NCBI GenBank assembly: GCA_963827655.1 | Contig: CAWHCF010000002.1 | Coordinates: 1-64,000 of the forward strand | Direction of reading: 5' to 3' | DNA from: an uncultured Acidobacteriota bacterium | GTDB taxonomy: Bacteria; Acidobacteriota; UBA6911 | DNA length: 64,000 nucleotides | Part shown: one piece after another, positions 1 to 64,000 of the stretch | Numbering within the stretch: position 1 is the first letter of the stretch | How the letters are laid out: each line of letters begins with the position of its first letter | Made by a program: the position numbers and the translations under genes | The notes under the pieces: model-generated | Told to the model about the DNA's origin: nothing | The model's input: the letters and a program-made list of their open reading frames with translations, nothing else | Database searches by the model: none

Positions 1-50
1 CGGTTGCAGAGCGGTGTGCGTATGTGCTGCAAGCGCTGGCAAACAGCAAC

Positions 51-128
51 GCCTAACCCTTCGTTGCACCCGACGCGCTGCGCCTGGCTGCGCCAGGCTC
101 CGCGCGCGGGTGAACTCAAACGTTGGGC
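51..128 (+). mobile_element. Integron attC recombination site
   Basis: R'' GCCTAAC (51-57) and R' GTTGGGC (122-128). Inner arms GTTGCACCCG / CGGGTGAAC pair with an extra base, and the centre is a GCCTGG/CCAGGC hairpin. The upstream ORF (…LQALANSNA*) stops inside R''. Confidence 0.85.
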
Positions 129-143
129 GGACTCGGATCGGGC

Positions 144-896
144 ATGCTCATAGAAATCGGACATGTGGAGGCGATCTTCCGGTATCCCGTGAAGTCCATG
201 GGCGGCGAACGACTCGAGGTCGCCAAGCTGGGCTGGCACGGCCTCGATGGTGACAGACGCCTGGCATTCCGGCGGATTGATGACCGCAGCGGGTTCCCGT
301 GGCTAACAGCAAGCAAGCTTCCCGATCTGCTCCTGTTTGCTCCGCGCCGCCGTGAAGACGGTGCTCAGGGAGACCTTCCTACGCATATTCGCACGCCGGA
401 TGGCGAAGAGATGCCTGTCTTCGGGGAGGACTTGGCCACGGAGGTCGGACGTCGGTACGGGGCTCCCGTGCAGATGATGCAGTTGAATCATGGCATCTTC
501 GATGAAGCGAGCATCTCCGTGATCGCCTTCGATACGGTGCGCGAGATCGGACGACTCGCGGGGCGGAGCCCGGATGTGCGACGATTTCGCCCGAATGTTG
601 TAGTTCGTTTACTGCGATCGGTTCCCTTCCAGGAGGACGAGTGGTTGGGCGGTGTGCTCTCATTCGGCGAGGGGGACGACGCCCCCGCCATCACCGTCAC
701 GATGCGCGACGTTCGCTGCTCGATGGTGAACCTTGATCCCGACTCAGCAAGTCCTGCGCCAGAAGTGCTGAAGGCGGTCGTTCGTGCGAACCAGAACAAC
801 GCGGGAATCTACGGCGCGGTCACTCGCATCGGTCGACTGGCGGTCGGACAGACCATACTCCTCCGTGCGGCGAGCGAGAAAAGGGAACGCGGGTGA
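144..896 (+). CDS. MOSC domain-containing protein (probable gene cassette)
   Basis: Motifs RYPVKSMGGE, GDRR, RRFRPN and RCSMVN. The ATG lies 15 nt after the attC R' box. Confidence 0.9.
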   Translation: MLIEIGHVEAIFRYPVKSMGGERLEVAKLGWHGLDGDRRLAFRRIDDRSGFPWLTASKLPDLLLFAPRRREDGAQGDLPTHIRTPDGEEMPVFGEDLATEVGRRYGAPVQMMQLNHGIFDEASISVIAFDTVREIGRLAGRSPDVRRFRPNVVVRLLRSVPFQEDEWLGGVLSFGEGDDAPAITVTMRDVRCSMVNLDPDSASPAPEVLKAVVRANQNNAGIYGAVTRIGRLAVGQTILLRAASEKRERG

Positions 897-919
897 TCGA
901 AACACATGTCCCGGAACGC

Positions 920-965
920 CGCCCAAACCCGGCGTTGCAGCTGATGAACGCCAGTAACGCCGTAG
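920..965 (+). mobile_element. Degenerate attC-like remnant
   Basis: GCCCAAAC-CCGGCGTTGCAGCTGA resembles an attC left arm and TGAACGCC resembles L'. No clear R' box is present. Confidence 0.4.
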
Positions 966-1245
966 TGTTTAGGGACATGACGCCACTTGTCAGTATAGTC
1001 GGCGTATCGGAGAAGTGGAGGAACTGGGATGGTTCCTTGCGGATGCCCCGCCACTTGTACGGTTTGCGCGTAGTACGTTCAGTGAGCACGTGAGGCTGGA
1101 GCTACGTGGTGTGGTTCGTGACAGCGTGCTCGGGCCCCAGCCTTTTGCTGGACGGCTCAATCGCGAAATCCAATAAACCGACGCCAATGACGTTTATAAT
1201 GACGCTCTCAATGTCCATTTCAACTCTAAGAGGAGTTCTCAACCG

Positions 1246-2442
1246 ATGTTCAGACAGGCTTCTCGGATCGTTCTCTTATGCGGTCTCGCTTCAGGACTAA
1301 CCACCCGGGCCACGCCCCAACGAGAAATCGACAAGTCTTCATCACCGACGGTCTCAACCCAGTTGGCCTCATCATCCCCTGAATCGCAAGGGGTCAACCC
1401 TGACCAACTGGCGTCGGCCTTTCGTCACGCCGGTTCGCTTCGCCCGCTGCTGAGCTTGCTCGTCTTGAAAAACAACGTCTTGATCGGAGAGGAGTACTTT
1501 CACGGCGCAACCCGCGACAGCGCTTACAATATCAAGTCAGTTTCAAAGAGCATCCTGTCGGCGCTGACCGGAGTCGCTCTCAGAGAAGGGTTCATCAAGA
1601 GTCTTGATGAACCCGTTTCAACCTTCTTCCCAGAATACTTCAGACCCCTCGACCAGAGTCAGATTGGCTGGGCCAGCCTGCGAGTTGAAACAGATCGCGA
1701 AAGACCTAAGGTGACGATAAGGCATCTCCTCACTCATACTTCCGGGTGGATCTGGGATGAGAATCAAATGCTCTTCTCTGCCTGGCTCTGGAGCACTGAT
1801 TACCTCCGTTTCTTCTTTGAGCTGCCGATTCACGGAAAGATCGGCGAAAGGTTTGTCTACAACACAGGGGGGACTCATGCGCTGTCGGCCCTCCTGGCCC
1901 GGGCCAGCAGGATGACAACCAAGGAGTTCGCCGAGCGATACCTGCTTGGGCCTGCGGGCATGGAAGTAAAGCGTTGGGATCGTGCCCCTGAAGGGACATA
2001 CATTGGGGGCGCTGAGATGCACTTCACGGCCCGCGACATGGCCAAGTTCGGCCTTCTCTACTTGAACCATGGGCGCTTGTGGGATAGACAGATTCTGACC
2101 GAGGAGTGGGTGCGGGAATCAACGTCAGAACGTGTAAAGGCCAGTTATGACGCTCGCAAAGACGTAGAAGTGCCGGAGAGCTGGATCTGGTCCTACCTCC
2201 AGCCAGGTCACTTTACCGGCTACGGTTACCTCTGGTGGCGACGGGACTCGGCAGGTTACGAAACCTACGTTGCGCTGGGGTACGGTGGTCAGTTTATCTT
2301 CGTGATCCCAGAGCTGAAAGCCGTCCTGGTTGCCACGTCCGCGTGGGATCGGGCAACCAATCCGAATCGCATGGCGCACTATCTGTCTTTCTTCGAGGTC
2401 TTCGACAAAGAGATCATTCCGGCGATCCGGCTCTCAAAGTGA
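1246..2442 (+). CDS. Serine hydrolase, beta-lactamase class C-like family, secreted
   Basis: Signal peptide, SVSK (SxxK), LLTHTSG, YN, ARDMAKFG, YGYLWW and GYGGQ motifs. AGGAG RBS upstream. Confidence 0.9.
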   Translation: MFRQASRIVLLCGLASGLTTRATPQREIDKSSSPTVSTQLASSSPESQGVNPDQLASAFRHAGSLRPLLSLLVLKNNVLIGEEYFHGATRDSAYNIKSVSKSILSALTGVALREGFIKSLDEPVSTFFPEYFRPLDQSQIGWASLRVETDRERPKVTIRHLLTHTSGWIWDENQMLFSAWLWSTDYLRFFFELPIHGKIGERFVYNTGGTHALSALLARASRMTTKEFAERYLLGPAGMEVKRWDRAPEGTYIGGAEMHFTARDMAKFGLLYLNHGRLWDRQILTEEWVRESTSERVKASYDARKDVEVPESWIWSYLQPGHFTGYGYLWWRRDSAGYETYVALGYGGQFIFVIPELKAVLVATSAWDRATNPNRMAHYLSFFEVFDKEIIPAIRLSK

Positions 2443-2659
2443 CTGGATCAGGAAGCCTCCTCGCCCATTCCCTCAGAGGTTGTTGGCGCCGCGGAAGAGG
2501 GTCGCCGGATCGGTCCCGGCTCGCTTGACTGCCCGTAAGAAGACCATTGTTTTCCATCATCGCGACGGGGGCCCGGTATATTACAGCCCTATTCGCGCCG
2601 CTACTCGATTTGAACATGTGGTCGGGTACTGATGTCTGTTTCTTCGCTTCCAATACGCC

Positions 2660-2842
2660 GTGTCATGCATGCTCGGGACGGAGGCGAGTGAGTTGAATCG
2701 ACTCATTTCTACAGCAGCCGTAGTACTGACGTTCGTCCTTGCTCAGCCGGCAATCGGAAACGCGGCCGAGATCCAAGTCTGGACGGCACTAGCGATTGCG
2801 ACCGTGCTCGCCGAGATCGGCTCCATGGAGCCGGCGCTCTAA
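2660..2842 (+). pseudogene. N-terminal fragment of a ModA-like substrate-binding protein
   Basis: Signal peptide followed by AEIQVWTALAIATVLAEIG, then an early stop. The TAA falls in CTCTAAC-CACGCCATGCAG, which resembles an attC left arm. Confidence 0.45.
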
Positions 2843-2897
2843 CCACGCCATGCAGGCCCTGCGGCGGCTCCGCCTCGAACAACCAGTCAATCCTGGC

Positions 2898-2996
2898 TTA
2901 ACAATTCCGCTGCTCAAAGCAAGCCCCAGCTGACACCCGATCTTCACATTTTTTAACCAGGACATTCATTTTTTTGTAGCACAGCGCGGATACCAT
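2898..2996 (+). promoter_or_regulatory. Putative Pho-box-like repeats and -10 upstream of the plcP-like gene
   Basis: TTAACA (2898), TTCACA (2943) and TTAACC (2953), with a possible -10 TACCAT at 2991. Spacing is 10 nt across a T-run. Confidence 0.4.
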
Positions 2997-3055
2997 ATGT
3001 AGCGCTGACGACGTGTAGCTAGCGCTATTGGTGGTAGTCACGGGGTCTTTCGAAA

Positions 3056-3895
3056 ATGATTCCACGAGTCCGCACCGTCTGGATTTCCGATATCCATCTT
3101 GGATTTCGAGGCTGCAGCGCCGATCGTTTACTCGACTTTCTGCACTCGGTTGAATCCGACTTTCTCTATCTCGTCGGCGACATCATTGATGTCCTGGAGA
3201 TGAGGCGACGGCTGTTCTGGCCGCGGTCTCACAACCAGGTCGTCCGTACCATTCTGGGAAAGGCCAAGCGCGGAACTAATGTGATTTACGTGCCCGGAAA
3301 TCACGACGAGCTTTTTCGGGATTACTGCGGCACGGTGTTCGGGAACATCCGGGTCACCCGGGAAGCGATCCACATCAAAGCCGACGGCCAACGCTTCCTC
3401 GTCGTCCACGGCGACAAATTCGACAGCGTCGTGCGTTGCTCGAAGGCCCTGGAACTCCTGGGAAGCCGGTTGTACCACTGGCTGCTACAGGCCAACACCG
3501 CCGTCCACTTTGTGCGCCGGAAGATGGGGCTGCCGTACTGGTCACTTGCCGCGTTCATGAAAAACAAGGTGAAGAAAGCGGTGCAGTACATCAGCAACTT
3601 CGAGGCTGGCGTCGCATTCGAAGCCGGACGTCTCGGCGTCGACGGCGTTGTGTGCGGGCACATTCACCGCGCGGAGATCACGAAAATCAACGGTGTCGTT
3701 TATTGTAACTGCGGGGATTGGGTTGAAAGCTGCACCGCCCTGATCGAGCACTATGACGGCCGGCTCGAGCTATTCGTGTGGCCCGACTCCAGAGACCGGC
3801 TCACGCCCATCGGCGAACCCGCTGATGAGCCCCTGACGCTTACCGCGCAGGCAGAGGAGCCGGCCCCCGAGCTGGAGGAACCCGTCAATGTCTAA
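3056..3895 (+). CDS. plcP: PlcP/LpxH-like metallophosphoesterase (probable phospholipase C of lipid remodelling)
   Basis: Motifs WISDIHLG, GDIID, PGNHD, HGD, CGHIH and NCGDWVESCTAL. Clustered with an agt-like GT4 gene. Confidence 0.75.
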   Translation: MIPRVRTVWISDIHLGFRGCSADRLLDFLHSVESDFLYLVGDIIDVLEMRRRLFWPRSHNQVVRTILGKAKRGTNVIYVPGNHDELFRDYCGTVFGNIRVTREAIHIKADGQRFLVVHGDKFDSVVRCSKALELLGSRLYHWLLQANTAVHFVRRKMGLPYWSLAAFMKNKVKKAVQYISNFEAGVAFEAGRLGVDGVVCGHIHRAEITKINGVVYCNCGDWVESCTALIEHYDGRLELFVWPDSRDRLTPIGEPADEPLTLTAQAEEPAPELEEPVNV

Positions 3896-3934
3896 GAGTT
3901 GGCCGCCGACGGCGTCCGCGCAATGGAGGCTCAA

Positions 3935-6212
3935 ATGATGATCGGGACCTTGCAAAGATGGTCCGCATACCAGGTCGAATCCACGGACGCGTGGCTGGCG
4001 CTCGCGCTGATCCTCGGAGCCGCGCTCCTTTTCCGTCTCGGCCGCTGGCTTCTGCTCGCGCTTGCGACTCTTCGCGCCATCGGCATGGACACCGGCCCTT
4101 GCGCGACGCCTGTCGCGCCTGGTCAAGTCCAACGATTACTCCGAGGAGAATTTCTTTCGAGCGGATGGCGCCGACGACCGCTGGGTGAACCGCCGCCGCC
4201 GGGGCTTGGATCGTCTGGCCGCGCACTTTCAGAGCCAGAACCCGCGATCCATTTCATGGGGAGACGCAATCCGGGAGGATCTATCCGACCTTCGCTTTAC
4301 GGACGCGGGAAGAGTGCCGTTCCCATTCATGCGGGTAATGCGCGACAAGTTTAACCTCTGTTCCGTCGCCACGGAGTCAGACGGGCCCCGCCTGCGCGAT
4401 CTGGACGATCACTGGACACTCGATCTTACCGGCTCGTATGGCGTAAATGTTGCCGGGTACAACCGATACAAGGAGTGGATGCAGAAAGGCTGGGAGCGCG
4501 TCAAGCACCTGGGCGCCGTGCTGGGTCCGCTCCATCCGGTGGTAGCCGAGAACATCGCAATCCTGAAATCCATCTCCAATCTGGATGAAGTGTCGTTTCA
4601 CATGAGCGGCACCGAAGCCGTCATGGCCGCCGTCCGGCTGGCGCGGTTCAACACCCGCCGAAGACTGATCGTGTGCTTCGCGGGAGCTTATCATGGCTGG
4701 TGGGACGGCGTGCAACCGGGGCTCGGAAGCGAGCGCGACATCGGCGACTGCCTCACGCTCAAGGACCTGCATCCGGCGTCGCTCGACATCATCCGACGGC
4801 GCGCGCACGAGATCGCCGGCGTCCTGGTAAATCCGATCCAGACTTTTCATCCGAACGCGCCGCCGCCCAGCGATGCCATCCTGGTGACCAGCACGATCCG
4901 GAAAACCGAGGACGGTCATGCGCGGTATGCGAAGTGGCTGAGCCAGCTGCGCGACGTCTGCACGGCGGGCGACGTTCCACTTATCTTCGACGAGGTCTAT
5001 TCCGGATTCCGGCTCGCTCCCCGTGGCGCGCAGGAGTACTTCAAAATCCAGGCTGACCTCGTCATCTACGGCAAGACGGTCGGCGGCGGCACACCCATCG
5101 GCGTTGTCTGCGGCAAGAAGCAGTTGATGCGCCGCTTCGACCCTGATCGCCCGATGCGGATCGCATACGTGATCGGCACGTTTTCCGCGCATCCTCATGT
5201 CATGGGCGCCATGAACGAGTTCCTGCGCTGGGTGACCGAACCCGCCACGGCGAGGTTGTATGAGCAAGCAAATGAACGCTGCACCCAGTGGGCTTGCGAC
5301 ACCAACGAACGCCTCGCCGAGGACCAGCTGCCGATGCGGGTCGCCCGCCTGGCAACCGTCTGGACTGTGCTATTCCTGCAGCCCAGCCGCTATAACTGGC
5401 TCCTCCAGTACTATCTACGAGCGGAGGGGGTCACACTCAGCTGGGTGGGGACCGGACGCTGCCTGAGCAACATGGACTTCACGGAAGAGCATTACCAGGA
5501 ACTTCAAACCAAGCTCTTGAAAGCGGCCTGGAGCATGAAGCAAGACGGCTGGTGGTTGACGGAGCAAGAGCAACCGGGGAGGGAAAAGAAGATGCGGATT
5601 GGCCTGATCAAGGAAACGTTCGGGAGTGTTGTGCAGGTGCCAAAGCCATTACGGGGTTTCTATGCGGAAGTTATGCGACGGAAGCACGACGACCACGTCG
5701 CGTCGCACAGTCATCCGGTCAATCAATTCTTGCATATCGTCAGCTCCAGCGTGTTCCTCTATTGTTACTTCCTTATCTTCACGGACCTGACGACTGCGGT
5801 CGCGTGCAGCCTCGCCGCGCTCTTTCTCAGGCAATTTGGCCACGCCGTCATCGAACCTCCGTGCCATGACAAAGAAGACCTCCTTTTGGGATTCAATACC
5901 CCGAACAAGACGCTCATCGTCGCCGGATATCTGCTGATCCCGATCATCAATATGATCCAGGGGGGTGTTTGGACCTTTGATACGCTGTGGGAAAAGATTC
6001 CGGCAATCGCCCGACAGTGGTTCGGTCTGACGCTAGTGGTCGTGCTCGGGCGAGTCGTCTATTTGGCCTGGATCCACAATTTTCGCGTTTCGATGATCTG
6101 GTTCGTGAAGCTCGTGACAGACCCCATCACTGACATCCTGGCCTACACGCCGCGCTATCTGAGTCCGTTGGCCTCTCTGTTGCCGTCTGCCCGGAGGCAC
6201 AAGGCCCAGTGA
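3935..6212 (+). CDS. Class III PLP aminotransferase (GSA-aminomutase-like) with N-terminal TM helix and C-terminal Mpo1/DUF962-like membrane domain; frameshift near 4082
   Basis: SGTEA, YHGW, FDEVYSGFR and GKTVGGG (PLP Lys). The C-terminus has HVASHSHPVNQFLH…RQFGH. Removing one G at about 4082 joins LATLRAI to AWTPALARR. GGAGG RBS at 3925. Confidence 0.8.
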
Positions 6213-6793
6213 ACGCGTGGTATCTGGTGGTGGCGGCTGCCGCCCTCAGTCTCGAGCGCATATGTTACCTCTGGGTGTGGCATCGCCCGGAGGCGTTTCG
6301 CCGCTTTTGCTCGAAGCCCCGCGTGGCGGCTCACGGCGAGCCGATCGACGTCCTCTGCAAACTCTTTTACGGGTTCAAATGCCTTCAGATCACCGTGTTT
6401 TTCGGCTGGTGTCACGTCTATGGTCATGGGTCGCTCTTCCCGCCCGCTCGGGAGATGGTGTGGATAGGGATGGGGGGAACGTTGATGCTGATCGGGCAGT
6501 TATTGAATTTCAGCGTGTTTCACCGTCTGGGAAAGATCGGCGTCTTTTATGGAAACAAGTTCGGCTATTCGATTCCCTGGTGCGACACGTTTCCGTTTTC
6601 GCTCCTTAGCCATCCGCAATACGTGGGCGCCGTGATCACAATCTGGGGGTTCTTCATCGCCACACGGTTCCCCTTTGAGGACTGGTTCGTCCTGCCCGTC
6701 CTTCAGACCGCGTACTATCTGGTGGGAGCGTACCTGGAGCGGCCGCGGGAGTTTCCTCAAACGATTCCAGCTCGAGACGAATCCCTCTGCTGA
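6209..6793 (+). CDS. PEMT/Opi3/PLMT-type phospholipid N-methyltransferase
   Basis: Multi-TM protein with GVFYG, FPFS and HPQYVG motifs. GTGA overlap couples it to the upstream gene. Confidence 0.8.
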   Translation: MNAWYLVVAAAALSLERICYLWVWHRPEAFRRFCSKPRVAAHGEPIDVLCKLFYGFKCLQITVFFGWCHVYGHGSLFPPAREMVWIGMGGTLMLIGQLLNFSVFHRLGKIGVFYGNKFGYSIPWCDTFPFSLLSHPQYVGAVITIWGFFIATRFPFEDWFVLPVLQTAYYLVGAYLERPREFPQTIPARDESLC

Positions 6794-6895
6794 TTTCCCG
6801 CGCCGTGAGTTTGAGTCATCGCCATAATCTCTTCCGCGGCCGTGCCGGTGGAACCGGGGTTGGATAGATGGTTGGAGAAACTCCTGGATCCGGCT

Positions 6896-7900
6896 TCACC
6901 CATGCCCAATCGGTTCAAGGTGCCCGACAAAGACCTCCGCGCAGGCCTTCCAGGAAAACCCAAGGGCGTATTCTCTGCACGCGCGGGGGGAGATTTTGAG
7001 GCATTGCTCAGCCGCCTGGGCAAGATCTTCGGACAGCACGCCGACCTGGGAATCTCCAATCACGTCCTTGGGACCCGTGACCGGATAGGCCGCGACCGGG
7101 ATGCCGGAAGCCAAGGCTTCCAGAATGACCAGGCCAAAGGTATCGGTCCGGCTGGGGAAAACAAAGACATCGCTCGCGGCAAAGTACAGCGCGAGCTCTT
7201 CGCCGAATTTGGCACGGGCGAATTGTGCCTGGGGATACTCCGAAATTAATGTCTCCAATTCAGGGCCGTCGCCTACTACCAGTTTGGTGCCTTCGAGCTC
7301 GAGGTCCAGAAAGGCGCGGATATTTTTCTCTACGGCCACACGGCCGACATACAGATAAATCGGGCGGCGGAAAGGAAGGAACCCTTTATCCCTTGGCCTG
7401 AATCGCTCGCTATCGACTCCCCGGTACCACGGAACGAGATTTTGAAACCCGCGCAGGGAGAGTTCCTCACGCAGCGTCTGGGTCGCCACCATCGTCCGCC
7501 GGGCGGCTCCATGAAACCAGCGAACCGCTCGGTAGGTCAAGAAAACGGGAATCCGCGTCCGGGCATGGATATATTCAGGAAAGCGAGTGTGAAAGGACGT
7601 CGTGAACGGAAGTTCTCTTCTTAAACAGTAGCTTCGGGCGGCAAGGCCGAGCGGACCTTCAGTTGCGATATGAATGGCGGCGGCTCGCGAGGAGTCCAGG
7701 ATATCTTCCACTCTTCTGCCCGCTCCGACGGCCAGACGGATCTCCGGATAGGTAGGACACGGAATGGTCTTGAACCGGTCGGGGCTGACCACGTGGACCT
7801 GGTGGCCCATCCCCACAAGTTCCTTGCCAACCGTGCTCAGGGTGGTCACGACTCCGTTGACCTGGGGAAACCAGGCGTCCGAAACAATGGAAATTCTCAT
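6896..7900 (-). CDS. GT4 glycosyltransferase, Agt-like (diacylglycerol glycosyltransferase candidate)
   Basis: Motifs SDAWFPQVNGVV, HIATEGPLG, HTRFPEY, VGRVAVEKN and DTFGLVILEA. Confidence 0.88.
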   Translation of the reverse strand: MRISIVSDAWFPQVNGVVTTLSTVGKELVGMGHQVHVVSPDRFKTIPCPTYPEIRLAVGAGRRVEDILDSSRAAAIHIATEGPLGLAARSYCLRRELPFTTSFHTRFPEYIHARTRIPVFLTYRAVRWFHGAARRTMVATQTLREELSLRGFQNLVPWYRGVDSERFRPRDKGFLPFRRPIYLYVGRVAVEKNIRAFLDLELEGTKLVVGDGPELETLISEYPQAQFARAKFGEELALYFAASDVFVFPSRTDTFGLVILEALASGIPVAAYPVTGPKDVIGDSQVGVLSEDLAQAAEQCLKISPRACREYALGFSWKACAEVFVGHLEPIGHG

Positions 7901-8163
7901 TGGGTCGTAAGACCAGCCTGGAACTGGGCGGCTGCGGCCCTCATGCCGGTGAACTGTCTCCAGACGAGCGTCGCGTCTTCGAGTAGGTATGGGTGTTCGC
8001 AATTATCGACCGCTTGGGTCGGGCGCCGCGGCCTCCGATGCGAAGCGACCGATCCCTCCGTCCAGTCTTCTCCGCCCGCCACGCGGACTTCCTTGAAGAT
8101 TCAAGCAACGAGCGCGGTCTTCCCACCCAAGCCACATTCATCCTCGGGTTGTTCACAGCCTGA

Positions 8164-8216
8164 ATTCTAAGGATTGATGTGAACTAACTGCGAAAGCGGG
8201 GTAAATTCCTTGTAAA
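8164..8216 (-). promoter_or_regulatory. Four-unit Pho-box-like array plus -10
   Basis: The minus strand reads TTTACA-aggaa-TTTACC-ccgct-TTCGCA-gttag-TTCACA with an exact 11-nt period, followed by TAGAAT 8 nt downstream. Confidence 0.65.
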
Positions 8217-8245
8217 AAGTGCGGGGGATCGAGAGTTGCCGCGCA

Positions 8246-9805
8246 TCATCCGAGGGCGCGTTCCAGAAGGTTGCGCGTGATGCGCTGCACGCGCGGGTCG
8301 GGTCCGTGCGGACGGCTCCAATGCGACCAGGGAAGCATGTGGCCAGGCGGCGTGGCCAATCCCTGGGACCAGAAGATCGTGGAAGCGTTGAAGACGAAGT
8401 TTCCCTTGGGCCCCGGGTAAATGGTCGCCGTCCACCGCGCCGGAACCGCCCCTCCTGTCAACGCCGTGCCTTCGGCCACGACTTCGAGTCCCGGGATCTC
8501 TGCGGGGTTGCCGTGGAATTCCCAGCCGACCAGGCCGGGTACCGCCTCACCTTTCTTCATTCCGGTGCCCTCGAAGATCCAGTGGCCGGGCTTGGTGCAG
8601 ATCCAGTCACCGCCGCCGTTGAAAGGCACGATGGTCCGCGCCCCGATAATCAGGCTCTCGTCCGGACCAGCGTAGGGGAACGGGCCCATCATCCGACCGT
8701 AGGTCGCTTTTTCCTCTTGGGACATTTCGCCGTAGCTGGCAGCGCGAGTCAGGACCCGGTTGGGTCTGCCGTCGCTGCTATCGGAGAACGGCGTCACCAT
8801 GTAGACCGAATTTCCGCACAGCCAGAGAACATTCACGCCGGCTTGAATGGATTCCCGCACGGCCTGGTATTGGCGCAGATCCCAGTACTCATCGTGCCCC
8901 ACGCTCAGAAACGTCTTGCAGCGGGTCACGGCGGAGGGTTCGAGCACGTCCTGGTTAGAACAATAGGTGACGTCATAGCCCTGTTGCTCGAGCCAGAAGC
9001 AAAGCGGGTATTCCCACAAGAGAAACTCGCCGGAGCCGACCGACTGTGGGTTGTCGAATATCTGGACATACTTGCCGTAGGGCCGGTCGAAGCTGACGGA
9101 GACATCGGGTGCGTGCGCGCCTCTTGGATCGGTATACAGCGAATAATCGTCCGGCCAGCGATTGTAAGCCTGCCAGGTGTTGTCGCTGCACTGGAAGAGA
9201 ATGTCCGCCCGCCGGCGGTCACGCACGACAAAGATGCAGTAGCTCTGCCAGTAGGTCTCCTGCTCCTTTTCGGGCGAGGTGGAGAGCCGGCCGAGGTAGA
9301 CACCGCTCGGCCAGTCCGCCGGGATCTTCAAGGAGACGCTCGATTCCCACCGGCACTCGCGCAGACGCCGCTCGCCCACAGGCGGATCTGGCTGTTTCCG
9401 CCCCTGGAACGGTCCGAGCCGCGTCATGCTCCTCGCCCCGAGCCCGCCATAAAAACCCAACCTGAAGACCTCGATGATGAACCGTGCCGGTGGATCCGTG
9501 CTCACCTTGATGTCGAGCGTCTGGCCGGCCTCGATGCTCTGCCGGGAGCAGTAGCCTTCGATCCAGGGTGAGCGGAATCCCCGGCTGCCGCCCTGGGTAC
9601 GCACACGGGTTAGTTGCCAGTCGCGCGCGCCCTCTCTTTTGTTTTCGTTCTTGACCAGTGAGGGACTGCGAGGGGAATCCGCCTGGCTTGCCGCGATGCG
9701 GATATCCGGTCCTGACAATGCGGCGCCCATCAAGACAGACGACTGTTTGATGAACCGTCGTCTTCCCACTCCGTTGGAGAGGCTCTGTCTTCGTTTGGTA
9801 GTCAT
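8246..9805 (-). CDS. Tat-exported N,N-dimethylformamidase beta-subunit-like protein
   Basis: RRRFIK Tat motif; TWQAYNRW, VSFDRPY and SVGHDEYW motifs. Confidence 0.8.
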   Translation of the reverse strand: MTTKRRQSLSNGVGRRRFIKQSSVLMGAALSGPDIRIAASQADSPRSPSLVKNENKREGARDWQLTRVRTQGGSRGFRSPWIEGYCSRQSIEAGQTLDIKVSTDPPARFIIEVFRLGFYGGLGARSMTRLGPFQGRKQPDPPVGERRLRECRWESSVSLKIPADWPSGVYLGRLSTSPEKEQETYWQSYCIFVVRDRRRADILFQCSDNTWQAYNRWPDDYSLYTDPRGAHAPDVSVSFDRPYGKYVQIFDNPQSVGSGEFLLWEYPLCFWLEQQGYDVTYCSNQDVLEPSAVTRCKTFLSVGHDEYWDLRQYQAVRESIQAGVNVLWLCGNSVYMVTPFSDSSDGRPNRVLTRAASYGEMSQEEKATYGRMMGPFPYAGPDESLIIGARTIVPFNGGGDWICTKPGHWIFEGTGMKKGEAVPGLVGWEFHGNPAEIPGLEVVAEGTALTGGAVPARWTATIYPGPKGNFVFNASTIFWSQGLATPPGHMLPWSHWSRPHGPDPRVQRITRNLLERALG

Positions 9806-9936
9806 GTGTGTTCCCTGCAGCAGACCCGGTTGGTGCGGCGAGTGTTCGCAACCAGATCACCCCCCGCTCACTTCACCCATCCCGCCGACCCCAGCAGCGA
9901 AAGGACTTGGTAGGTACAGACTCTTCCCAACGACTT

Positions 9937-10302
9937 TCACAGCCTGTAGGGAAATCGGATACCGGGATGGTCTGCGGGAAAATCCTTCGTGTTGCGGGTT
10001 ACGAAAAGACAACCCTCCTCCTCGGCGCTCGCCCATATGATGGCATCCGGAATTTTCAACCTGTACCGACGTCGCAAGGCAACCGCCCTCTCGGCGACTC
10101 GGCCGTCCAACTCTCGAATGCTGAATTTCTTCAGATAATCCCGGAAAGCGCCCTCGCCTGTCTCAGAGTCTGCGCCCACGAGAATCTCGATCCAGGTAAT
10201 TCGGCTGATGAGGCACTCTTCGTAGCGTTCCAGTTCAGCAAAAGCTGACGGAATTGCCTTGAGCGCATCAATGACAACGTTCGAATCAAAGAGGGCTTTC
10301 AT
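9937..10302 (-). CDS. vapC: VapC PIN-domain toxin
   Basis: Motifs FDSNVVID, ITWIEIL, KIPDAIIWASA and TRNTKDF. Confidence 0.9.
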   Translation of the reverse strand: MKALFDSNVVIDALKAIPSAFAELERYEECLISRITWIEILVGADSETGEGAFRDYLKKFSIRELDGRVAERAVALRRRYRLKIPDAIIWASAEEEGCLFVTRNTKDFPADHPGIRFPYRL

Positions 10303-10357
10303 GCGCCCGCGTGCGTTCTAGGGGAGCATAGACGCCTCCCTACGACGATTCGATCAG

Positions 10358-10591
10358 TCATTTCCTCTCCCATTCTTTACGAATACGTCGAACATACTGC
10401 ACCGAATCAACTTTACTCTTGCTTCCCTGCCACAAACCCACCGCGGGATGATTCCGCCAGCTCGACTTCGTTTTTGGCAGCAAGTGCGCCACCGCCTGGC
10501 GAACAGCCTCGGCCCGCGAAATCTTCTTGCGCCGGCAGAACTCATCGAGCGCTCTGATTTGCTCTTCGGGTAAATCTATTATCGTGCGCAT
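10358..10591 (-). CDS. vapB: CopG/RHH antitoxin
   Basis: MRTIIDLPEEQ…ISRAEAVRQAV…GLW; lies directly upstream of vapC. Confidence 0.85.
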   Translation of the reverse strand: MRTIIDLPEEQIRALDEFCRRKKISRAEAVRQAVAHLLPKTKSSWRNHPAVGLWQGSKSKVDSVQYVRRIRKEWERK

Positions 10592-10597
10592 TTCGAT

Positions 10598-10625
10598 ATC
10601 ATATAACGTTATCAGATGCAGGCAA
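10598..10625 (-). promoter_or_regulatory. Leaderless sigma70 promoter with palindromic operator for vapBC
   Basis: TTGCCT-N16-TATGAT ends 6 nt before the ATG. The palindrome ATAACGTTAT (10603-10612) overlaps the spacer. Confidence 0.55.
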
Positions 10626-10748
10626 AGGGGCACTTGTCGTTGATCTGAGTAGGGTAAAAAGACCCGACTGGGCGAATCAACTTGTCATTCATCGACATTT
10701 CCACTGTTTTTCGATCAGCAGACATACCCGAGATCGGGCTCCGCCGTG

Positions 10749-12484
10749 TCAGAAGATCTCCCTGAATACGTCTCCGTTGGAAAGCATGCTCCTATAGCCG
10801 CGGTAGTTCCACGCAGGTAGCAGCACCAATCGCTTGGGAAACTCCTTCATGATCAAGCCGGTGGTTTTCTTCCGGACCAGCTTGCTCTGGTTCAGTGTCG
10901 GATCCAATTCCCGCAGGATCCCGGCAATCGTGAGCTGAGACTTGATGAAGAGGGAAAACTGGGGCTCCAGTACATAACCCGCTTTGAACAACTCTTCCAG
11001 CAGCGCGCCATAAGCCTCGAATATCCCGCCCTTGACTTCCATGGCGCGCCCACCATCTCTTCGATCCTGGCCAGCTTCTGCGGGATCTTTGGGCAGGCCT
11101 CCCTTGATCAAGGAACCGACATTCCGGACCATCCGTTTCTTGCTCTTCTGGGTGTAGGCCAGACTGAGCTGTACCATCTCCATCCGCTGCTCACGAGGAA
11201 ACTCGCCCATCAATCCCCAGTCGAGCAAGCCCAGCTTGTAGGGGTCCTCAGGGTCGTCCTTGATGCGCACGATGTTCCCCGCGTGGGGGTCGCCATGGAA
11301 GATCGAGGTGTGCTGCCTGGAAAAGAGCGCCTCGAAGGTCATGACCGTAGCCAGCCGGTCGGCAAGAATCCGGCGGCTTTTCTGGTCCCCCGGGAAGGAC
11401 TCGGTGAGCTTCTGGATGTTGAGAAACTCCATGAAGGTCACGTGCTCGGTAGAAAAGTCAAAGATTTGCGGGACCTTTACCCCCTTATGATGCTTGTAGA
11501 ACTCGTAGGCCTTGCGGAAGTGCGCTTGCTCCTCGCTGACCTTGATCTCGTTTTCCAGCTGGACTCGGACGTCGGCGAAGAAGTCCTTCAGGTTGAATCC
11601 CTCGATGGCGTAAAAGTCCGCAAACTCTGTCACCAGAGTGATGAGACGATCGATGCTGCGCATCTCTTCGGGGAGGCCGCTCAGCACGTAGGGTTTAATC
11701 ACTTTGCAGACGAGGTTCTGCCGCTTCGACATCTCGCCGGACGGTTGGAACGAGCCGAAGATCACTGCGCCGACACTCGCTTCGGCAAGTATCCTGTCAT
11801 CAAACCTCAGTTTCGTATTTTCTGACCCGTTCCGCACCGACCTCCTTCTCGACGTAGGCGACGAGTTCGTCCCGATTCATGGTCCGGATGCCATTCTCGA
11901 GGCTCTGTAGTGACTGCTGGATATCTGGTGGAATACCCTCAAAACGAGCGATAATCTGGCCGATTTTCTGCAAGGTCGGAATTCTGGAAGCAAAGATCAG
12001 GATTTTCTCACCACGAGAAGCGTCCCTGGCATTCGCCATAGCCACTGCATGATCAATCATCCGTTCTTCGCTAAGCCCGTCCAGGAAAGCCAGGAGCGCA
12101 TCGTGAATGATCGGCCCGTATGTGTCGAAGGATTTCGCCGGCACAGTTTCGAGAACCTGGGAGCTGTGCACGAGGATTTCCAGCATTTCCGGCTTGTATT
12201 TCAAGAGTCCTGCGCCTCGAGCCAAGCGGATCACATCCTCCGGTTTCATCCGCGGAAGATCGCCAGGGTTGGCCCCGGCTTCCAGGAACTTCACGGATTT
12301 GCTTCCGGGTATCGGGGTCAGCGCCGGTCATGGCCTTGGTCATGAGCGCAAGCCGGGCGCTTTCGACATTGAAGGTCTTGTAGTGGTCCCTCGGAGTCGG
12401 CAGGACAAGCCCGGACTGGCCTCTGGCGGCTTGTGCCAGGGCGCAGAATAGACTGAGGCCAACAATAATGTTGCGAGTGGTCAT
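10749..12484 (-). CDS. AarF/ABC1/UbiB-family atypical kinase with N-terminal signal peptide; frameshifted near 12290 and 11820
   Basis: LQKIGQ, EASVG, VCKV, FHGDPHAGN and LLDWG are spread over three overlapping ORFs. Confidence 0.75.
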
Positions 12485-12559
12485 GAGCAGTTTTGGATTT
12501 CTGTCATTGATGTCGACTCGAGCGGCTTGATACGAAGCCAGCAGGCATCGCTCCGGACG

Positions 12560-13543
12560 CTAAATCCAGATTCCATCATTACCGCTTCGAACCAGCGCCT
12601 CGAGCACCTTCATGTTTGCGACAGCATCTTCGAGGGGCGTGGGCACCTCGGTATCGTTAAGGATGGCCTGCGAAAAGACGTCGCCCTGAACCGTATACTG
12701 GTTGCAACTCTCGAGAACGATCTCTTTGATTTCCATCCCGTATTGATGCCAGATCTTGCTAGGCCGGTCCGGCAGTACGTTGAAGGGAATTTCGATTTCC
12801 ACCCGACCCTCGATCCCGAGAATATTGACTCGTTGATAGCGAGCCAACTGAGTGGAACAGGTAAACGTAGAGGTGCCGCTGCCGAAATCCAGTATGGCAG
12901 AAGCAAGCCGATCCGTATTGAATTGCGGATCGTATTCCACGATTGCGAAGACCCTCTGAGGCTCAGTTCCAAAGATGAAGCGTGAAAGCGAGACGGGATA
13001 GCAGCCGATGTCCATCAACCCGCCACCGCCGATCTGAGCCTGGTTGCGTATGTTGCCGGGGTCGGCGTTGTAGTACGAGAAGAAGGTCTGAATGTTTCGT
13101 AATTCGCCGATTCTTCCTTCGGTAACCAATTGCCGGGCGCGCTGCCACTGGGGATGGAGGCGATACATGAACGCCTCCATCGCCTTGAGGCGCGGATGCC
13201 GTTTGGCCGCATCCATGACCGCCCGGGCTTCCTCCGAAGAAAGCCCGATCGGCTTTTCGCACAGCACGTGCTTGTTCGCCTCCAGCGCCTTGATGGACCA
13301 GGGGACATGCATGTGATTCGGCAGGGGAATGTAGACCGCATCAATCTCCGGATCGGCCAGCAGATCCTCGTAAGAGCCGTAAGCTTTCTCTATGCCCAGT
13401 TTCCCGGCTGCTGCCTGTGCCCGGTCATGCGTGCGAGACGCAATGGCGGTGACCTGGCAGTATTTGCCCAATTGCATCGCGGGAATTACTTTTTCGGTCG
13501 CAATCTTTGCCGTGCCTAAGACACCCCAATTAACTTTGCTCAT
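12560..13543 (-). CDS. Gfo/Idh/MocA oxidoreductase
   Basis: Motifs WGVLGTAKIA, HVLCEKP and GGGLMDIGCY. Confidence 0.92.
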   Translation of the reverse strand: MSKVNWGVLGTAKIATEKVIPAMQLGKYCQVTAIASRTHDRAQAAAGKLGIEKAYGSYEDLLADPEIDAVYIPLPNHMHVPWSIKALEANKHVLCEKPIGLSSEEARAVMDAAKRHPRLKAMEAFMYRLHPQWQRARQLVTEGRIGELRNIQTFFSYYNADPGNIRNQAQIGGGGLMDIGCYPVSLSRFIFGTEPQRVFAIVEYDPQFNTDRLASAILDFGSGTSTFTCSTQLARYQRVNILGIEGRVEIEIPFNVLPDRPSKIWHQYGMEIKEIVLESCNQYTVQGDVFSQAILNDTEVPTPLEDAVANMKVLEALVRSGNDGIWI

Positions 13544-13611
13544 TTGGACCGTTCCGGAAGAAATAACCACGAAGAACGCAAAGCCTAAGAAGCACATCGG
13601 AGGAACTCCCT

Positions 13612-14254
13612 CTACGGTTTCCCTGCAAATATGTAGGCGCGCCGGCTCGGGTACTCCACGTCCGGATACGGGTCTCTTTCGATTACTTCGTCTAGATTGA
13701 AGCCCGCCGTCTTGAGATACTCTTTCATTTCTTCGGTCTCGAAGAAAATGAAATCCAAGGATACTTCCTTGCCCCACCACTCGTCGCGATGAATGACTTC
13801 TTCTCCAATGTGGAACGTGAGCAAGAGTACGCCTTTGGGACACAATACCCGCTTTAGTTCCTGCAAAGCCACAACTACCGATGAGCGAGGAATGTGGATG
13901 ATAGAATAAAAGGCAGCGATCCCTCCATACGAGTTGTCTTTAACATCCGCCAGGGCCAGCATGTTTCCTTGTTGAAAAGGAATGTCCGGGTTCAGACGTT
14001 GGGCCTGTTTCACCATTTCTGGCGACAAATCGATGCCGCAAGCCTTCACTGCTCGACTATGCAAGTATCGAGCAATCTGTCCGGGTCCACATCCCATGTC
14101 GCAGATGACTCCCCAGTCTGTTGACCTTTTCGGCTAACCAATCGAGCATCTTTCGATCGAACGGCTTCTTATCCATTTCATCACGAAACTGTTCGGCATA
14201 CTCTTCCGCCACCCGGTCGTAACTGTTTTGTAGTCCTGATTGCGTTTGTTCCAT
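13612..14254 (-). CDS. Class I SAM-dependent methyltransferase; frameshift near 14112
   Basis: SYDRVAEEY, DMGCGPG, GIDLSPEM and FYSIIH motifs. There is one extra G in a G-run. Confidence 0.85.
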
Positions 14255-14314
14255 CGTGGTGTTTGTCACCATTTTAATACCAGGACGCAAAGATCACGAA
14301 AGCTCTGCGGCAAC

Positions 14315-16015
14315 CTAATTCGAGCGTGAGACCAGATCGCCGAAGGGCGCCAGCAGTTCATACTTGTTCAGCCACGTGGTGTAAATGATACCGGACGCGC
14401 CCGGAGTCGCGGCGAGCGCCTCCAGCCATGCTCGCGGATTGTCGAGATTATCCGCATCGTAGTACGCGCCCGCCATCGTCCGGAAACCAAGCCCGGAAAA
14501 GTGCCTCAGACTGGCTTCGCGTTTCCCGTAGTACCAGCAGACAATAACCAGTTCCTTCGGGACATAGTTCCACGACCCGGCGTAGCTTCCCTCGGCCAAA
14601 TAGTAGTGTTTTCTTTCGGGATTGGCGTTGTGGTTAGGATCCAGCATGTCGGACCAGATAAAGATTTCCGCCTCCCGGTTGACCTCCCGCAGGAGCTGAA
14701 ACTGCCGGGTCACCGAGTCGCCCAGGATCTGACCCATGGTCAGACCGCGCTGCTTGCATGCCACGCACGAGCCGCCGGTCCGAACTTCATCCATGTTCAA
14801 TAGGTACTTGTTGGGCGAGAGCGCCTGATGGACCAGTCGCGCCTGGGTGCGCCAGATGTCGTACAGTTTGGGTTCCGACATGCACACTGGAGTTTGCCCG
14901 TTGTAAATGGTCGTGCCGTGAAAATAGCTGACGCGCAGGCGCGCGCCGTCTTCGATCCGGCTTCCCGGCAGGATCTGAATATCAGGCCCGTCATGGTCCC
15001 AGCGAAAATTAAGTTCCGGGTCCGTTATCGGAGCATAATCCCGCCCTTCTTCGTAGACGGTCTCCTTTGCTTCGCTCCGCACCGTTACTGGAGTTCCAGG
15101 ACGCCTGAGGAGGTTGACCAGCGCGATCTCCTCGACTTTCAGGTCGTCCAGCCAGAACCTCCCATCTGCCGAGCCTCGTACCTTGGGAGCAATTTCCACC
15201 TTGTCGTAACCCAAGCTGTTGAACGCCACTGCGACCTTCTGCCACTCACCGGTCGAGGACGCTCTGGGGTTCTGATACTGAAGCGGGCGCTTCTCCTCGC
15301 CTCCGAGCACTTCCAGGAGAAAGTTACCTGAACCGAAGGGGTTCGCAGACCCCATATTCTCCGAGCGGATCCAGCAGCTGAAACGGTAGCAGCGATATGG
15401 ACGGACCGATATGACCTGGCCCAACCGCGCCCATTCTCGCGGATGTTTACTGAAATTCTGGAACCGGGTGGAGGACTTTCCCTCTTTGAACACCACGGTG
15501 TCGGCGGCGACCATGTCGGAGAGCCCCGCCGGCTGGATGAATTGTTCCGGACGATCGTCCTTGTGACTCTCGAAGTTTCCGTTGGCGATCTCGATCGGCG
15601 GATCGGGAGAGAGCTTTCCCTTGCCTCCTGACACGATGAACAATGCATCCCGGACGGGAAGACCGGCGGCCAGGTTCTTGTCGTGAGCCAGGACAGAGCC
15701 GCCATACCCTACCGACATGAACGACGGAATTACCTCCAACTTATGGTTGGCGCACAGGTCGCGCACTCGTCGGAGCCGCTCGAAATACTCGGGGGGCTTC
15801 AAATCCAGCTGGTCCAGTCCGGCCGAGAGCGCAACGCCCGTCAGACCATGCTTGGAAGCGGTCTCGACGATTTTTCGGATTCGCTCGACCTCGCCGTCAT
15901 CGCGCAAATTACTGCTGATACGCACCCACCGGTTCGGATAGCTCTTTTCGTGGCTTTGACTCGAAAGGCTCAGGAGAGGGGCTGTCAGCAGCAGGAACAG
16001 GACCGGACGTTGCAT
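14315..16015 (-). CDS. Secreted glycoside-hydrolase-like TIM barrel with inserted CBM4/9-like domain
   Basis: Signal peptide; IANGNFE carbohydrate-binding-module start; GH20-like MDEVR, IWSDML and CWYY motifs. Confidence 0.55.
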   Translation of the reverse strand: MQRPVLFLLLTAPLLSLSSQSHEKSYPNRWVRISSNLRDDGEVERIRKIVETASKHGLTGVALSAGLDQLDLKPPEYFERLRRVRDLCANHKLEVIPSFMSVGYGGSVLAHDKNLAAGLPVRDALFIVSGGKGKLSPDPPIEIANGNFESHKDDRPEQFIQPAGLSDMVAADTVVFKEGKSSTRFQNFSKHPREWARLGQVISVRPYRCYRFSCWIRSENMGSANPFGSGNFLLEVLGGEEKRPLQYQNPRASSTGEWQKVAVAFNSLGYDKVEIAPKVRGSADGRFWLDDLKVEEIALVNLLRRPGTPVTVRSEAKETVYEEGRDYAPITDPELNFRWDHDGPDIQILPGSRIEDGARLRVSYFHGTTIYNGQTPVCMSEPKLYDIWRTQARLVHQALSPNKYLLNMDEVRTGGSCVACKQRGLTMGQILGDSVTRQFQLLREVNREAEIFIWSDMLDPNHNANPERKHYYLAEGSYAGSWNYVPKELVIVCWYYGKREASLRHFSGLGFRTMAGAYYDADNLDNPRAWLEALAATPGASGIIYTTWLNKYELLAPFGDLVSRSN

Positions 16016-16143
16016 GGCTGCGCTCCTTTTCTTGACAAGGTCTCGCGTTTCTTTGATTCGTTATTGCGGGCGTACTAACCTCGAAGACTCCAAGACAGTT
16101 AGCAACGCGAAAAATTGTCTTGTAGATTATAAGCCATACCAGT

Positions 16144-16710
16144 ATGCAAACACTGATCCTGATCAAACACTCGCTTCCGGAGATTACCGGTAACCTCCCG
16201 CCGTGCGAGTGGCATCTCTCGGATGCCGGGCGGCTTCGCTGCAAGGCGCTCGCCGAACGGCTCGCGCCCCATCGTCCCACCCGGCTGGTCGCGAGCCGCG
16301 AGCCGAAGGCCTATGAAACCGCCGAGGAGCTTGCAGCCCACCTGGTTCTGCCGCTCGCGGCGGAAGACGACCTCCACGAGCACGTCCATCGCCAGGCGGG
16401 GCTGCTCCGGGCGGAGGAGTTCGAAGCGGCCGTCGCGCGCTTTTTCGCGCAGCCCGCGGATCTGGTGTTCGGAAGCGAGACAGCCGACCAGGCACACCGG
16501 CGCTTCGAGCAAGCTCTCTCACTCATCCTCGAGAAGTATCATGATGAAAGCACCGCCGTTGTGACGCACGGCAGGGTGCTGACGTTGTTCGTGACCCGGG
16601 CTCTCGGGCTCGATCCTTTCCCTTTCTGGAAGTGTCTCGGTCTACCTTCGTTCGCGGTAACGGCATGGCCAGACCGGCGTCTGCTTTCGCTGGTCGATCG
16701 CGTGGAATGA
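16144..16710 (+). CDS. Histidine phosphatase (phosphoglycerate mutase) family
   Basis: Motifs LIKHS, KAYETA, GSET and VVTHG. Confidence 0.85.
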   Translation: MQTLILIKHSLPEITGNLPPCEWHLSDAGRLRCKALAERLAPHRPTRLVASREPKAYETAEELAAHLVLPLAAEDDLHEHVHRQAGLLRAEEFEAAVARFFAQPADLVFGSETADQAHRRFEQALSLILEKYHDESTAVVTHGRVLTLFVTRALGLDPFPFWKCLGLPSFAVTAWPDRRLLSLVDRVE

Positions 16711-16714
16711 GGCC

Positions 16715-16756
16715 ACAAATACCACCAAGACGCGAAGACACGAAGAAACACTAAAG
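16715..16756 (+). repeat. Representative copy of the dispersed 9-nt-period repeat family
   Basis: ACAAATACCACCAAGACGCGAAGACACGAAGAAACACTAA. Near-identical copies lie at about 18321, 31054 and 49007. Confidence 0.9.
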
Positions 16757-16909
16757 CCACCTGGGGCTTGCATCGCTGATCCCGATGGACTTTCCCGCCC
16801 AAAGCAAATATCTTGAGACGGTCTCACCCCCACGGGAAGTTTTAGAGAGCTGCCAGTTGCGCAGCCAAGGGGTCCGTTTTTCTCTGATCCGTTGCCGAGG
16901 AGTCTCGTC

Positions 16910-18313
16910 ATGAGTCCGAGAATCTACCTGTGTTTGATAGTCATAGGCCTTTCATGGGCGGTTCCGCTTTCAGCCCAATCTACGGGAAGCCAGGTGGGCT
17001 TGGAGAATCTCAGCGCTTCATTCCAGGCTCTCGCCGAGAGGGTCACCCCTGCCATGGTGCAGATCGTGGCCATGGGTTACGACGCCAGTCAGGAAGGAGT
17101 GGGAACCGTGGCTCCGCGCCGCGCCGGCGGATCGGGAGTGATTCTTAATGCCGACGGTTACATCGTAACCAATGCCCATGTAGTGGCCGGCGCCCTGAAC
17201 GTGCAGGTGAGACTTGCGCTGCCTCCGGATCAGAAGGAGGAGTGGCGTTCGATACTGAAACCGCGCGGCAGCCTCGTTCCCGCTAAAATCGTGGGCATCG
17301 ACCGTGAAACGGATCTGGCCGTACTCAAGGTGGACTATCGAGGCCTTCCAACGCTCGAACTGGGCGACTCGGAAAGCCTGCGCCAGGGCCAGCTCGTCCT
17401 GGCCTTCGGCAGTCCTCTCGGGCTGGAGAATTCGGTCAGCATGGGGATTGTGAGCTCGGTGGCGCGGCAGCTGAGGCCCGAGGATCCGATGATCTACATC
17501 CAGACGGATGCGCCCATCAATCCCGGAAGCAGCGGTGGACCTCTGGTCGATACCCGCGGCCGGGTCATCGGAATAAATACCTTCATTCTGTCTCAATCCG
17601 GCGGCAATGAAGGGCTTGGCTTTGCGGCGCCCAGCAATATTGTGCGCAATGTCTTTGATCAGATCAGGAAGGAAGGCCGGGTACGGCGCGGCTACTTAGG
17701 CATCGAGGCGCAGACGATCACTCCGGCGATGGCCGCGGGCCTTCGGTTGCCTGCCGGCGCGCTCGTCGTTCTCAACGACGTGCTGGCCGGCGCACCCGCC
17801 GACCGCGGCGGCCTGAAGATCGGAGACGTCATTCTGCGAATGAACGGAAAGAACATGGAGAACGCTCGCCAGTTTCGGGTCAACGTTTACCAGCGCGCCA
17901 TCGGCGAATCGATCACGCTTGAGACGCTTCGCGGTTCCGAGAAATTCACGCGGGAGGTCGTCGTGGGGGAGCGCCCGGACGATCCCGAGCGGTTTCTGCA
18001 GATGGTGAAGCCCGATGCTAATCTGGTCGCAAAGCTCGGGATTCTAGGGCTGGACCTGGATCCCAAAATACTGGCCACCCTGCCTCCGATGCGAAAGCCC
18101 GCGGGTGTGATCATAGCGGGAAGGGTTGCGGGCTCTTCCCAGCCGGAAGAAGGGCTTTTGCCGGGCGACCTGATCATCTCGTTGAACGGCGAGCCGGTGA
18201 CGAACCTCGCCGGCTTGAGGGAGTCCGTGGCAAGACTCAAATCGGGCGATGCTGTCGTTTTTCAAGTTCAGAGGCTCGAGCGCTTGACGTTTGTCGCCTT
18301 CAATCTCGAATAG
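16910..18313 (+). CDS. HtrA/DegP-like serine protease with two PDZ domains
   Basis: TNAHVV, DLAVL, QTDAPINPGSSGGPL motifs and a signal peptide. Confidence 0.93.
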   Translation: MSPRIYLCLIVIGLSWAVPLSAQSTGSQVGLENLSASFQALAERVTPAMVQIVAMGYDASQEGVGTVAPRRAGGSGVILNADGYIVTNAHVVAGALNVQVRLALPPDQKEEWRSILKPRGSLVPAKIVGIDRETDLAVLKVDYRGLPTLELGDSESLRQGQLVLAFGSPLGLENSVSMGIVSSVARQLRPEDPMIYIQTDAPINPGSSGGPLVDTRGRVIGINTFILSQSGGNEGLGFAAPSNIVRNVFDQIRKEGRVRRGYLGIEAQTITPAMAAGLRLPAGALVVLNDVLAGAPADRGGLKIGDVILRMNGKNMENARQFRVNVYQRAIGESITLETLRGSEKFTREVVVGERPDDPERFLQMVKPDANLVAKLGILGLDLDPKILATLPPMRKPAGVIIAGRVAGSSQPEEGLLPGDLIISLNGEPVTNLAGLRESVARLKSGDAVVFQVQRLERLTFVAFNLE

Positions 18314-18409
18314 CTCCGAAACAAATACCACCAGGACGCAAAGACACGAAGAAACCCAAGAATCCAGAAATTGGATTTTCAAGGCCTGACACTCTACAAT
18401 ATCTCGGCG

Positions 18410-18499
18410 GGAGGAATGGCCGAGCGGTTGAAGGCGGCGGTCTTGAAAACCGTTAGGGGGGTAACTCCCTCGTGGGTTCGAATCCTACTTCCTCCGCCA
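18410..18499 (+). tRNA. tRNA-Ser(TGA)
   Basis: GGAGGAA/TTCCTCC acceptor stem, anticodon loop CT-TGA-AA, long variable arm, TTCGAAT, encoded CCA. TACAAT -10 at 18395. Confidence 0.97.
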
Positions 18500-18671
18500 C
18501 AACATCTACTATCAATAACTTGCAGAGCAGAGCCCAAGGTGAAGAAGGACGCAGTCGTCCGTCCCTCCCGTGCAGACCGAGGTCTGCGACGCACTCAGGC
18601 GTACCGCGCCGAACGGCATCGGCGGTCGGGTCCGGAGCCGCTTCCTTGCAGCGCGGCGCGCGAATCCAATG

Positions 18672-18701
18672 GGACCGACGGGCGAGTCCGCCCGTCGGTC
18701 C
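18672..18701. terminator. Perfect 13-bp GC hairpin between the convergent tRNA and CDS
   Basis: GGACCGACGGGCG-agtc-CGCCCGTCGGTCC; no strong U-tract. Confidence 0.55.
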
Positions 18702-18704
18702 GTC

Positions 18705-19172
18705 CTACTCGCGGTCGTAGAGCGTTACGTTTTTGAACTTCCGTCCCTGCGCATCGGTGCCTTCGCTCGTGAAGGTCCGGGTCTTGCCGTCTTTTGATAC
18801 AACGCTTCGGGTCTTACCGACTTCCTTCCCGCCCTTCTTGGTAATCCCGTCGACGGTGTTTGGGTTTACACGCTTGAGTAAAATTGTGTCAGCGTTTGGC
18901 AGCCCCGTGATTGGATGGTCCTTGCCGTCGTACTTGGCCTGGAACTCGACGTGGGTGGTCTGGCCATCGGCATTGACGCCGTCGGCCGTAACCTTCACAC
19001 CGTCGTCTCCCCAGGCTTCGATCTTAACCGTGCCGCTCTTGGGCGCAGGTCCGGGACTGTACTTGGACTTCGCGACGTTCATCTTCCAGGTGCCGACCTG
19101 TGGGTTCTCCGCAGCGTAGGTCCAAACACCAGCGAGGATTAGCGCCAGTAATGCGGTGACAGGTCTTCGCAT
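18705..19172 (-). CDS. Secreted hypothetical protein (lipocalin-like beta-barrel)
   Basis: Signal peptide; GTWKMNVAKSKY and VSKDGKT motifs; GGAGG RBS. Confidence 0.8.
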   Translation of the reverse strand: MRRPVTALLALILAGVWTYAAENPQVGTWKMNVAKSKYSPGPAPKSGTVKIEAWGDDGVKVTADGVNADGQTTHVEFQAKYDGKDHPITGLPNADTILLKRVNPNTVDGITKKGGKEVGKTRSVVSKDGKTRTFTSEGTDAQGRKFKNVTLYDRE

Positions 19173-19299
19173 CGCTCCTCCTTAGGTTGGTCCGTCAGTT
19201 TGTCGGGGGCCTTGGATTATATCACTTGCCGCAGGGAAGGCAAAATCCGGGTCGTGGGGGTCGGGTTCGCGTGAGTTGGGACGGGGAGAATTAGCGACA

Positions 19300-19715
19300 G
19301 ACAAAAGCAGGGAAAGGAAATCAAGAAGTTCGAGTCGCGGGGCGAAAGCCACCACGAAAACTTCATCCGCGCCATGCGCAGCCGCAAACCCTCCGACCTG
19401 ACCGCCGAGATCCTGGAAGGGCATCTTTCAAGCGCTCTGTGCCACACCGGCAATATCTCCTACCGGCTGGGCAAGGAATGCAATCCGGAAGAGATGCGCG
19501 AAGCGCTTAAAGCCAACAAGGCGGCGTGCGAGACGCTGGATCGATTCCAGGAACACCTGATCGCGAACGGCGTCGACCTCAAAGTCAAGAAGGCCACGAT
19601 GGGCGCATTTTTGACCATGGATCCCAAGACCGAACGATTCACCGGCAACGACAAAGCCAACCAGCTCCTCACTCGCGACTACCGCAAGCCTTTCGTCGTC
19701 CCGGAGAAGGTTTAA
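19300..19715 (+). pseudogene. Orphan C-terminal fragment of a Gfo/Idh/MocA oxidoreductase
   Basis: HHENFIRAMRSRK…GHLSSALCHTGNISYRLG…LLTRDYRKPF. The N-terminal Rossmann domain is absent. Confidence 0.75.
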
Positions 19716-19729
19716 CGCTTTCCGGTTTC

Positions 19730-19771
19730 GCGTCTTCGCGGTGAATAAACGCAACACCACCGCGAAGACGC
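19730..19771. repeat. Inverted pair of the 9-nt-period repeat forming a 14-bp hairpin
   Basis: GCGTCTTCGCGGTG…CACCGCGAAGACGC between convergent stop codons. Confidence 0.8.
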
Positions 19772-19777
19772 AAGCAA

Positions 19778-21667
19778 TCAACCGGGAGGCTTTCCAGAGC
19801 TAATTTGCTGAAATACCGCTCGGACCTGCTCGTTACCGGGTTCCTGGTCGAGAGCTTCCCTCAAGACCGAGAGGGCCTCTGCGCTGCGGTTCGTTCGTGA
19901 CAGAAGCAAACTAAGGGCGATGCGTATCTCCGAAGACCGCGGGTCGAACTCCAGAGCGCTTCGGTATTCACTTTCAGCGGCATTCAGTTCATTCCGGATC
20001 ATCAGGATATTGCCGAGATTTTGATGCGCTGAAGCATTGGAAGGGTTGATTTCCAGAGCGCGGCGAAGGAGTTTTTCGGCTTCGTCATACCGGCCCTGCC
20101 GGCCCATCAATCCACCCAGCGTCCGGTAAGCGTCGCCCAGGTGCGGCATCAAGTTTCGAGCTTCCTCCGCATATTTCCACGCGTCCTCCAATTTTCCTTC
20201 AGCCGACGAGACCGAACTCAATCCCAGCAGCGCGTTATAGCGGTCTTGCGCGGAACGGACCACAACCTTTGAATCGGTTTCAAGAACGGCCAGAAACTCA
20301 CGCCGCGCCGCCGGTAGATTCCGCTGCCGGAAATAGTGGATGCCAAGATTCAAATGCATCGGTGAAGCATCCGGAGACACCGCTAACGTTGCCATATAGA
20401 GCGTCTGGTTGTCGCGCCACACTGCCGCTCGCTCGATGGTCAAGAAACCCAGAAGCCCCGCTAACCCCGCCAGAATAAACATCGCGGGTTTCCTGAAGGC
20501 GCCCAGGTAGCGATCCACGAGAGCGGGGACCAGCAGGCACAAGCCCAACGACGGAATGTACAGATACCTCTCCGTGAACACGTTCCGCCCGACGCCGGTC
20601 AAGTTCAACACCGGAATGAGCGTGACGATGATCCATCCGAGGAGGAACAGCAGTTTGCCTTCCTTTCGGATGTATCTCCAGGCGAGCAAGACAGTCAGGA
20701 ATAGAAGTGACAAGGGAAACGCCCAATCCGAAAAAGACAGGCGCGAAAAAGGCTGGAAGACGTAAAAAGCGTTGTGCCCGACGGGAACGATCAGCTTCTG
20801 CAGATAACACCCGACAAAGTAGACCGCGGTCATAACCCTGTCGGCCAACGTTATCGGGATTGGATTCACGGTACGGGAAAAAGCTCCCAGCGCCTGGATT
20901 CGGAGAATCAGGTAGACGCCAACCACGCCAACAAAAGGGAGCAACCATTTCACCCTTGCCTTCCACGATGAACTCGATTCGCCTCTTTCGACCAGTTCAA
21001 GGACCAGCAACGCCAGGGGAAAGGTGAGCGCCGTCTCCTTGAAGAAGAGGGCCGCGAGAAAGCAACATAGCGAGAGTATCAGCCAGAGAGTTCTCTGCTC
21101 ACCGGCTTTACGAAACATCAAATATGCCGCCAGGGAAGCGAACAAGAAAAGCGCACAGCCAACATCCGTAATCCCGGCAATCCAGGCGACACTCTCCGTG
21201 TGCATCGGATGGACCGCAAAGAGAATTCCTCCCCAGACAGCCACCCAGGCGGTCTTAAAAAGAAACCAGCCGATCCAGAAAACCAGGAGCGTAGCGGCAA
21301 CGTGCAGCGCAATGTTAATCCAATGATAGACACCCGGCTGGAGACCTCCCAGCCCGTATCCAATCATGTACGTGAGAGTTTGAAACGGTCGATAGTAGTT
21401 GGTAAGCGAATGATCTCCACTGAATGCCCAGAAGTTCTCGCGGAAAGCCAATCCGAGATTGGAAAAACTGCGAATGCGCTGATTTGTCACTATCTGCACG
21501 TCGTCGTCGTACACGAATTCGAAAGCGGTGGTCTGGACGTAGCAGGCTAGCGCTACCGCGGCGACCAGTGCCAGGTGCCACCACGAAATCCCGGACTCTG
21601 CTGCGGCAGGTGAGGAAGAAGGCGTCTTCCCCCTGGGTTGCCGCAAGGCTGGCTTCTTTTTTTGCAT
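19778..21667 (-). CDS. TMTC-like GT-C membrane protein with C-terminal TPRs (O-mannosyltransferase-like)
   Basis: Motifs FVYDD, YYRP, HPMHTESVAWI, KE and ERYLY; TPR repeats. Confidence 0.85.
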   Translation of the reverse strand: MQKKKPALRQPRGKTPSSSPAAAESGISWWHLALVAAVALACYVQTTAFEFVYDDDVQIVTNQRIRSFSNLGLAFRENFWAFSGDHSLTNYYRPFQTLTYMIGYGLGGLQPGVYHWINIALHVAATLLVFWIGWFLFKTAWVAVWGGILFAVHPMHTESVAWIAGITDVGCALFLFASLAAYLMFRKAGEQRTLWLILSLCCFLAALFFKETALTFPLALLVLELVERGESSSSWKARVKWLLPFVGVVGVYLILRIQALGAFSRTVNPIPITLADRVMTAVYFVGCYLQKLIVPVGHNAFYVFQPFSRLSFSDWAFPLSLLFLTVLLAWRYIRKEGKLLFLLGWIIVTLIPVLNLTGVGRNVFTERYLYIPSLGLCLLVPALVDRYLGAFRKPAMFILAGLAGLLGFLTIERAAVWRDNQTLYMATLAVSPDASPMHLNLGIHYFRQRNLPAARREFLAVLETDSKVVVRSAQDRYNALLGLSSVSSAEGKLEDAWKYAEEARNLMPHLGDAYRTLGGLMGRQGRYDEAEKLLRRALEINPSNASAHQNLGNILMIRNELNAAESEYRSALEFDPRSSEIRIALSLLLSRTNRSAEALSVLREALDQEPGNEQVRAVFQQISSGKPPG

Positions 21668-21806
21668 CCTCGGCAGAGTATCACGAAATTTGCGGCTGCT
21701 GAATCGCCTCCACCGAGACGACTTGACGCCGCCATCCCGCCCCGGTCAAACTGTTTTTGTTTTTCTTCGCGTCTTCGAGTCTTGGTGGTGAAAAGGAGCT
21801 CTCGCG

Positions 21807-22403
21807 TTGAAAGGATTGACTTTTCGACCGCTGACTTCGTTGAATTGGCCCGACCTGGAAAAATTGTTCGGAGAACGAGGAGCGTGCGGCGGCTGCTGGT
21901 GCATGTACTGGCGGCTGACCCAGTCGCAGTTTCGGAAACAAAAGGGCGCGGGAAACAAGCGCGCCCTGCGAAGACTCGTCGCGTCAGGAGAAGCACCCGG
22001 GTTACTTGCCTATGCGGGAGGGGAACCTGTTGGCTGGTGCGCCATCGCGCCCCGAGAGGCCTACATAAGACTGGAAGGCTCACGGATATTGAAACCCGTC
22101 GACAATCAGCCGGTATGGTCCGTGGTTTGTTTCTTTGTCGCCAAACCCTTCCGGCGGCGCGGGGTCACGGTTGCCCTTATACGTGCCGCCACTGAATACG
22201 CCAAGGAAAGAGGTGCCGTCGTCGTCGAAGGCTATCCCATCGACGCCGCGACAGGAACAATACCCGATGTATTCGCCTGGACCGGACTGGCTCCGGCTTT
22301 CCGAAAGGCCGGTTTTGACGAAGTCGTGCGCCGATCTCCGACCCGACCCATCATGCGTTACTCTCACGCACCGCGAAGACGCAAAGGCTCGAAGAAACAC
22401 TAA
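21807..22403 (+). CDS. GNAT acetyltransferase
   Basis: Motifs GCWCMYWR, VGWC, FRRRGV and VEGYP. Confidence 0.88.
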   Translation: MKGLTFRPLTSLNWPDLEKLFGERGACGGCWCMYWRLTQSQFRKQKGAGNKRALRRLVASGEAPGLLAYAGGEPVGWCAIAPREAYIRLEGSRILKPVDNQPVWSVVCFFVAKPFRRRGVTVALIRAATEYAKERGAVVVEGYPIDAATGTIPDVFAWTGLAPAFRKAGFDEVVRRSPTRPIMRYSHAPRRRKGSKKH

Positions 22404-22411
22404 GAATCTTG

Positions 22412-24169
22412 TCATGCGTTCAAATCCAGGGTGCGGACCAGCGGTCCAGGAGTTTCGTCGTAAATGAAATGAGATGCCGCTGACCTGTTTCGACGGCGCC
22501 TGATCATCCACGCTATAACGGTGAAAGCGGCTGCGTAAAAGAAGATGAAACGCGTCGGACGCTGCAGCAGCCTCTGCTCGACTCCTGCCATTCCGTAAGC
22601 GTAGGTCGTAAACATGAACAGGTAGACCCACCAGAGTAATTTCAGATTCGCCTTCCCTGGCAGATAAGAACAGGTAAAGGGGATCTTGTTTAACTTGAAG
22701 AGCAGGCACTCGATCAAGAAGAGCGCCAGCACGAGCCCATAAGACACGTGCAGCAATGCCGTCTGCCAGCCCCACCCGATGAGATAAATCGGCAGCAGCC
22801 CGGCGAACAGAGGGATGACCCCCAGGAACAACATAACCTTATGAACGGCCGCAACGCCTCTCAGTCTTCCCTCACCCTCGGCTAGCTTGAACGCCCAGTT
22901 CGATCCCAGTTCGGCCGGAATGCTAAAGATCATACGCATTCCGACCAGGATGAAGAAGGAAAGCACAAGCGGTATGGACAAGAGGGACGAATCGACCTGG
23001 CGCAGTCCTTCCATTCCCTTGCGACCGATCACGGTGAGCAAGGCCATCACGACGAAGGCCACGCCCACGCCGATGTACGCTCCCAGAAGAATCCGGTGCC
23101 TGTGGCTTCGCATCACGGTCTTGGCGACGAAACAGAAGTAAGCGCGCTCGCGGGTATCTCTGAGAACGAGTTCATGCAGAACCGGTATCACACTCTTCCA
23201 GATACCTGATTCACTCCCGCCTGGTTCCTCGCTTTCCAGGGTCCTCTGCAGATGCCGCTTGTAGCTGAGATAGTAAGTCAGGGCGAAAGCGGTCAGCGCC
23301 GCTCCAAGCGCCCACAGAGCTCTATGGGCAAGGTTTTCCAAACGGATTTCTCCGCTCGGCGCGATCGTCTGGTGAAGTCCCAGGAACCAGGCCGGAGGAA
23401 ACCAGTTCAAGAAAGCTTCGTTCCGGCTCAAGGCGTCGAAAGAAATTCTTGGCATGAGAAAGAAGACCGAGAGAAACAGGACCATCAACAGAAACTGGAT
23501 GGCGCGCGACGCCCGCTTGAATACCCGGAAACCAAAAAAGTTCATGAACAAGCCCTGGCAAGCGACGACTGAGAAAAACACGAAGGAATCCCCGGCGAAA
23601 ACGGTGACGGCATGCGCAACGATGGCGAAACCGGCATTGACCTCCGCGCCCCGCTGCGAGACTAAAGGGAAAAGCAGGGTCGAAAAGAGGTTCACATCGC
23701 AGGAAAAGAGCACCAGGAAGATGCACAACGCCCTGATCTTTCCTGAGAACAGCGTTCGGGCGCGGATCGGCAGCGGAACCAGGATGCTGTAATCGCGACG
23801 GTCGGGGAACAATGAATCCCATTCAAATGCCGTGACGAACCCGATCACGACCATCGAGAAGTACGAAAAGAACAACCGGTCATCCAGCACGGCGCCATGA
23901 TGCAAAGCCGCCGGCCCGCGCGCGAGAGCCGCGTACTTGGTAATGACGTTGAAGGATGTCAGCAGTCCCGGCACTGCCAGGAGCGCGAGAATGTGAATCA
24001 GAGGGACTCGCGCGTCCGCCAGCGGCGGCACGAGCTCGTTATCGAAGAACCGGCTCAAAAAATGCCGCACCAGAAGATCAACTTGCTGCTTTTCGCCGGG
24101 AGTCGATCGCAACCCTGAACGCACGCTTGTCCTGTGGCTGATCTCTTGGCGGCAGGTTCCGCCGTCCAT
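22412..24169 (-). CDS. Multi-TM membrane protein, probable ABC exporter permease
   Basis: About 12 or more TM helices; LFPDRRD and PPAWFLG motifs; follows an ABC ATPase gene. Confidence 0.75.
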   Translation of the reverse strand: MDGGTCRQEISHRTSVRSGLRSTPGEKQQVDLLVRHFLSRFFDNELVPPLADARVPLIHILALLAVPGLLTSFNVITKYAALARGPAALHHGAVLDDRLFFSYFSMVVIGFVTAFEWDSLFPDRRDYSILVPLPIRARTLFSGKIRALCIFLVLFSCDVNLFSTLLFPLVSQRGAEVNAGFAIVAHAVTVFAGDSFVFFSVVACQGLFMNFFGFRVFKRASRAIQFLLMVLFLSVFFLMPRISFDALSRNEAFLNWFPPAWFLGLHQTIAPSGEIRLENLAHRALWALGAALTAFALTYYLSYKRHLQRTLESEEPGGSESGIWKSVIPVLHELVLRDTRERAYFCFVAKTVMRSHRHRILLGAYIGVGVAFVVMALLTVIGRKGMEGLRQVDSSLLSIPLVLSFFILVGMRMIFSIPAELGSNWAFKLAEGEGRLRGVAAVHKVMLFLGVIPLFAGLLPIYLIGWGWQTALLHVSYGLVLALFLIECLLFKLNKIPFTCSYLPGKANLKLLWWVYLFMFTTYAYGMAGVEQRLLQRPTRFIFFYAAAFTVIAWMIRRRRNRSAASHFIYDETPGPLVRTLDLNA

Positions 24170-24190
24170 CCCTAACCAGAAGACCGCAGA

Positions 24191-24964
24191 CTAGAGACTT
24201 CCGGTCCTCATAACCTCGATGATATCTCTGGCGATCTTCTGTGTGTCCTCGGCAATGACCAGATCGGCAAAGATGTCCTCCAGGGTCGGTGACTTCATCA
24301 GCTCTCGCAAGTGCTCGACGGAATCGTTCGCGACGATGCGCCCCTTGTGAAGAATGACCACACGGGAACAGATTTTCTCGACCACCTCAAGCACGTGCGA
24401 GCTGAAAAGAATGACCCTCCCGTCGCGAGCCAGCGACTGGATCAAGTTTCGCACGATCAATGAAGCCGTGACATCGAGCCCGGAGAGAGGCTCGTCCAGC
24501 ACCAGGATATCGGGATTGTGAAGCAATGCAGCGGCGAGCAGAACCTTCTGCTTCATTCCCTTCGAATACGATGAGATGCGCGAGTGACGGTGAGGCCGGA
24601 GTGACAGAAGCTGCAGAAGATCATCGATCTTCTTGTTGAGTAGCTTCTCCGGAAGAGCCCGGAGGCGACCGATCAGTTGAAGGTACTCACGCCCGGTAAG
24701 AAACGGATAAAGGAGCGGCTCCTCCGGAACATAGCCCAGTCGACTCTTGTAGTCGAGGAGGTGGTCGTGAACGTTCCGTCCGTTGTATAAGACTTCTCCG
24801 TCGGAGGGCTCGAGCAGTCCCACCAGGATCTTGACGGTCGTGCTCTTGCCCGCTCCGTTCGGGCCCAGGTACCCCAGGATCTCACCCGGTCTCACGGAGA
24901 AACTGACATCATGAAGAACGGGCCTTCTGGAATAGCGCTTGGTCAGCCCCCTGATCTCGAGCAC
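24191..24964 (-). CDS. ABC transporter ATP-binding protein
   Basis: Motifs GPNGAGKST, YSKGM and LDEP. Confidence 0.95.
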   Translation of the reverse strand: MLEIRGLTKRYSRRPVLHDVSFSVRPGEILGYLGPNGAGKSTTVKILVGLLEPSDGEVLYNGRNVHDHLLDYKSRLGYVPEEPLLYPFLTGREYLQLIGRLRALPEKLLNKKIDDLLQLLSLRPHRHSRISSYSKGMKQKVLLAAALLHNPDILVLDEPLSGLDVTASLIVRNLIQSLARDGRVILFSSHVLEVVEKICSRVVILHKGRIVANDSVEHLRELMKSPTLEDIFADLVIAEDTQKIARDIIEVMRTGSL

Positions 24965-25112
24965 GACTGGATCCTTTTTCTCTGTCGACTGGATTCAGAC
25001 ATCAAAGTTATCCAATTTGTTCCGAGATTTCGCTTCGGTTCAATCTTTGCTGTAAGGGAGAAACGAGCGCGGTCCGCGAGGAGTTCTTGGGTTCGCGTCT
25101 TCGTGGTTGAGG

Positions 25113-26159
25113 TTACTGACGACGGGCTGTGGTCTCCAGGTTATGCCTCCAGCGCAGTCCGGCGGGCGCACCGGGACGCAGATTGTTCAACAGCGAGCCG
25201 AAGGCAATAGAGCTCTTCATGACGTGATTGACGGTCACCGGCCCCACCAGCTTTTTCTTCCCTATCCAGTGCAGGCTGGTGCTGATGGCGCAGCCGCATT
25301 TCGCGCAATCGGGGTTGCCCCCGAAGAAGCATGGCTCGATTCGCGTCCTGAGATCTGCGGAATAGTTCACCGACATTTTAGAAAACATGCACTCCTCGGG
25401 ATTGAGAGGGGGAGTGTCCAATGCCTCTTCCATCCCTTTCATCAGGACCAGGGCCGGATACTTGCGCTTCAATTCCGGCAGGCGCCGGATTAACTCCCGC
25501 CGATCCTCGGGCGTCAGTGTTTCTTCGCTTACCTCGCCCACCTGCGGAGTGTACGTACTGAACCAGATGCGATCGATCTCAGGACGAGCGGTCCAGAACG
25601 AGAGGTATGCATCCATGTAGCCCGAGCCACGCATCTGCTGGCGCGTCACGACCCAGCTGATGTCGACACGACATCCCTCGATGTTCTTCAGAATCCGGTC
25701 GTAAGTCGCCGGGGCGCGCCTGCTGTCATGATCTTCGCGCAAGCCGTCTACCGAGATGGCCACGCGAACCATGGGAATCTCCATCCATTGCTTCGGGATC
25801 CTGATCACCCCACTTGTGACGACCAGGGCGTATACCCCCATGCGGCTGAGCTCGGGCAGAATGCGGCTCAGCTCGCGGTGGCGCACCAGGGGCTCACCTC
25901 CTACAATCGAGACCTGAAGTGGATGGTGGCGTTGAACTAAATCAACCACGCCTCGGACCAGATCGTCACCCCGCAAATCCCTCAACTCTCGGAGAGTTAC
26001 CGTGCCGCCCAGATGGTCATCACCGTAGGCGTAGCATCCTGGACAGTTCAGCGGGCACTCGCGTGTAATCTCGATTGATAACAACGGGGCATGACCTGCC
26101 AGAATTCTGCCCCACACCTTCAAGACTCGTCCTGCGTTCATGGCTGCGGCCTTACCCAT
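25113..26159 (-). CDS. Radical SAM protein (paralog B)
   Basis: CPLNCPGC and GGEP motifs; C-terminal C…CFFGGNPDCAKCGC. Confidence 0.9.
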   Translation of the reverse strand: MGKAAAMNAGRVLKVWGRILAGHAPLLSIEITRECPLNCPGCYAYGDDHLGGTVTLRELRDLRGDDLVRGVVDLVQRHHPLQVSIVGGEPLVRHRELSRILPELSRMGVYALVVTSGVIRIPKQWMEIPMVRVAISVDGLREDHDSRRAPATYDRILKNIEGCRVDISWVVTRQQMRGSGYMDAYLSFWTARPEIDRIWFSTYTPQVGEVSEETLTPEDRRELIRRLPELKRKYPALVLMKGMEEALDTPPLNPEECMFSKMSVNYSADLRTRIEPCFFGGNPDCAKCGCAISTSLHWIGKKKLVGPVTVNHVMKSSIAFGSLLNNLRPGAPAGLRWRHNLETTARRQ

Positions 26160-26250
26160 TCCCTTCTTTGATTATTAGACGAGACCCTCTGGTACAAATG
26201 TTCGTTTCTTTGCGTCTTGCCGTATTCGTTAAGGAGCTTTCGCGAAGATC

Positions 26251-27237
26251 TCATGTAGGAAGTGAACTCTTGCGCCAAGAATTTACCCACTGTCCAACGC
26301 CACAGGAGATTTCATAGAGGGTCCCCACTTTAATCCCGAGCGGCAGCCGACGGCGTGCTATCGCTGCCAGACCTGCGGACGCGACGCAGCCGCACTGCGA
26401 GCAATCCGGATCTCCGCCGAATTGGCATGGCGTGATGGGCTGACGCAGGTCGGCCGTCAGGGAACGTGTGGTCCTGGCAAAGAGGCACTCGTCAGGATCC
26501 TTGGGCGGGGTGCGAAGAACATCGAGAAGAGCGTCAGGCATTTGAAGCTTCGGGAAATCGCGAGTCAGAACCGATATTTCATCAATAATCGCTCGTCTTG
26601 CCGCAGGGGGGACTATCTCGCTGCTGGTCTCGCCCTTTTGGGGCGTGTAGATGCTCATCCAGATCTTACGGATTTCTTCCCTGGGGGTCCAGAATTCCAG
26701 AAACTCGCGCAAATAACCGGGGCGTTCGGTCATCTGGCGCGTGATCGTGCAGTGTATGGTGACACGGTGGCCGGCGATATGCTTGAGGATGCGATCATAC
26801 GTAGCCGGCTTGCGCCTGATATCGTGCTCCGGCTGCAAGCCGTCGATTGAGACCGCCAGGTGCATCGCGCGGATTTTACGCCATTCCGGAGGAATGGGCC
26901 GAACGGCACTGGTAACCACCTGGATATAGATTCCGCGAGCTTCCAGCTGCGGCAGCAAGACCGTGAGCTCCTTGAAGCGCACGAGAGGTTCTCCGCCTAC
27001 GAGTGAAAGCTGCACCGGGCGATACTCGTCGACCAGGCGCAAGATGCCCTGTACCAGGGCCTCACCTTGGTAATCGCTGACTTCTCTCAATAGGAGCGAA
27101 CTACCCAGGTGATCGGCATTGTAGGCGTAGCAGCCCGGACAGGCGAGTGGGCACTCGCGCGTGATTTCTATGGAAAGAAATGGAAGTCTGCCGCTGAGTA
27201 TTCGTCCCCAACCCAGCAGAATTTCATGCGCTTGCAC
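26251..27237 (-). CDS. Radical SAM protein (paralog A)
   Basis: CPLACPGC and GGEP motifs; C-terminal C…CQFGGDPDCSQCGC. Confidence 0.9.
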   Translation of the reverse strand: MQAHEILLGWGRILSGRLPFLSIEITRECPLACPGCYAYNADHLGSSLLLREVSDYQGEALVQGILRLVDEYRPVQLSLVGGEPLVRFKELTVLLPQLEARGIYIQVVTSAVRPIPPEWRKIRAMHLAVSIDGLQPEHDIRRKPATYDRILKHIAGHRVTIHCTITRQMTERPGYLREFLEFWTPREEIRKIWMSIYTPQKGETSSEIVPPAARRAIIDEISVLTRDFPKLQMPDALLDVLRTPPKDPDECLFARTTRSLTADLRQPITPCQFGGDPDCSQCGCVASAGLAAIARRRLPLGIKVGTLYEISCGVGQWVNSWRKSSLPT

Positions 27238-27352
27238 TGGACTGTCCTTTCTTTGCTGAGGCGCAGACCAATCTACTCTCGGGGGATCACCCTGCTATGA
27301 CGCAAAGGCTCCAAGAACGATACCACGGCCACAAATGTTTGTCTGAGAAATA

Positions 27353-27766
27353 CTATTTCTTGAAGAGGTCGAGAAAGGCTTGCCGATGGCTGTTTTCCGG
27401 CTTGGACTGGACGGCCCCGCTCCCCTGTTTCTCGACCAGCACCTTGGGCTCGAAAAGAGAACAGATATTGTTGGCGCTCTTGTTCGTAACGCGCACCACG
27501 ACCGGCTTGGTGCACTCATTCCGCGCCGAAGGGTCAAAGTTCAAGCAGTTACGACAGGTATGGAGATCAGTGCCGCAATTCTTGCACTTGTCCGTTGCCT
27601 CAATTTTGCCGTCTACCTGGATTTCCGCCGCGCAATTATTACAGCGGGTGATCAGATGAAAACGCGTCTCCACACGTCCCGAAGCGCCACGGGGCCGCGG
27701 CGGCGGTTTGGGTTTTCTCTGACGCTCCTGATCCAGGTAGCCGCGCTGGCGATATTTTCTACTCAT
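27353..27766 (-). CDS. Cys-rich zinc-ribbon hypothetical protein
   Basis: Three CxxC motifs (CNNC, CKNC, CRNC) plus two further Cys; GAGG RBS. Confidence 0.75.
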   Translation of the reverse strand: MSRKYRQRGYLDQERQRKPKPPPRPRGASGRVETRFHLITRCNNCAAEIQVDGKIEATDKCKNCGTDLHTCRNCLNFDPSARNECTKPVVVRVTNKSANNICSLFEPKVLVEKQGSGAVQSKPENSHRQAFLDLFKK

Positions 27767-27935
27767 GGACTTTCCTCAAAGCGTGCTGTTTCGAAGGAAC
27801 AAGCTGGATGGATTCCCGACCATATAACGCAATCTGATGCTGAAAGTCTAGCCCAAGTTCATCGCATGAACACAATTCTCGTCGCGATTACTCGGGTGAC
27901 CGCAAAGGGGGCAAGTCACGAGAGATCTCAATACA

Positions 27936-28664
27936 TCAACGCGCGACGACCCGCCGCTCGATGATCTCGAGAAACTGCTTCTCCAGGCGTGTGTATGCCT
28001 GCTTCAGTCCGTCCAAGGTGAAATCGGACGTCTTGCAGTAGTCGATCACTCCCCGTTCGGCGGCATCAACCTCGGCCGCAGCTTCCGCGACCAGGGAAGC
28101 AATCTGGCCGGGAATGACAGCGATCCCATGCCGGTCGCCATGCAACAGATCGCCAGGAGCGATCACCTCGCCTCCGACCCGAACCGGCAATCCAAAATCG
28201 ACCAGGTGCACATAGGCGTGGGATACGGAAGGGCTGGCTGCGAAGGTAAAAAAACCAAGCGCTTCCATCTCGTCCAGATCGCGGGCGCTCCCGTTCGTCA
28301 CCGTTCCTATGAAACCGAGCGCGTGATGAATGTTCGAATTAACCTCACCCCAGAAAGAGCCCCGGCAGGGCGGCGTGTCGACATCCTGAATGACGGCAAT
28401 TCTGGGACCAGGGACTCCGGCGGTCGCCGCCCAGTATTCAAACCGGTGAATGGAGCGAAATCCCTTGGCGGGAAGATCGGCCGAGATTACCGCCGTAGAT
28501 GCATAGCCGACCATCACGCCGAGACGCGGGAATAAACAACGCACCTCGGGGCTCAAGAATCCCGTGTTTCGAGGACGGATTTCAAACATCTCGATCGCGT
28601 TGGCTATCGTGGGTGTGTTTATTTTTCGCAACGCGTCGAGTTGCTGCGTGCTCAGTGGCGTCAT
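27936..28664 (-). CDS. RraA/HMG-aldolase family protein
   Basis: Motifs TPTIANAIE, WGEV, ARD and PGDLLHGDRHG. Confidence 0.88.
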   Translation of the reverse strand: MTPLSTQQLDALRKINTPTIANAIEMFEIRPRNTGFLSPEVRCLFPRLGVMVGYASTAVISADLPAKGFRSIHRFEYWAATAGVPGPRIAVIQDVDTPPCRGSFWGEVNSNIHHALGFIGTVTNGSARDLDEMEALGFFTFAASPSVSHAYVHLVDFGLPVRVGGEVIAPGDLLHGDRHGIAVIPGQIASLVAEAAAEVDAAERGVIDYCKTSDFTLDGLKQAYTRLEKQFLEIIERRVVAR

Positions 28665-29052
28665 AGCTCAGTCTCCGAGACTCAGAGTTTCCAGACAATA
28701 GTCCAAGCGCAGAAACCAAAGAGGGAGTGAATACTCTATCGGCTATGCTCTTTGTCTTCAGTTTCGGGCCACGAAGAAACTGTGTTCGGCAACTCAATCC
28801 CGAAACTGGCGGAGGAAGAGGAAAGCGAATCTTAACAGAATGCCGGAGACATAGCAAAAAATCGTTCGCTGTTCTTCGTGTTTCTTTATGTCTTCGCGTC
28901 TGAAAGGTATCGCTTGGCAAAGACGCGAACCGGCCCCGGCACCGCGCATGGTATCATAAGCGCCCTTGCCTTATCATCATGGAGACCGGCGTACAATCCC
29001 ATTGGGATGTGCCCCGCAATAAGCCTGCTTGGTCGATTCGAAAGAAGCGAGG

Positions 29053-30201
29053 GTGAAAGTCGCGGTCATTTTCGGCACGCGACCCGAAGCCATCAAGCTG
29101 GCGCCGCTGATCAAACGACTACAAGCCAGTCCAGCGCGGTTCAAGCCCATAACCATCGTGACGGCCCAGCATCGGCAGATGCTCGATCAGGTCCTGACGC
29201 TATTCTCTATCCGCCCGGATCACGATCTCGACATCATCCGGCCCCGACAAAGCCTGGCGCAAATCACCGCGCGCGCGATTACGGGACTGGATTCCGTTCT
29301 GCGAGCTGCGAAGCCCGATTTCGTGGTGGTTCAGGGGGACACATCAACTACTTTTGCCGGGGCCCTGGCGGCTTTCTACCACAGGATTCCGGTAGCCCAC
29401 GTAGAAGCAGGGTTGAGAACCAGGCGGAAGTTCTACCCTTACCCCGAGGAAATCAACCGTCATCTCACTTCCATCCTCGCCGATGCGCATTTCGCCCCGA
29501 CCACCGACTCCCGGGATAACCTCCTGTCCGAAGGCGTTTCTCGCGACAAAATCTGGGTCACTGGAAATACCGTGATTGACGCGCTGCATGAGGTGCTCGC
29601 GTGGAAGCGACGGTGCAATCATCGCCTCCTGGCGCGAGTCAAACGAGAACGACGGAGGTTAATCCTGGTTACTTCTCACCGTCGCGAGAACCAGGGAAAG
29701 CCTCAGGAACAGATCTGCGCAGCTCTCTCGGAGTTGCTGGCGCGATTTCCGGACGTGCTCATAGCGTTTCCCGTGCACCTCAGTCCTTCCGTTCGAGATA
29801 CGATCCTGCCACGACTGAAGGATCAAGACCGAATTGAGCTGCTCGAGCCTATCGATTACTTCGAAACCGTGCATTTCATGAAGGCGGCTTACCTCATTCT
29901 CACCGACTCGGGTGGAATTCAGGAAGAGGCGCCGGCCTTGGGCAAACCCGTCCTGGTTCTGCGCGACATTTCGGAGCGACCCGAAGGGATAAGAGCCGGA
30001 ACCGTGCGGCTGGTGGGGACCAATACCGGCGAGATTGTCCAAGCCGCTTCTGAACTGCTCTTGAACCCCGAGGCTTACCGCAAGATGGCCGAGGCGGTAA
30101 ATCCGTATGGGGACGGAAAGGCGTGCGCCCGAATCATCGAAGTACTCGAATTCCTAGCCGGACGGGGACAACGACCTGCCCCCTTCACCCCAAGCCCCTA
30201 G
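29053..30201 (+). CDS. wecB: UDP-N-acetylglucosamine 2-epimerase
   Basis: Motifs GTRPEAIK, QGDT, HVEAGLR and TDSGGIQEEA. Confidence 0.96.
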   Translation: MKVAVIFGTRPEAIKLAPLIKRLQASPARFKPITIVTAQHRQMLDQVLTLFSIRPDHDLDIIRPRQSLAQITARAITGLDSVLRAAKPDFVVVQGDTSTTFAGALAAFYHRIPVAHVEAGLRTRRKFYPYPEEINRHLTSILADAHFAPTTDSRDNLLSEGVSRDKIWVTGNTVIDALHEVLAWKRRCNHRLLARVKRERRRLILVTSHRRENQGKPQEQICAALSELLARFPDVLIAFPVHLSPSVRDTILPRLKDQDRIELLEPIDYFETVHFMKAAYLILTDSGGIQEEAPALGKPVLVLRDISERPEGIRAGTVRLVGTNTGEIVQAASELLLNPEAYRKMAEAVNPYGDGKACARIIEVLEFLAGRGQRPAPFTPSP

Positions 30202-30287
30202 CAGCCAGCGCCGCGTCGCGGGATCTTTTGGTTGACTTGGGTGCCCGCCGTGGCCTATATGACTGGCTCGCCGAAAAGGAAACTGAG

Positions 30288-31040
30288 ATGGAAACCAATC
30301 CAGCAAAGCCAGTCGCGATCGTAACCGGCGCCGCGCAGGGAATCGGCCGCGCGACGGCCTGGGAAATGGCGCGCCAGGGCTGGGCCGTGGCTATTGCGGA
30401 TCTCGACTTCTCCCTGGCGGAGAGCGTCGCGGCCGAACTGCGGGCCGGCGCCTATCCTGTTCATGCGTTCGCAGTCGACGTATCCCGGGGAGAAAGCGTG
30501 GCCCGGATGCTCCAGGAAGTCCTGCAGATCGGCGGTATGATCGAGGTGTTGGTCAACAATGCCGGAATTGCCGGCCGCGCCGCGCCGTTGCTCGAGGTTA
30601 CCGAAGAAGACTGGGACACGATGATGGCGGTCGATCTCAAGAGCATGTATTACTGCTGCCGCGCGGTCTTGCCTCACATGCTCGCGCGAGGACGCGGATC
30701 GATCGTCAATGTCGCATCGATCGCCGGGAAGGAAGGCAATCCCAACATGATTCCATACTCGACGGCCAAGGCCGGGGTCATCGGCTTCACCAAGGCTCTG
30801 GCCAAGGAGGTCGCGCCATCGGGTGTCAGGGTCAACGCGGTCGCTCCTGCGGTGATTGAGACTTCCATCCTCAGCCAGCTGACCCCTGATCAGGTCGCCT
30901 ACATGAAGAGCAAGGTTCCGCTCGGGCGCTTTGGACGTCCCGAGGAAGTGGCCAGTGTTATTGCCTTTCTCGCTTCGGACCAGGCGAGCTTCGTCACCGG
31001 CCAATGCTACGACTGTAGCGGCGGCCGCGCCAGTTATTAG
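30288..31040 (+). CDS. Short-chain dehydrogenase/reductase
   Basis: Motifs TGAAQGIG, NNAG and YSTAK. Confidence 0.93.
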   Translation: METNPAKPVAIVTGAAQGIGRATAWEMARQGWAVAIADLDFSLAESVAAELRAGAYPVHAFAVDVSRGESVARMLQEVLQIGGMIEVLVNNAGIAGRAAPLLEVTEEDWDTMMAVDLKSMYYCCRAVLPHMLARGRGSIVNVASIAGKEGNPNMIPYSTAKAGVIGFTKALAKEVAPSGVRVNAVAPAVIETSILSQLTPDQVAYMKSKVPLGRFGRPEEVASVIAFLASDQASFVTGQCYDCSGGRASY

Positions 31041-31087
31041 GTTAAGCGGCGGAACAAATACCACTAAGACGAAGACACGAAGAAACA

Positions 31088-33025
31088 CTAAGAAGCTTGC
31101 ATTGCGGCCAGCTCCGACTGCAGCTTCTCCCACTTCTGCATGAAGTCGAGCAGTTCCTCTTGAAGCCGGTCGTGTTCTTCCATCGTGGTACGGAACAGCG
31201 CGTAATCACGGTACAGCTCTTCGGAGGCCAGCATCTGCGCCAGCACGGCGACCCGTGTTTCGTGCGTATGGATAGCCGCCTCGAGTTCTTCGATTTTTCC
31301 GGAGAGCGCCTGAAGCTTGTACGGGTTCACTCTTCTTCGGGATCGTTCTCGCTTCGCGGCGCCTTGCTCCGATCCGCCGGCAGCAGCAGGAACTTCCCCG
31401 GCGCGCTTGCTCTGCTCCGAATCGGTCTCTTTCTTGGCGAGATAATCCTCGTAATTTCCAAGATACGGGGTCGCGGTCTCGCCGCCTATTTCGAGTACCC
31501 TGGTGGCCAGGCCATCCAGGAAGTAGCGGTCATGACTGACGAACACCAATGTCCCGCCGTATTCGCGCAGCGCGTCCATCAGAATATCCTTGGATCTGAT
31601 GTCGAGATGGTTCGTCGGTTCATCCAGAAGGAGGCAATTTGCGGGCGAGAGCAGGAGCTTACAGAGCACCAGCCGGCTACGCTCGCCTCCACTGAGAACC
31701 GAGATCGGCTTCTCGATGGTATCGCCTGAAAAGAGGAAGCACCCCAGCAGAGTACGAAGCTGCGGCACAATATGGCTGGGAGCTACGGAAAAAACCTCTT
31801 CCCATACCGTTCGGGTGGAAGTGAGAAGGTCGTCCTGGTCCTGGGAGAAGTAGGAGACCACGACGTTATGCCCTTCCTTTCGCTCACCTTTCATCAGCGG
31901 CAATCGTCCCGCCAGCATCTTCATCAAGGTGGATTTCCCCGCTCCGTTAGGTCCAACCAGGGCCACTCGCTCACCCTTTTCAAGAATCAGGAACAGGTCT
32001 CGAAATATCGGCGCCTCGCCGTAGCCCGCGGTGACGTTCGCCAGTTCGAGAACGACCCTTCCGGTCCTGGGTCCTTCCGGGAATCGCAATCGTATCGGCT
32101 TGGAGTCGGGTGGCAGCTCAATACGCTCCATTCGTTCCAGCTCCTTCAGTCGGCTCTGCACCTGTGCGGCCTTGGTGGCCTTGTAGCGAAACCGGTCGGC
32201 GAAGGCTTTGATCCGGGCAATCTCTTTCTGTTGGGCTTCATACTCCGCCACGAGCTGCGCCATACGTTCGTCGCGCTGGCGCAGAAAGTCGTTATAGTTT
32301 CCTTTATAGAAATGGACCGCCCGGTTGCGAATCTCCAGGACGCGGTGGACCGTGGCATCGAGGAAGTATCGGTCATGTGAAACCAGGACCAGCGCAAAAG
32401 GATAATTTTGCAAATACTCTTCCAGCCAGTTGCGCGCTTCGAGGTCCAGGTGGTTGGTAGGCTCGTCGAGCAGCAAGAGGCTGGGCTGCTGCAGCAAGAG
32501 CTTGGCCAGCGCTATCCGCATTTGCCAGCCGCCGCTGAAGTCTTCACATGGCCGGCTCCAGTCCGTTTGAGTAAAGCCGAGACCGAGGAGGACCGAGCCG
32601 GTCCTGGCCTCGAGCGCATACCCGCCGTGAAGTCTGAACTGCTGAGAAACGGCGGAATACCGTTCCAGTTTCTTCTCGTAGTCGGCGCCCGAATGGGGCA
32701 TCTCCGCCAGTTCGTGCTCCAGCGCGCGACACTCCCGCTCCAGATTCCTGAGGCCTTCGAAGACCGAAAGAGCTTCCTCGAATAACGCGCGACCGTGAAC
32801 GAACAAGCCGTCCTGGGGCAGGAAGCCGAAGGTGAGATCTCGGGCGCCGATGACCTCCCCGTCATCCGGGGGGATCAAGCCGGCCAGCATCTTCATGAGC
32901 GTGGTTTTGCCCGTGCCGTTATCGCCGACCAGTCCGATCCTGTCCCGCACGTTAATTTGAAAATCGAGCGCCCGGAACAGTGCATCGCCGCGAAAGGCTT
33001 TTCCTAGTCCTCTGACTTGAAGCAT
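31088..33025 (-). CDS. ABC-F family ATP-binding protein
   Basis: Two NBDs with LDEPTNHLD, no TM segments, C-terminal coiled coil. Confidence 0.95.
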   Translation of the reverse strand: MLQVRGLGKAFRGDALFRALDFQINVRDRIGLVGDNGTGKTTLMKMLAGLIPPDDGEVIGARDLTFGFLPQDGLFVHGRALFEEALSVFEGLRNLERECRALEHELAEMPHSGADYEKKLERYSAVSQQFRLHGGYALEARTGSVLLGLGFTQTDWSRPCEDFSGGWQMRIALAKLLLQQPSLLLLDEPTNHLDLEARNWLEEYLQNYPFALVLVSHDRYFLDATVHRVLEIRNRAVHFYKGNYNDFLRQRDERMAQLVAEYEAQQKEIARIKAFADRFRYKATKAAQVQSRLKELERMERIELPPDSKPIRLRFPEGPRTGRVVLELANVTAGYGEAPIFRDLFLILEKGERVALVGPNGAGKSTLMKMLAGRLPLMKGERKEGHNVVVSYFSQDQDDLLTSTRTVWEEVFSVAPSHIVPQLRTLLGCFLFSGDTIEKPISVLSGGERSRLVLCKLLLSPANCLLLDEPTNHLDIRSKDILMDALREYGGTLVFVSHDRYFLDGLATRVLEIGGETATPYLGNYEDYLAKKETDSEQSKRAGEVPAAAGGSEQGAAKRERSRRRVNPYKLQALSGKIEELEAAIHTHETRVAVLAQMLASEELYRDYALFRTTMEEHDRLQEELLDFMQKWEKLQSELAAMQAS

Positions 33026-33147
33026 ATCGGTTTCAAAAAACCGCTATTTTACCATATGATCTCCGGCGACTTCGCGCTCCGCGAACCCTAAAGGACCAAC
33101 CGCCAAGACCCAAAGACTCGAAGGAACGCGAAGGGGGAAGGAAACTC

Positions 33148-34567
33148 ATGATTTGGCTCCGAGCGCTTGGAGTGATGCTCCTGGCGATACCCGTACTCTG
33201 GGCAAAGCCCGCTGCCTCCGGTTCACCCGTGCCACCCAATATCGTGGTCGTCCTCGTGGACGACCTGCGTTGGGACGACATAGCGATCGCCGGGCATCCT
33301 TTTGTCAAGACACCTCACATCGATCGCCTGGCGCGTGAAGGCGTCCGATTTCGCAATGCCTTCGCCACCACGCCGCTCTGCTCCCCGAGCCGCGCGTCAT
33401 TTCTGACCGGTCTGTACCCGCACGCACACGGCATAACGGATAATACCGACCGCAGCCCGGCCAGCCATCAGTTGAGCACTTTCCCGCGCCAGCTTCAGCG
33501 GGGCGGTTACGAAACCGCTTTCCTTGGCAAATGGCACATGGGCAACGACGATTCACCACGCCCGGGCTTCGATTACTGGGTAAGCATGAAAGGACAGGGC
33601 GAGGCGGTCGATCCCTATTTGAACGAGGCGGGGACGTTCAAGAAAGTGCCGGGTTATGTAACGGACCTGCTGACCGACCGCGTTGTGGCATTCATCGAGC
33701 GCCCTCGAACCAGACCGTTTTCTGGTCTATCTGGCGCACAAGGCACTCCACCCTAACATGGTTCAGCGAGACGATGGCAGCGTGAGCGCCATAGGCGAGG
33801 GAGGATTCATTCCGGCGGAGCGGCATCGTCAACTCTATGCCGGGGCAACCATCCTCCGCAGCCCGAGCGCGCTGTGGGCGCTCGAGGGCAAACCGGCGCT
33901 TCAGCGGCCGATTGCCAATCTGCCGCCGCTTACGCCCGGGACCGGCACGAGTGATAAATCCATCCTCGACCGGCTGCGCATGCTGGCAGCAGTCGATGAA
34001 AGCGTCGGTCGTATCCGCGCGGCGCTCGATCGAATCGGTCAGCTCGACGACACGGCAATCGTGTTCACGAGCGACCATGGATACTTCTACGGCGAGCACG
34101 GGCTCGACGAGGAGCGACGCCTGGCCTACGAGCCCACAATCCGGATACCGCTCATCATCCGGTATCCCAAGCTGGCGCGGGGCGGAAGCACGCCCGATCA
34201 GATGGCGCTCAGTATCGACCTGGCGCCGACTTTGCTCGAGCTTGCCGGCGTCCGGCCGTCCGGTGCAATGCACGGCCGATCCCTGGTCCCCATCCTGAGC
34301 GGGCGCGCCGTAACCTGGCGCACGTCATTCCTGATCGAGTACTTCACCGACACCGTTTTCCCGCGCATCCTGAACATGGGCTACCAGGCTGTGCGGACCG
34401 ACCGGTACAAGTACATCCACTATACGGAGCTGAGCGATATGGACGAACTCTACGACCTCCGCTCAGATCCGCACGAGATGAAGAATGCCATCGGTTCGCC
34501 GGCATCGCAGAGCGTCCTTCGCAGAATGCAGCAAGAGCTATCGATGCTGCGGCGGCAGACAAAGTAG
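33148..34567 (+). CDS. Secreted formylglycine-type sulfatase; frameshift near 33720
   Basis: Motifs DD, CSPSR, GKWH, SDHG and ELYDL. There is one extra T in a T-run. Confidence 0.88.
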
Positions 34568-34683
34568 CGATCCTGCGGGTTCCGGCAGCCCCCGGGTTTG
34601 CGCGTAATGACGAGAAACCGCCAAGACTCGAAGGCACGAGGATTTCCGCTTCGCAGTGGCAAAGTTGAGCTAGAATCGGTCCC

Positions 34684-37600
34684 ATGATTTTCCCACGAAT
34701 CTATCCTTTCCTGGGCTTTTTGGGAGCCTGTTTCCTTATCGCTCTCTCGGCGGAGGCGCCTCCGGCCGCCAGTGGAACTCTGATTCTGGACCAGGTCTGG
34801 ACCGGAAAGCTGAGCGCTGGAGCGGAAGCGCTCTGGAAGACGGCCGCGCTTGATCCGTCCAGGCTTTACACGCTCTCTGTCTCGATCGAGGCGGTTTCGC
34901 TGCGGCCCGACGACAGCATCAGTCTCAGTTTCGAGGGCGCCCAGCTCCAATTGAAGAAGCGCCTGCACGCGGGTGATCCGAGCTATTTCACAACCGTTCG
35001 CCCGCGCGCGTCCGGCCCGGCGGTGCTGCGCCTGGTTCCCTCATTTTCGCAAGGACCCGCGCCGGCGCTGCGATTGGAACTCCGTGGCCTGCAGGCGTCG
35101 CGCGATGAACCTGCCGCGTTCGAAGCCGAGCCTAATGACTCGTGGCAAGAGGCCAATCTCCTCGTGCTCGGCCGCACCGTCTACGGAGGCGCCGACGACA
35201 TCGAGTACCTGAACAATCAGGAGGAATACAAAACCGGATGGGACTGGTTCGCACTCGACTATTCGCTCCCGGAACCGAAGCTTGTGTTCTTCGAGCTCGA
35301 CCTCCCGGATCGCGACATTCCGCTGCAACTCCTTTTTTACCGATACAACGAGGCCAGCGCCGGACTCGAGCCTTACACGCGCGGTAAGGACCCGATGGAG
35401 GTCCTGCACGACGGACAGAAGGTACGGTACTCGAAGTTCATTTCCCGCGTCCTGACGCGTGGCCGTTACTATGTCGCCGTGCTTGGCAATCATCCGTTTT
35501 ATCAGCTTCGCACCACGATGTATCCCGTGCCCCCTTACCAGGAACCGGGGCAGGCCGTCGAGACCGCGATGCATTATGCCGCAGCCATTGGCGACGCATG
35601 GTTCGCCCAGGTGCCGCGCCTGGGCTCGCGCTATCGCCGCTCGGTCATGCTGCACGACGAGGCCCAGCGCTGCACGGCCTGCCATCCGACGGTCTTTCCC
35701 CTCGAAAGCAATCTGACTGGTTTCCAGCAGGGTTATCCGATCCGAGCCAAGAGCCAGTTTCAATATCTGATAGATCGCGTCTATAACGCTCCCACTCCTC
35801 TCTATGGCAACCCCGGCGTGAACTGGGTGCGCTTCGTCGGCATCGAGCTGCAGTTTTTCGGCAAACAAGGAGGACTGGTCATCGACTACGAGAACTCGGT
35901 GACCGGGCGCCAGACGCCTCACCTGCGGCGCTTCACCGGATTTCTGCAGGCCGCATGGGATCACCGCGACACTCTTCCCGAGGACGAGAACAACGGCGTC
36001 TCTCCTCTCGACAGCAAGTTCGGTTTTGCCTGGCGCGACTGGCGCGTCCTCGACGAGCAGGCCCGCCGCGCCGGCGATGCGGCGGCGCGGAAGTCCGCCG
36101 ACCACATCGCCCAGATCCTGATGCGTCCCGACGGGCCCGGTCGTATCCAGGGTACGCAGGATCGCCTCCACCGGCTGCATGCGCTCGCCCTGCTTGACCG
36201 CCGAGGGCATGCCGGTGAAATTGAAAAAGAGATTCGCTATTTTCTCGCCCGCCAGAATGCGGACGGCGGCTGGCCGGGCAACGAAGAGAAACCCAGCGGG
36301 GGTGAAAAACCGACTCCGTCGACCGAGTCCTTCGAGTATCTGACGGGCCAGACCATCCACACACTCCTGACAGCGGGAGTCTCCGAATCGGAGCGCGCCC
36401 GGCTCTGGAACGGGCCGCACAGTGGCTTATGACGCGCCAGCAGGAGTTCGGCGGATGGTTTCAGACCGAAACGATCGAGAACTTTGTCACTCCGATGCGC
36501 GAGACCCGCTACGCGATCATGGCGCTGGCCCGCCTTCACCCCGCCCGCAAGCCGAACGGCCGCGGCCTGGGAAATCGCGACGGGAGACCGGCGCGCTTGC
36601 CCCGAACCGGCTCTGTGGTAGAGATCCTCGACGATCTCGACAATCTGTGGGACGTGCCCGAAGAGAACCACGCCCAGTTTGTGGCGCGAATCGCACCGCT
36701 GCTCGCCCATGATAACGGCTTTGTTCGAGCCCTGGCGGCACAGTGCCTGGGGCGGATCGGCAATCGAGGCGGCGGTCGAGAAGCTCGGCCGCGCGCTCGC
36801 AGACCCTGACAAGATGGTCTGGCAGAGTGCCGCCTGGGCTCTGCGCCGGCTGGGAAATCGCGGCCTCGGGCTCAACGCGATCCGCGCCGCCCTTGGATCG
36901 CCGGATCCGAATGTGCGCCGGGGCGCCGCGCGGATTTTCGCTTATCAGTTCTATGGCATGGACGACCGCGCCGACTTGAGAGACGCCTTCTTTTCGCTTC
37001 TGGCAGACGCGGATCTCCTGACGCGCCACCAGGCCGTCAGTACCCTCGCGCAATGGTGGTATCGCACAGACGATCGCAACGCGCGCGCGCGCATCTTTCA
37101 GGCTTTTGTCGATCGCCTGGCCCATTCGGGCGAGCATCCGCTCCAGCGTTCTTATCTTTCCCAGGGCATCTACAATCTGCTCGATGAAAACCTCGGTGCG
37201 CCAGGGACCGGGTACGGCCGCTGGATCTCCTACCTCCGGCCCGAGCGGCAGGCGGCGCTGCGCGCCGAGCGACGCCGGCAGGAGCAGGAGATTCTGCTCA
37301 AGCCGATCCTGCGGGCCCTGGTCGAGGGGCCGGAACCGCAGCGGCTCGGCGTGCTGCTCGGCTTCGACGGAACTCCGTTCTGGCGCGGTTACACCACGGC
37401 GGCCTTTGGCCCCGGGAACGATCGAATTTTTAATTTTGAAAGCGAAAATGATTTCGAAGGATTGGCGCGAAGTTTTCAATCCGTGCTGGCGCGGCGCGAA
37501 TCTCCGGAAGAGCTAGGCTATGGATTGCGGCTGGCCGCCTTTTTCAACATCTTGCGTGGTCCCGAGGTCACTCCTCTTTACCTCGACGCCCTGTCGCATC

Positions 37601-38898
37601 CGTCACCAAGCGGTGCGCGAAGCCGCCGCCGAGATTGCCGACAAGGTGAGACTCGGCGGCGAAAGCGAGACTCTGGGCAAACTAATCGAGGCCGCCGGCA
37701 ATTCCGCTTCGCAACCGGCCGTCTTGAAACTGCTTCGCGCCAACCGATCCCTCCTCGAAAGGAAGGAACTCGCCGATGTGGTCCGCCGCTCCGCCGGTGA
37801 TCCGAAGCTGGGCTCGATCGCCCTTCCGCTCATGGCGGCCCCTGGCTTCAGCGATGCCGAAGCGCTCGCAGCCTTGCTGCAAAGTTGGCCGCGCGCAATT
37901 GCTGAAGATGGCGGCCCGACGGAAGCTTCGAAGCAGATCGACGAGCGCAACACTCTGTTGAGGAGGCAGGTGCTCGAGGCAAGCCGTCGCGGGCAGGCGG
38001 TGGAGCCGCCTCAGGCCTTCCTCGATTGCCTTTCGCTGCTGGAACGGCGTCCCGGTTTACTCAAGAATACGGAGGTGTTGGGCAAGCTCGGCTCCGCCGC
38101 CGTGGTCGACAACGGCAAGGCGCGCCAGCTGGTCTTCGAGCTCCTGTTACGGCATCCGGAGATAGCGGCACATCCCTCGATGATTCCGCTGGTGCGCCCC
38201 GCGCTGCGCGATAGCCGCGCCGAAGTGCGCCGCGCTGCGCTGGGCATCGCAACCAGGAGCCTTGAAGTGCGCCGGCTCCCCGAATTTCCGGACGACCTGC
38301 TGCGTCTCCTGGTGGATCCCGATGCCAAGGTCCGGGCTGCGGCGCTTGAGATCGTGGTTGCGGAAAACTGGGTCCGGCGCGAGCCTCGTCTGGCCGGGCG
38401 GATCAAGGCTCTGGAGCTTGGCGAGCGCGATCCGCGCTGCGCGACAGCGGGCTTCCGAGGCGCTGCGACTGGGCGGACTCGACCCGGCTGCCGTCAAGCC
38501 GACGGCGGATCTCGCGAAGCCCGCTCTCCCGGACTTCGAGCTGTTTCGCCGGACGGTAAATCCGCACCTGTACCGGGAATCGGCGAAGGACCGGCGCGCC
38601 TGCGCTCACTGTCACGCGACGCATCGAATCTTTCGCCTGGTGGAACCGCCGGGCGAAGGCGCAGAACTTGGAGAACAGGCAATCGAAAAGAACTATCACT
38701 CGATTCTGAAAGTCGATCGACGCCTACGAGCCGGAGCGCAGCCTGGTCTTGCGAAAACCGCTCAGTCCGAGCGGCCAGGGGGAAGAAGACGCGTCGTCTC
38801 CGACCGGGCTTACCCACGTCGGTGGAACACGCTGGAGCGGCGTCGACGATCCTGCGTATCAGGCGATCCTCCGCTGGGTTCGTTCCCCCGCCCCCTGA
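34684..38898 (+). CDS. About 1400-aa secreted multidomain protein: CxxCH, QW-motif alpha-barrel, HEAT repeats and C-terminal CxxCH; about 5 frameshifts
   Basis: Signal peptide, EAEPND, CTACH, QNADGGW, QQEFGGW, HEAT repeats, CAHCH and SLVLRKP…THVGG…ILRW. Frame switches near 36403, 36762, 37605, 38435 and 38715. Confidence 0.7.
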
Positions 38899-38950
38899 CC
38901 TGTCACACTCACCACGAAGACGCCAAGACACGAAGGAAAACGAGAACCTT

Positions 38951-39640
38951 ATGCGAAAAGCCGTCGTGCTGGTGAGCGGCGGAGTAGATTCGTCGACGGT
39001 TCTGGCACTGGCAAAACGAGAAGGATTCGAAATCTACGCTTTGTCGTTCGACTACGGCCAGCGGCACCGGCCCGAACTCGAGGCGGCTCGGCGTGTGGCA
39101 CAATCTCTGGGAATCACGCGCCACGCGATCATGCGCTTCGACTTGAGGGCTTTTGGCGGCTCCGCGCTCACCGCGGACATCGACGTGCCCAAGGGCCGCG
39201 ACCTGCAACAGATGGCCGCGGAAATACCGGTGACCTATGTGCCGGCCCGCAACACGATCTTCCTCGGCTTCGCGCTGGGCTGGTGTGAAGTTCTCGGAGC
39301 CCAGGACATTTTTATCGGTGTCAATGCCATTGACTATTCCGGTTATCCCGACTGCAGGCCTCGCTTTCTCGAGGCGTTTGAAAACCTGGCCAATCTGGCC
39401 ACCAAGGCGGGAGTCGAGGGTCGAGCGCAATACCATATCCACGCGCCGCTGGTGAATATGAGCAAGGCGGATATCATCCGGGTTGGGCATGACGCCGGTG
39501 TTGATTTTTCTTTGACCCACAGCTGCTACGATCCCACGCCGGACGGGCTTGCCTGCGGCTCCTGCGACTCCTGTATTCTCCGGCGCCGCGGATTCAAGGA
39601 TGCCGGGCTGCCGGATCCCACTCGCTATGCTACGAGCTAG
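38951..39640 (+). CDS. queC: 7-cyano-7-deazaguanine synthase
   Basis: Motifs SGGVDS, YGQRH, YVPARN, YPDCR and CGSCDSC. Confidence 0.96.
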
Positions 39641-39750
39641 ACGGTCGAGTCTTCGCGTCTTGGCGGTTGGTAACCACGAAGACTCGAAGACACCAAGAAA
39701 CACGAAGCCTCTCAACGGGAACGTTGGAAAGCACCAGGGAGAATAAAAAG

Positions 39751-41118
39751 ATGCCTAGACTTGGTGGTTGGGCGCTGTGGATCATGATGGCAATTGCGCC
39801 AGCCGGCACGCAGGAGACTGCGGGGACCTCTATCTGGAAGGTCGGGCTGGCGCGGGTCGACATCACACCCGAGCGGCCGGTCTTTATGGCGGGCTACGAT
39901 GCTCGCGACAAGCCATTCGAGTCGATCGAAGCCAGGATACATGCCAAGGCGCTTGTCCTCGAGGACACAACAGGCCGGCGGGCGGCGCTCATCACCGCCG
40001 ACCTGAGCGGTTTCACACCGGCTGTGGTCGAGCCGGTGTGCGCAGCTATCCGCGAACGGATCGGGCTTGAGCGGAAACAGATCCTGCTCAATGCGTCGCA
40101 CAATCACAGCGGGCCGCTTCAGGGTCTCGATCCCAATCCCCGGCGGAATCTCTCGGCCGAAGATGCGCGCAACACCGCGTCATACACCCAGGCGCTACAG
40201 CAGAAGCTGATCCAGGTCGTCGTCGATGCCGCCTCAAAGCTCGAGCCCGCTCGTCTCTCCTGGGGGAGCGGCGTTGCCTTTTTCGTCATGAATCGGCGTG
40301 AATTCACTCCCAACGGGATCATCCTGGGAGTCAATCCCCGCGGCCCTGTAGATCGAAGCCTGCCGGTGCTTCGGATCGAAGGCCTGGACGGACAGCTGCG
40401 CGCGGCAGTCTTCGGGACCGCCTGCCACAACACCACGCTCACAGGGAATAACTACCGGATCTCGGGTGACTATGCGGGATACGCTCAGACCTATGTCGAA
40501 GAGCGATATCGTGGCGTTCAGGCAATGTTCATGGCCGGGTGCGGAGGGGATGCGAACCCTTACCCGCGCGGAACCGTCGAGCTTGCGCGCGAGCACGGGA
40601 CGAATCTTGGCAAGGAAATCTGCCGTGTGCTTGAGACCAAGCTCACTTCGCTGCGCGGGCCGCTCACGGTCGAGTACGAACTGGTCGACCTGCCATTCAA
40701 GGATCCCCCCTCGCGCGAGGAGCTGCGTAAATGGCTCCAGGATGGCCCTGGCTGGCGGGCTGCAGTCGCTCGCGCTCTGCTTGAAACACTCGATCGGGGC
40801 GAGCAACTCCCGCGCCATCAGCGCGCGCCGCTCGCGGTGTGGCAGTTCGGCGAGGATCTGACCCTGGTCGCGATCTCTGGAGAGGTGGTAGTGGACTACG
40901 TGCCGCTGCTTGAGAAGGCCCTCGGGCCACTGAGGCTCTGGATCTCGGGTTACTCGAACGAGGTCTTCGGCTACCTGCCGTCATCGCGCGTGCTGCAGGA
41001 AGGAGGGTACGAAACTCGCGGAGCCAGCGGCAGAGGAATCTTCTCCCCGGCAGCCCAGGACGTCGTAGTGGCCAAGGTGCGCGAGCTTGCGCTTCGGGCA
41101 GGACGGAAGGGTAACTGA
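39751..41118 (+). CDS. Neutral/alkaline ceramidase-N-like secreted hydrolase
   Basis: Motifs VDITP, MAGY, SHNHSGP, ACHNTT and GGYE. Confidence 0.8.
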   Translation: MPRLGGWALWIMMAIAPAGTQETAGTSIWKVGLARVDITPERPVFMAGYDARDKPFESIEARIHAKALVLEDTTGRRAALITADLSGFTPAVVEPVCAAIRERIGLERKQILLNASHNHSGPLQGLDPNPRRNLSAEDARNTASYTQALQQKLIQVVVDAASKLEPARLSWGSGVAFFVMNRREFTPNGIILGVNPRGPVDRSLPVLRIEGLDGQLRAAVFGTACHNTTLTGNNYRISGDYAGYAQTYVEERYRGVQAMFMAGCGGDANPYPRGTVELAREHGTNLGKEICRVLETKLTSLRGPLTVEYELVDLPFKDPPSREELRKWLQDGPGWRAAVARALLETLDRGEQLPRHQRAPLAVWQFGEDLTLVAISGEVVVDYVPLLEKALGPLRLWISGYSNEVFGYLPSSRVLQEGGYETRGASGRGIFSPAAQDVVVAKVRELALRAGRKGN

Positions 41119-41165
41119 CGCGCCCGGGCGGTTACTTCACTTCTTTGCGTCTCAGCGGTCGGGAC

Positions 41166-41747
41166 ATGGGCAACATCAGACAGCCAAACGATGTGAAGCT
41201 CTTCGTCGGGATCCTCACGTCAATCCCGGAACTGGTACCCGAGGTCGAGGCTCGATTGGTCGCGCAGTTTGGCGCGATCGACCTGCGCTCCGGTCCCTTT
41301 CCCTTTGATTCCACCCACTACTACGATTCCGAAATGGGCAACTCGATCCAGCGCTTCTTTCTTGCCTTCACAGACTTGATATCGCCGGCCGCGCTCGCGG
41401 GAATCAAGATTACGACCAATGAAATCGAGAGCTCTTTTGGCAAGACCGTTACCACGCTTCGACGGCCGGTCAATCTGGATCCCGGGTACCTGGAACAAGC
41501 CAAGCTCGTGCTCGCCTCAACCAAGAACTTTTACCACCGAATCCTCCTGGCTGACGGAATCTATGCGGAGGTCACGCTGCATTTTGAAAACGGAGCCTGG
41601 CAAAGCTTCCCCTGGACCTTTCCCGACTTCCGCACCGGCCGGTACAACGACTTCTTCGTGCTGATGCGCGACAAGTATCGCGCGCAGCTCAGGGCGAGCT
41701 GCGCCTTGGCGTCTTCGAGCCGTCGCGGTAAAAGGATGGTAGACTGA
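41166..41747 (+). CDS. DUF4416 family protein
   Basis: Motifs THYY, VNLDPGYL, LASTKN and WTFPD. Confidence 0.85.
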   Translation: MGNIRQPNDVKLFVGILTSIPELVPEVEARLVAQFGAIDLRSGPFPFDSTHYYDSEMGNSIQRFFLAFTDLISPAALAGIKITTNEIESSFGKTVTTLRRPVNLDPGYLEQAKLVLASTKNFYHRILLADGIYAEVTLHFENGAWQSFPWTFPDFRTGRYNDFFVLMRDKYRAQLRASCALASSSRRGKRMVD

Positions 41748-41880
41748 GCAGAAGAAGTTAACTTCGTAACTTCTTCCTTTTTTGCAAGATTCTTGGGGTT
41801 TCTTTTGAGCCTTACAGGCATTGGTTAGACACCTCTAACCACGAAGACACCAAGACACAAAGAAACACCGAGGAATGCCC

Positions 41881-43195
41881 TCAATTGGCGGTCTGAGGCT
41901 TTCTCTTCCCATACAGCGATTTGGGGTCGACCCGAGAATCCACGCTGAAGTCGAAGAATCCAGCCAGCATCTCTTCCCAGCTCTGATCCCCCCAGCGCAC
42001 TTCCGCCGTAGGATCGGGATTAGCTGCATTATCGGCGGAGTTGTCAAAGTAGGCAGTACATTCGAGGCGAGTCCCCTTCGGGAGCACGATCGGCTTTTGC
42101 AGGTAGTAGAAAAGCTGCCAGTTGAAATCGTACCGGGGCACGCTCAGCAAAACTTCGGACCGGCCGTCCGGGTATACGGCTCGATACTCAAATCCCTTGC
42201 CGCGCACGTGCATGTGCGGAAAGAGACTCGTCAATGTGACGTTCTGGTCGAAGGTCACCCGGGCTTCGACTCGATGACTGGGCGCCCCGGCTGGGATGAC
42301 GAATTTCGTGTTGGCCACAAACGCCGACACCACTCGCTCTACCGGCTGCTCCTTGGCAAAAATGAAGCCCAGGCCGGTGCGGTCCCTGGTAGCCTCGCCG
42401 TTGGTGGTGTAGTGCATTTGCAAGACGATGTCCGAGCCAGCCTTGATCAACTTGGCCTGGCCCGGCTTGTAGATCTGGGCCGACGTACCCGGCACATAGA
42501 CAGCCAGTATCTCCGGTTCCCAGGTGATCTCACCCACGCCGTCGTCCGGCAGCTCTGCGCTGGCGCGACGAGTTCGGAGCCGCGAGAGGTCTACCTGGTC
42601 TGGCTGCCGCCAGTAACTTGGATCCCGGCTCCCGGACGAACGCGACGATATGATGGACCACCGCGCGATTCGTCGGGCGAATCTCGACCCTCTCGATCCA
42701 TTTGTCCTCTGTGAATCCGGTTGGAATGAGAATGAACTGGTAGTCGATGGTCCCGGAAGCGGGAAGCTGGAAATCCTCGGCCATTTCCACAACCGCGTCA
42801 GGTTTTCCGATACTCCACCCTTCCGCGAACTGGAGCGGTTTCGGCGCATCTTTCGGATTACCCTCGCGCGCACCGCCATCGACCCACGCGACCAGCGTGT
42901 TGATGTCTGATTGTGACAGAGAGCGCTCGTTGGAAAACTTCCCGTGGTTGGGATCGGCAAACCAGGGCGGCATGCGCCTGGACACTACCTCCTCGCGGAT
43001 AGCCTTAGCCCAGGGCCGCGCCTGATCGTAGGTGAGCAATGGCATCGGGGCCGCTTCTCCGGGCCGATGGCATGTCTGGCAGTTGCGCTGCAAGATTGGA
43101 AGCGCGTCTTTGTTGAAGGTTACCTGGGATGAAGGGAGCGCGGCAGCGCCCACCAGGAGCATTGCCAGCGCGACCACGCCGACTCGCAAACGCAT
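41881..43195 (-). CDS. Secreted cytochrome c (CxxCH) fused to a type II copper monooxygenase-like domain; frameshift near 42565
   Basis: Motifs CQTCH, MPPW, VVHH, LQMHY, PHMHVRG, YDFNWQ and EEM. Confidence 0.75.
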
Positions 43196-43325
43196 ATATC
43201 ACCTCTTCACGTATGTCAGGGTCTCGTCACGACGGTTACCCGTAGCGCAAGCCAGTATAACGCAACGATAGGCCCAATTGTTCCAGCTATCCAACTTCGG
43301 CGCAGCTTTGCGCCTTCACCTCTTA

Positions 43326-43464
43326 GGGCTCGCGCAGAAATAACTTCACATTCTGGCGCGAGGGTCGGTGCTCAATCATGGACCAGTTTCTGTTTGCTAA
43401 CACGCTGAGGCTCGCGCCTCCAGCGGGCCTGCAGCAGAATGCGAACTTATTTCTGCGCGAACCC
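43326..43464. mobile_element. MITE, 139 bp, IS5-family-like ends
   Basis: 30-bp terminal inverted repeats GGG(C/T)TCGCGCAGAAATAA(C/G)TTC(A/G)CATTCTG with 3 mismatches, flanked by a TTA duplication. Confidence 0.85.
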
Positions 43465-43639
43465 TTAGGATTTCACCAACCACGGAAGACACTACGATAC
43501 CACGCCTTCGTTTGCGGCTGAAACCAACTCGCTCGTTGGGACCGTTCAGTCCTTCCCGTTCCCGAATATGTTATGATCCGTGTCGAAATGCGGGCTCGAT
43601 CGAAGCAAGTCCATCTGTCGCGCCCCGCTATCAAACGAC

Positions 43640-45379
<1,740 letters not shown>

Positions 45380-45388
<9 letters not shown>

Positions 45389-45478
45389 GATCTAGGATTC
45401 AGGATTCAGGGATTCGGGACCGTAGGTTGGTGCCTCTTTCGGAACTTCAATCCGCAATCTGCAATCCGCAATCGAAAT
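45380..45478. repeat. Heptamer arrays (AGGATCT/AGGATTC)n and (CAATCCG)n at the glnS/gltX junction
   Basis: Read directly from the sequence. Confidence 0.85.
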
Positions 45479-47004
45479 CACTCGCGCCGGCCGTACAGAG
45501 TCTCGTAGGTTTTCTCGACCGCCTTCAGTCCTTTTGCCGAGAGTCCTCCCAGAGCCCCAAGAGCGCGCCGGAGGCGCATCCGGACCAGGTCTGAACCGAG
45601 TATCTCCATGGACTGGAACAGCGGCGTTGCGACCTCAGTACCAGTCACGGCGACGTAGAACGGTGGGAGTAATTCGCGAAGCTTGAGGCTGAATTTTTCG
45701 GCCAGATCGCGGAAGACCTGCTCGAGCGCGTCGCCGGTAAACTCTCGAACCTGCTCGAGCCTCCAGATCGCGATCTGCAGCAGGGCCAGCAATTCCTCTT
45801 GAGTCTTTCCCTTGAGCTTCAGCTTTTCCGGATCGAAGGGTACTTCGTCGGCAAAGAAAAACGCCGTCAGGTAGCCCCAGTCGGACAGTGTTTCCAGCCT
45901 GGGCTGGGCCAGCGGAATGATGCGATCCAGCGTATGCCGGCCCAGCGCCCATCTCTCGAGCGCTGCGCGCAGCGAAGCGGTATCGTAGTTCTCGCGGATA
46001 TACCGGCCGTTCAGCCAGCGCAGCTTCTGCATATCGAACACGGGGCCACCGAGCGAGATATCTTCCAGCCTGAAGTTTCGGATCAGTTCTTCCACAGTAA
46101 ACTTCTCGTCCCCCTCGGCGCGCGACCAGCCCATGAGGCCTATGAAATTCAAGAGTGCTTCGGGCAAGAAGCCGGCGCGGCGATAGTAACCGATCGAGGT
46201 TGGATTCTTGCGTTTGGATAGCTTGGACCGCGTCGGGTCGTTATTCCGCAGCAGGGGGAGATGGCAGAAGATGGGCGGCTCCCAGCCAAGATATTCGTAG
46301 AGTTTGAGGTGCTTCGGAACGGAGTTGATCCATTCTTCGCCCCGAATCACGTGGGTGATTCCCATCAAGTGGTCGTCCACGACATTGGCGAGGTGGTAAG
46401 TCGGGAATTCATCGGATTTGAGAAGGATCTGGTCGTCAATCGTCTCCCAGTCCTTGTGAATTTCTCCGCGCAGGAGATCTCGCATGACGCAGCTGCCGCT
46501 CAGCGGTACCTTCATCCGCACCACGAATGGCTCACCGGCGCCGGCGCGGCGGATCGAGACTTCAGGCGGGATGTCGCGGCAACTTCGGTCATAGCCCGGA
46601 AACAGCTTCTTGTCGCGATTGGCGGCGCGCATTTGCTCGAGCCGCTCCTGAGTGCAAAAGCAGCGATACGCGTCTCCGGCCTCGAGAAGTCGACGAACGT
46701 GTTCGCGGTAGATTTCGGTCCGCTCGCTCTGCCGGTACGGGGCATGAGGACCGCCGATATCGGGACCCTCATCCCACGTAAGGCCGATCCAGCGCAAGGA
46801 TTCCAGGATCGCCTCCTCGGACTGCGTGGTCGAGCGCGCCCGATCCGTATCTTCGATGCGAAGGATGAACTGGCCTCCCTGCTGCCTGGCGAAGACATAG
46901 TTGAAAAGGGCCTGGTAGGCAGTCCCGATATGGGGATCCCCCGTCGGGGAAGGAGCGACGCGAACGCGAACGGGTGAGCGGGAGATGACGTTTTCGGGAG
47001 CCAA
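45478..47004 (-). CDS. gltX: Glutamate--tRNA ligase
   Basis: Motifs APSPTG, HIGT, RIEDTD and KLSKR. Confidence 0.97.
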   Translation of the reverse strand: MAPENVISRSPVRVRVAPSPTGDPHIGTAYQALFNYVFARQQGGQFILRIEDTDRARSTTQSEEAILESLRWIGLTWDEGPDIGGPHAPYRQSERTEIYREHVRRLLEAGDAYRCFCTQERLEQMRAANRDKKLFPGYDRSCRDIPPEVSIRRAGAGEPFVVRMKVPLSGSCVMRDLLRGEIHKDWETIDDQILLKSDEFPTYHLANVVDDHLMGITHVIRGEEWINSVPKHLKLYEYLGWEPPIFCHLPLLRNNDPTRSKLSKRKNPTSIGYYRRAGFLPEALLNFIGLMGWSRAEGDEKFTVEELIRNFRLEDISLGGPVFDMQKLRWLNGRYIRENYDTASLRAALERWALGRHTLDRIIPLAQPRLETLSDWGYLTAFFFADEVPFDPEKLKLKGKTQEELLALLQIAIWRLEQVREFTGDALEQVFRDLAEKFSLKLRELLPPFYVAVTGTEVATPLFQSMEILGSDLVRMRLRRALGALGGLSAKGLKAVEKTYETLYGRRE

Positions 47005-47109
47005 TTGTCAACCTCGGCGTCTCGGGACGGCGGATTTTTATCTTAATGCAGCACCCGAAGACGCGAAGACACCAAGGATTTTAAGCTGATCAGCGGACTG
47101 TGGCTTTCC

Positions 47110-47202
47110 TGGCGGAGAGGGGGGGATTCGAACCCCCGACACCGGTTTTGCCAGTGTAACTGCTTAGCAGGCAGCCCTGTTCGGCCACTCCAGCACCTCT
47201 CC
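47110..47202 (-). tRNA. tRNA-Ser(GCT)
   Basis: GGAGAGG acceptor stem, loop CT-GCT-AA, long variable arm, TTCGAAT and CCA. Confidence 0.97.
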
Positions 47203-47290
47203 GCAGCCGAAGCAACTTTTCCAGCCAGGCCAGACCTCGCGGGAGAGCAAATAGTAGCGAATTCAAGCACTGATTTGCCAGAAGAAACTT

Positions 47291-47395
47291 TCCGATTGCG
47301 GATTGCGGATTTCGGATTGCGGATTTCAGATTGAACAAGCATGCTCGGCACCCATTCTCTTCAATCCGCAATCCGCAATCCGCAATCTGCAATTG
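47291..47395. repeat. Inverted heptamer arrays (GATTGCG)n…(CAATCCG)n
   Basis: About 6 and 5 units facing each other in a divergent intergenic region. Confidence 0.88.
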
Positions 47396-47462
47396 GAAGA
47401 TGGCGTGCGTCGATTTTTCTCTGTAATCTTTACTTCCCATAACTCTTTGCGATTTGCGAGCC

Positions 47463-48221
47463 ATGACCATGACTCTGCGTCTGTCCATCGTCGTGCCGGC
47501 CTTCAATGAATCCGCGCGCATCGCCTCTTCGTTGCACAAAATCCGGCAGTTTCTTCTCGACGAGCGCCTGGATTCGGAAATCCTGGTAGTCAACGATGGA
47601 TCCACGGATGACACGGTGCCGGTTGTGAGAAGCCAGATGCCGGCGTTCAAATCAGTAGCTACCCTTCGTGTCCTGGAAAATCCCGGCAATCGTGGCAAGG
47701 GTTATAGCGTACGCCATGGTGTTTTGAAGTCTACGGGAGCCCAGGTGCTGTTCAGCGATGCCGACCTGTCTTGCCCGATCGAGGACTATGGCAAGCTCGC
47801 AGCCCAGCTGGCGAACGGCGCGGTTTCCATCGCCTTCGGATCGCGCGCCCTCAAGCAGTCGGAAGTTCGAATTCATCAACCGAAGGCTCGAGAATACTCC
47901 GGGCGTGTCTTCAACTTGCTCGTGCGCGCCGCTACCGGACTTCCCTTCCGCGACACTCAGTGCGGCTTCAAGCTATTCACGCGCGAGGCGGCCGATGCGG
48001 TATTCTCCCGGCAGACAGTGGAAGGGTTCGGATTTGATGTGGAGATTCTCTACATCGCGCGCAAACTGGGAATTCATGTTGCGGAAGTTCCAGTGGTCTG
48101 GGAAAACGCCGAAGGAAGCCGGGTAAGTTTTGCCAACGGCATGCGAGCTTTCCTGGACGTTCTGCGGGTGAGATACCAGGATTTCAGCGGGGCCTACGAC
48201 AAGGGAGGGGAGAATCGATAA
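47463..48221 (+). CDS. GT2 polyprenol-phosphate glycosyltransferase (ALG5/DPM1-like)
   Basis: Motifs PAFNE, NDGSTD, DAD, DTQCGFK and FDVE. Confidence 0.9.
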
Positions 48222-48967
48222 TGACAAAGCTGGGAGTTAACATCGATCACGTTGCTACCATTCGCCAGGCGCGCAAGGCTCCTGAGCCGGACCCGGTCGC
48301 TGCGGCGGTGCTGGCCGAACTGGCGGGAGCCGATGGCATCACCGTCCACCTCAGGGGAGATCGGCGTCATATGCAGGATGCCGACGTTCGGCGGCTGAGG
48401 GAAACCGTGACAACCCGTCTCAACCTGGAGATGGCTCCCACTCGCGAGATGGTCCGGATAGCGTTGGAGCTCCGTCCGGACCAGATCACGCTGGTTCCCG
48501 AACGCCCCGGTGAGATCACCACGGAAGGAGGTCTCAATGTGGTGGCCAACGTGAAGGCGATCTCGTCTGCGCTGCGTCAACTGCAAACGAAGGATCTTCC
48601 GGTCAGCCTGTTCATCGATCCGGACCCGGAACAGGTCGATGCCGCCGCCAGGCTCGGAGTGGAAATGATGGAGATCAACACGCGGGCCTATGCCGAAACT
48701 GCCCCGCGCAGCCCGGACCTGGGCGGGGCGGCAGTGAAGCAAGAGCTGGCGAAGGTGGCGGCGGCGGCCGAGCGCGGGGCCAGCCATGGGTTGAAGATAC
48801 TTGCCGGTCATGGTCTGACCTATCGCAATGTCACCCTCATCTCGAATATTCCGGAAATCGAAGAGCTGAACATCGGGCACAACATCATTGCCCGGGCCGC
48901 GCTGGTGGGCATGGAGCGCGCCGTGCGCGAAATGCTTCTCGCCATGGGGCGTCAGATCAACTGGTGA
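48221..48967 (+). CDS. pdxJ: Pyridoxine 5'-phosphate synthase
   Basis: Motifs [20 protein letters not shown] and AGHGL. Confidence 0.97.
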
Positions 48968-49097
48968 TGAGGCCCGGGCGTCGAACGGCCGGGGCGCATT
49001 TCCGAAACAAATACCACCAAGACACCAAGAACGAAGAAACACCAAGAATCGTGGCAAAAAAACAAGGAAGCGCCGTGACGCAAAGGCATCAAGCGGC

Positions 49098-49937
49098 ATG
49101 ACGCCAGGAACCCTTTACATCGTCGCAACTCCAATCGGAAATCTTGAGGATATTACCCTGCGCGCCCTTCAGGTTCTGCGCGCAGTCGATCTGATAGCGT
49201 GCGAAGACACTCGATACAGCGCCAGGCTGCTCGCGCATTACGGCATTATTAAGCCCCGCGAGAGTTATCACGACCACAACGAAAGAGAACGAACCCCATT
49301 CCTGCTTCAAATGCTGCACAGTGGCCGGAACATCGGGCTGATCTCGGATTCCGGCACTCCGTTAATTTCGGACCCCGGATACGTGCTGGTGTCCGCTTGC
49401 CGCAAGGAAGGAATCCCGGTTGTACCGATTCCCGGTCCCTCGGCTGTTATCGCAGCCCTGGCAGGATCCGGTCTGCCCATGAGCCGTTTCTATTTTGTTG
49501 GATTTCTCCCTCCGCGAAGCAAGGCACGAAAGGCCGAGCTTGAACAGCTGAGAGATATACCCGCCACGCTGATCTTTTACGAAGCGCCGCACCGGCTGCT
49601 GGCAACCCTTGCCGATATCAGCGCCATCCTGGGGTCTCGTCCTGCCTGCCTCGCCCGTGAATTGACCAAGATGCACGAGGAGTGGACCCGCGGCACGCTC
49701 ACAGAGCTTCTCGAGATCATGAGCGCGCGCGCGAAAATCCGGGGCGAGATTACCCTGGTGGTAGGTCCGGGCCAGGCCGGAATACCGGAGATCTCCGCCA
49801 GCGTCTCGCTGAAACAGGCCGTCGAGGACGAAATCCGCAAGACCGGCCTTTCACACAAGGAGGCTTTGAGAGAAATCGCTCGCCGTCTAGGGGTCTCCCG
49901 GAAGGACGCTTACCGGCGACTGATCGAGGAGAAGTAA
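49098..49937 (+). CDS. rsmI: 16S rRNA C1402 2'-O-methyltransferase
   Basis: Motifs ATPIGNLED, EDTR, SDPG and RELTK. Confidence 0.96.
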   Translation: MTPGTLYIVATPIGNLEDITLRALQVLRAVDLIACEDTRYSARLLAHYGIIKPRESYHDHNERERTPFLLQMLHSGRNIGLISDSGTPLISDPGYVLVSACRKEGIPVVPIPGPSAVIAALAGSGLPMSRFYFVGFLPPRSKARKAELEQLRDIPATLIFYEAPHRLLATLADISAILGSRPACLARELTKMHEEWTRGTLTELLEIMSARAKIRGEITLVVGPGQAGIPEISASVSLKQAVEDEIRKTGLSHKEALREIARRLGVSRKDAYRRLIEEK

Positions 49938-49970
49938 TTCTTGTTCGCGCGGCTTGGCGGTAAGTGGGGT

Positions 49971-51428
49971 TCACAAAAACTTGAACGGAGGAGCGGTCAC
50001 GGGATACGCCCGCGCGTACGCTTCAGCGATCCTGAGGATGGTAGCCTCCTGAAACTGATTGGCGTGAAGTTGCAGGCCGATTGGTAAACCGTCCGCAGTA
50101 AACGCGCAGGGGATGGATAGAGAAGGAATACCTGCCAGGTTCGCGGTAACCGTGAAAATATCCGAGAGATACATCGCCAGCGGGTCGTCTGTTTTCTCGC
50201 CAATCTTGAAAGGCGGCGTCGGGCTTACAGGCGTTACGAGCGCATCCACTCTTTCAAAGGCTTGTTCGTAGTCCTTCTTTATGAGCGTGCGAACCTGCAT
50301 GGCGCGCCGATAGTAAGCATCGTAGTATCCCGAGGAGAGGGCGTAGGTACCAATCATGATCCGGCGCTTCACCTCGGGGCCGAAGCCCTCGCATCGGCTT
50401 CTGCTGTACATCTCGGATAAATCTCGAGGGTTCGGCACGCGGTATCCATATCGCACGCCGTCGTAGCGCGCCAGGTTCGAGCTGGCCTCTGCCGGCGCAA
50501 TGATATAGTAGTCGGCCACCGCATATTCCGTGTGGGGCAGCGAGACGTCGACGATCTCGCAGTCCAGGGCCGCCAGATCTCTGATCGCCTGGTCGATGGC
50601 AAGCTTGATCCGCCCATCGAGCCCCGCGCCGAAGAACTCTCGCGGGATTCCCAGCCTCATGCCCCGAACGCTGTCTTTCAGCTCAGACAAGTAGTCCGGC
50701 ACCGGAACCGGGGCCGAAGTTGCGTCATGTTCGTCCCGACCGGAAATCACCGACAGAAACAGGGCCATATCCCGGGCCGAGCGGGCGAACGTGCCGATGC
50801 AGTCCAGCGATGACGCGAAAGCGACGAGCCCGTATCTCGAAATTCGGCCATACGTGGGCTTCAGCCCCATGACGTTGCAGAATGAGGCGGGCTGGCGTAC
50901 CGATCCGCCGGTTTCAGAACCGAGCCCCAGAGATGCCATTGCGGTCGACACGGCTACGGCGCTTCCGCCGCTGCTTCCTCCAGGAACGCGGTCCAGGTCA
51001 AACGGATTGCGCGTAACCTGGTAAGCCGAGTTTTCGGTGGAGGAGCCCATACCGAATTCGTCGCAATTGGTTTTGCCGATGACGAACGCGCCCGCTCGCT
51101 CCAGCCGTTCGACCACGGTTGCATTGTAGGGAGGTGTGTAGTTGTGAAGGATCTTCGAACCGCACGTGGTCCGCAGGTGACGGGTGCAAATATTGTCTTT
51201 GACCGCGACCGGGACGCCGGCGAGTGGAAGCTCTCTTTCCCCCTGAGCAACGAGTCGATCGATCTCTTGCGCCCGAGTCCGGACCCGCTCCCGTTCCACT
51301 GAAAGAAAGGCGGCGAGTTTTGAATCGAAATCGTCAATTCGCTTCAGACAGGTCTCTGCCACTTCGCCGGCGGAGATCTTCCGCGATCTCACACTCTCGC
51401 TGATTTCCAGCGCGCTGATAAAGTCCAC
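49971..51428 (-). CDS. gatA: Asp/Glu-tRNA amidotransferase subunit A
   Basis: Motifs KDNI, GGSSGGS, GGSVRQPA and EVKRRI. Confidence 0.97.
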   Translation of the reverse strand: MDFISALEISESVRSRKISAGEVAETCLKRIDDFDSKLAAFLSVERERVRTRAQEIDRLVAQGERELPLAGVPVAVKDNICTRHLRTTCGSKILHNYTPPYNATVVERLERAGAFVIGKTNCDEFGMGSSTENSAYQVTRNPFDLDRVPGGSSGGSAVAVSTAMASLGLGSETGGSVRQPASFCNVMGLKPTYGRISRYGLVAFASSLDCIGTFARSARDMALFLSVISGRDEHDATSAPVPVPDYLSELKDSVRGMRLGIPREFFGAGLDGRIKLAIDQAIRDLAALDCEIVDVSLPHTEYAVADYYIIAPAEASSNLARYDGVRYGYRVPNPRDLSEMYSRSRCEGFGPEVKRRIMIGTYALSSGYYDAYYRRAMQVRTLIKKDYEQAFERVDALVTPVSPTPPFKIGEKTDDPLAMYLSDIFTVTANLAGIPSLSIPCAFTADGLPIGLQLHANQFQEATILRIAEAYARAYPVTAPPFKFL

Positions 51429-51446
51429 GTCGGCCTTGGAGCGAAA

Positions 51447-51743
51447 TCAAATGACTCTGGGAACGCTAAAATGTCCGTTGCCGGAATCGGGAGCATTGGC
51501 CAGCGATTCCTCAAGCGGCAGCGACGGCTTGATCTCGTCTTCTCGGAAGATGTATTGCTCGAAATCTTTCGTCAGGGAGACATGGCTTGTGGCTTCTATG
51601 CCGGCGGTGTCGACTTCGCGCAGTTTTTCGATGTAGTCGAGGATATGCTGGAACTGGCGCGTGAACGCCTCCGCCTCAGCTTCATCGAAATGAAGATGGG
51701 CCAGATCGGCAATTTTCAAGACATCATCCAGAGTTACAGGCAT
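51447..51743 (-). CDS. gatC: Asp/Glu-tRNA amidotransferase subunit C
   Basis: IADLAHL…FREDE…NAP…VPRVI; lies upstream of gatA. Confidence 0.93.
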   Translation of the reverse strand: MPVTLDDVLKIADLAHLHFDEAEAEAFTRQFQHILDYIEKLREVDTAGIEATSHVSLTKDFEQYIFREDEIKPSLPLEESLANAPDSGNGHFSVPRVI

Positions 51744-51771
51744 CGTCTTTAACGTGTTGAACGCGGGAGGT

Positions 51772-52767
51772 TTACGAAACCCTGCGAGTTTTCGGAACAC
51801 TTTCGGCGAGAAGCGCCGGAGCCGCCCGTTTCAGCCAGTCGAAGTACCTTCGCGCCTTCAAAATGTCTTTGCGAATCTGGGTCGCGAGAGCATCCTTGCC
51901 GGAAAACTTCCGTTCTTCCCGCAGCCGCAGCAGAAACTCAACCGTGACATTCCGGCCATAAAGATTCTGGCCGAAGTCCAGCACATAGGTCTCAACCGTC
52001 ACGGCAGCGCCACCCGCTGCGGCCGTGACCGTCGGGCGCACCCCGATGTTGGTCACGGCAGGATGACGTCTCCCGTCGACAATCAGCAGCGTAACATACA
52101 CTCCGTTCCGCGGAATCAATTCGTTGGGGCTTTTCAGGTTTGCCGTCGGGAAGGCGATTCCGGCGCCCGTCGCTGTTCCGTGGACGATCTCGCCTGCGAG
52201 CGCATAAGGCCGGTCCAGCAGCCGGCGAGCCAGCGCGACTTGTCCCGCGAGCAGCGCCTGGCGCACTGCGGTACTCGAAACCCGGCTGCCGCGAAACTGT
52301 ACCTGTCGGATCTTTCCGACTGCAAAACCCTTTTCCTCACCAATCTCTCTCAGAAGATTGAAGCTCCCTTCCCTGCGATGGCCGAAAGCGAAGTTGGGCC
52401 CGACGTAAATCTCCTGCAGCTTCATTTGATCCCACAGGATTCGCGTCGCGAAATCGCGCGCGCTTGTTTGGGCAAACTCCAAGGTAAATGGGATCACTAT
52501 GACCATCTGGATCCCGAGCATTTCAACCGTTATCAGTTTCTGGCTGAGAGTCTGGATCTGCCGGGGGGCGTTGTAAGGCGCCAATACTTGAAGGGGATGA
52601 GGATGAAAGGTCACTACCGTGGGAGTTCCGGCGATTTTTTCCGCCCGTTTCACCAGATCGAGCATGAGCTGCTGGTGACCCAGATGCACGCCGTCAAAAT
52701 TGCCGATCGTAGCCACAGGTCGAGGGCAGCCGTGCGGCAACTCATCCAACCCGTAAAATACCTTCAT
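51772..52767 (-). CDS. ribF: Riboflavin kinase / FAD synthetase
   Basis: Motifs GNFDGVHLGH, SST, FPTAN and NIGVRPT. Confidence 0.96.
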   Translation of the reverse strand: MKVFYGLDELPHGCPRPVATIGNFDGVHLGHQQLMLDLVKRAEKIAGTPTVVTFHPHPLQVLAPYNAPRQIQTLSQKLITVEMLGIQMVIVIPFTLEFAQTSARDFATRILWDQMKLQEIYVGPNFAFGHRREGSFNLLREIGEEKGFAVGKIRQVQFRGSRVSSTAVRQALLAGQVALARRLLDRPYALAGEIVHGTATGAGIAFPTANLKSPNELIPRNGVYVTLLIVDGRRHPAVTNIGVRPTVTAAAGGAAVTVETYVLDFGQNLYGRNVTVEFLLRLREERKFSGKDALATQIRKDILKARRYFDWLKRAAPALLAESVPKTRRVS

Positions 52768-52774
52768 GCCCTCT

Positions 52775-53200
52775 TTATAACTTGATCCTGCTGGTTTTGG
52801 CCATGAACTTCATCCGCAGTTCGTAGAGCACGCTGTCCAGAAGCTCATCTTCCTCCTTGGACAGATTTCCACGGGTCTTCTCCTGCAAGATCGTCAGTAT
52901 GTCCACCGTGTGGCGGGCGGACTGCAGATCCTCCTCTTTCTTGTTGGTATACGGATTAGGAACTTCTCCCAGAAGCACCAATCCCTGGGTGTAATAGGAC
53001 AAAACGTAGGATGGAAAGTCGATGCGGGCGCCGGTTCCCGGAGCCTCTTGATTGGAAGGCTCACTCTCGGCGACTTTGAAGGGTTCCGCTTTCTCCTTCG
53101 GAGGCTCCGGCGGAGGGGTCTCCTGCCGGATTTCGCCGTCTTCGCGAAACAATCTTCTGTCAGTGACCTTAAACCCGCTGTCTTCTTCTTCTTTTGTCAT
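52775..53200 (-). CDS. DUF1844 protein
   Basis: FKVTDRR; LQEKTRGNL…LYELRM. Confidence 0.85.
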   Translation of the reverse strand: MTKEEEDSGFKVTDRRLFREDGEIRQETPPPEPPKEKAEPFKVAESEPSNQEAPGTGARIDFPSYVLSYYTQGLVLLGEVPNPYTNKKEEDLQSARHTVDILTILQEKTRGNLSKEEDELLDSVLYELRMKFMAKTSRIKL

Positions 53201-53303
53201 AAGACAATCCTGATTGAATGCGGCTCACGGTCCGAAAACCGCAAATGCTATCACCCTGTTTGCGGTGGCTCAAGGAAAATAGCGGCGCTCAGCCCGCCCA
53301 ACA

Positions 53304-53328
53304 GCCTACTGCTTACTGCCTACTGCTG
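53304..53328. repeat. Heptamer array (GCCTACT) x3
   Basis: gcctact-gcttact-gcctact-gc upstream of mazG. Confidence 0.65.
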
Positions 53329-53363
53329 TGCTAGACTCTCGCCTCCTGCGGAGAGACGCGCCC

Positions 53364-54182
53364 TTGTCAAAGCGAGCGGACATTCAGAAACTGGTAGACC
53401 TGGTCGAGCGTCTGCGGGGACCGGACGGCTGCCCATGGGATAGAGAACAAACCCGCGAAACGCTTAAGCCGATGCTGATCGAAGAGGCCTATGAGGTGCT
53501 CGACGCACTCGACTCACACGATCCGAAGGAACTGAGGGAGGAGTTGGGTGATCTACTCTTTCAGGTCCTCTTTCACGCCCGGATAGCCGACGAGAAGGGC
53601 GAGTTTCACCTGGCCGACATCATCGACCGCCTCCATGAAAAAATGGTCCGCCGTCACCCCCACGTCTTCGGAAACGCCGACCTTAAGACTGCGCAGGACG
53701 TCCTCCGCAACTGGGAAGACATCAAGGCCGACGAAAAAGGAACCAGGTCTTCTTCCAGCCCCGATTCGACGCAATCGATCCTGGATGGACTTCCCTCGCG
53801 CCTGCCCGCGTTGCATCAGGCCTACCAGATGACAGCCAAGGCCGCGCGCGTCGGCTTCGACTGGAGTCGTCTGGAGGACATCCTCTTGAAACTGCGGGAG
53901 GAAGCCGAGGAACTGCTGGAAGCCCAACGGAATTCGCGGGCGGCGGAGCTTGCCGGGGAAGTCGGAGATCTCTTGTTCGTCGCCGTCAACGTCGCCCGCT
54001 TCCTTGGCGTCGACCCCGAAACCGCGCTGCGGCGGAGCAACGAGAAGTTCAGCCGGAGATTCCGATTTGTGGAATCACGAATAAAGAGTCAGGGCCGCGA
54101 GCTGAAAAATGCCACGCTTGCCGAAATGGACGCCCTGTGGGAAGAAGCCAAGCAGACGAGTGAATCAGGACCTAGGATCTAG
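53364..54182 (+). CDS. mazG: Nucleoside triphosphate pyrophosphohydrolase
   Basis: Motifs GCPWD, EELGD, RRHPHVFG and GFDW. The TTG start is uncertain. Confidence 0.95.
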   Translation: MSKRADIQKLVDLVERLRGPDGCPWDREQTRETLKPMLIEEAYEVLDALDSHDPKELREELGDLLFQVLFHARIADEKGEFHLADIIDRLHEKMVRRHPHVFGNADLKTAQDVLRNWEDIKADEKGTRSSSSPDSTQSILDGLPSRLPALHQAYQMTAKAARVGFDWSRLEDILLKLREEAEELLEAQRNSRAAELAGEVGDLLFVAVNVARFLGVDPETALRRSNEKFSRRFRFVESRIKSQGRELKNATLAEMDALWEEAKQTSESGPRI

Positions 54183-54275
54183 GATTCAGGGATCCTGCAA
54201 TCGTCAATCGGTCAATCGTAAATCGTCTGAATCCTGTTCCTGCAATCGTAAATCGTAAATCGTCAATCGTCAATC
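54161..54275. repeat. Heptamer arrays (AGGATCT)n and (CAATCGT/AAATCGT)n at the mazG/rne junction
   Basis: Read directly from the sequence. Confidence 0.85.
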
Positions 54276-56209
54276 TAAGTGACTATGTTGTAGTGTTCGA
54301 TGTGCAGGGTCGGGTCGGACTTGACGATGATATCTCTCCGTAGAACGTTCCGGATCTCCTCGATGACTCCCGACTCCGATTCGCGCAGCGCGCGCGCCAC
54401 GTCGGGATGGACACGGATCATCACATCCCCGCGGCCGTCCACGTCGGACCTCATGCGTTCGATCTCGTTATAAATACTGTAGCAAGTAGTAGCCACAGAT
54501 TTCACCAGACCGGATCCGCTGCAGTACTGACATGGCTGGCATAGCATGCGCTCGAGCGACTGCTTGACGCGCTTGCGGGTAATCGCCACCAGGCCGAACT
54601 CGTTGAATTCCAGAACCTTGCTGGGAGCCTTGTCCTTGAGAATCTCCTGGGACAGCGCCTCCATCACGCGTTTCCGATTCTTGCGCTCATCCATGTCAAT
54701 AAAGTCGATGACGATGATGCCGCCCAGATCTCGTAGCCGGACTTGCTTGATGATTTCCTTCACCGCTTCGATGTTGGTCCGAGTAATGGTTTCTTCCAGG
54801 CTGTTTCCCCGACCGACAAACTTACCGGTATTGATATCGATGCTTACCAGAGCTTCAGTCTGATTAATGACAATATAGCCGCCACTCTTCAGCCAGATCT
54901 TCGGTTGGAGGAGCTTGTCAATTTCGGACGTTATTCCATACTGGTCGAAAATGTCATTGTCCTTGGTGTAGAGCTTCACCCGGTGAACCAGGTTGGGATA
55001 GATCTTGTCCACGAACTCGATCACGCGCTGGTATTCCAGCTCGTCGTCGACCCGGATGGCAGCGAACTCAAACGAGAACTGGTCACGCAAAAGCCGCTGA
55101 ACCAGGTTCAGCTCCGAATGTATCAAGGACGGAGCCGAAGCCTTCTCGGTTTTGGACCGAACATCTTCCCAGAGCTTGGCCAGGTAGTTGAGATCGCTGA
55201 CCAGATCCTCCTCAGTCCGCTCCTCGGCCGCTGTACGGACGATGACACCGCCGGTAAAGCGGTCTCTGTGCTTCAAAATGACATCCTTCAGCCGTATCCT
55301 CTCTGCCTCTGAACCGATCTTGCGAGACACCCCGATGTGCTCGACGGTCGGCATGTAGACCAGATACCTGCCGGGCAAAGCGATGTGGCTGGTGACTCGC
55401 GCCCCTTTTTTCGCAATGGGCTCCTTCGCCACCTGAACGAGAATCTCCTGTCCCTCGCGCAGCATGTCGTCGATGGACTGTCGTTCGGGTCGGTTATGAC
55501 GAGCCGCAGTGTAGCGCCTGCGGCGAGCACCGGGTCCGCGCCGACGCCCGTTGAACGATCCTTTGTGGTTACCGTCTACCGCGAAGGGAGCAACTTCCCC
55601 GTCATCGCGAATCGAAGCGCCGGACAGAGGGGGAGGTTCAGCCTCCGCTTGCGACACACTCGCAGGTTGGGTCTCAGCAACCGGGTCAATCGGGGGGGGA
55701 ATCTCGGAAGGGGAATTCATAAACGGTAGCAGCGCGTCGACGGCTGTGCTTCTCTCGGTTTCCGAAGTCAGAGCCCAGCTCTCCGTCGTTCCGCTTTTAT
55801 CCGCGCTGACCTCGGGGACCTGGGGCCCGGCGCGGGGAGAATCGCGGCGCTCGCGGTCACGCCATCGACCGCGCTCCGGTCTGCGCTCGCGGCGTGCCGG
55901 CTTCTCCACCGTTTCGATTTGTGCCATGACCGTGGCCACTTGCTCTTCCGCTTCGGTGAATACCTTGTCATACTCTTCCGTATCCTCGATAAAATCCGAA
56001 ACATACAGAAAAGCGTCTTTCTCCAGACCAATATTCACAAAGGCAGACTGCATCCCGGGAAGAACCTTTGTAACCTTCCCTTTGTAGATGTTTCCCAGAA
56101 TACCCCGACTCCAATTTCGCTCGATGTACAACTCGGCAAGCTGGTCGTCCTCCAGAAGGGCGATCTTGGTTTCGAGCGCCGAGCTGTTGACGATCATTTC
56201 CTTTATCAT
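54275..56209 (-). CDS. Rne/Rng family ribonuclease
   Basis: Motifs GNIYKG, LPGRYLV, DINTG and DFIDM; long insertion in the S1 domain. Confidence 0.95.
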   Translation of the reverse strand: MIKEMIVNSSALETKIALLEDDQLAELYIERNWSRGILGNIYKGKVTKVLPGMQSAFVNIGLEKDAFLYVSDFIEDTEEYDKVFTEAEEQVATVMAQIETVEKPARRERRPERGRWRDRERRDSPRAGPQVPEVSADKSGTTESWALTSETERSTAVDALLPFMNSPSEIPPPIDPVAETQPASVSQAEAEPPPLSGASIRDDGEVAPFAVDGNHKGSFNGRRRGPGARRRRYTAARHNRPERQSIDDMLREGQEILVQVAKEPIAKKGARVTSHIALPGRYLVYMPTVEHIGVSRKIGSEAERIRLKDVILKHRDRFTGGVIVRTAAEERTEEDLVSDLNYLAKLWEDVRSKTEKASAPSLIHSELNLVQRLLRDQFSFEFAAIRVDDELEYQRVIEFVDKIYPNLVHRVKLYTKDNDIFDQYGITSEIDKLLQPKIWLKSGGYIVINQTEALVSIDINTGKFVGRGNSLEETITRTNIEAVKEIIKQVRLRDLGGIIVIDFIDMDERKNRKRVMEALSQEILKDKAPSKVLEFNEFGLVAITRKRVKQSLERMLCQPCQYCSGSGLVKSVATTCYSIYNEIERMRSDVDGRGDVMIRVHPDVARALRESESGVIEEIRNVLRRDIIVKSDPTLHIEHYNIVT

Positions 56210-56949
56210 TAAAGAATCTCCCAGATTTTTTGATTGGAGGGGAAGCGGCAGTCGACGATCGGGAACGACCCTTATCGACCGGTTTGGAAGAACAGCAGGA
56301 GGCGCCCCGACCTGTGCCGGAGCGAGCTTGCTTGCGCCTTGTGATGGCGACTTGACAGGGGGCTCCAGGTTCGTCTCGTCACTATCCGACAAACCTGCAG
56401 AGGTGTCCGTGAGCTTCAGATTCGCGGCGCCGGCACGGCACCGCATGCCTTACGTCTCTTGGTTTTCATGCGGACGCTAGGCTTCCCGTCTCGATGGCAT
56501 CCCAGGACATGTCAATTTCTTGGTCCAGCGGCCTGCCCCTTCACTGTCAAGGCAAGTATGACTCCCGAATAATCAGGGTTTCAGACGCCGTCCGACCCTA
56601 CTTGCCACAATTCCCTCAGTTTTGGCTATAATGCCCCGTTATTTCCGACAGACAATTCGTGGGCGCCCGATTCACTCCTGTCGTGGCGCTAGTTTCTCCG
56701 GCTATGGTCTCAGGCTCCGTCGCGCACCCAAGATCCGGCGGAGGATAGGACAAGCCATTTACTGAACTCGCCTTTCATTCGAGCCTTCAAATTCAAAAGG
56801 AGGCTCATAAATCCAGAATGATAAACGACATAGGGCCCAAAAGCAATCTATTTGAATCTTCGTGTCTTCGTGTCTTTGTGGTTAGAGCTGTCTAACAGAA
56901 TACCACGAAGACCCAAAGACTCGAGGAAACGCCAAGAAACGCCCAGCGC

Positions 56950-58042
56950 TTAGTTGACATAGCGGCGCATCCGGATGTTCATGCAGAGACTCATGGCCAG
57001 GAAGGTGGAAATCAGCGAGGACCCCCCCGCGCTCAACAGGGGGAGCGGTATTCCTGTAATGGGGAGCAATCCTATGACCATTCCGACATTGACCATGACG
57101 TGAAAAAGAAACAGGGCCAGGACTCCCACGACAATCAGCCCCCCAATCTTGTCCTTCGCTTCGCGTGCCGTGCGCAGAAGGCGTATAGAAACGAATAGGA
57201 AAAGGCCCAGAACCGAAATGCTCCCCAGGAACCCCCGCTCCTCGGAAACGACCGCAAAAACAAAATCGGTGTGCCGCGCGGGAAGAAAGCCCAGTTGTCC
57301 CTGAGATCCCTGCTTGAACCCCTTGCCGAGGAATTTGCCGGATCCAATCGCTATCTTCGACTGAATGGTTTGATAACCCAGATGGTGAGGATCGTTGCTC
57401 GGGTTGAATACCGTCTGGATGCGGCCCTCTCTGGTAGTCCTTCAACTTCATCCATCCGAGCGGAGAGCATGCCAGGGCGACCGCCAGGACTACCAGGACG
57501 TGCTTTCGTCTCACGCCGGCAATGAATGAGAGCCCGAAGAAGATCGGAACAAAGGTGACGGCCGTTCCCAAATCGCCCTGCAGCACAACCAGAAGCATCG
57601 GGACCAGAACAATCAGGCCGCCCTTGAGGAGTTCGGAGAGGGTGAGGTGCTCCCGCTCTATTTCCGAATAGTACTTGGCCAGAGCCAGGATCACCAGCAG
57701 CTTAACCAGTTCTGAGGGCTGGAACGACAGCATGCCAAGCGCGATCCACCCCTTTGTGTTGTGAACCGTGCGTCCGATGAACAGAACCGCCGCCAGGAGC
57801 ACCAGCCCGGCCAGATAAAGAAAAGTGATGTGGTCGGCGAAAAAGTGGTAGTCGAGATAGAGCAGACCGAGGTAGAGGGCCAGCGCAAACGCGAGATAGA
57901 TCGCCTGGCGGCCAAAATACGAGTTCAGCCCGGTGCCTTCGGTGCTGCTCCAGATTGTCACAAGACCCGCCCCGGCCAGCGCCAGCAAGGCGAGAAACCA
58001 GAGCCAGTCAAAGGAGTTCAGCGAGCGCCGGGAGAGACTCAA
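56950..58042 (-). CDS. rodA: Rod shape-determining protein RodA; frameshift near 57426
   Basis: QPSE, DLGT, GYQ…IAIGSG, HTDF and GIPLP motifs; ends RRYVN*. There is one extra G. Confidence 0.92.
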
Positions 58043-59892
58043 CGCCGCGCCTCCGCGATCAGGCGGGGCGCCGGCGCCCCTGCATGGAGTTGTAGCTTCC
58101 TCTCAAAGTAGGTACGAAAGATTTCCCGAGCGAGGGGTGCCGCCGCAATTCCTCCTTTCCCGCCATGCTCCAGGAATACTACGACCGCGATTTCAGGAGT
58201 GTCACGGGTCGCGAAACCAACGAACCACGAGTGGTCTTCAAACTGTGGGCCTTCCTTCTGAAGTTCTTTCCTTTTCTCGTTGCCGATCACCTGTACGGTT
58301 CCGGTCTTTCCACAGATATCCAGTCCCGCGATCGCGGCGTTGTGACCCGTCCCCCACCTATTTACACTCCCCCACATTCCCTGCCGGATTCTGTTCGAAG
58401 CCTCGGGAGCAATGGCAAGCTGATGGCTCATCCGGCTCGGGGTCATTTCGGGGGTCAAGCGATCGGCGCGAAACAACAGGTGAGGAGTTGTCAGAAGGCC
58501 GCCTGATGCTATGGCGCTGGCCGCCCGCACAAGCTGCAAGGGTGTAATGGTTACGGCACCCTGCCCGATTGAGACGGAAATCGTCTCGCCGGCGAACCAT
58601 TTGGAACCTCGGACCTGTTGCTTCCATTCCGGCGTGGGAACGAGACCGCTACGCTCGTTCGGCAAGTCAATTCCAGACCGTTCCCCCAGGCCCAGAGAGT
58701 GAGCGTGTCGGGCGATCTTTGAAATCCCCATCTTCCGGCCCAGCTCGTAAAAAAAGACGTTGCACGACCTGCTTATGGCGGTTTCGAGATCGACGGCACC
58801 GTGGCCGTCGTGCACCGAGCAGTGAAAAACGCGATTATAAAGAAAGAGCGACCCGCGGCAAATTACGCGCGTGTCTTCGTCGACCAACGCTTCGGACAGC
58901 CCGGCGAGCGCCATCACAAGCTTGAAGGTGGAGCCTGGCGAGTAGCTGTTCTGAATCGCGCGATTCTGCAGCGGCCGGTTTGGATCGTTGATCAGGACGT
59001 TCCAGTCCTGCTCTGAAATTCGGGTCGAAAAACTGTTGGGATCGAACCAGGGAGCGCTGGCCATAGCGAGGATCTCACCATTGCGGGGATCCATGGCTAT
59101 AATCGTCCCGACTTTGTCTTCCAGGAGGTTCTCGGCCGCGAGCTGTAAATCAAGATCGAGAGTCAGCTGAAGCTCGTCTCCCACAATCGAATCTTCTTCA
59201 CTCAGCAGGCCAACTTCCCGCCCGATACTGTCGACCAGAACCTGCCGCTTGCCATCGATTCCGGTCAAGAACTGGTTATAGAAACGCTCCACGCCCGATT
59301 TGCCTACCAGATCGCCCGCTTTGGCGCTGGAAAACGTCTCGCGTGAAAGCTCATCGTCGGAGACCTCTCCCACGTAGCCCAGTACATGAGCCGCCAGGCT
59401 CCCGTAACGGTATAGTCTGCGGGGCTCGGGACCCAGCTGGATCTCAGGATGATCGCGCTTGTAGGCTTCCACTATGGAGATGTCTTCGATCCCGACGTCC
59501 TCTTTGATGACCACCGGGCGGTACAGTCCCGTACCCTTGTGCCTGCGCAGGCGGGCGGCAAGATCATCCGGACTGACGTGGAGTTTCTCCTCGATAAATC
59601 GGCTGGTGGCCTCGAGGTCCTTCACCGATTCGCGGTACAGGAGAATGTTGAAAGCGGGGCGATTCTCGACCAGCGGGGTGTTGTGACGGTCCGAGATGGT
59701 CCCCCTGGGGGCCACTACCTGTATCGAGCGGACGCGATTCCGTTCGGCCCTTAACGCTAACTCGCTTCCTTGAATGATCTGGAGCTGCCAGAGCCGCGCG
59801 CCCAGGGTCAGGAACGCGAGAACCACGATGACAGAGAGCCAATTCAATCTCTGTTGAATGAGAAGCTTGTTTGGTTCCGGCTGCAGCGACAC
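58039..59892 (-). CDS. mrdA: Penicillin-binding protein 2
   Basis: Motifs STFK, SCN and KTGT; located in the mre operon. Confidence 0.96.
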   Translation of the reverse strand: MSLQPEPNKLLIQQRLNWLSVIVVLAFLTLGARLWQLQIIQGSELALRAERNRVRSIQVVAPRGTISDRHNTPLVENRPAFNILLYRESVKDLEATSRFIEEKLHVSPDDLAARLRRHKGTGLYRPVVIKEDVGIEDISIVEAYKRDHPEIQLGPEPRRLYRYGSLAAHVLGYVGEVSDDELSRETFSSAKAGDLVGKSGVERFYNQFLTGIDGKRQVLVDSIGREVGLLSEEDSIVGDELQLTLDLDLQLAAENLLEDKVGTIIAMDPRNGEILAMASAPWFDPNSFSTRISEQDWNVLINDPNRPLQNRAIQNSYSPGSTFKLVMALAGLSEALVDEDTRVICRGSLFLYNRVFHCSVHDGHGAVDLETAISRSCNVFFYELGRKMGISKIARHAHSLGLGERSGIDLPNERSGLVPTPEWKQQVRGSKWFAGETISVSIGQGAVTITPLQLVRAASAIASGGLLTTPHLLFRADRLTPEMTPSRMSHQLAIAPEASNRIRQGMWGSVNRWGTGHNAAIAGLDICGKTGTVQVIGNEKRKELQKEGPQFEDHSWFVGFATRDTPEIAVVVFLEHGGKGGIAAAPLAREIFRTYFERKLQLHAGAPAPRLIAEARR

Positions 59893-59896
59893 GTTT

Positions 59897-60382
59897 CTAG
59901 CCTGTCCGATTGGCCTGGACCTTGTGGTAACTGTCAAGTAGGGAGAGCATCAAGACTCCCACGACACCGGTAATGATGGACTGAATCAGCGAGGCTTCGA
60001 GGTAAAGCGTGTTGGTAGATCTCTGGAGTAGGATGAACAGCCCGGAGACAGTAACAGAACTCAGGAAACTTGCGGCGCTGATCAGTGCGAAGCGGACGCC
60101 GAAACCATCCAGGTTGAAGCGCTTCGCGGCCTGGCCAATGGCAAACGCCGCCAGCGTCTTGCTGAAGCCGTTATAGCCCAGAGGCCAGCCGAAAGCGGCA
60201 TCCAGGAGAATTCCGGTGAGGGAACCTACGAAAAGAGCCTCGGTCCGGTTGCGATAGAAAGCCCAGTACGCAATCAGAATCAGCGAGAGATCGAGGAAGT
60301 TAAACAGAAAAAAGTTGTTGCCGGCGATCATCTGGGCAACGATCGCCAGGAAAGAGGAAACGGCCAGAAACAGATACTTCAT
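59897..60382 (-). CDS. mreD: Rod shape-determining protein MreD
   Basis: Multi-TM protein with GILLD motif; operon position. Confidence 0.9.
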   Translation of the reverse strand: MKYLFLAVSSFLAIVAQMIAGNNFFLFNFLDLSLILIAYWAFYRNRTEALFVGSLTGILLDAAFGWPLGYNGFSKTLAAFAIGQAAKRFNLDGFGVRFALISAASFLSSVTVSGLFILLQRSTNTLYLEASLIQSIITGVVGVLMLSLLDSYHKVQANRTG

Positions 60383-60425
60383 ATCGTCTACGTGCCGGTT
60401 CAGGGAGTCGCGGTTACCCGGCCCC

Positions 60426-61268
60426 CTACCTGCTCTCGCCTACTGATCCAGTGAGAAGAACCAGAACCTCCTCCAACCTTAGAAGATCGGCAAAAGGCTC
60501 CACTCGGATCACACGAAAAGCCGACTTCCCTCTCTGCGACTGAACCACTCTTCCGATGCGAAGTCCCTTGGGGAAAAGGCCGTCCAGTCCAGAGGTAACC
60601 ACCACGTCGTCAGGCTCGACCTGTTCGGAGTTGCTGATGTAGTCGAGGCTGAGCAAGGGCTGACCGCTCCCAGACAATACACCCGGGGACCGGGTCCGCT
60701 CGACCATGACGCCCAACGAAGCATACGTGTTGGTAATCAATTGGACTTGCGAATTGAAGCGCGATACCAGAATGGTTCGCCCCACGACGGCGGTTGCCGC
60801 GAGCACCGGGGCATTCGCTTTCACCCCGTCGTCGGCGCCCCGATCGATGTACACGATATTGGCCAGGTAGTCAGGAACGCGCCCGACCACGCGCGCCCCC
60901 ACAGTCTCTAGCGGAACCGTCTCCTTGAGGGAGAGAAGCTGACGGAGCCGGACATTCTCCACCTCCATCTGACGGAGTGCGTCTTCGCGAAGAGTGAGCT
61001 GTTCCACGCGTTTTTGCAGCAGATCATTCTGCGTCCGTGCTCCGCGCAGCCCAACGTAGTTCGTCCACGCGTAGGCAACGGCCCGGTGAATACTTGAGGA
61101 TACTTCGAGAAACGGCGCGCTGGCCAGGAGCACCCAGTTTCTGAAGAGAAGGCTGCCGCCCGGGTGCTCCACCTGAAGCGATATCAGGATCAGGTGCAGC
61201 AAGAGTAGGGGAATGACAACGAAGAGCGCGCGCTCTTCCTTCACTTTCCCTGAGAATTCAATTGACAC
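60426..61268 (-). CDS. mreC: Rod shape-determining protein MreC
   Basis: ENVRLRQLL, IDRG and TSGLDGLFPKG motifs. Confidence 0.95.
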   Translation of the reverse strand: MSIEFSGKVKEERALFVVIPLLLLHLILISLQVEHPGGSLLFRNWVLLASAPFLEVSSSIHRAVAYAWTNYVGLRGARTQNDLLQKRVEQLTLREDALRQMEVENVRLRQLLSLKETVPLETVGARVVGRVPDYLANIVYIDRGADDGVKANAPVLAATAVVGRTILVSRFNSQVQLITNTYASLGVMVERTRSPGVLSGSGQPLLSLDYISNSEQVEPDDVVVTSGLDGLFPKGLRIGRVVQSQRGKSAFRVIRVEPFADLLRLEEVLVLLTGSVGESR

Positions 61269-62286
61269 CCATCCTCCGGAGCAATTTGAAGTCCGTCAAC
61301 ATCTTACTTGTCCCTAGCACGACTGAAGAAAGAGGATCCTCGGCAATAAAAACCGGGAGTCCCGTTTCCGAAGCCAGGCGTTTGTCAAACCGTTTCAAAA
61401 GAGCTCCCCCTCCGGTAAGGACAATCCCGCGTTCCATGATGTCGGCCGACAACTCAGGAGGTGTGCGCTCCAAAGCGACTTTGATGGCATTGATGATGAT
61501 CCCGACGCTGTCGCCCAGCGCTTCCCGGATTTCTTCGTCCGTTACCGTGATGGTCTTGGGCACGCCTTCGATCAGATTTCGTCCCTTGATCTCCATCGTC
61601 AGAGGCCGTTCCAGCGGACCGGCCGAGCCCAGTTGGATCTTGATCGTCTCGGCGGTGCGTTCTCCAATAAGCAGATTATGCTTGCGTTTAATGTATTGGC
61701 TGATGGCCTCGTCCATTTCGTTTCCGGCGACCCGCACCGAACGGCTGTAAACAATGCCGGATAGTGAAATGACCGCGATGTCGGTGGTCCCGCCGCCGAT
61801 GTCCACGATCATATTGCCGCAGGCTTCGGTGACCGGAAGTCCGGCGCCCAGCGCGGCAACCATAGCCTGCTCCACCAGGTATACCTCGCTGGCCTTGGCG
61901 CGCAGCGCCGATTCCTGCACGGCCCGCTTTTCCACCTGAGTAATTTCCGAAGGAATCCCGATAACGATACGAGGGCTTATCAAGTGATTGCGGCTGTGTG
62001 CCTGTTTGATGAAATACTTGAGCATCATCTCGGTGACGTCGAAGTCCGCAATCACGCCATCCTTCATCGGCTTTATTGCGACGATGTCTCCTGGGGTGCG
62101 GCCCAGCATCTCCTTTGCCTCACGACCCACGGCAAAGATTCGCTTGCTGGTCTTGTCGATCGCCACGATCGAGGGTTCGTTTACCACGATTCCACGCCCC
62201 TTGGCGTAGATCAAAGTATTCGCGGTTCCCAGGTCAATCGCCAGATCGTTGGAGAAGAACCCAAACACGGATCGTAAATTCATCAT
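61258..62286 (-). CDS. mreB: Rod shape-determining protein MreB
   Basis: Motifs DLGTANT, DIGGGT and LTGGG. Confidence 0.97.
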   Translation of the reverse strand: MMNLRSVFGFFSNDLAIDLGTANTLIYAKGRGIVVNEPSIVAIDKTSKRIFAVGREAKEMLGRTPGDIVAIKPMKDGVIADFDVTEMMLKYFIKQAHSRNHLISPRIVIGIPSEITQVEKRAVQESALRAKASEVYLVEQAMVAALGAGLPVTEACGNMIVDIGGGTTDIAVISLSGIVYSRSVRVAGNEMDEAISQYIKRKHNLLIGERTAETIKIQLGSAGPLERPLTMEIKGRNLIEGVPKTITVTDEEIREALGDSVGIIINAIKVALERTPPELSADIMERGIVLTGGGALLKRFDKRLASETGLPVFIAEDPLSSVVLGTSKMLTDFKLLRRMGVN

Positions 62287-62479
62287 TAGACGGAACCTTG
62301 ACCTCAATCTACCTCTGGCGATCGTTTTGACTCGTCCGGACAGGTCGGTTGTAAACAGAACCCAATGCACCTTGGCGCATGCAAAAGGCTTGGTGAAGTG
62401 CCTGGATCTTCCGCCGCCGGCGATACTTGAAGCTTGGACGTCGCGCGAGTCGACTCCAATCCACTCGGGCCTTGGACGG

Positions 62480-62655
62480 AGTACCAGCGCGGAAGCAGCG
62501 GCGCTTCCCTCCGCCAGGGCTCCACTTACAACAGGCTTAGGTTCCATCTCCTTGCCGGAGCGGGGGATTTCAACAAGGCATAACTGTGGCCGGTTAACAT
62601 CGGACTACATCCCGGAACCTGGCGGTTCAGGGATCCCGGGATTTGCTCCACAGCG
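62480..62655. ncRNA. Candidate structured RNA (6S-like or mreB leader)
   Basis: TCCCT-CCGCCAGGGCTCC (62506-62523) pairs with GGAACCTGGCGG…AGGGA (62614-62633), and alternative local hairpins exist. Boundaries are approximate. Confidence 0.35.
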
Positions 62656-62808
62656 TACGAGTTTCTGGCTACGCGCGCGTTCGGTGGGGGCAGTGGAACA
62701 ATCCGGATCGCACTACCGGATTTCAAGATCCCCATCGGTTCAATGAAAAACGCCACATTATAATACAATCCAGCGCTAAAAAGCTTAAAAATCAGTAAGA
62801 TACTTGTA

Positions 62809-62902
62809 TCATTTGTCATCTGTCATCAGTCATTTGTCATTATTATCATTGACCAGCCTCCAGAAATGACAAATGACCAATGACTGATGACCAATGACCA
62901 AT
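62809..62902. repeat. Inverted heptamer arrays (GTCATTT)n…(AATGACC)n
   Basis: About 5 units on each side, facing each other in the divergent mreB/ppiD region. Confidence 0.88.
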
Positions 62903-62930
62903 TTGAAAATGCCTCCCCGGGTGCTATAAT
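62903..62930 (+). promoter_or_regulatory. Sigma70 promoter of the ppiD-like gene
   Basis: TTGAAA-N16-TATAAT with extended TGn; GGAGG RBS downstream. Confidence 0.7.
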
Positions 62931-62969
62931 TTCGTTTTTTTCCCACCTCGGACGGAGGGATCTTCCCTT

Positions 62970-64000
62970 ATGTATCTGGACCTACTACGCCGCAAGAAGC
63001 GGCTCAAGCTTTTTCTCTGGCTCGTCATTGTCAGCCTCGGCCTGAGCATGCTGCTGTTTTTCGTTCCCGGGCAGGGGGGTGGCGTGGGCGCGTTCGACAG
63101 CGCCGCCGCTACAGTGGATGGCGAAACTATCACGGTTAAAGATTATGTTAATACTTACCGCCGTTTTATCGAGAACTTCAGCGCCGGAGGGAAAAACAAG
63201 CTCGATCGAGAGACGATCAAGACCCTCGGACTGGGACGGCAAGCTCTCGATGCCTTGATCAACGTGAAGGTCGTGAATCTTACGGCGGAGAGGCTCGGCC
63301 TGAGCGTATCGCCGGAAGAGATGCGCCAGGCTGTTGAATCTAATCCCAATTTTCAGGATCGGGGCATATTCATAGGGGTCGAGCGCTACAAGATGTTGCT
63401 CGCGGCAAACCGCCTCAGTGTGCCCGAGTTCGAGGACGGGGTACGTTTTGGAATTCTGTCCAGGAAAATTCGAAACCTGATCTCCGATTCCATGGTAGTG
63501 ACCGAACGCGAGCTTCGAGACGAATTCCTGCGCTCGAGTCAGGAGGCGCAGGTTCGTTTCGTTTTCCTTAACAAAGAGGACTTCAAGAAGCATGTGACGC
63601 CTGACGAGGCTAGCGTGCGCGCCCATTTTGAGGCCAATAAAGACAAGTTCGTCACGAAAGAGCAGCGCAAGGTCCAATACCTGCTGATCCCTATGGCCGC
63701 CTTGGCCGCCACGATAAAACCGACGGAAGACGAAATCCAAGCCGAGTGGAAGCGCCAGGGGCGGGAGGAAAACGTAGAAGCCAGCCATATCCTGTTTAAA
63801 GTAGACGATCCGGCGAAAGAGGGTGAGATCAAAGCGAAAGCTGAAGCTGTATTGAAGCGTGCCAAAGCGGGTGAAGATTTCGCCGAACTCGCCAAGAAGA
63901 ATTCTGAGGATCCCGTCTCAGCAACCCAGGGGGGCAGCCTGGGAACTTTCGGCCGTGGCCGCATGATCAAAGAATTCGAGGACGTGGCTTTCTCCCTTAA
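62970..64000 (+). CDS. ppiD: PpiD/SurA-N peptidyl-prolyl isomerase (partial; missing from the ORF track)
   Basis: MYLDLLRRKKRLKLFLWLVIV TM segment; ASHIL, GEDFAELAKKNSED and GGSLG parvulin motifs. Runs off the window end. Confidence 0.88.
   Translation, partial: MYLDLLRRKKRLKLFLWLVIVSLGLSMLLFFVPGQGGGVGAFDSAAATVDGETITVKDYVNTYRRFIENFSAGGKNKLDRETIKTLGLGRQALDALINVKVVNLTAERLGLSVSPEEMRQAVESNPNFQDRGIFIGVERYKMLLAANRLSVPEFEDGVRFGILSRKIRNLISDSMVVTERELRDEFLRSSQEAQVRFVFLNKEDFKKHVTPDEASVRAHFEANKDKFVTKEQRKVQYLLIPMAALAATIKPTEDEIQAEWKRQGREENVEASHILFKVDDPAKEGEIKAKAEAVLKRAKAGEDFAELAKKNSEDPVSATQGGSLGTFGRGRMIKEFEDVAFSL

Follow-up and report, generated by a model that had tools for sequence, protein, structure and literature searches.

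The closest described systems are the PlcP-Agt operons of Sinorhizobium, Phaeobacter MED193, SAR11, Methylosinus and Burkholderia cenocepacia, in which the gene for a PlcP/LpxH-like metallophosphoesterase adjoins that for a GT4 glycosyltransferase which, under low phosphate, makes glucosyl- and glucuronosyl-diacylglycerol (PMC4796936, PMC13691135, PMC9239053). The available text of these reports mentions no aminotransferase, Mpo1-like protein or methyltransferase. The locus studied here, which lies in a 64,000-nucleotide stretch of an acidobacterial genome (the window), likewise associates such a phosphoesterase with a GT4 but, unlike those operons, has an aminotransferase/Mpo1-like fusion and a methyltransferase inserted between the two. 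The cluster comes from a soil acidobacterium, and its gene set is widely conserved and unstudied; a search for literature on a module of PlcP-Agt with an aminotransferase/Mpo1-like fusion found no paper.

The AMT domain of the mycosubtilin synthase MycA aminates a lipid-bound beta-keto group. It is the best solved match (PDB 6kfm, 6kfr, 6kfu) to the PLP domain of the fusion; it forms part of a PKS/NRPS, with a carrier-protein thioester as its substrate, whereas the fusion is membrane-anchored, has an Mpo1-like domain attached and lacks a carrier protein nearby. In the ArnA/ArnB route to 4-amino-arabinose, a sugar position is oxidised and then transaminated. This oxidise-then-transaminate logic, shared by aminoglycoside C-6' oxidation/transamination, is the one that we propose here, although those pathways take soluble nucleotide sugars or antibiotics as substrates and rely on oxidases that depend on NAD or flavin, whereas the oxidation proposed here would fall to an Mpo1-like metal domain in the membrane, with a lipid as its substrate. 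Yeast Mpo1 (PF06127, formerly DUF962) is an Fe(II)-dependent 2-hydroxy fatty acid dioxygenase (PMC10398889), a separate protein that degrades free fatty acids. The module domain has PF06127 as its matched family too, but in the window protein matches it below the cut-off; it is a helical membrane domain with His/Asp/Glu residues that are invariant within the module alignment. For the last proposed step, ornithine lipids (OlsG) provide a precedent for N-methylation of a phosphorus-free amino lipid (PMC12971839).

Gene layout and the reading frame of the fusion

Profile searches and ORF reading bore out the genes and positions claimed in the earlier note. On the forward strand, a PlcP-like calcineurin-type phosphoesterase of LpxH-like architecture (3056..3895; Metallophos, 48.2 bits) is followed by the fusion (3935..6212), which comprises an N-terminal transmembrane helix, a class III aminotransferase and an Mpo1/DUF962-like membrane domain, and by a PEMT-family membrane methyltransferase (6209..6793; PEMT, 53.5 bits against a cut-off of 25). 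An Agt-like GT4 gene on the reverse strand (6896..7900) converges with PEMT. The labels 'PlcP-like' and 'Agt-like' derive from domain profiles and module-linked relatives. The forward genes are spaced by a 39-nt gap and a 4-nt overlap, the latter between the GTG start of PEMT and the TGA of the fusion (GTGA), and it is from this spacing that the single transcription unit proposed in the earlier note may be predicted.

The longest unbroken ORF of the fusion (4062-6212; Aminotran_3, 105.6 bits) does not hold its transmembrane helix, which lies in a different frame (ORF 3899-4354); one surplus base at 4081-4082 puts the membrane anchor out of frame. Were this base real, the anchor would be cut off from the enzyme and the cluster would be decaying in the acidobacterium. 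The break is present in the assembly, and the rarity of the module in our Acidobacteriota sample (found in 3 of the 401 genomes, this one among them, the other two copies being 31-32% identical) would fit a recent, dispensable acquisition. We nevertheless regard decay as improbable, as the base is absent from the contigs of all three independent DNA runs that cover the site, a 99% identical protein of 757 aa (P0001) is in frame without it, essential rpoB is likewise broken into two frames in the same assembly, and ORF reading found no other stop or frame break in the four genes. Because the three runs lack the base and rpoB is broken too, we take the frame break to be probably a consensus or assembly error and the fusion gene to be intact. 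Read through the break, the fusion spans approximately 3935/3938-6212, with GGAGG 5 nt ahead of the ATG at 3935. Its N-terminal transmembrane helix (3980..4078, forward strand, 5' of the break) corresponds to residues 15-47 of P0001, where the full-length structure model (pLDDT 79.9, pTM 0.68) also has a helix and where a hydrophobic stretch can be read in the sequence.

The phosphoesterase, GT4 and PEMT

We considered an LpxH identity for the phosphoesterase and rejected it: with LpxH models it reached 35.6-36 bits where 134 and 190 are required, and the same genome encodes LpxI elsewhere (150.8 bits). This agrees with the earlier assignment as PlcP-like, and the protein is 47-72% identical to the products of plcP-like genes that adjoin the module in other loci. 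Lipid A/LPS modification or a lipopeptide-like secondary metabolite, with the esterase as an LpxH-like enzyme, would be a use of the cluster outside bulk lipids. The esterase does align with the LpxH model from end to end (positions 1-224 of 231), and the nearest solved relative of the aminotransferase comes from a lipopeptide synthetase; yet the LpxH cut-offs are missed five-fold, LpxI is present, the partner genes are diacylglycerol- or lipid-type enzymes, and a neighbourhood survey by profile panel and ORF clustering found no PKS, NRPS or carrier-protein genes beside the module in any of the 86 loci that were typed and de-duplicated (55 fused, 31 split). We therefore hold such a role to be highly improbable.

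GT4 matches Glyco_transf_4 (71.7 bits) and Glycos_transf_1 (63.5 bits), and among NCBIfam models it is matched best by those for lipid head-group glycosyltransferases, in every case below cut-off. Its longest ORF reaches 8002, but since relatives align only from residue ~35 the true start is likely the ATG at 7900. It is 48-57% identical to GT4 proteins from Nitrospira and proteobacterial loci whose genes neighbour plcP and the module. Relatives of PEMT align from residue 1.

The two domains of the fusion

The PLP domain is of the GSA-aminomutase-like class III kind (4353..5522, forward strand; Aminotran_3 spans ORF residues 98-487), with the catalytic Lys codon at 5073-5075 (YGKT, forward strand). 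This Lys is invariant among 10 and among 31 aligned relatives, in fused and split forms alike. The MycA AMT domain matches at E 1.3e-50 over residues 138-512, whereas true GSA aminomutases are some 20 orders of magnitude weaker (E ~1e-30) and HemL models give 157.8 bits against a cut-off of 527. Further down the list of solved relatives come C-6' aminotransferases (7lld, E 1.8e-17). In a Euglena homologue, a GT2-like domain is fused to the aminotransferase.

The Mpo1/DUF962-like helical membrane domain (5652..6209, forward strand; model pLDDT 85.8) carries a His/Asp/Glu cluster that is invariant across fused and split relatives and is made up by KHDDH (5682-5696), SHSH (5703-5714), FGHA (5835-5846) and TDPITD (6117-6134), all on the forward strand. 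PF06127 was matched in 28 of 28 aligned members at E <= 0.1 (best E 5.8e-6), and three other Pfam families in one member each (E 0.03-0.07). For the window protein the match falls below the cut-off of 24, at 17.9 bits for the whole ORF and 20.9 bits for the domain alone, and a structure search with the model found no similar solved fold; both observations weigh against the reading preferred below, as does the available description of the only characterised Mpo1 as a degradative dioxygenase, not a head-group oxidase (PMC10398889).

A proposed route to a nitrogen-containing, phosphorus-free lipid

We give roughly even odds (about 0.5) to a reading in which the locus serves phospholipid replacement in the manner of PlcP-Agt clusters and carries, in addition, an uncharacterised module for the head group. 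The PlcP-like esterase would release diacylglycerol from phospholipid and GT4 would add a sugar to it (glucose or glucuronic acid). At the cytoplasmic membrane face, the Mpo1-like metal domain would oxidise a hydroxyl or alpha-hydroxy-acid function of the head group to a carbonyl, which the fused PLP domain would transaminate to a primary amine; a putative PEMT-type N-methylation, with SAM as donor, could follow. Such a route would yield a lipid with nitrogen but no phosphorus that stands in for PE and PC. From gene content, the acidobacterium probably makes such a lipid, and one that is undescribed. The aminated, N-methylated version put forward in the earlier note gains from the esterase not being LpxH and from conserved linkage, and is tempered by weak Pho boxes and an optional PEMT. 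Its other suggestion, recycling of the head groups released by PlcP, does not fit well with a membrane-embedded fusion. As it had stated for the window, no BtaAB or OlsAB/OlsF route was seen: OlsB/OlsF-type domains were found nowhere in the genome (90% complete), nor was a BtaA-like domain, the latter a weak negative given that the BtaA control matched no control genome.

Linkage across fused and split loci

The window's copy of the module forms one clade with Nitrospiraceae copies. We counted partner genes in loci with at least 3 kb on both flanks, 29 of the fused form and 10 of a split form in which aminotransferase and Mpo1-like protein are separate genes. GT4 occurs in 27 fused loci, plcP in 23, PEMT in 14 and a second phosphatidylserine-decarboxylase (PSD) paralogue in none; the corresponding split counts are 7, 5, 0 and 10, with a PmtA-like class I methyltransferase in 5. 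The linkage of fusion, plcP, GT4 and a lipid-type methyltransferase is conserved across phyla as the earlier note expected, except that PEMT is optional; its lack in 15 of 29 fused loci counts against the preferred reading. The window gene passes the PEMT model and the split-form gene is closest to PmtA (NF045882, E 1e-35 to 1e-45), neither reaching an equivalog cut-off. With PEMT in fused and the PmtA-like enzyme in split loci, two unrelated lipid-amine methyltransferase families therefore appear to fill one slot.

The position of GT4 bears on whether the fusion acts on a glycolipid at all. It might instead skip the glycolipid and act on diacylglycerol or another non-sugar lipid (for example, free sn-3 alcohol to aldehyde to amine to methylated amine), so that GT4 and fusion would be two separate users of PlcP-derived diacylglycerol. 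Known plcP clusters do hold alternative consumers together, of agt, btaAB and pgt types, in the available account (PMC4796936), and GT4 runs on the opposite strand in loci arranged as in Nitrospira. In Methyloversatilis (two genomes searched, of three loci), a trio of PSD, aminotransferase and Mpo1 genes stands alone; plcP is at a distance of ~655 kb, and the top GT4 match genome-wide is only 36-37% identical; the sugar link is thus not universal, a point against the preferred reading. We still find this branch somewhat unlikely, in view of GT4 being so regular a partner of the fused form, its place directly upstream on the same strand in most non-Nitrospira operons, the Euglena fusion of a GT-like domain to the aminotransferase, and split operons in which GT4 sits between aminotransferase and PSD (order AT, GT4 fusion, PSD, Mpo1-like, with overlapping starts and stops).

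Because the PSD paralogue is the constant partner of the split form, it points to PS/PE-like chemistry, which the first reading had not foreseen; it has no role in sugar amination and so speaks against the preferred reading. The aminotransferase and Mpo1-like oxidase could act on PS/PE-type head groups or a close analogue, either converting a head group of the hydroxy-acid or glycerol type into one that resembles serine or ethanolamine, or deaminating and oxidatively trimming PE/PS in phosphate or nitrogen salvage. In its favour are the reversibility of class III transaminases and the description of Mpo1 as an alpha-hydroxy-acid dioxygenase (PMC10398889). The PSD paralogue scores 160.9 bits with a PS-decarboxylase model, above its cut-off of 111.75, two PSD genes occur in split-form genomes where fused-form genomes have one, and PE N-methyltransferases are the closest named families of both methyltransferase types. 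Class III aminotransferases, however, mostly work on amines in positions other than alpha to a carboxylate. Fused loci keep plcP and GT4 without the paralogue, and a phosphorus-keeping route fits poorly with PlcP and with the Pho context in Nitrospira, making head-group chemistry of this type unlikely.

Pho-box-like repeats

Candidate Pho-box-like repeats are present at both ends of the cluster, as first reported. Those 5' of plcP (2942..2974, forward strand; CTTCAC, TTTAAC and ATTCAT at ~10-11 nt spacing) include the direct repeat CATTTTTT at 2947 and 2967, and those on the GT4 side are four T-rich hexamers (8178..8217, reverse strand; TTTTAC, ATTTAC, TTTCGC and GTTCAC at ~11-nt spacing), ~280-320 nt upstream of the likely GT4 ATG. 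Their PWM trimer scores, 9.95 and 10.0, place them among the best 3.3% and 3.2% of the genome's 3863 upstream regions, against the top 1.1% for pstS in the same scan, so that Pho-box support at this locus appears weak. No pst or pho genes were found near the cluster in the window, which together with scores only in the top 3% also weighs against the preferred reading. The Nitrospira relatives, by contrast, have genes for an OmpR/PhoB-type regulator and a PstS-like protein next to the cluster, a point in favour of that reading. A single CTTAAC lies at 2897 in the window, apart from the plcP-side repeats.

Gene layout and integrity of the fusion gene

The earlier note had described an esterase, an aminotransferase-Mpo1-like fusion, an overlapping PEMT gene and a convergent GT4 gene, and this layout was present as described in the open reading frame listing and profile searches. 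A calcineurin-like, plcP-like phosphoesterase gene (3056-3895, forward strand) is followed on the same strand by a class III aminotransferase gene with a weak C-terminal Mpo1-like match (4062-6212) and a PEMT-family gene (6209-6793), and these face a GT4 glycosyltransferase gene (6896-8002, reverse strand) that is conserved from the ATG at 7900 onward. The PEMT frame starts with GTG, which overlaps the TGA of the fusion by 4 bases, and the gap between esterase and fusion is 39 nt, with a GGAGG just 5' of the ATG at 3935. Since the GC content of the cluster (0.57-0.63) is close to that of the genome's contigs (0.57-0.61), there is no GC anomaly at this location. No Rfam family was found in window positions 1-12000, a promoter scan returned 0 sigma-70-like sites in 2400-8400, and two terminator-like sites from a scan of the cluster were rejected, as both lie within coding sequence. 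Directly upstream of the GT4 gene and on the same strand lies a gene for an N,N-dimethylformamidase beta-subunit-like protein (8246-9805, reverse strand; DMFA2_C, 267.8 bits) with a twin-arginine-like N-terminal signal, RRRFIKQS.

Fusion relatives measure 750-770 aa and start with a transmembrane helix; in the window this helix falls in a different frame (ORF 3899-4354). Comparison with P0001, a relative that is 99% identical, in frame and 757 aa long, places one extra base at 4081-4082 in the window. Taken at face value, the assembled sequence would carry a real lesion in the fusion gene at this point, a reading we consider unlikely: the contigs of all three DNA runs covering the site, each from a different study, have one letter fewer there (X1 at 4081; X2 and X3 at 4082), and rpoB, an essential gene, is likewise broken into two frames here, a sign of consensus indel errors in this assembly. 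We therefore treat the fusion gene as intact, probably spanning about 3935-6212. No sequencing run covered the whole stretch, the best share of sampled words being 0.63.

The rpoB break consists of two overlapping frames near 80968-81014 (G000:C8:77700-81924 in the window's genome; the collected locus L118 covers 76560-81176). In a rhizosphere metatranscriptome (RNA run X16), a 205-nt contig covers 4097-4298 of the fusion gene and differs from it by one letter. Matches in this run are short pieces, most of them from other organisms. The contig is a weak hint of transcription in a close relative and no proof of it, and DNA carry-over is possible.

Conserved linkage in a fused and a split form

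We compared gene neighbourhoods across 36 loci from species genomes and 80 from metagenomes, the latter being the best 80 of 580 relatives, using a panel of 15 proteins; 10 near-duplicates chosen by eye and five distant transaminase loci (L032-L036) were dropped. Two architectures were found, which correspond to the two main clades of the aminotransferase tree: a fused form, as in the window, and a split form in which the aminotransferase and the Mpo1-like protein are encoded by separate genes. Main counts refer to loci flanked on each side by at least 3 kb (29 fused, 10 split), and the unfiltered sets hold 55 fused and 31 split loci. The co-occurrence survey suggested in the earlier note found the fusion linked to GT4 at 27 of the 29 fused loci, to plcP at 23 and to PEMT at 14. 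At the 10 split loci, GT4 was present in seven, plcP in five and PEMT in none.

A paralogue of phosphatidylserine decarboxylase (PSD) is strictly associated with the split form (10/10 versus 0/29 fused loci), and a PmtA-like class I methyltransferase likewise goes with it (5/10 versus 1/29). The methyltransferase slot is thus occupied by two unrelated families, one per architecture. The PSD paralogue passes the PS-decarboxylase model (160.9 versus 111.75 bits), and the methyltransferase of the split form has the phospholipid N-methyltransferase PmtA as its closest match, with E values of 1e-35 to 1e-45 and scores under the cut-off. Among the genomes searched, all three with the split form carry two PSD genes and all three with the fused form carry one.

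In one set of split loci (L024:7021-12197; L029:7015-12754; L087, L088, L093, L101, L112 and L113), the second PSD paralogue is divergent from the aminotransferase gene; these loci continue, on the other strand from PSD, with genes for the Mpo1-like protein, the PmtA-like methyltransferase, the Agt-like GT4 and plcP. A variant operon (L081:7866-14015; L085:7983-13956) consists of the aminotransferase gene, a gene for a 909-921-aa protein ending in a GT4 domain, PSD and the Mpo1-like gene, with overlapping starts and stops; the first ~530 residues of the 909-921-aa protein had no Pfam match. Among three Methyloversatilis loci, the two whose genomes were searched have the trio of PSD, aminotransferase and Mpo1-like genes alone, with plcP about 655 kb away and a best GT4 match of only 36-37% identity. 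At Nitrospira-type loci (L001-L020, L038), an alpha/beta-hydrolase gene (15/55 fused loci) and a TPR gene (11/55) lie divergently upstream of plcP; neither is found at that place in the window. Nitrospira moscoviensis (L017) has the complete cluster, PEMT included, and Methyloversatilis universalis is a carrier of the trio.

Predicted activities of the encoded proteins

LpxH, the alternative to PlcP that the earlier note raised for the esterase, is contradicted by the profile scores. The esterase reached 35.6 bits against the LpxH equivalog model TIGR01854 (cut-off 190.35) and 36 bits against NF003743 (cut-off 134), and it was the sole match, at 35.7 bits, when the genome was searched with the LpxH model. 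LpxH identity is ruled out by these scores, which lie far under the cut-offs, and LpxI_C is matched at 150.8 bits (cut-off 25) elsewhere in the genome (C23:140391-140780). The esterase matches Metallophos at 48.2 bits and its translation contains the metal-binding motifs DIH, GDIID, GNHDE, HGD and GHIH. It is 47-72% identical to esterase genes adjoining the module in other loci and 47-62% identical to plcP-like genes beside Agt-like GT4 genes in proteobacterial-type loci; in the window, a putative gene for phosphorus-free lipid synthesis, GT4, lies 3 kb away. The esterase is called a putative PlcP on the grounds of its family and its context, LpxH being excluded, with the plcP-like genes of other loci as the comparison.

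The fusion matches Aminotran_3 at 105.6 bits, and the Schiff-base lysine in the motif YGKT is invariant in 31/31 aligned relatives. Among solved structures, the PLP domain comes closest to the mycosubtilin synthase aminotransferase domain (E 1.3e-50), ahead of glutamate-1-semialdehyde (GSA) aminomutases at about 1e-30. Glutamate-1-semialdehyde 2,1-aminomutase (HemL) was rejected as its identity, the HemL equivalog TIGR00713 scoring 157.8 bits against a cut-off of 527.3, and for this reason the annotation of relatives as 'GSA aminomutase' is unbacked.

The window's Mpo1-like domain scored below the gathering score of PF06127 (24 bits), reaching 17.9 bits for the whole protein and 20.9 bits for the domain alone. 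When 28 copies from fused and split forms were aligned, all 28 matched PF06127 at E <= 0.1 (best 5.8e-6), and the only other Pfam families matched were three, with one member each (E 0.03-0.07). Four histidines, along with Asp and Glu residues, are invariant in this alignment, and the language-model neighbours of the split Mpo1-like protein are DUF962/Mpo1-like clusters. The domain was modelled as an all-helical bundle (pLDDT 85.8), for which a PDB fold search returned 0 matches at E <= 0.001 and a best TM score of 0.22-0.26; the full-length fusion model is of moderate confidence only (pLDDT 79.9, pTM 0.68). Given that the His cluster directly follows the soluble domain and that its histidines sit at same-side helix ends, the predicted metal site should face the cytoplasm beside the PLP domain. 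Mpo1 itself is described as a dioxygenase of 2-hydroxy fatty acids that depends on Fe(II) and O2 (PMC10398889).

The GT4 protein has the two-domain GT4 fold (Glyco_transf_4, 71.7 bits; Glycos_transf_1, 63.5 bits), and its best NCBIfam models, GlcNAc-PG synthase (57.6 bits) and monoglucosyl-DAG synthase (55.6 bits), were both far under cut-off. The PEMT-family protein matches PF04191 at 53.5 bits (gathering score 25), with no match among NCBIfam models.

A possible line of head-group tailoring

Replacement of phospholipids by phosphorus-free lipids is a major microbial answer to scarce phosphate, and known bacterial substitutes include glycolipids, ornithine-type lipids and DGTS. To our knowledge, the pairing of a putatively oxygen-dependent membrane domain with a transaminase is undescribed for lipid head groups, and we know of no studied member of the module. 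A search of the main texts of the literature found no paper on the aminotransferase-Mpo1 module in lipid remodelling or on phosphate-stress lipids in Nitrospira. The earlier note had found no BtaA or OlsB/OlsF route in the window, and this holds for the 90%-complete genome, where neither the BtaA domain (PF11899; a weak negative, as the control matched no control genome) nor the OlsB-type N-acyltransferase domain (PF13444) was found.

The constant set would combine an esterase that produces DAG with a glycosyltransferase of lipid type, a membrane domain resembling a metal oxidase, a transaminase and a methyltransferase of the lipid-amine type. The simplest reading of the module, to which we assign a probability of about 0.5, is a head-group tailoring line in which esterase-derived DAG would be glycosylated to give the head group, a position of the head group would then be oxidised, the oxidised position would be transaminated to an amine and the amine would finally be N-methylated. 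The PSD paralogue of the split form lies outside this scheme and suggests an alpha-amino-acid-type head group that may be decarboxylated to an amine there.

A more specific proposal, which we advance tentatively and hold less probable than the tailoring line itself, is that the module makes a new lipid class, an amino-deoxy glycosyl-diacylglycerol together with an N-methylated, betaine-like form, via a previously unknown membrane oxidase-transaminase, with the PSD paralogue of the split form giving the same kind of amine by decarboxylation of an intermediate of amino-acid type. One candidate product would be 4-amino-4-deoxy-hexuronosyl-diacylglycerol, formed via a keto-glucuronosyl intermediate like the one tentatively assigned in Burkholderia; a 5- or 6-amino-deoxy sugar lipid would be another. 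One report tentatively assigns keto-glucuronosyl diacylglycerol in phosphate-starved Burkholderia cenocepacia (PMC13691135); this is a lead and does not count as evidence for the present locus. An intermediate of the 4-keto-glucuronosyl type would suit the transaminase, whose relatives include enzymes aminating beta-keto acyl groups.

If the proposal is true, the product would mimic PE and PC without containing phosphorus and would be zwitterionic or cationic. An amino or betaine glycolipid would add a class of lipid and a type of enzyme that are both new, might account for nitrogen-bearing lipids that are so far unexplained in the lipidomes of soil and freshwater, and would provide a phosphate-stress marker for nitrifier membranes. 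The module occurs in nitrite oxidisers and many soil bacteria. The fused and split forms, and the swap of PEMT for the PmtA-like methyltransferase, offer natural comparisons for experiment.

Evidence on possible phosphate control

At fused loci, the GT4 gene is followed by an OmpR/PhoB-type regulator in 9/55 cases, all of Nitrospira type, and by a PstS-like gene in 11/55. The spacer between the PhoB-like and PstS-like genes (L002, L004, L006-L008, L011, L012, L014, L017) contains a conserved trio of GTTAAC-like units spaced by 11 nt and, near the regulator gene, a GTAAAT-N5-GTAAAC pair; this arrangement is a candidate for the Pho box of Nitrospira. The window's cluster has no pst/pho neighbours, no Pho island occurs in 12-27 kb of the window, and the next 20 kb contain unrelated genes; the pst-phoU genes of the genome lie on contigs C10 and C30.

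We built a position weight matrix from nine distinct Nitrospira phoB-pstS spacers and scored it on 3863 upstream regions of this acidobacterial genome. The pstS region ranked in the top 1.1%, plcP in the top 3.3% and GT4 in the top 3.2%. As a genome-wide scan for Pho boxes the matrix was rejected as unselective, with 647 sites above 10 bits, the site at pstS coming at rank 222 and that at GT4 at rank 645. Pho-box-like repeats at both ends of the cluster, as first proposed, are therefore plausible but weak, the upstream ranks being only in the top 3% and the matrix unselective, and the GT4-side repeats lie unusually far from the start codon. The genes pstS to phoU occur twice with identical scores at contig starts in opposite orientation (G000:C10:816-5812; G000:C30:72-5069), probably overlapping contig ends rather than a true duplication.

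Host genome and spread of the module

Nitrospira supplies the nearest named relatives of the fusion. Nevertheless, the genome is not that of a Nitrospira, because among 120 listed relatives of a 539-aa RpoB piece, the 14 that carry an organism name are all Acidobacteria or Acidobacteriota. The module is rare in the acidobacterial sample: a search of 401 same-phylum genomes for the Mpo1-like domain gave three matches at E <= 1e-15, one of them in the window's own genome and two with only 31-32% identity.

Hits under 1400 nt and rows containing stops were excluded from a FastTree phylogeny of 103 aminotransferase parts. In this tree the window's protein forms a pair with P0002, and the pair and three other proteins share a clade (support 97) with a 17-row Nitrospiraceae clade, without being nested inside the latter. 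Judged from the sequences, transfer of the module between phyla, in either direction, is likely.

Carriers of the module belong to Nitrospirota, Methylomirabilota, Binatia, Proteobacteria and some Acidobacteriota, and a homologue occurs in a euglenid. The Euglena mutabilis transcript P0123 (1189 aa), and also P0273, encodes a single protein in which a GT2-like domain is followed by several transmembrane segments and an aminotransferase of 50% identity, without an Mpo1-like domain in P0123. The GT2-like N-terminal domain of P0123 scored 22.4 bits, just under cut-off, and its atlas neighbours are all GT2.
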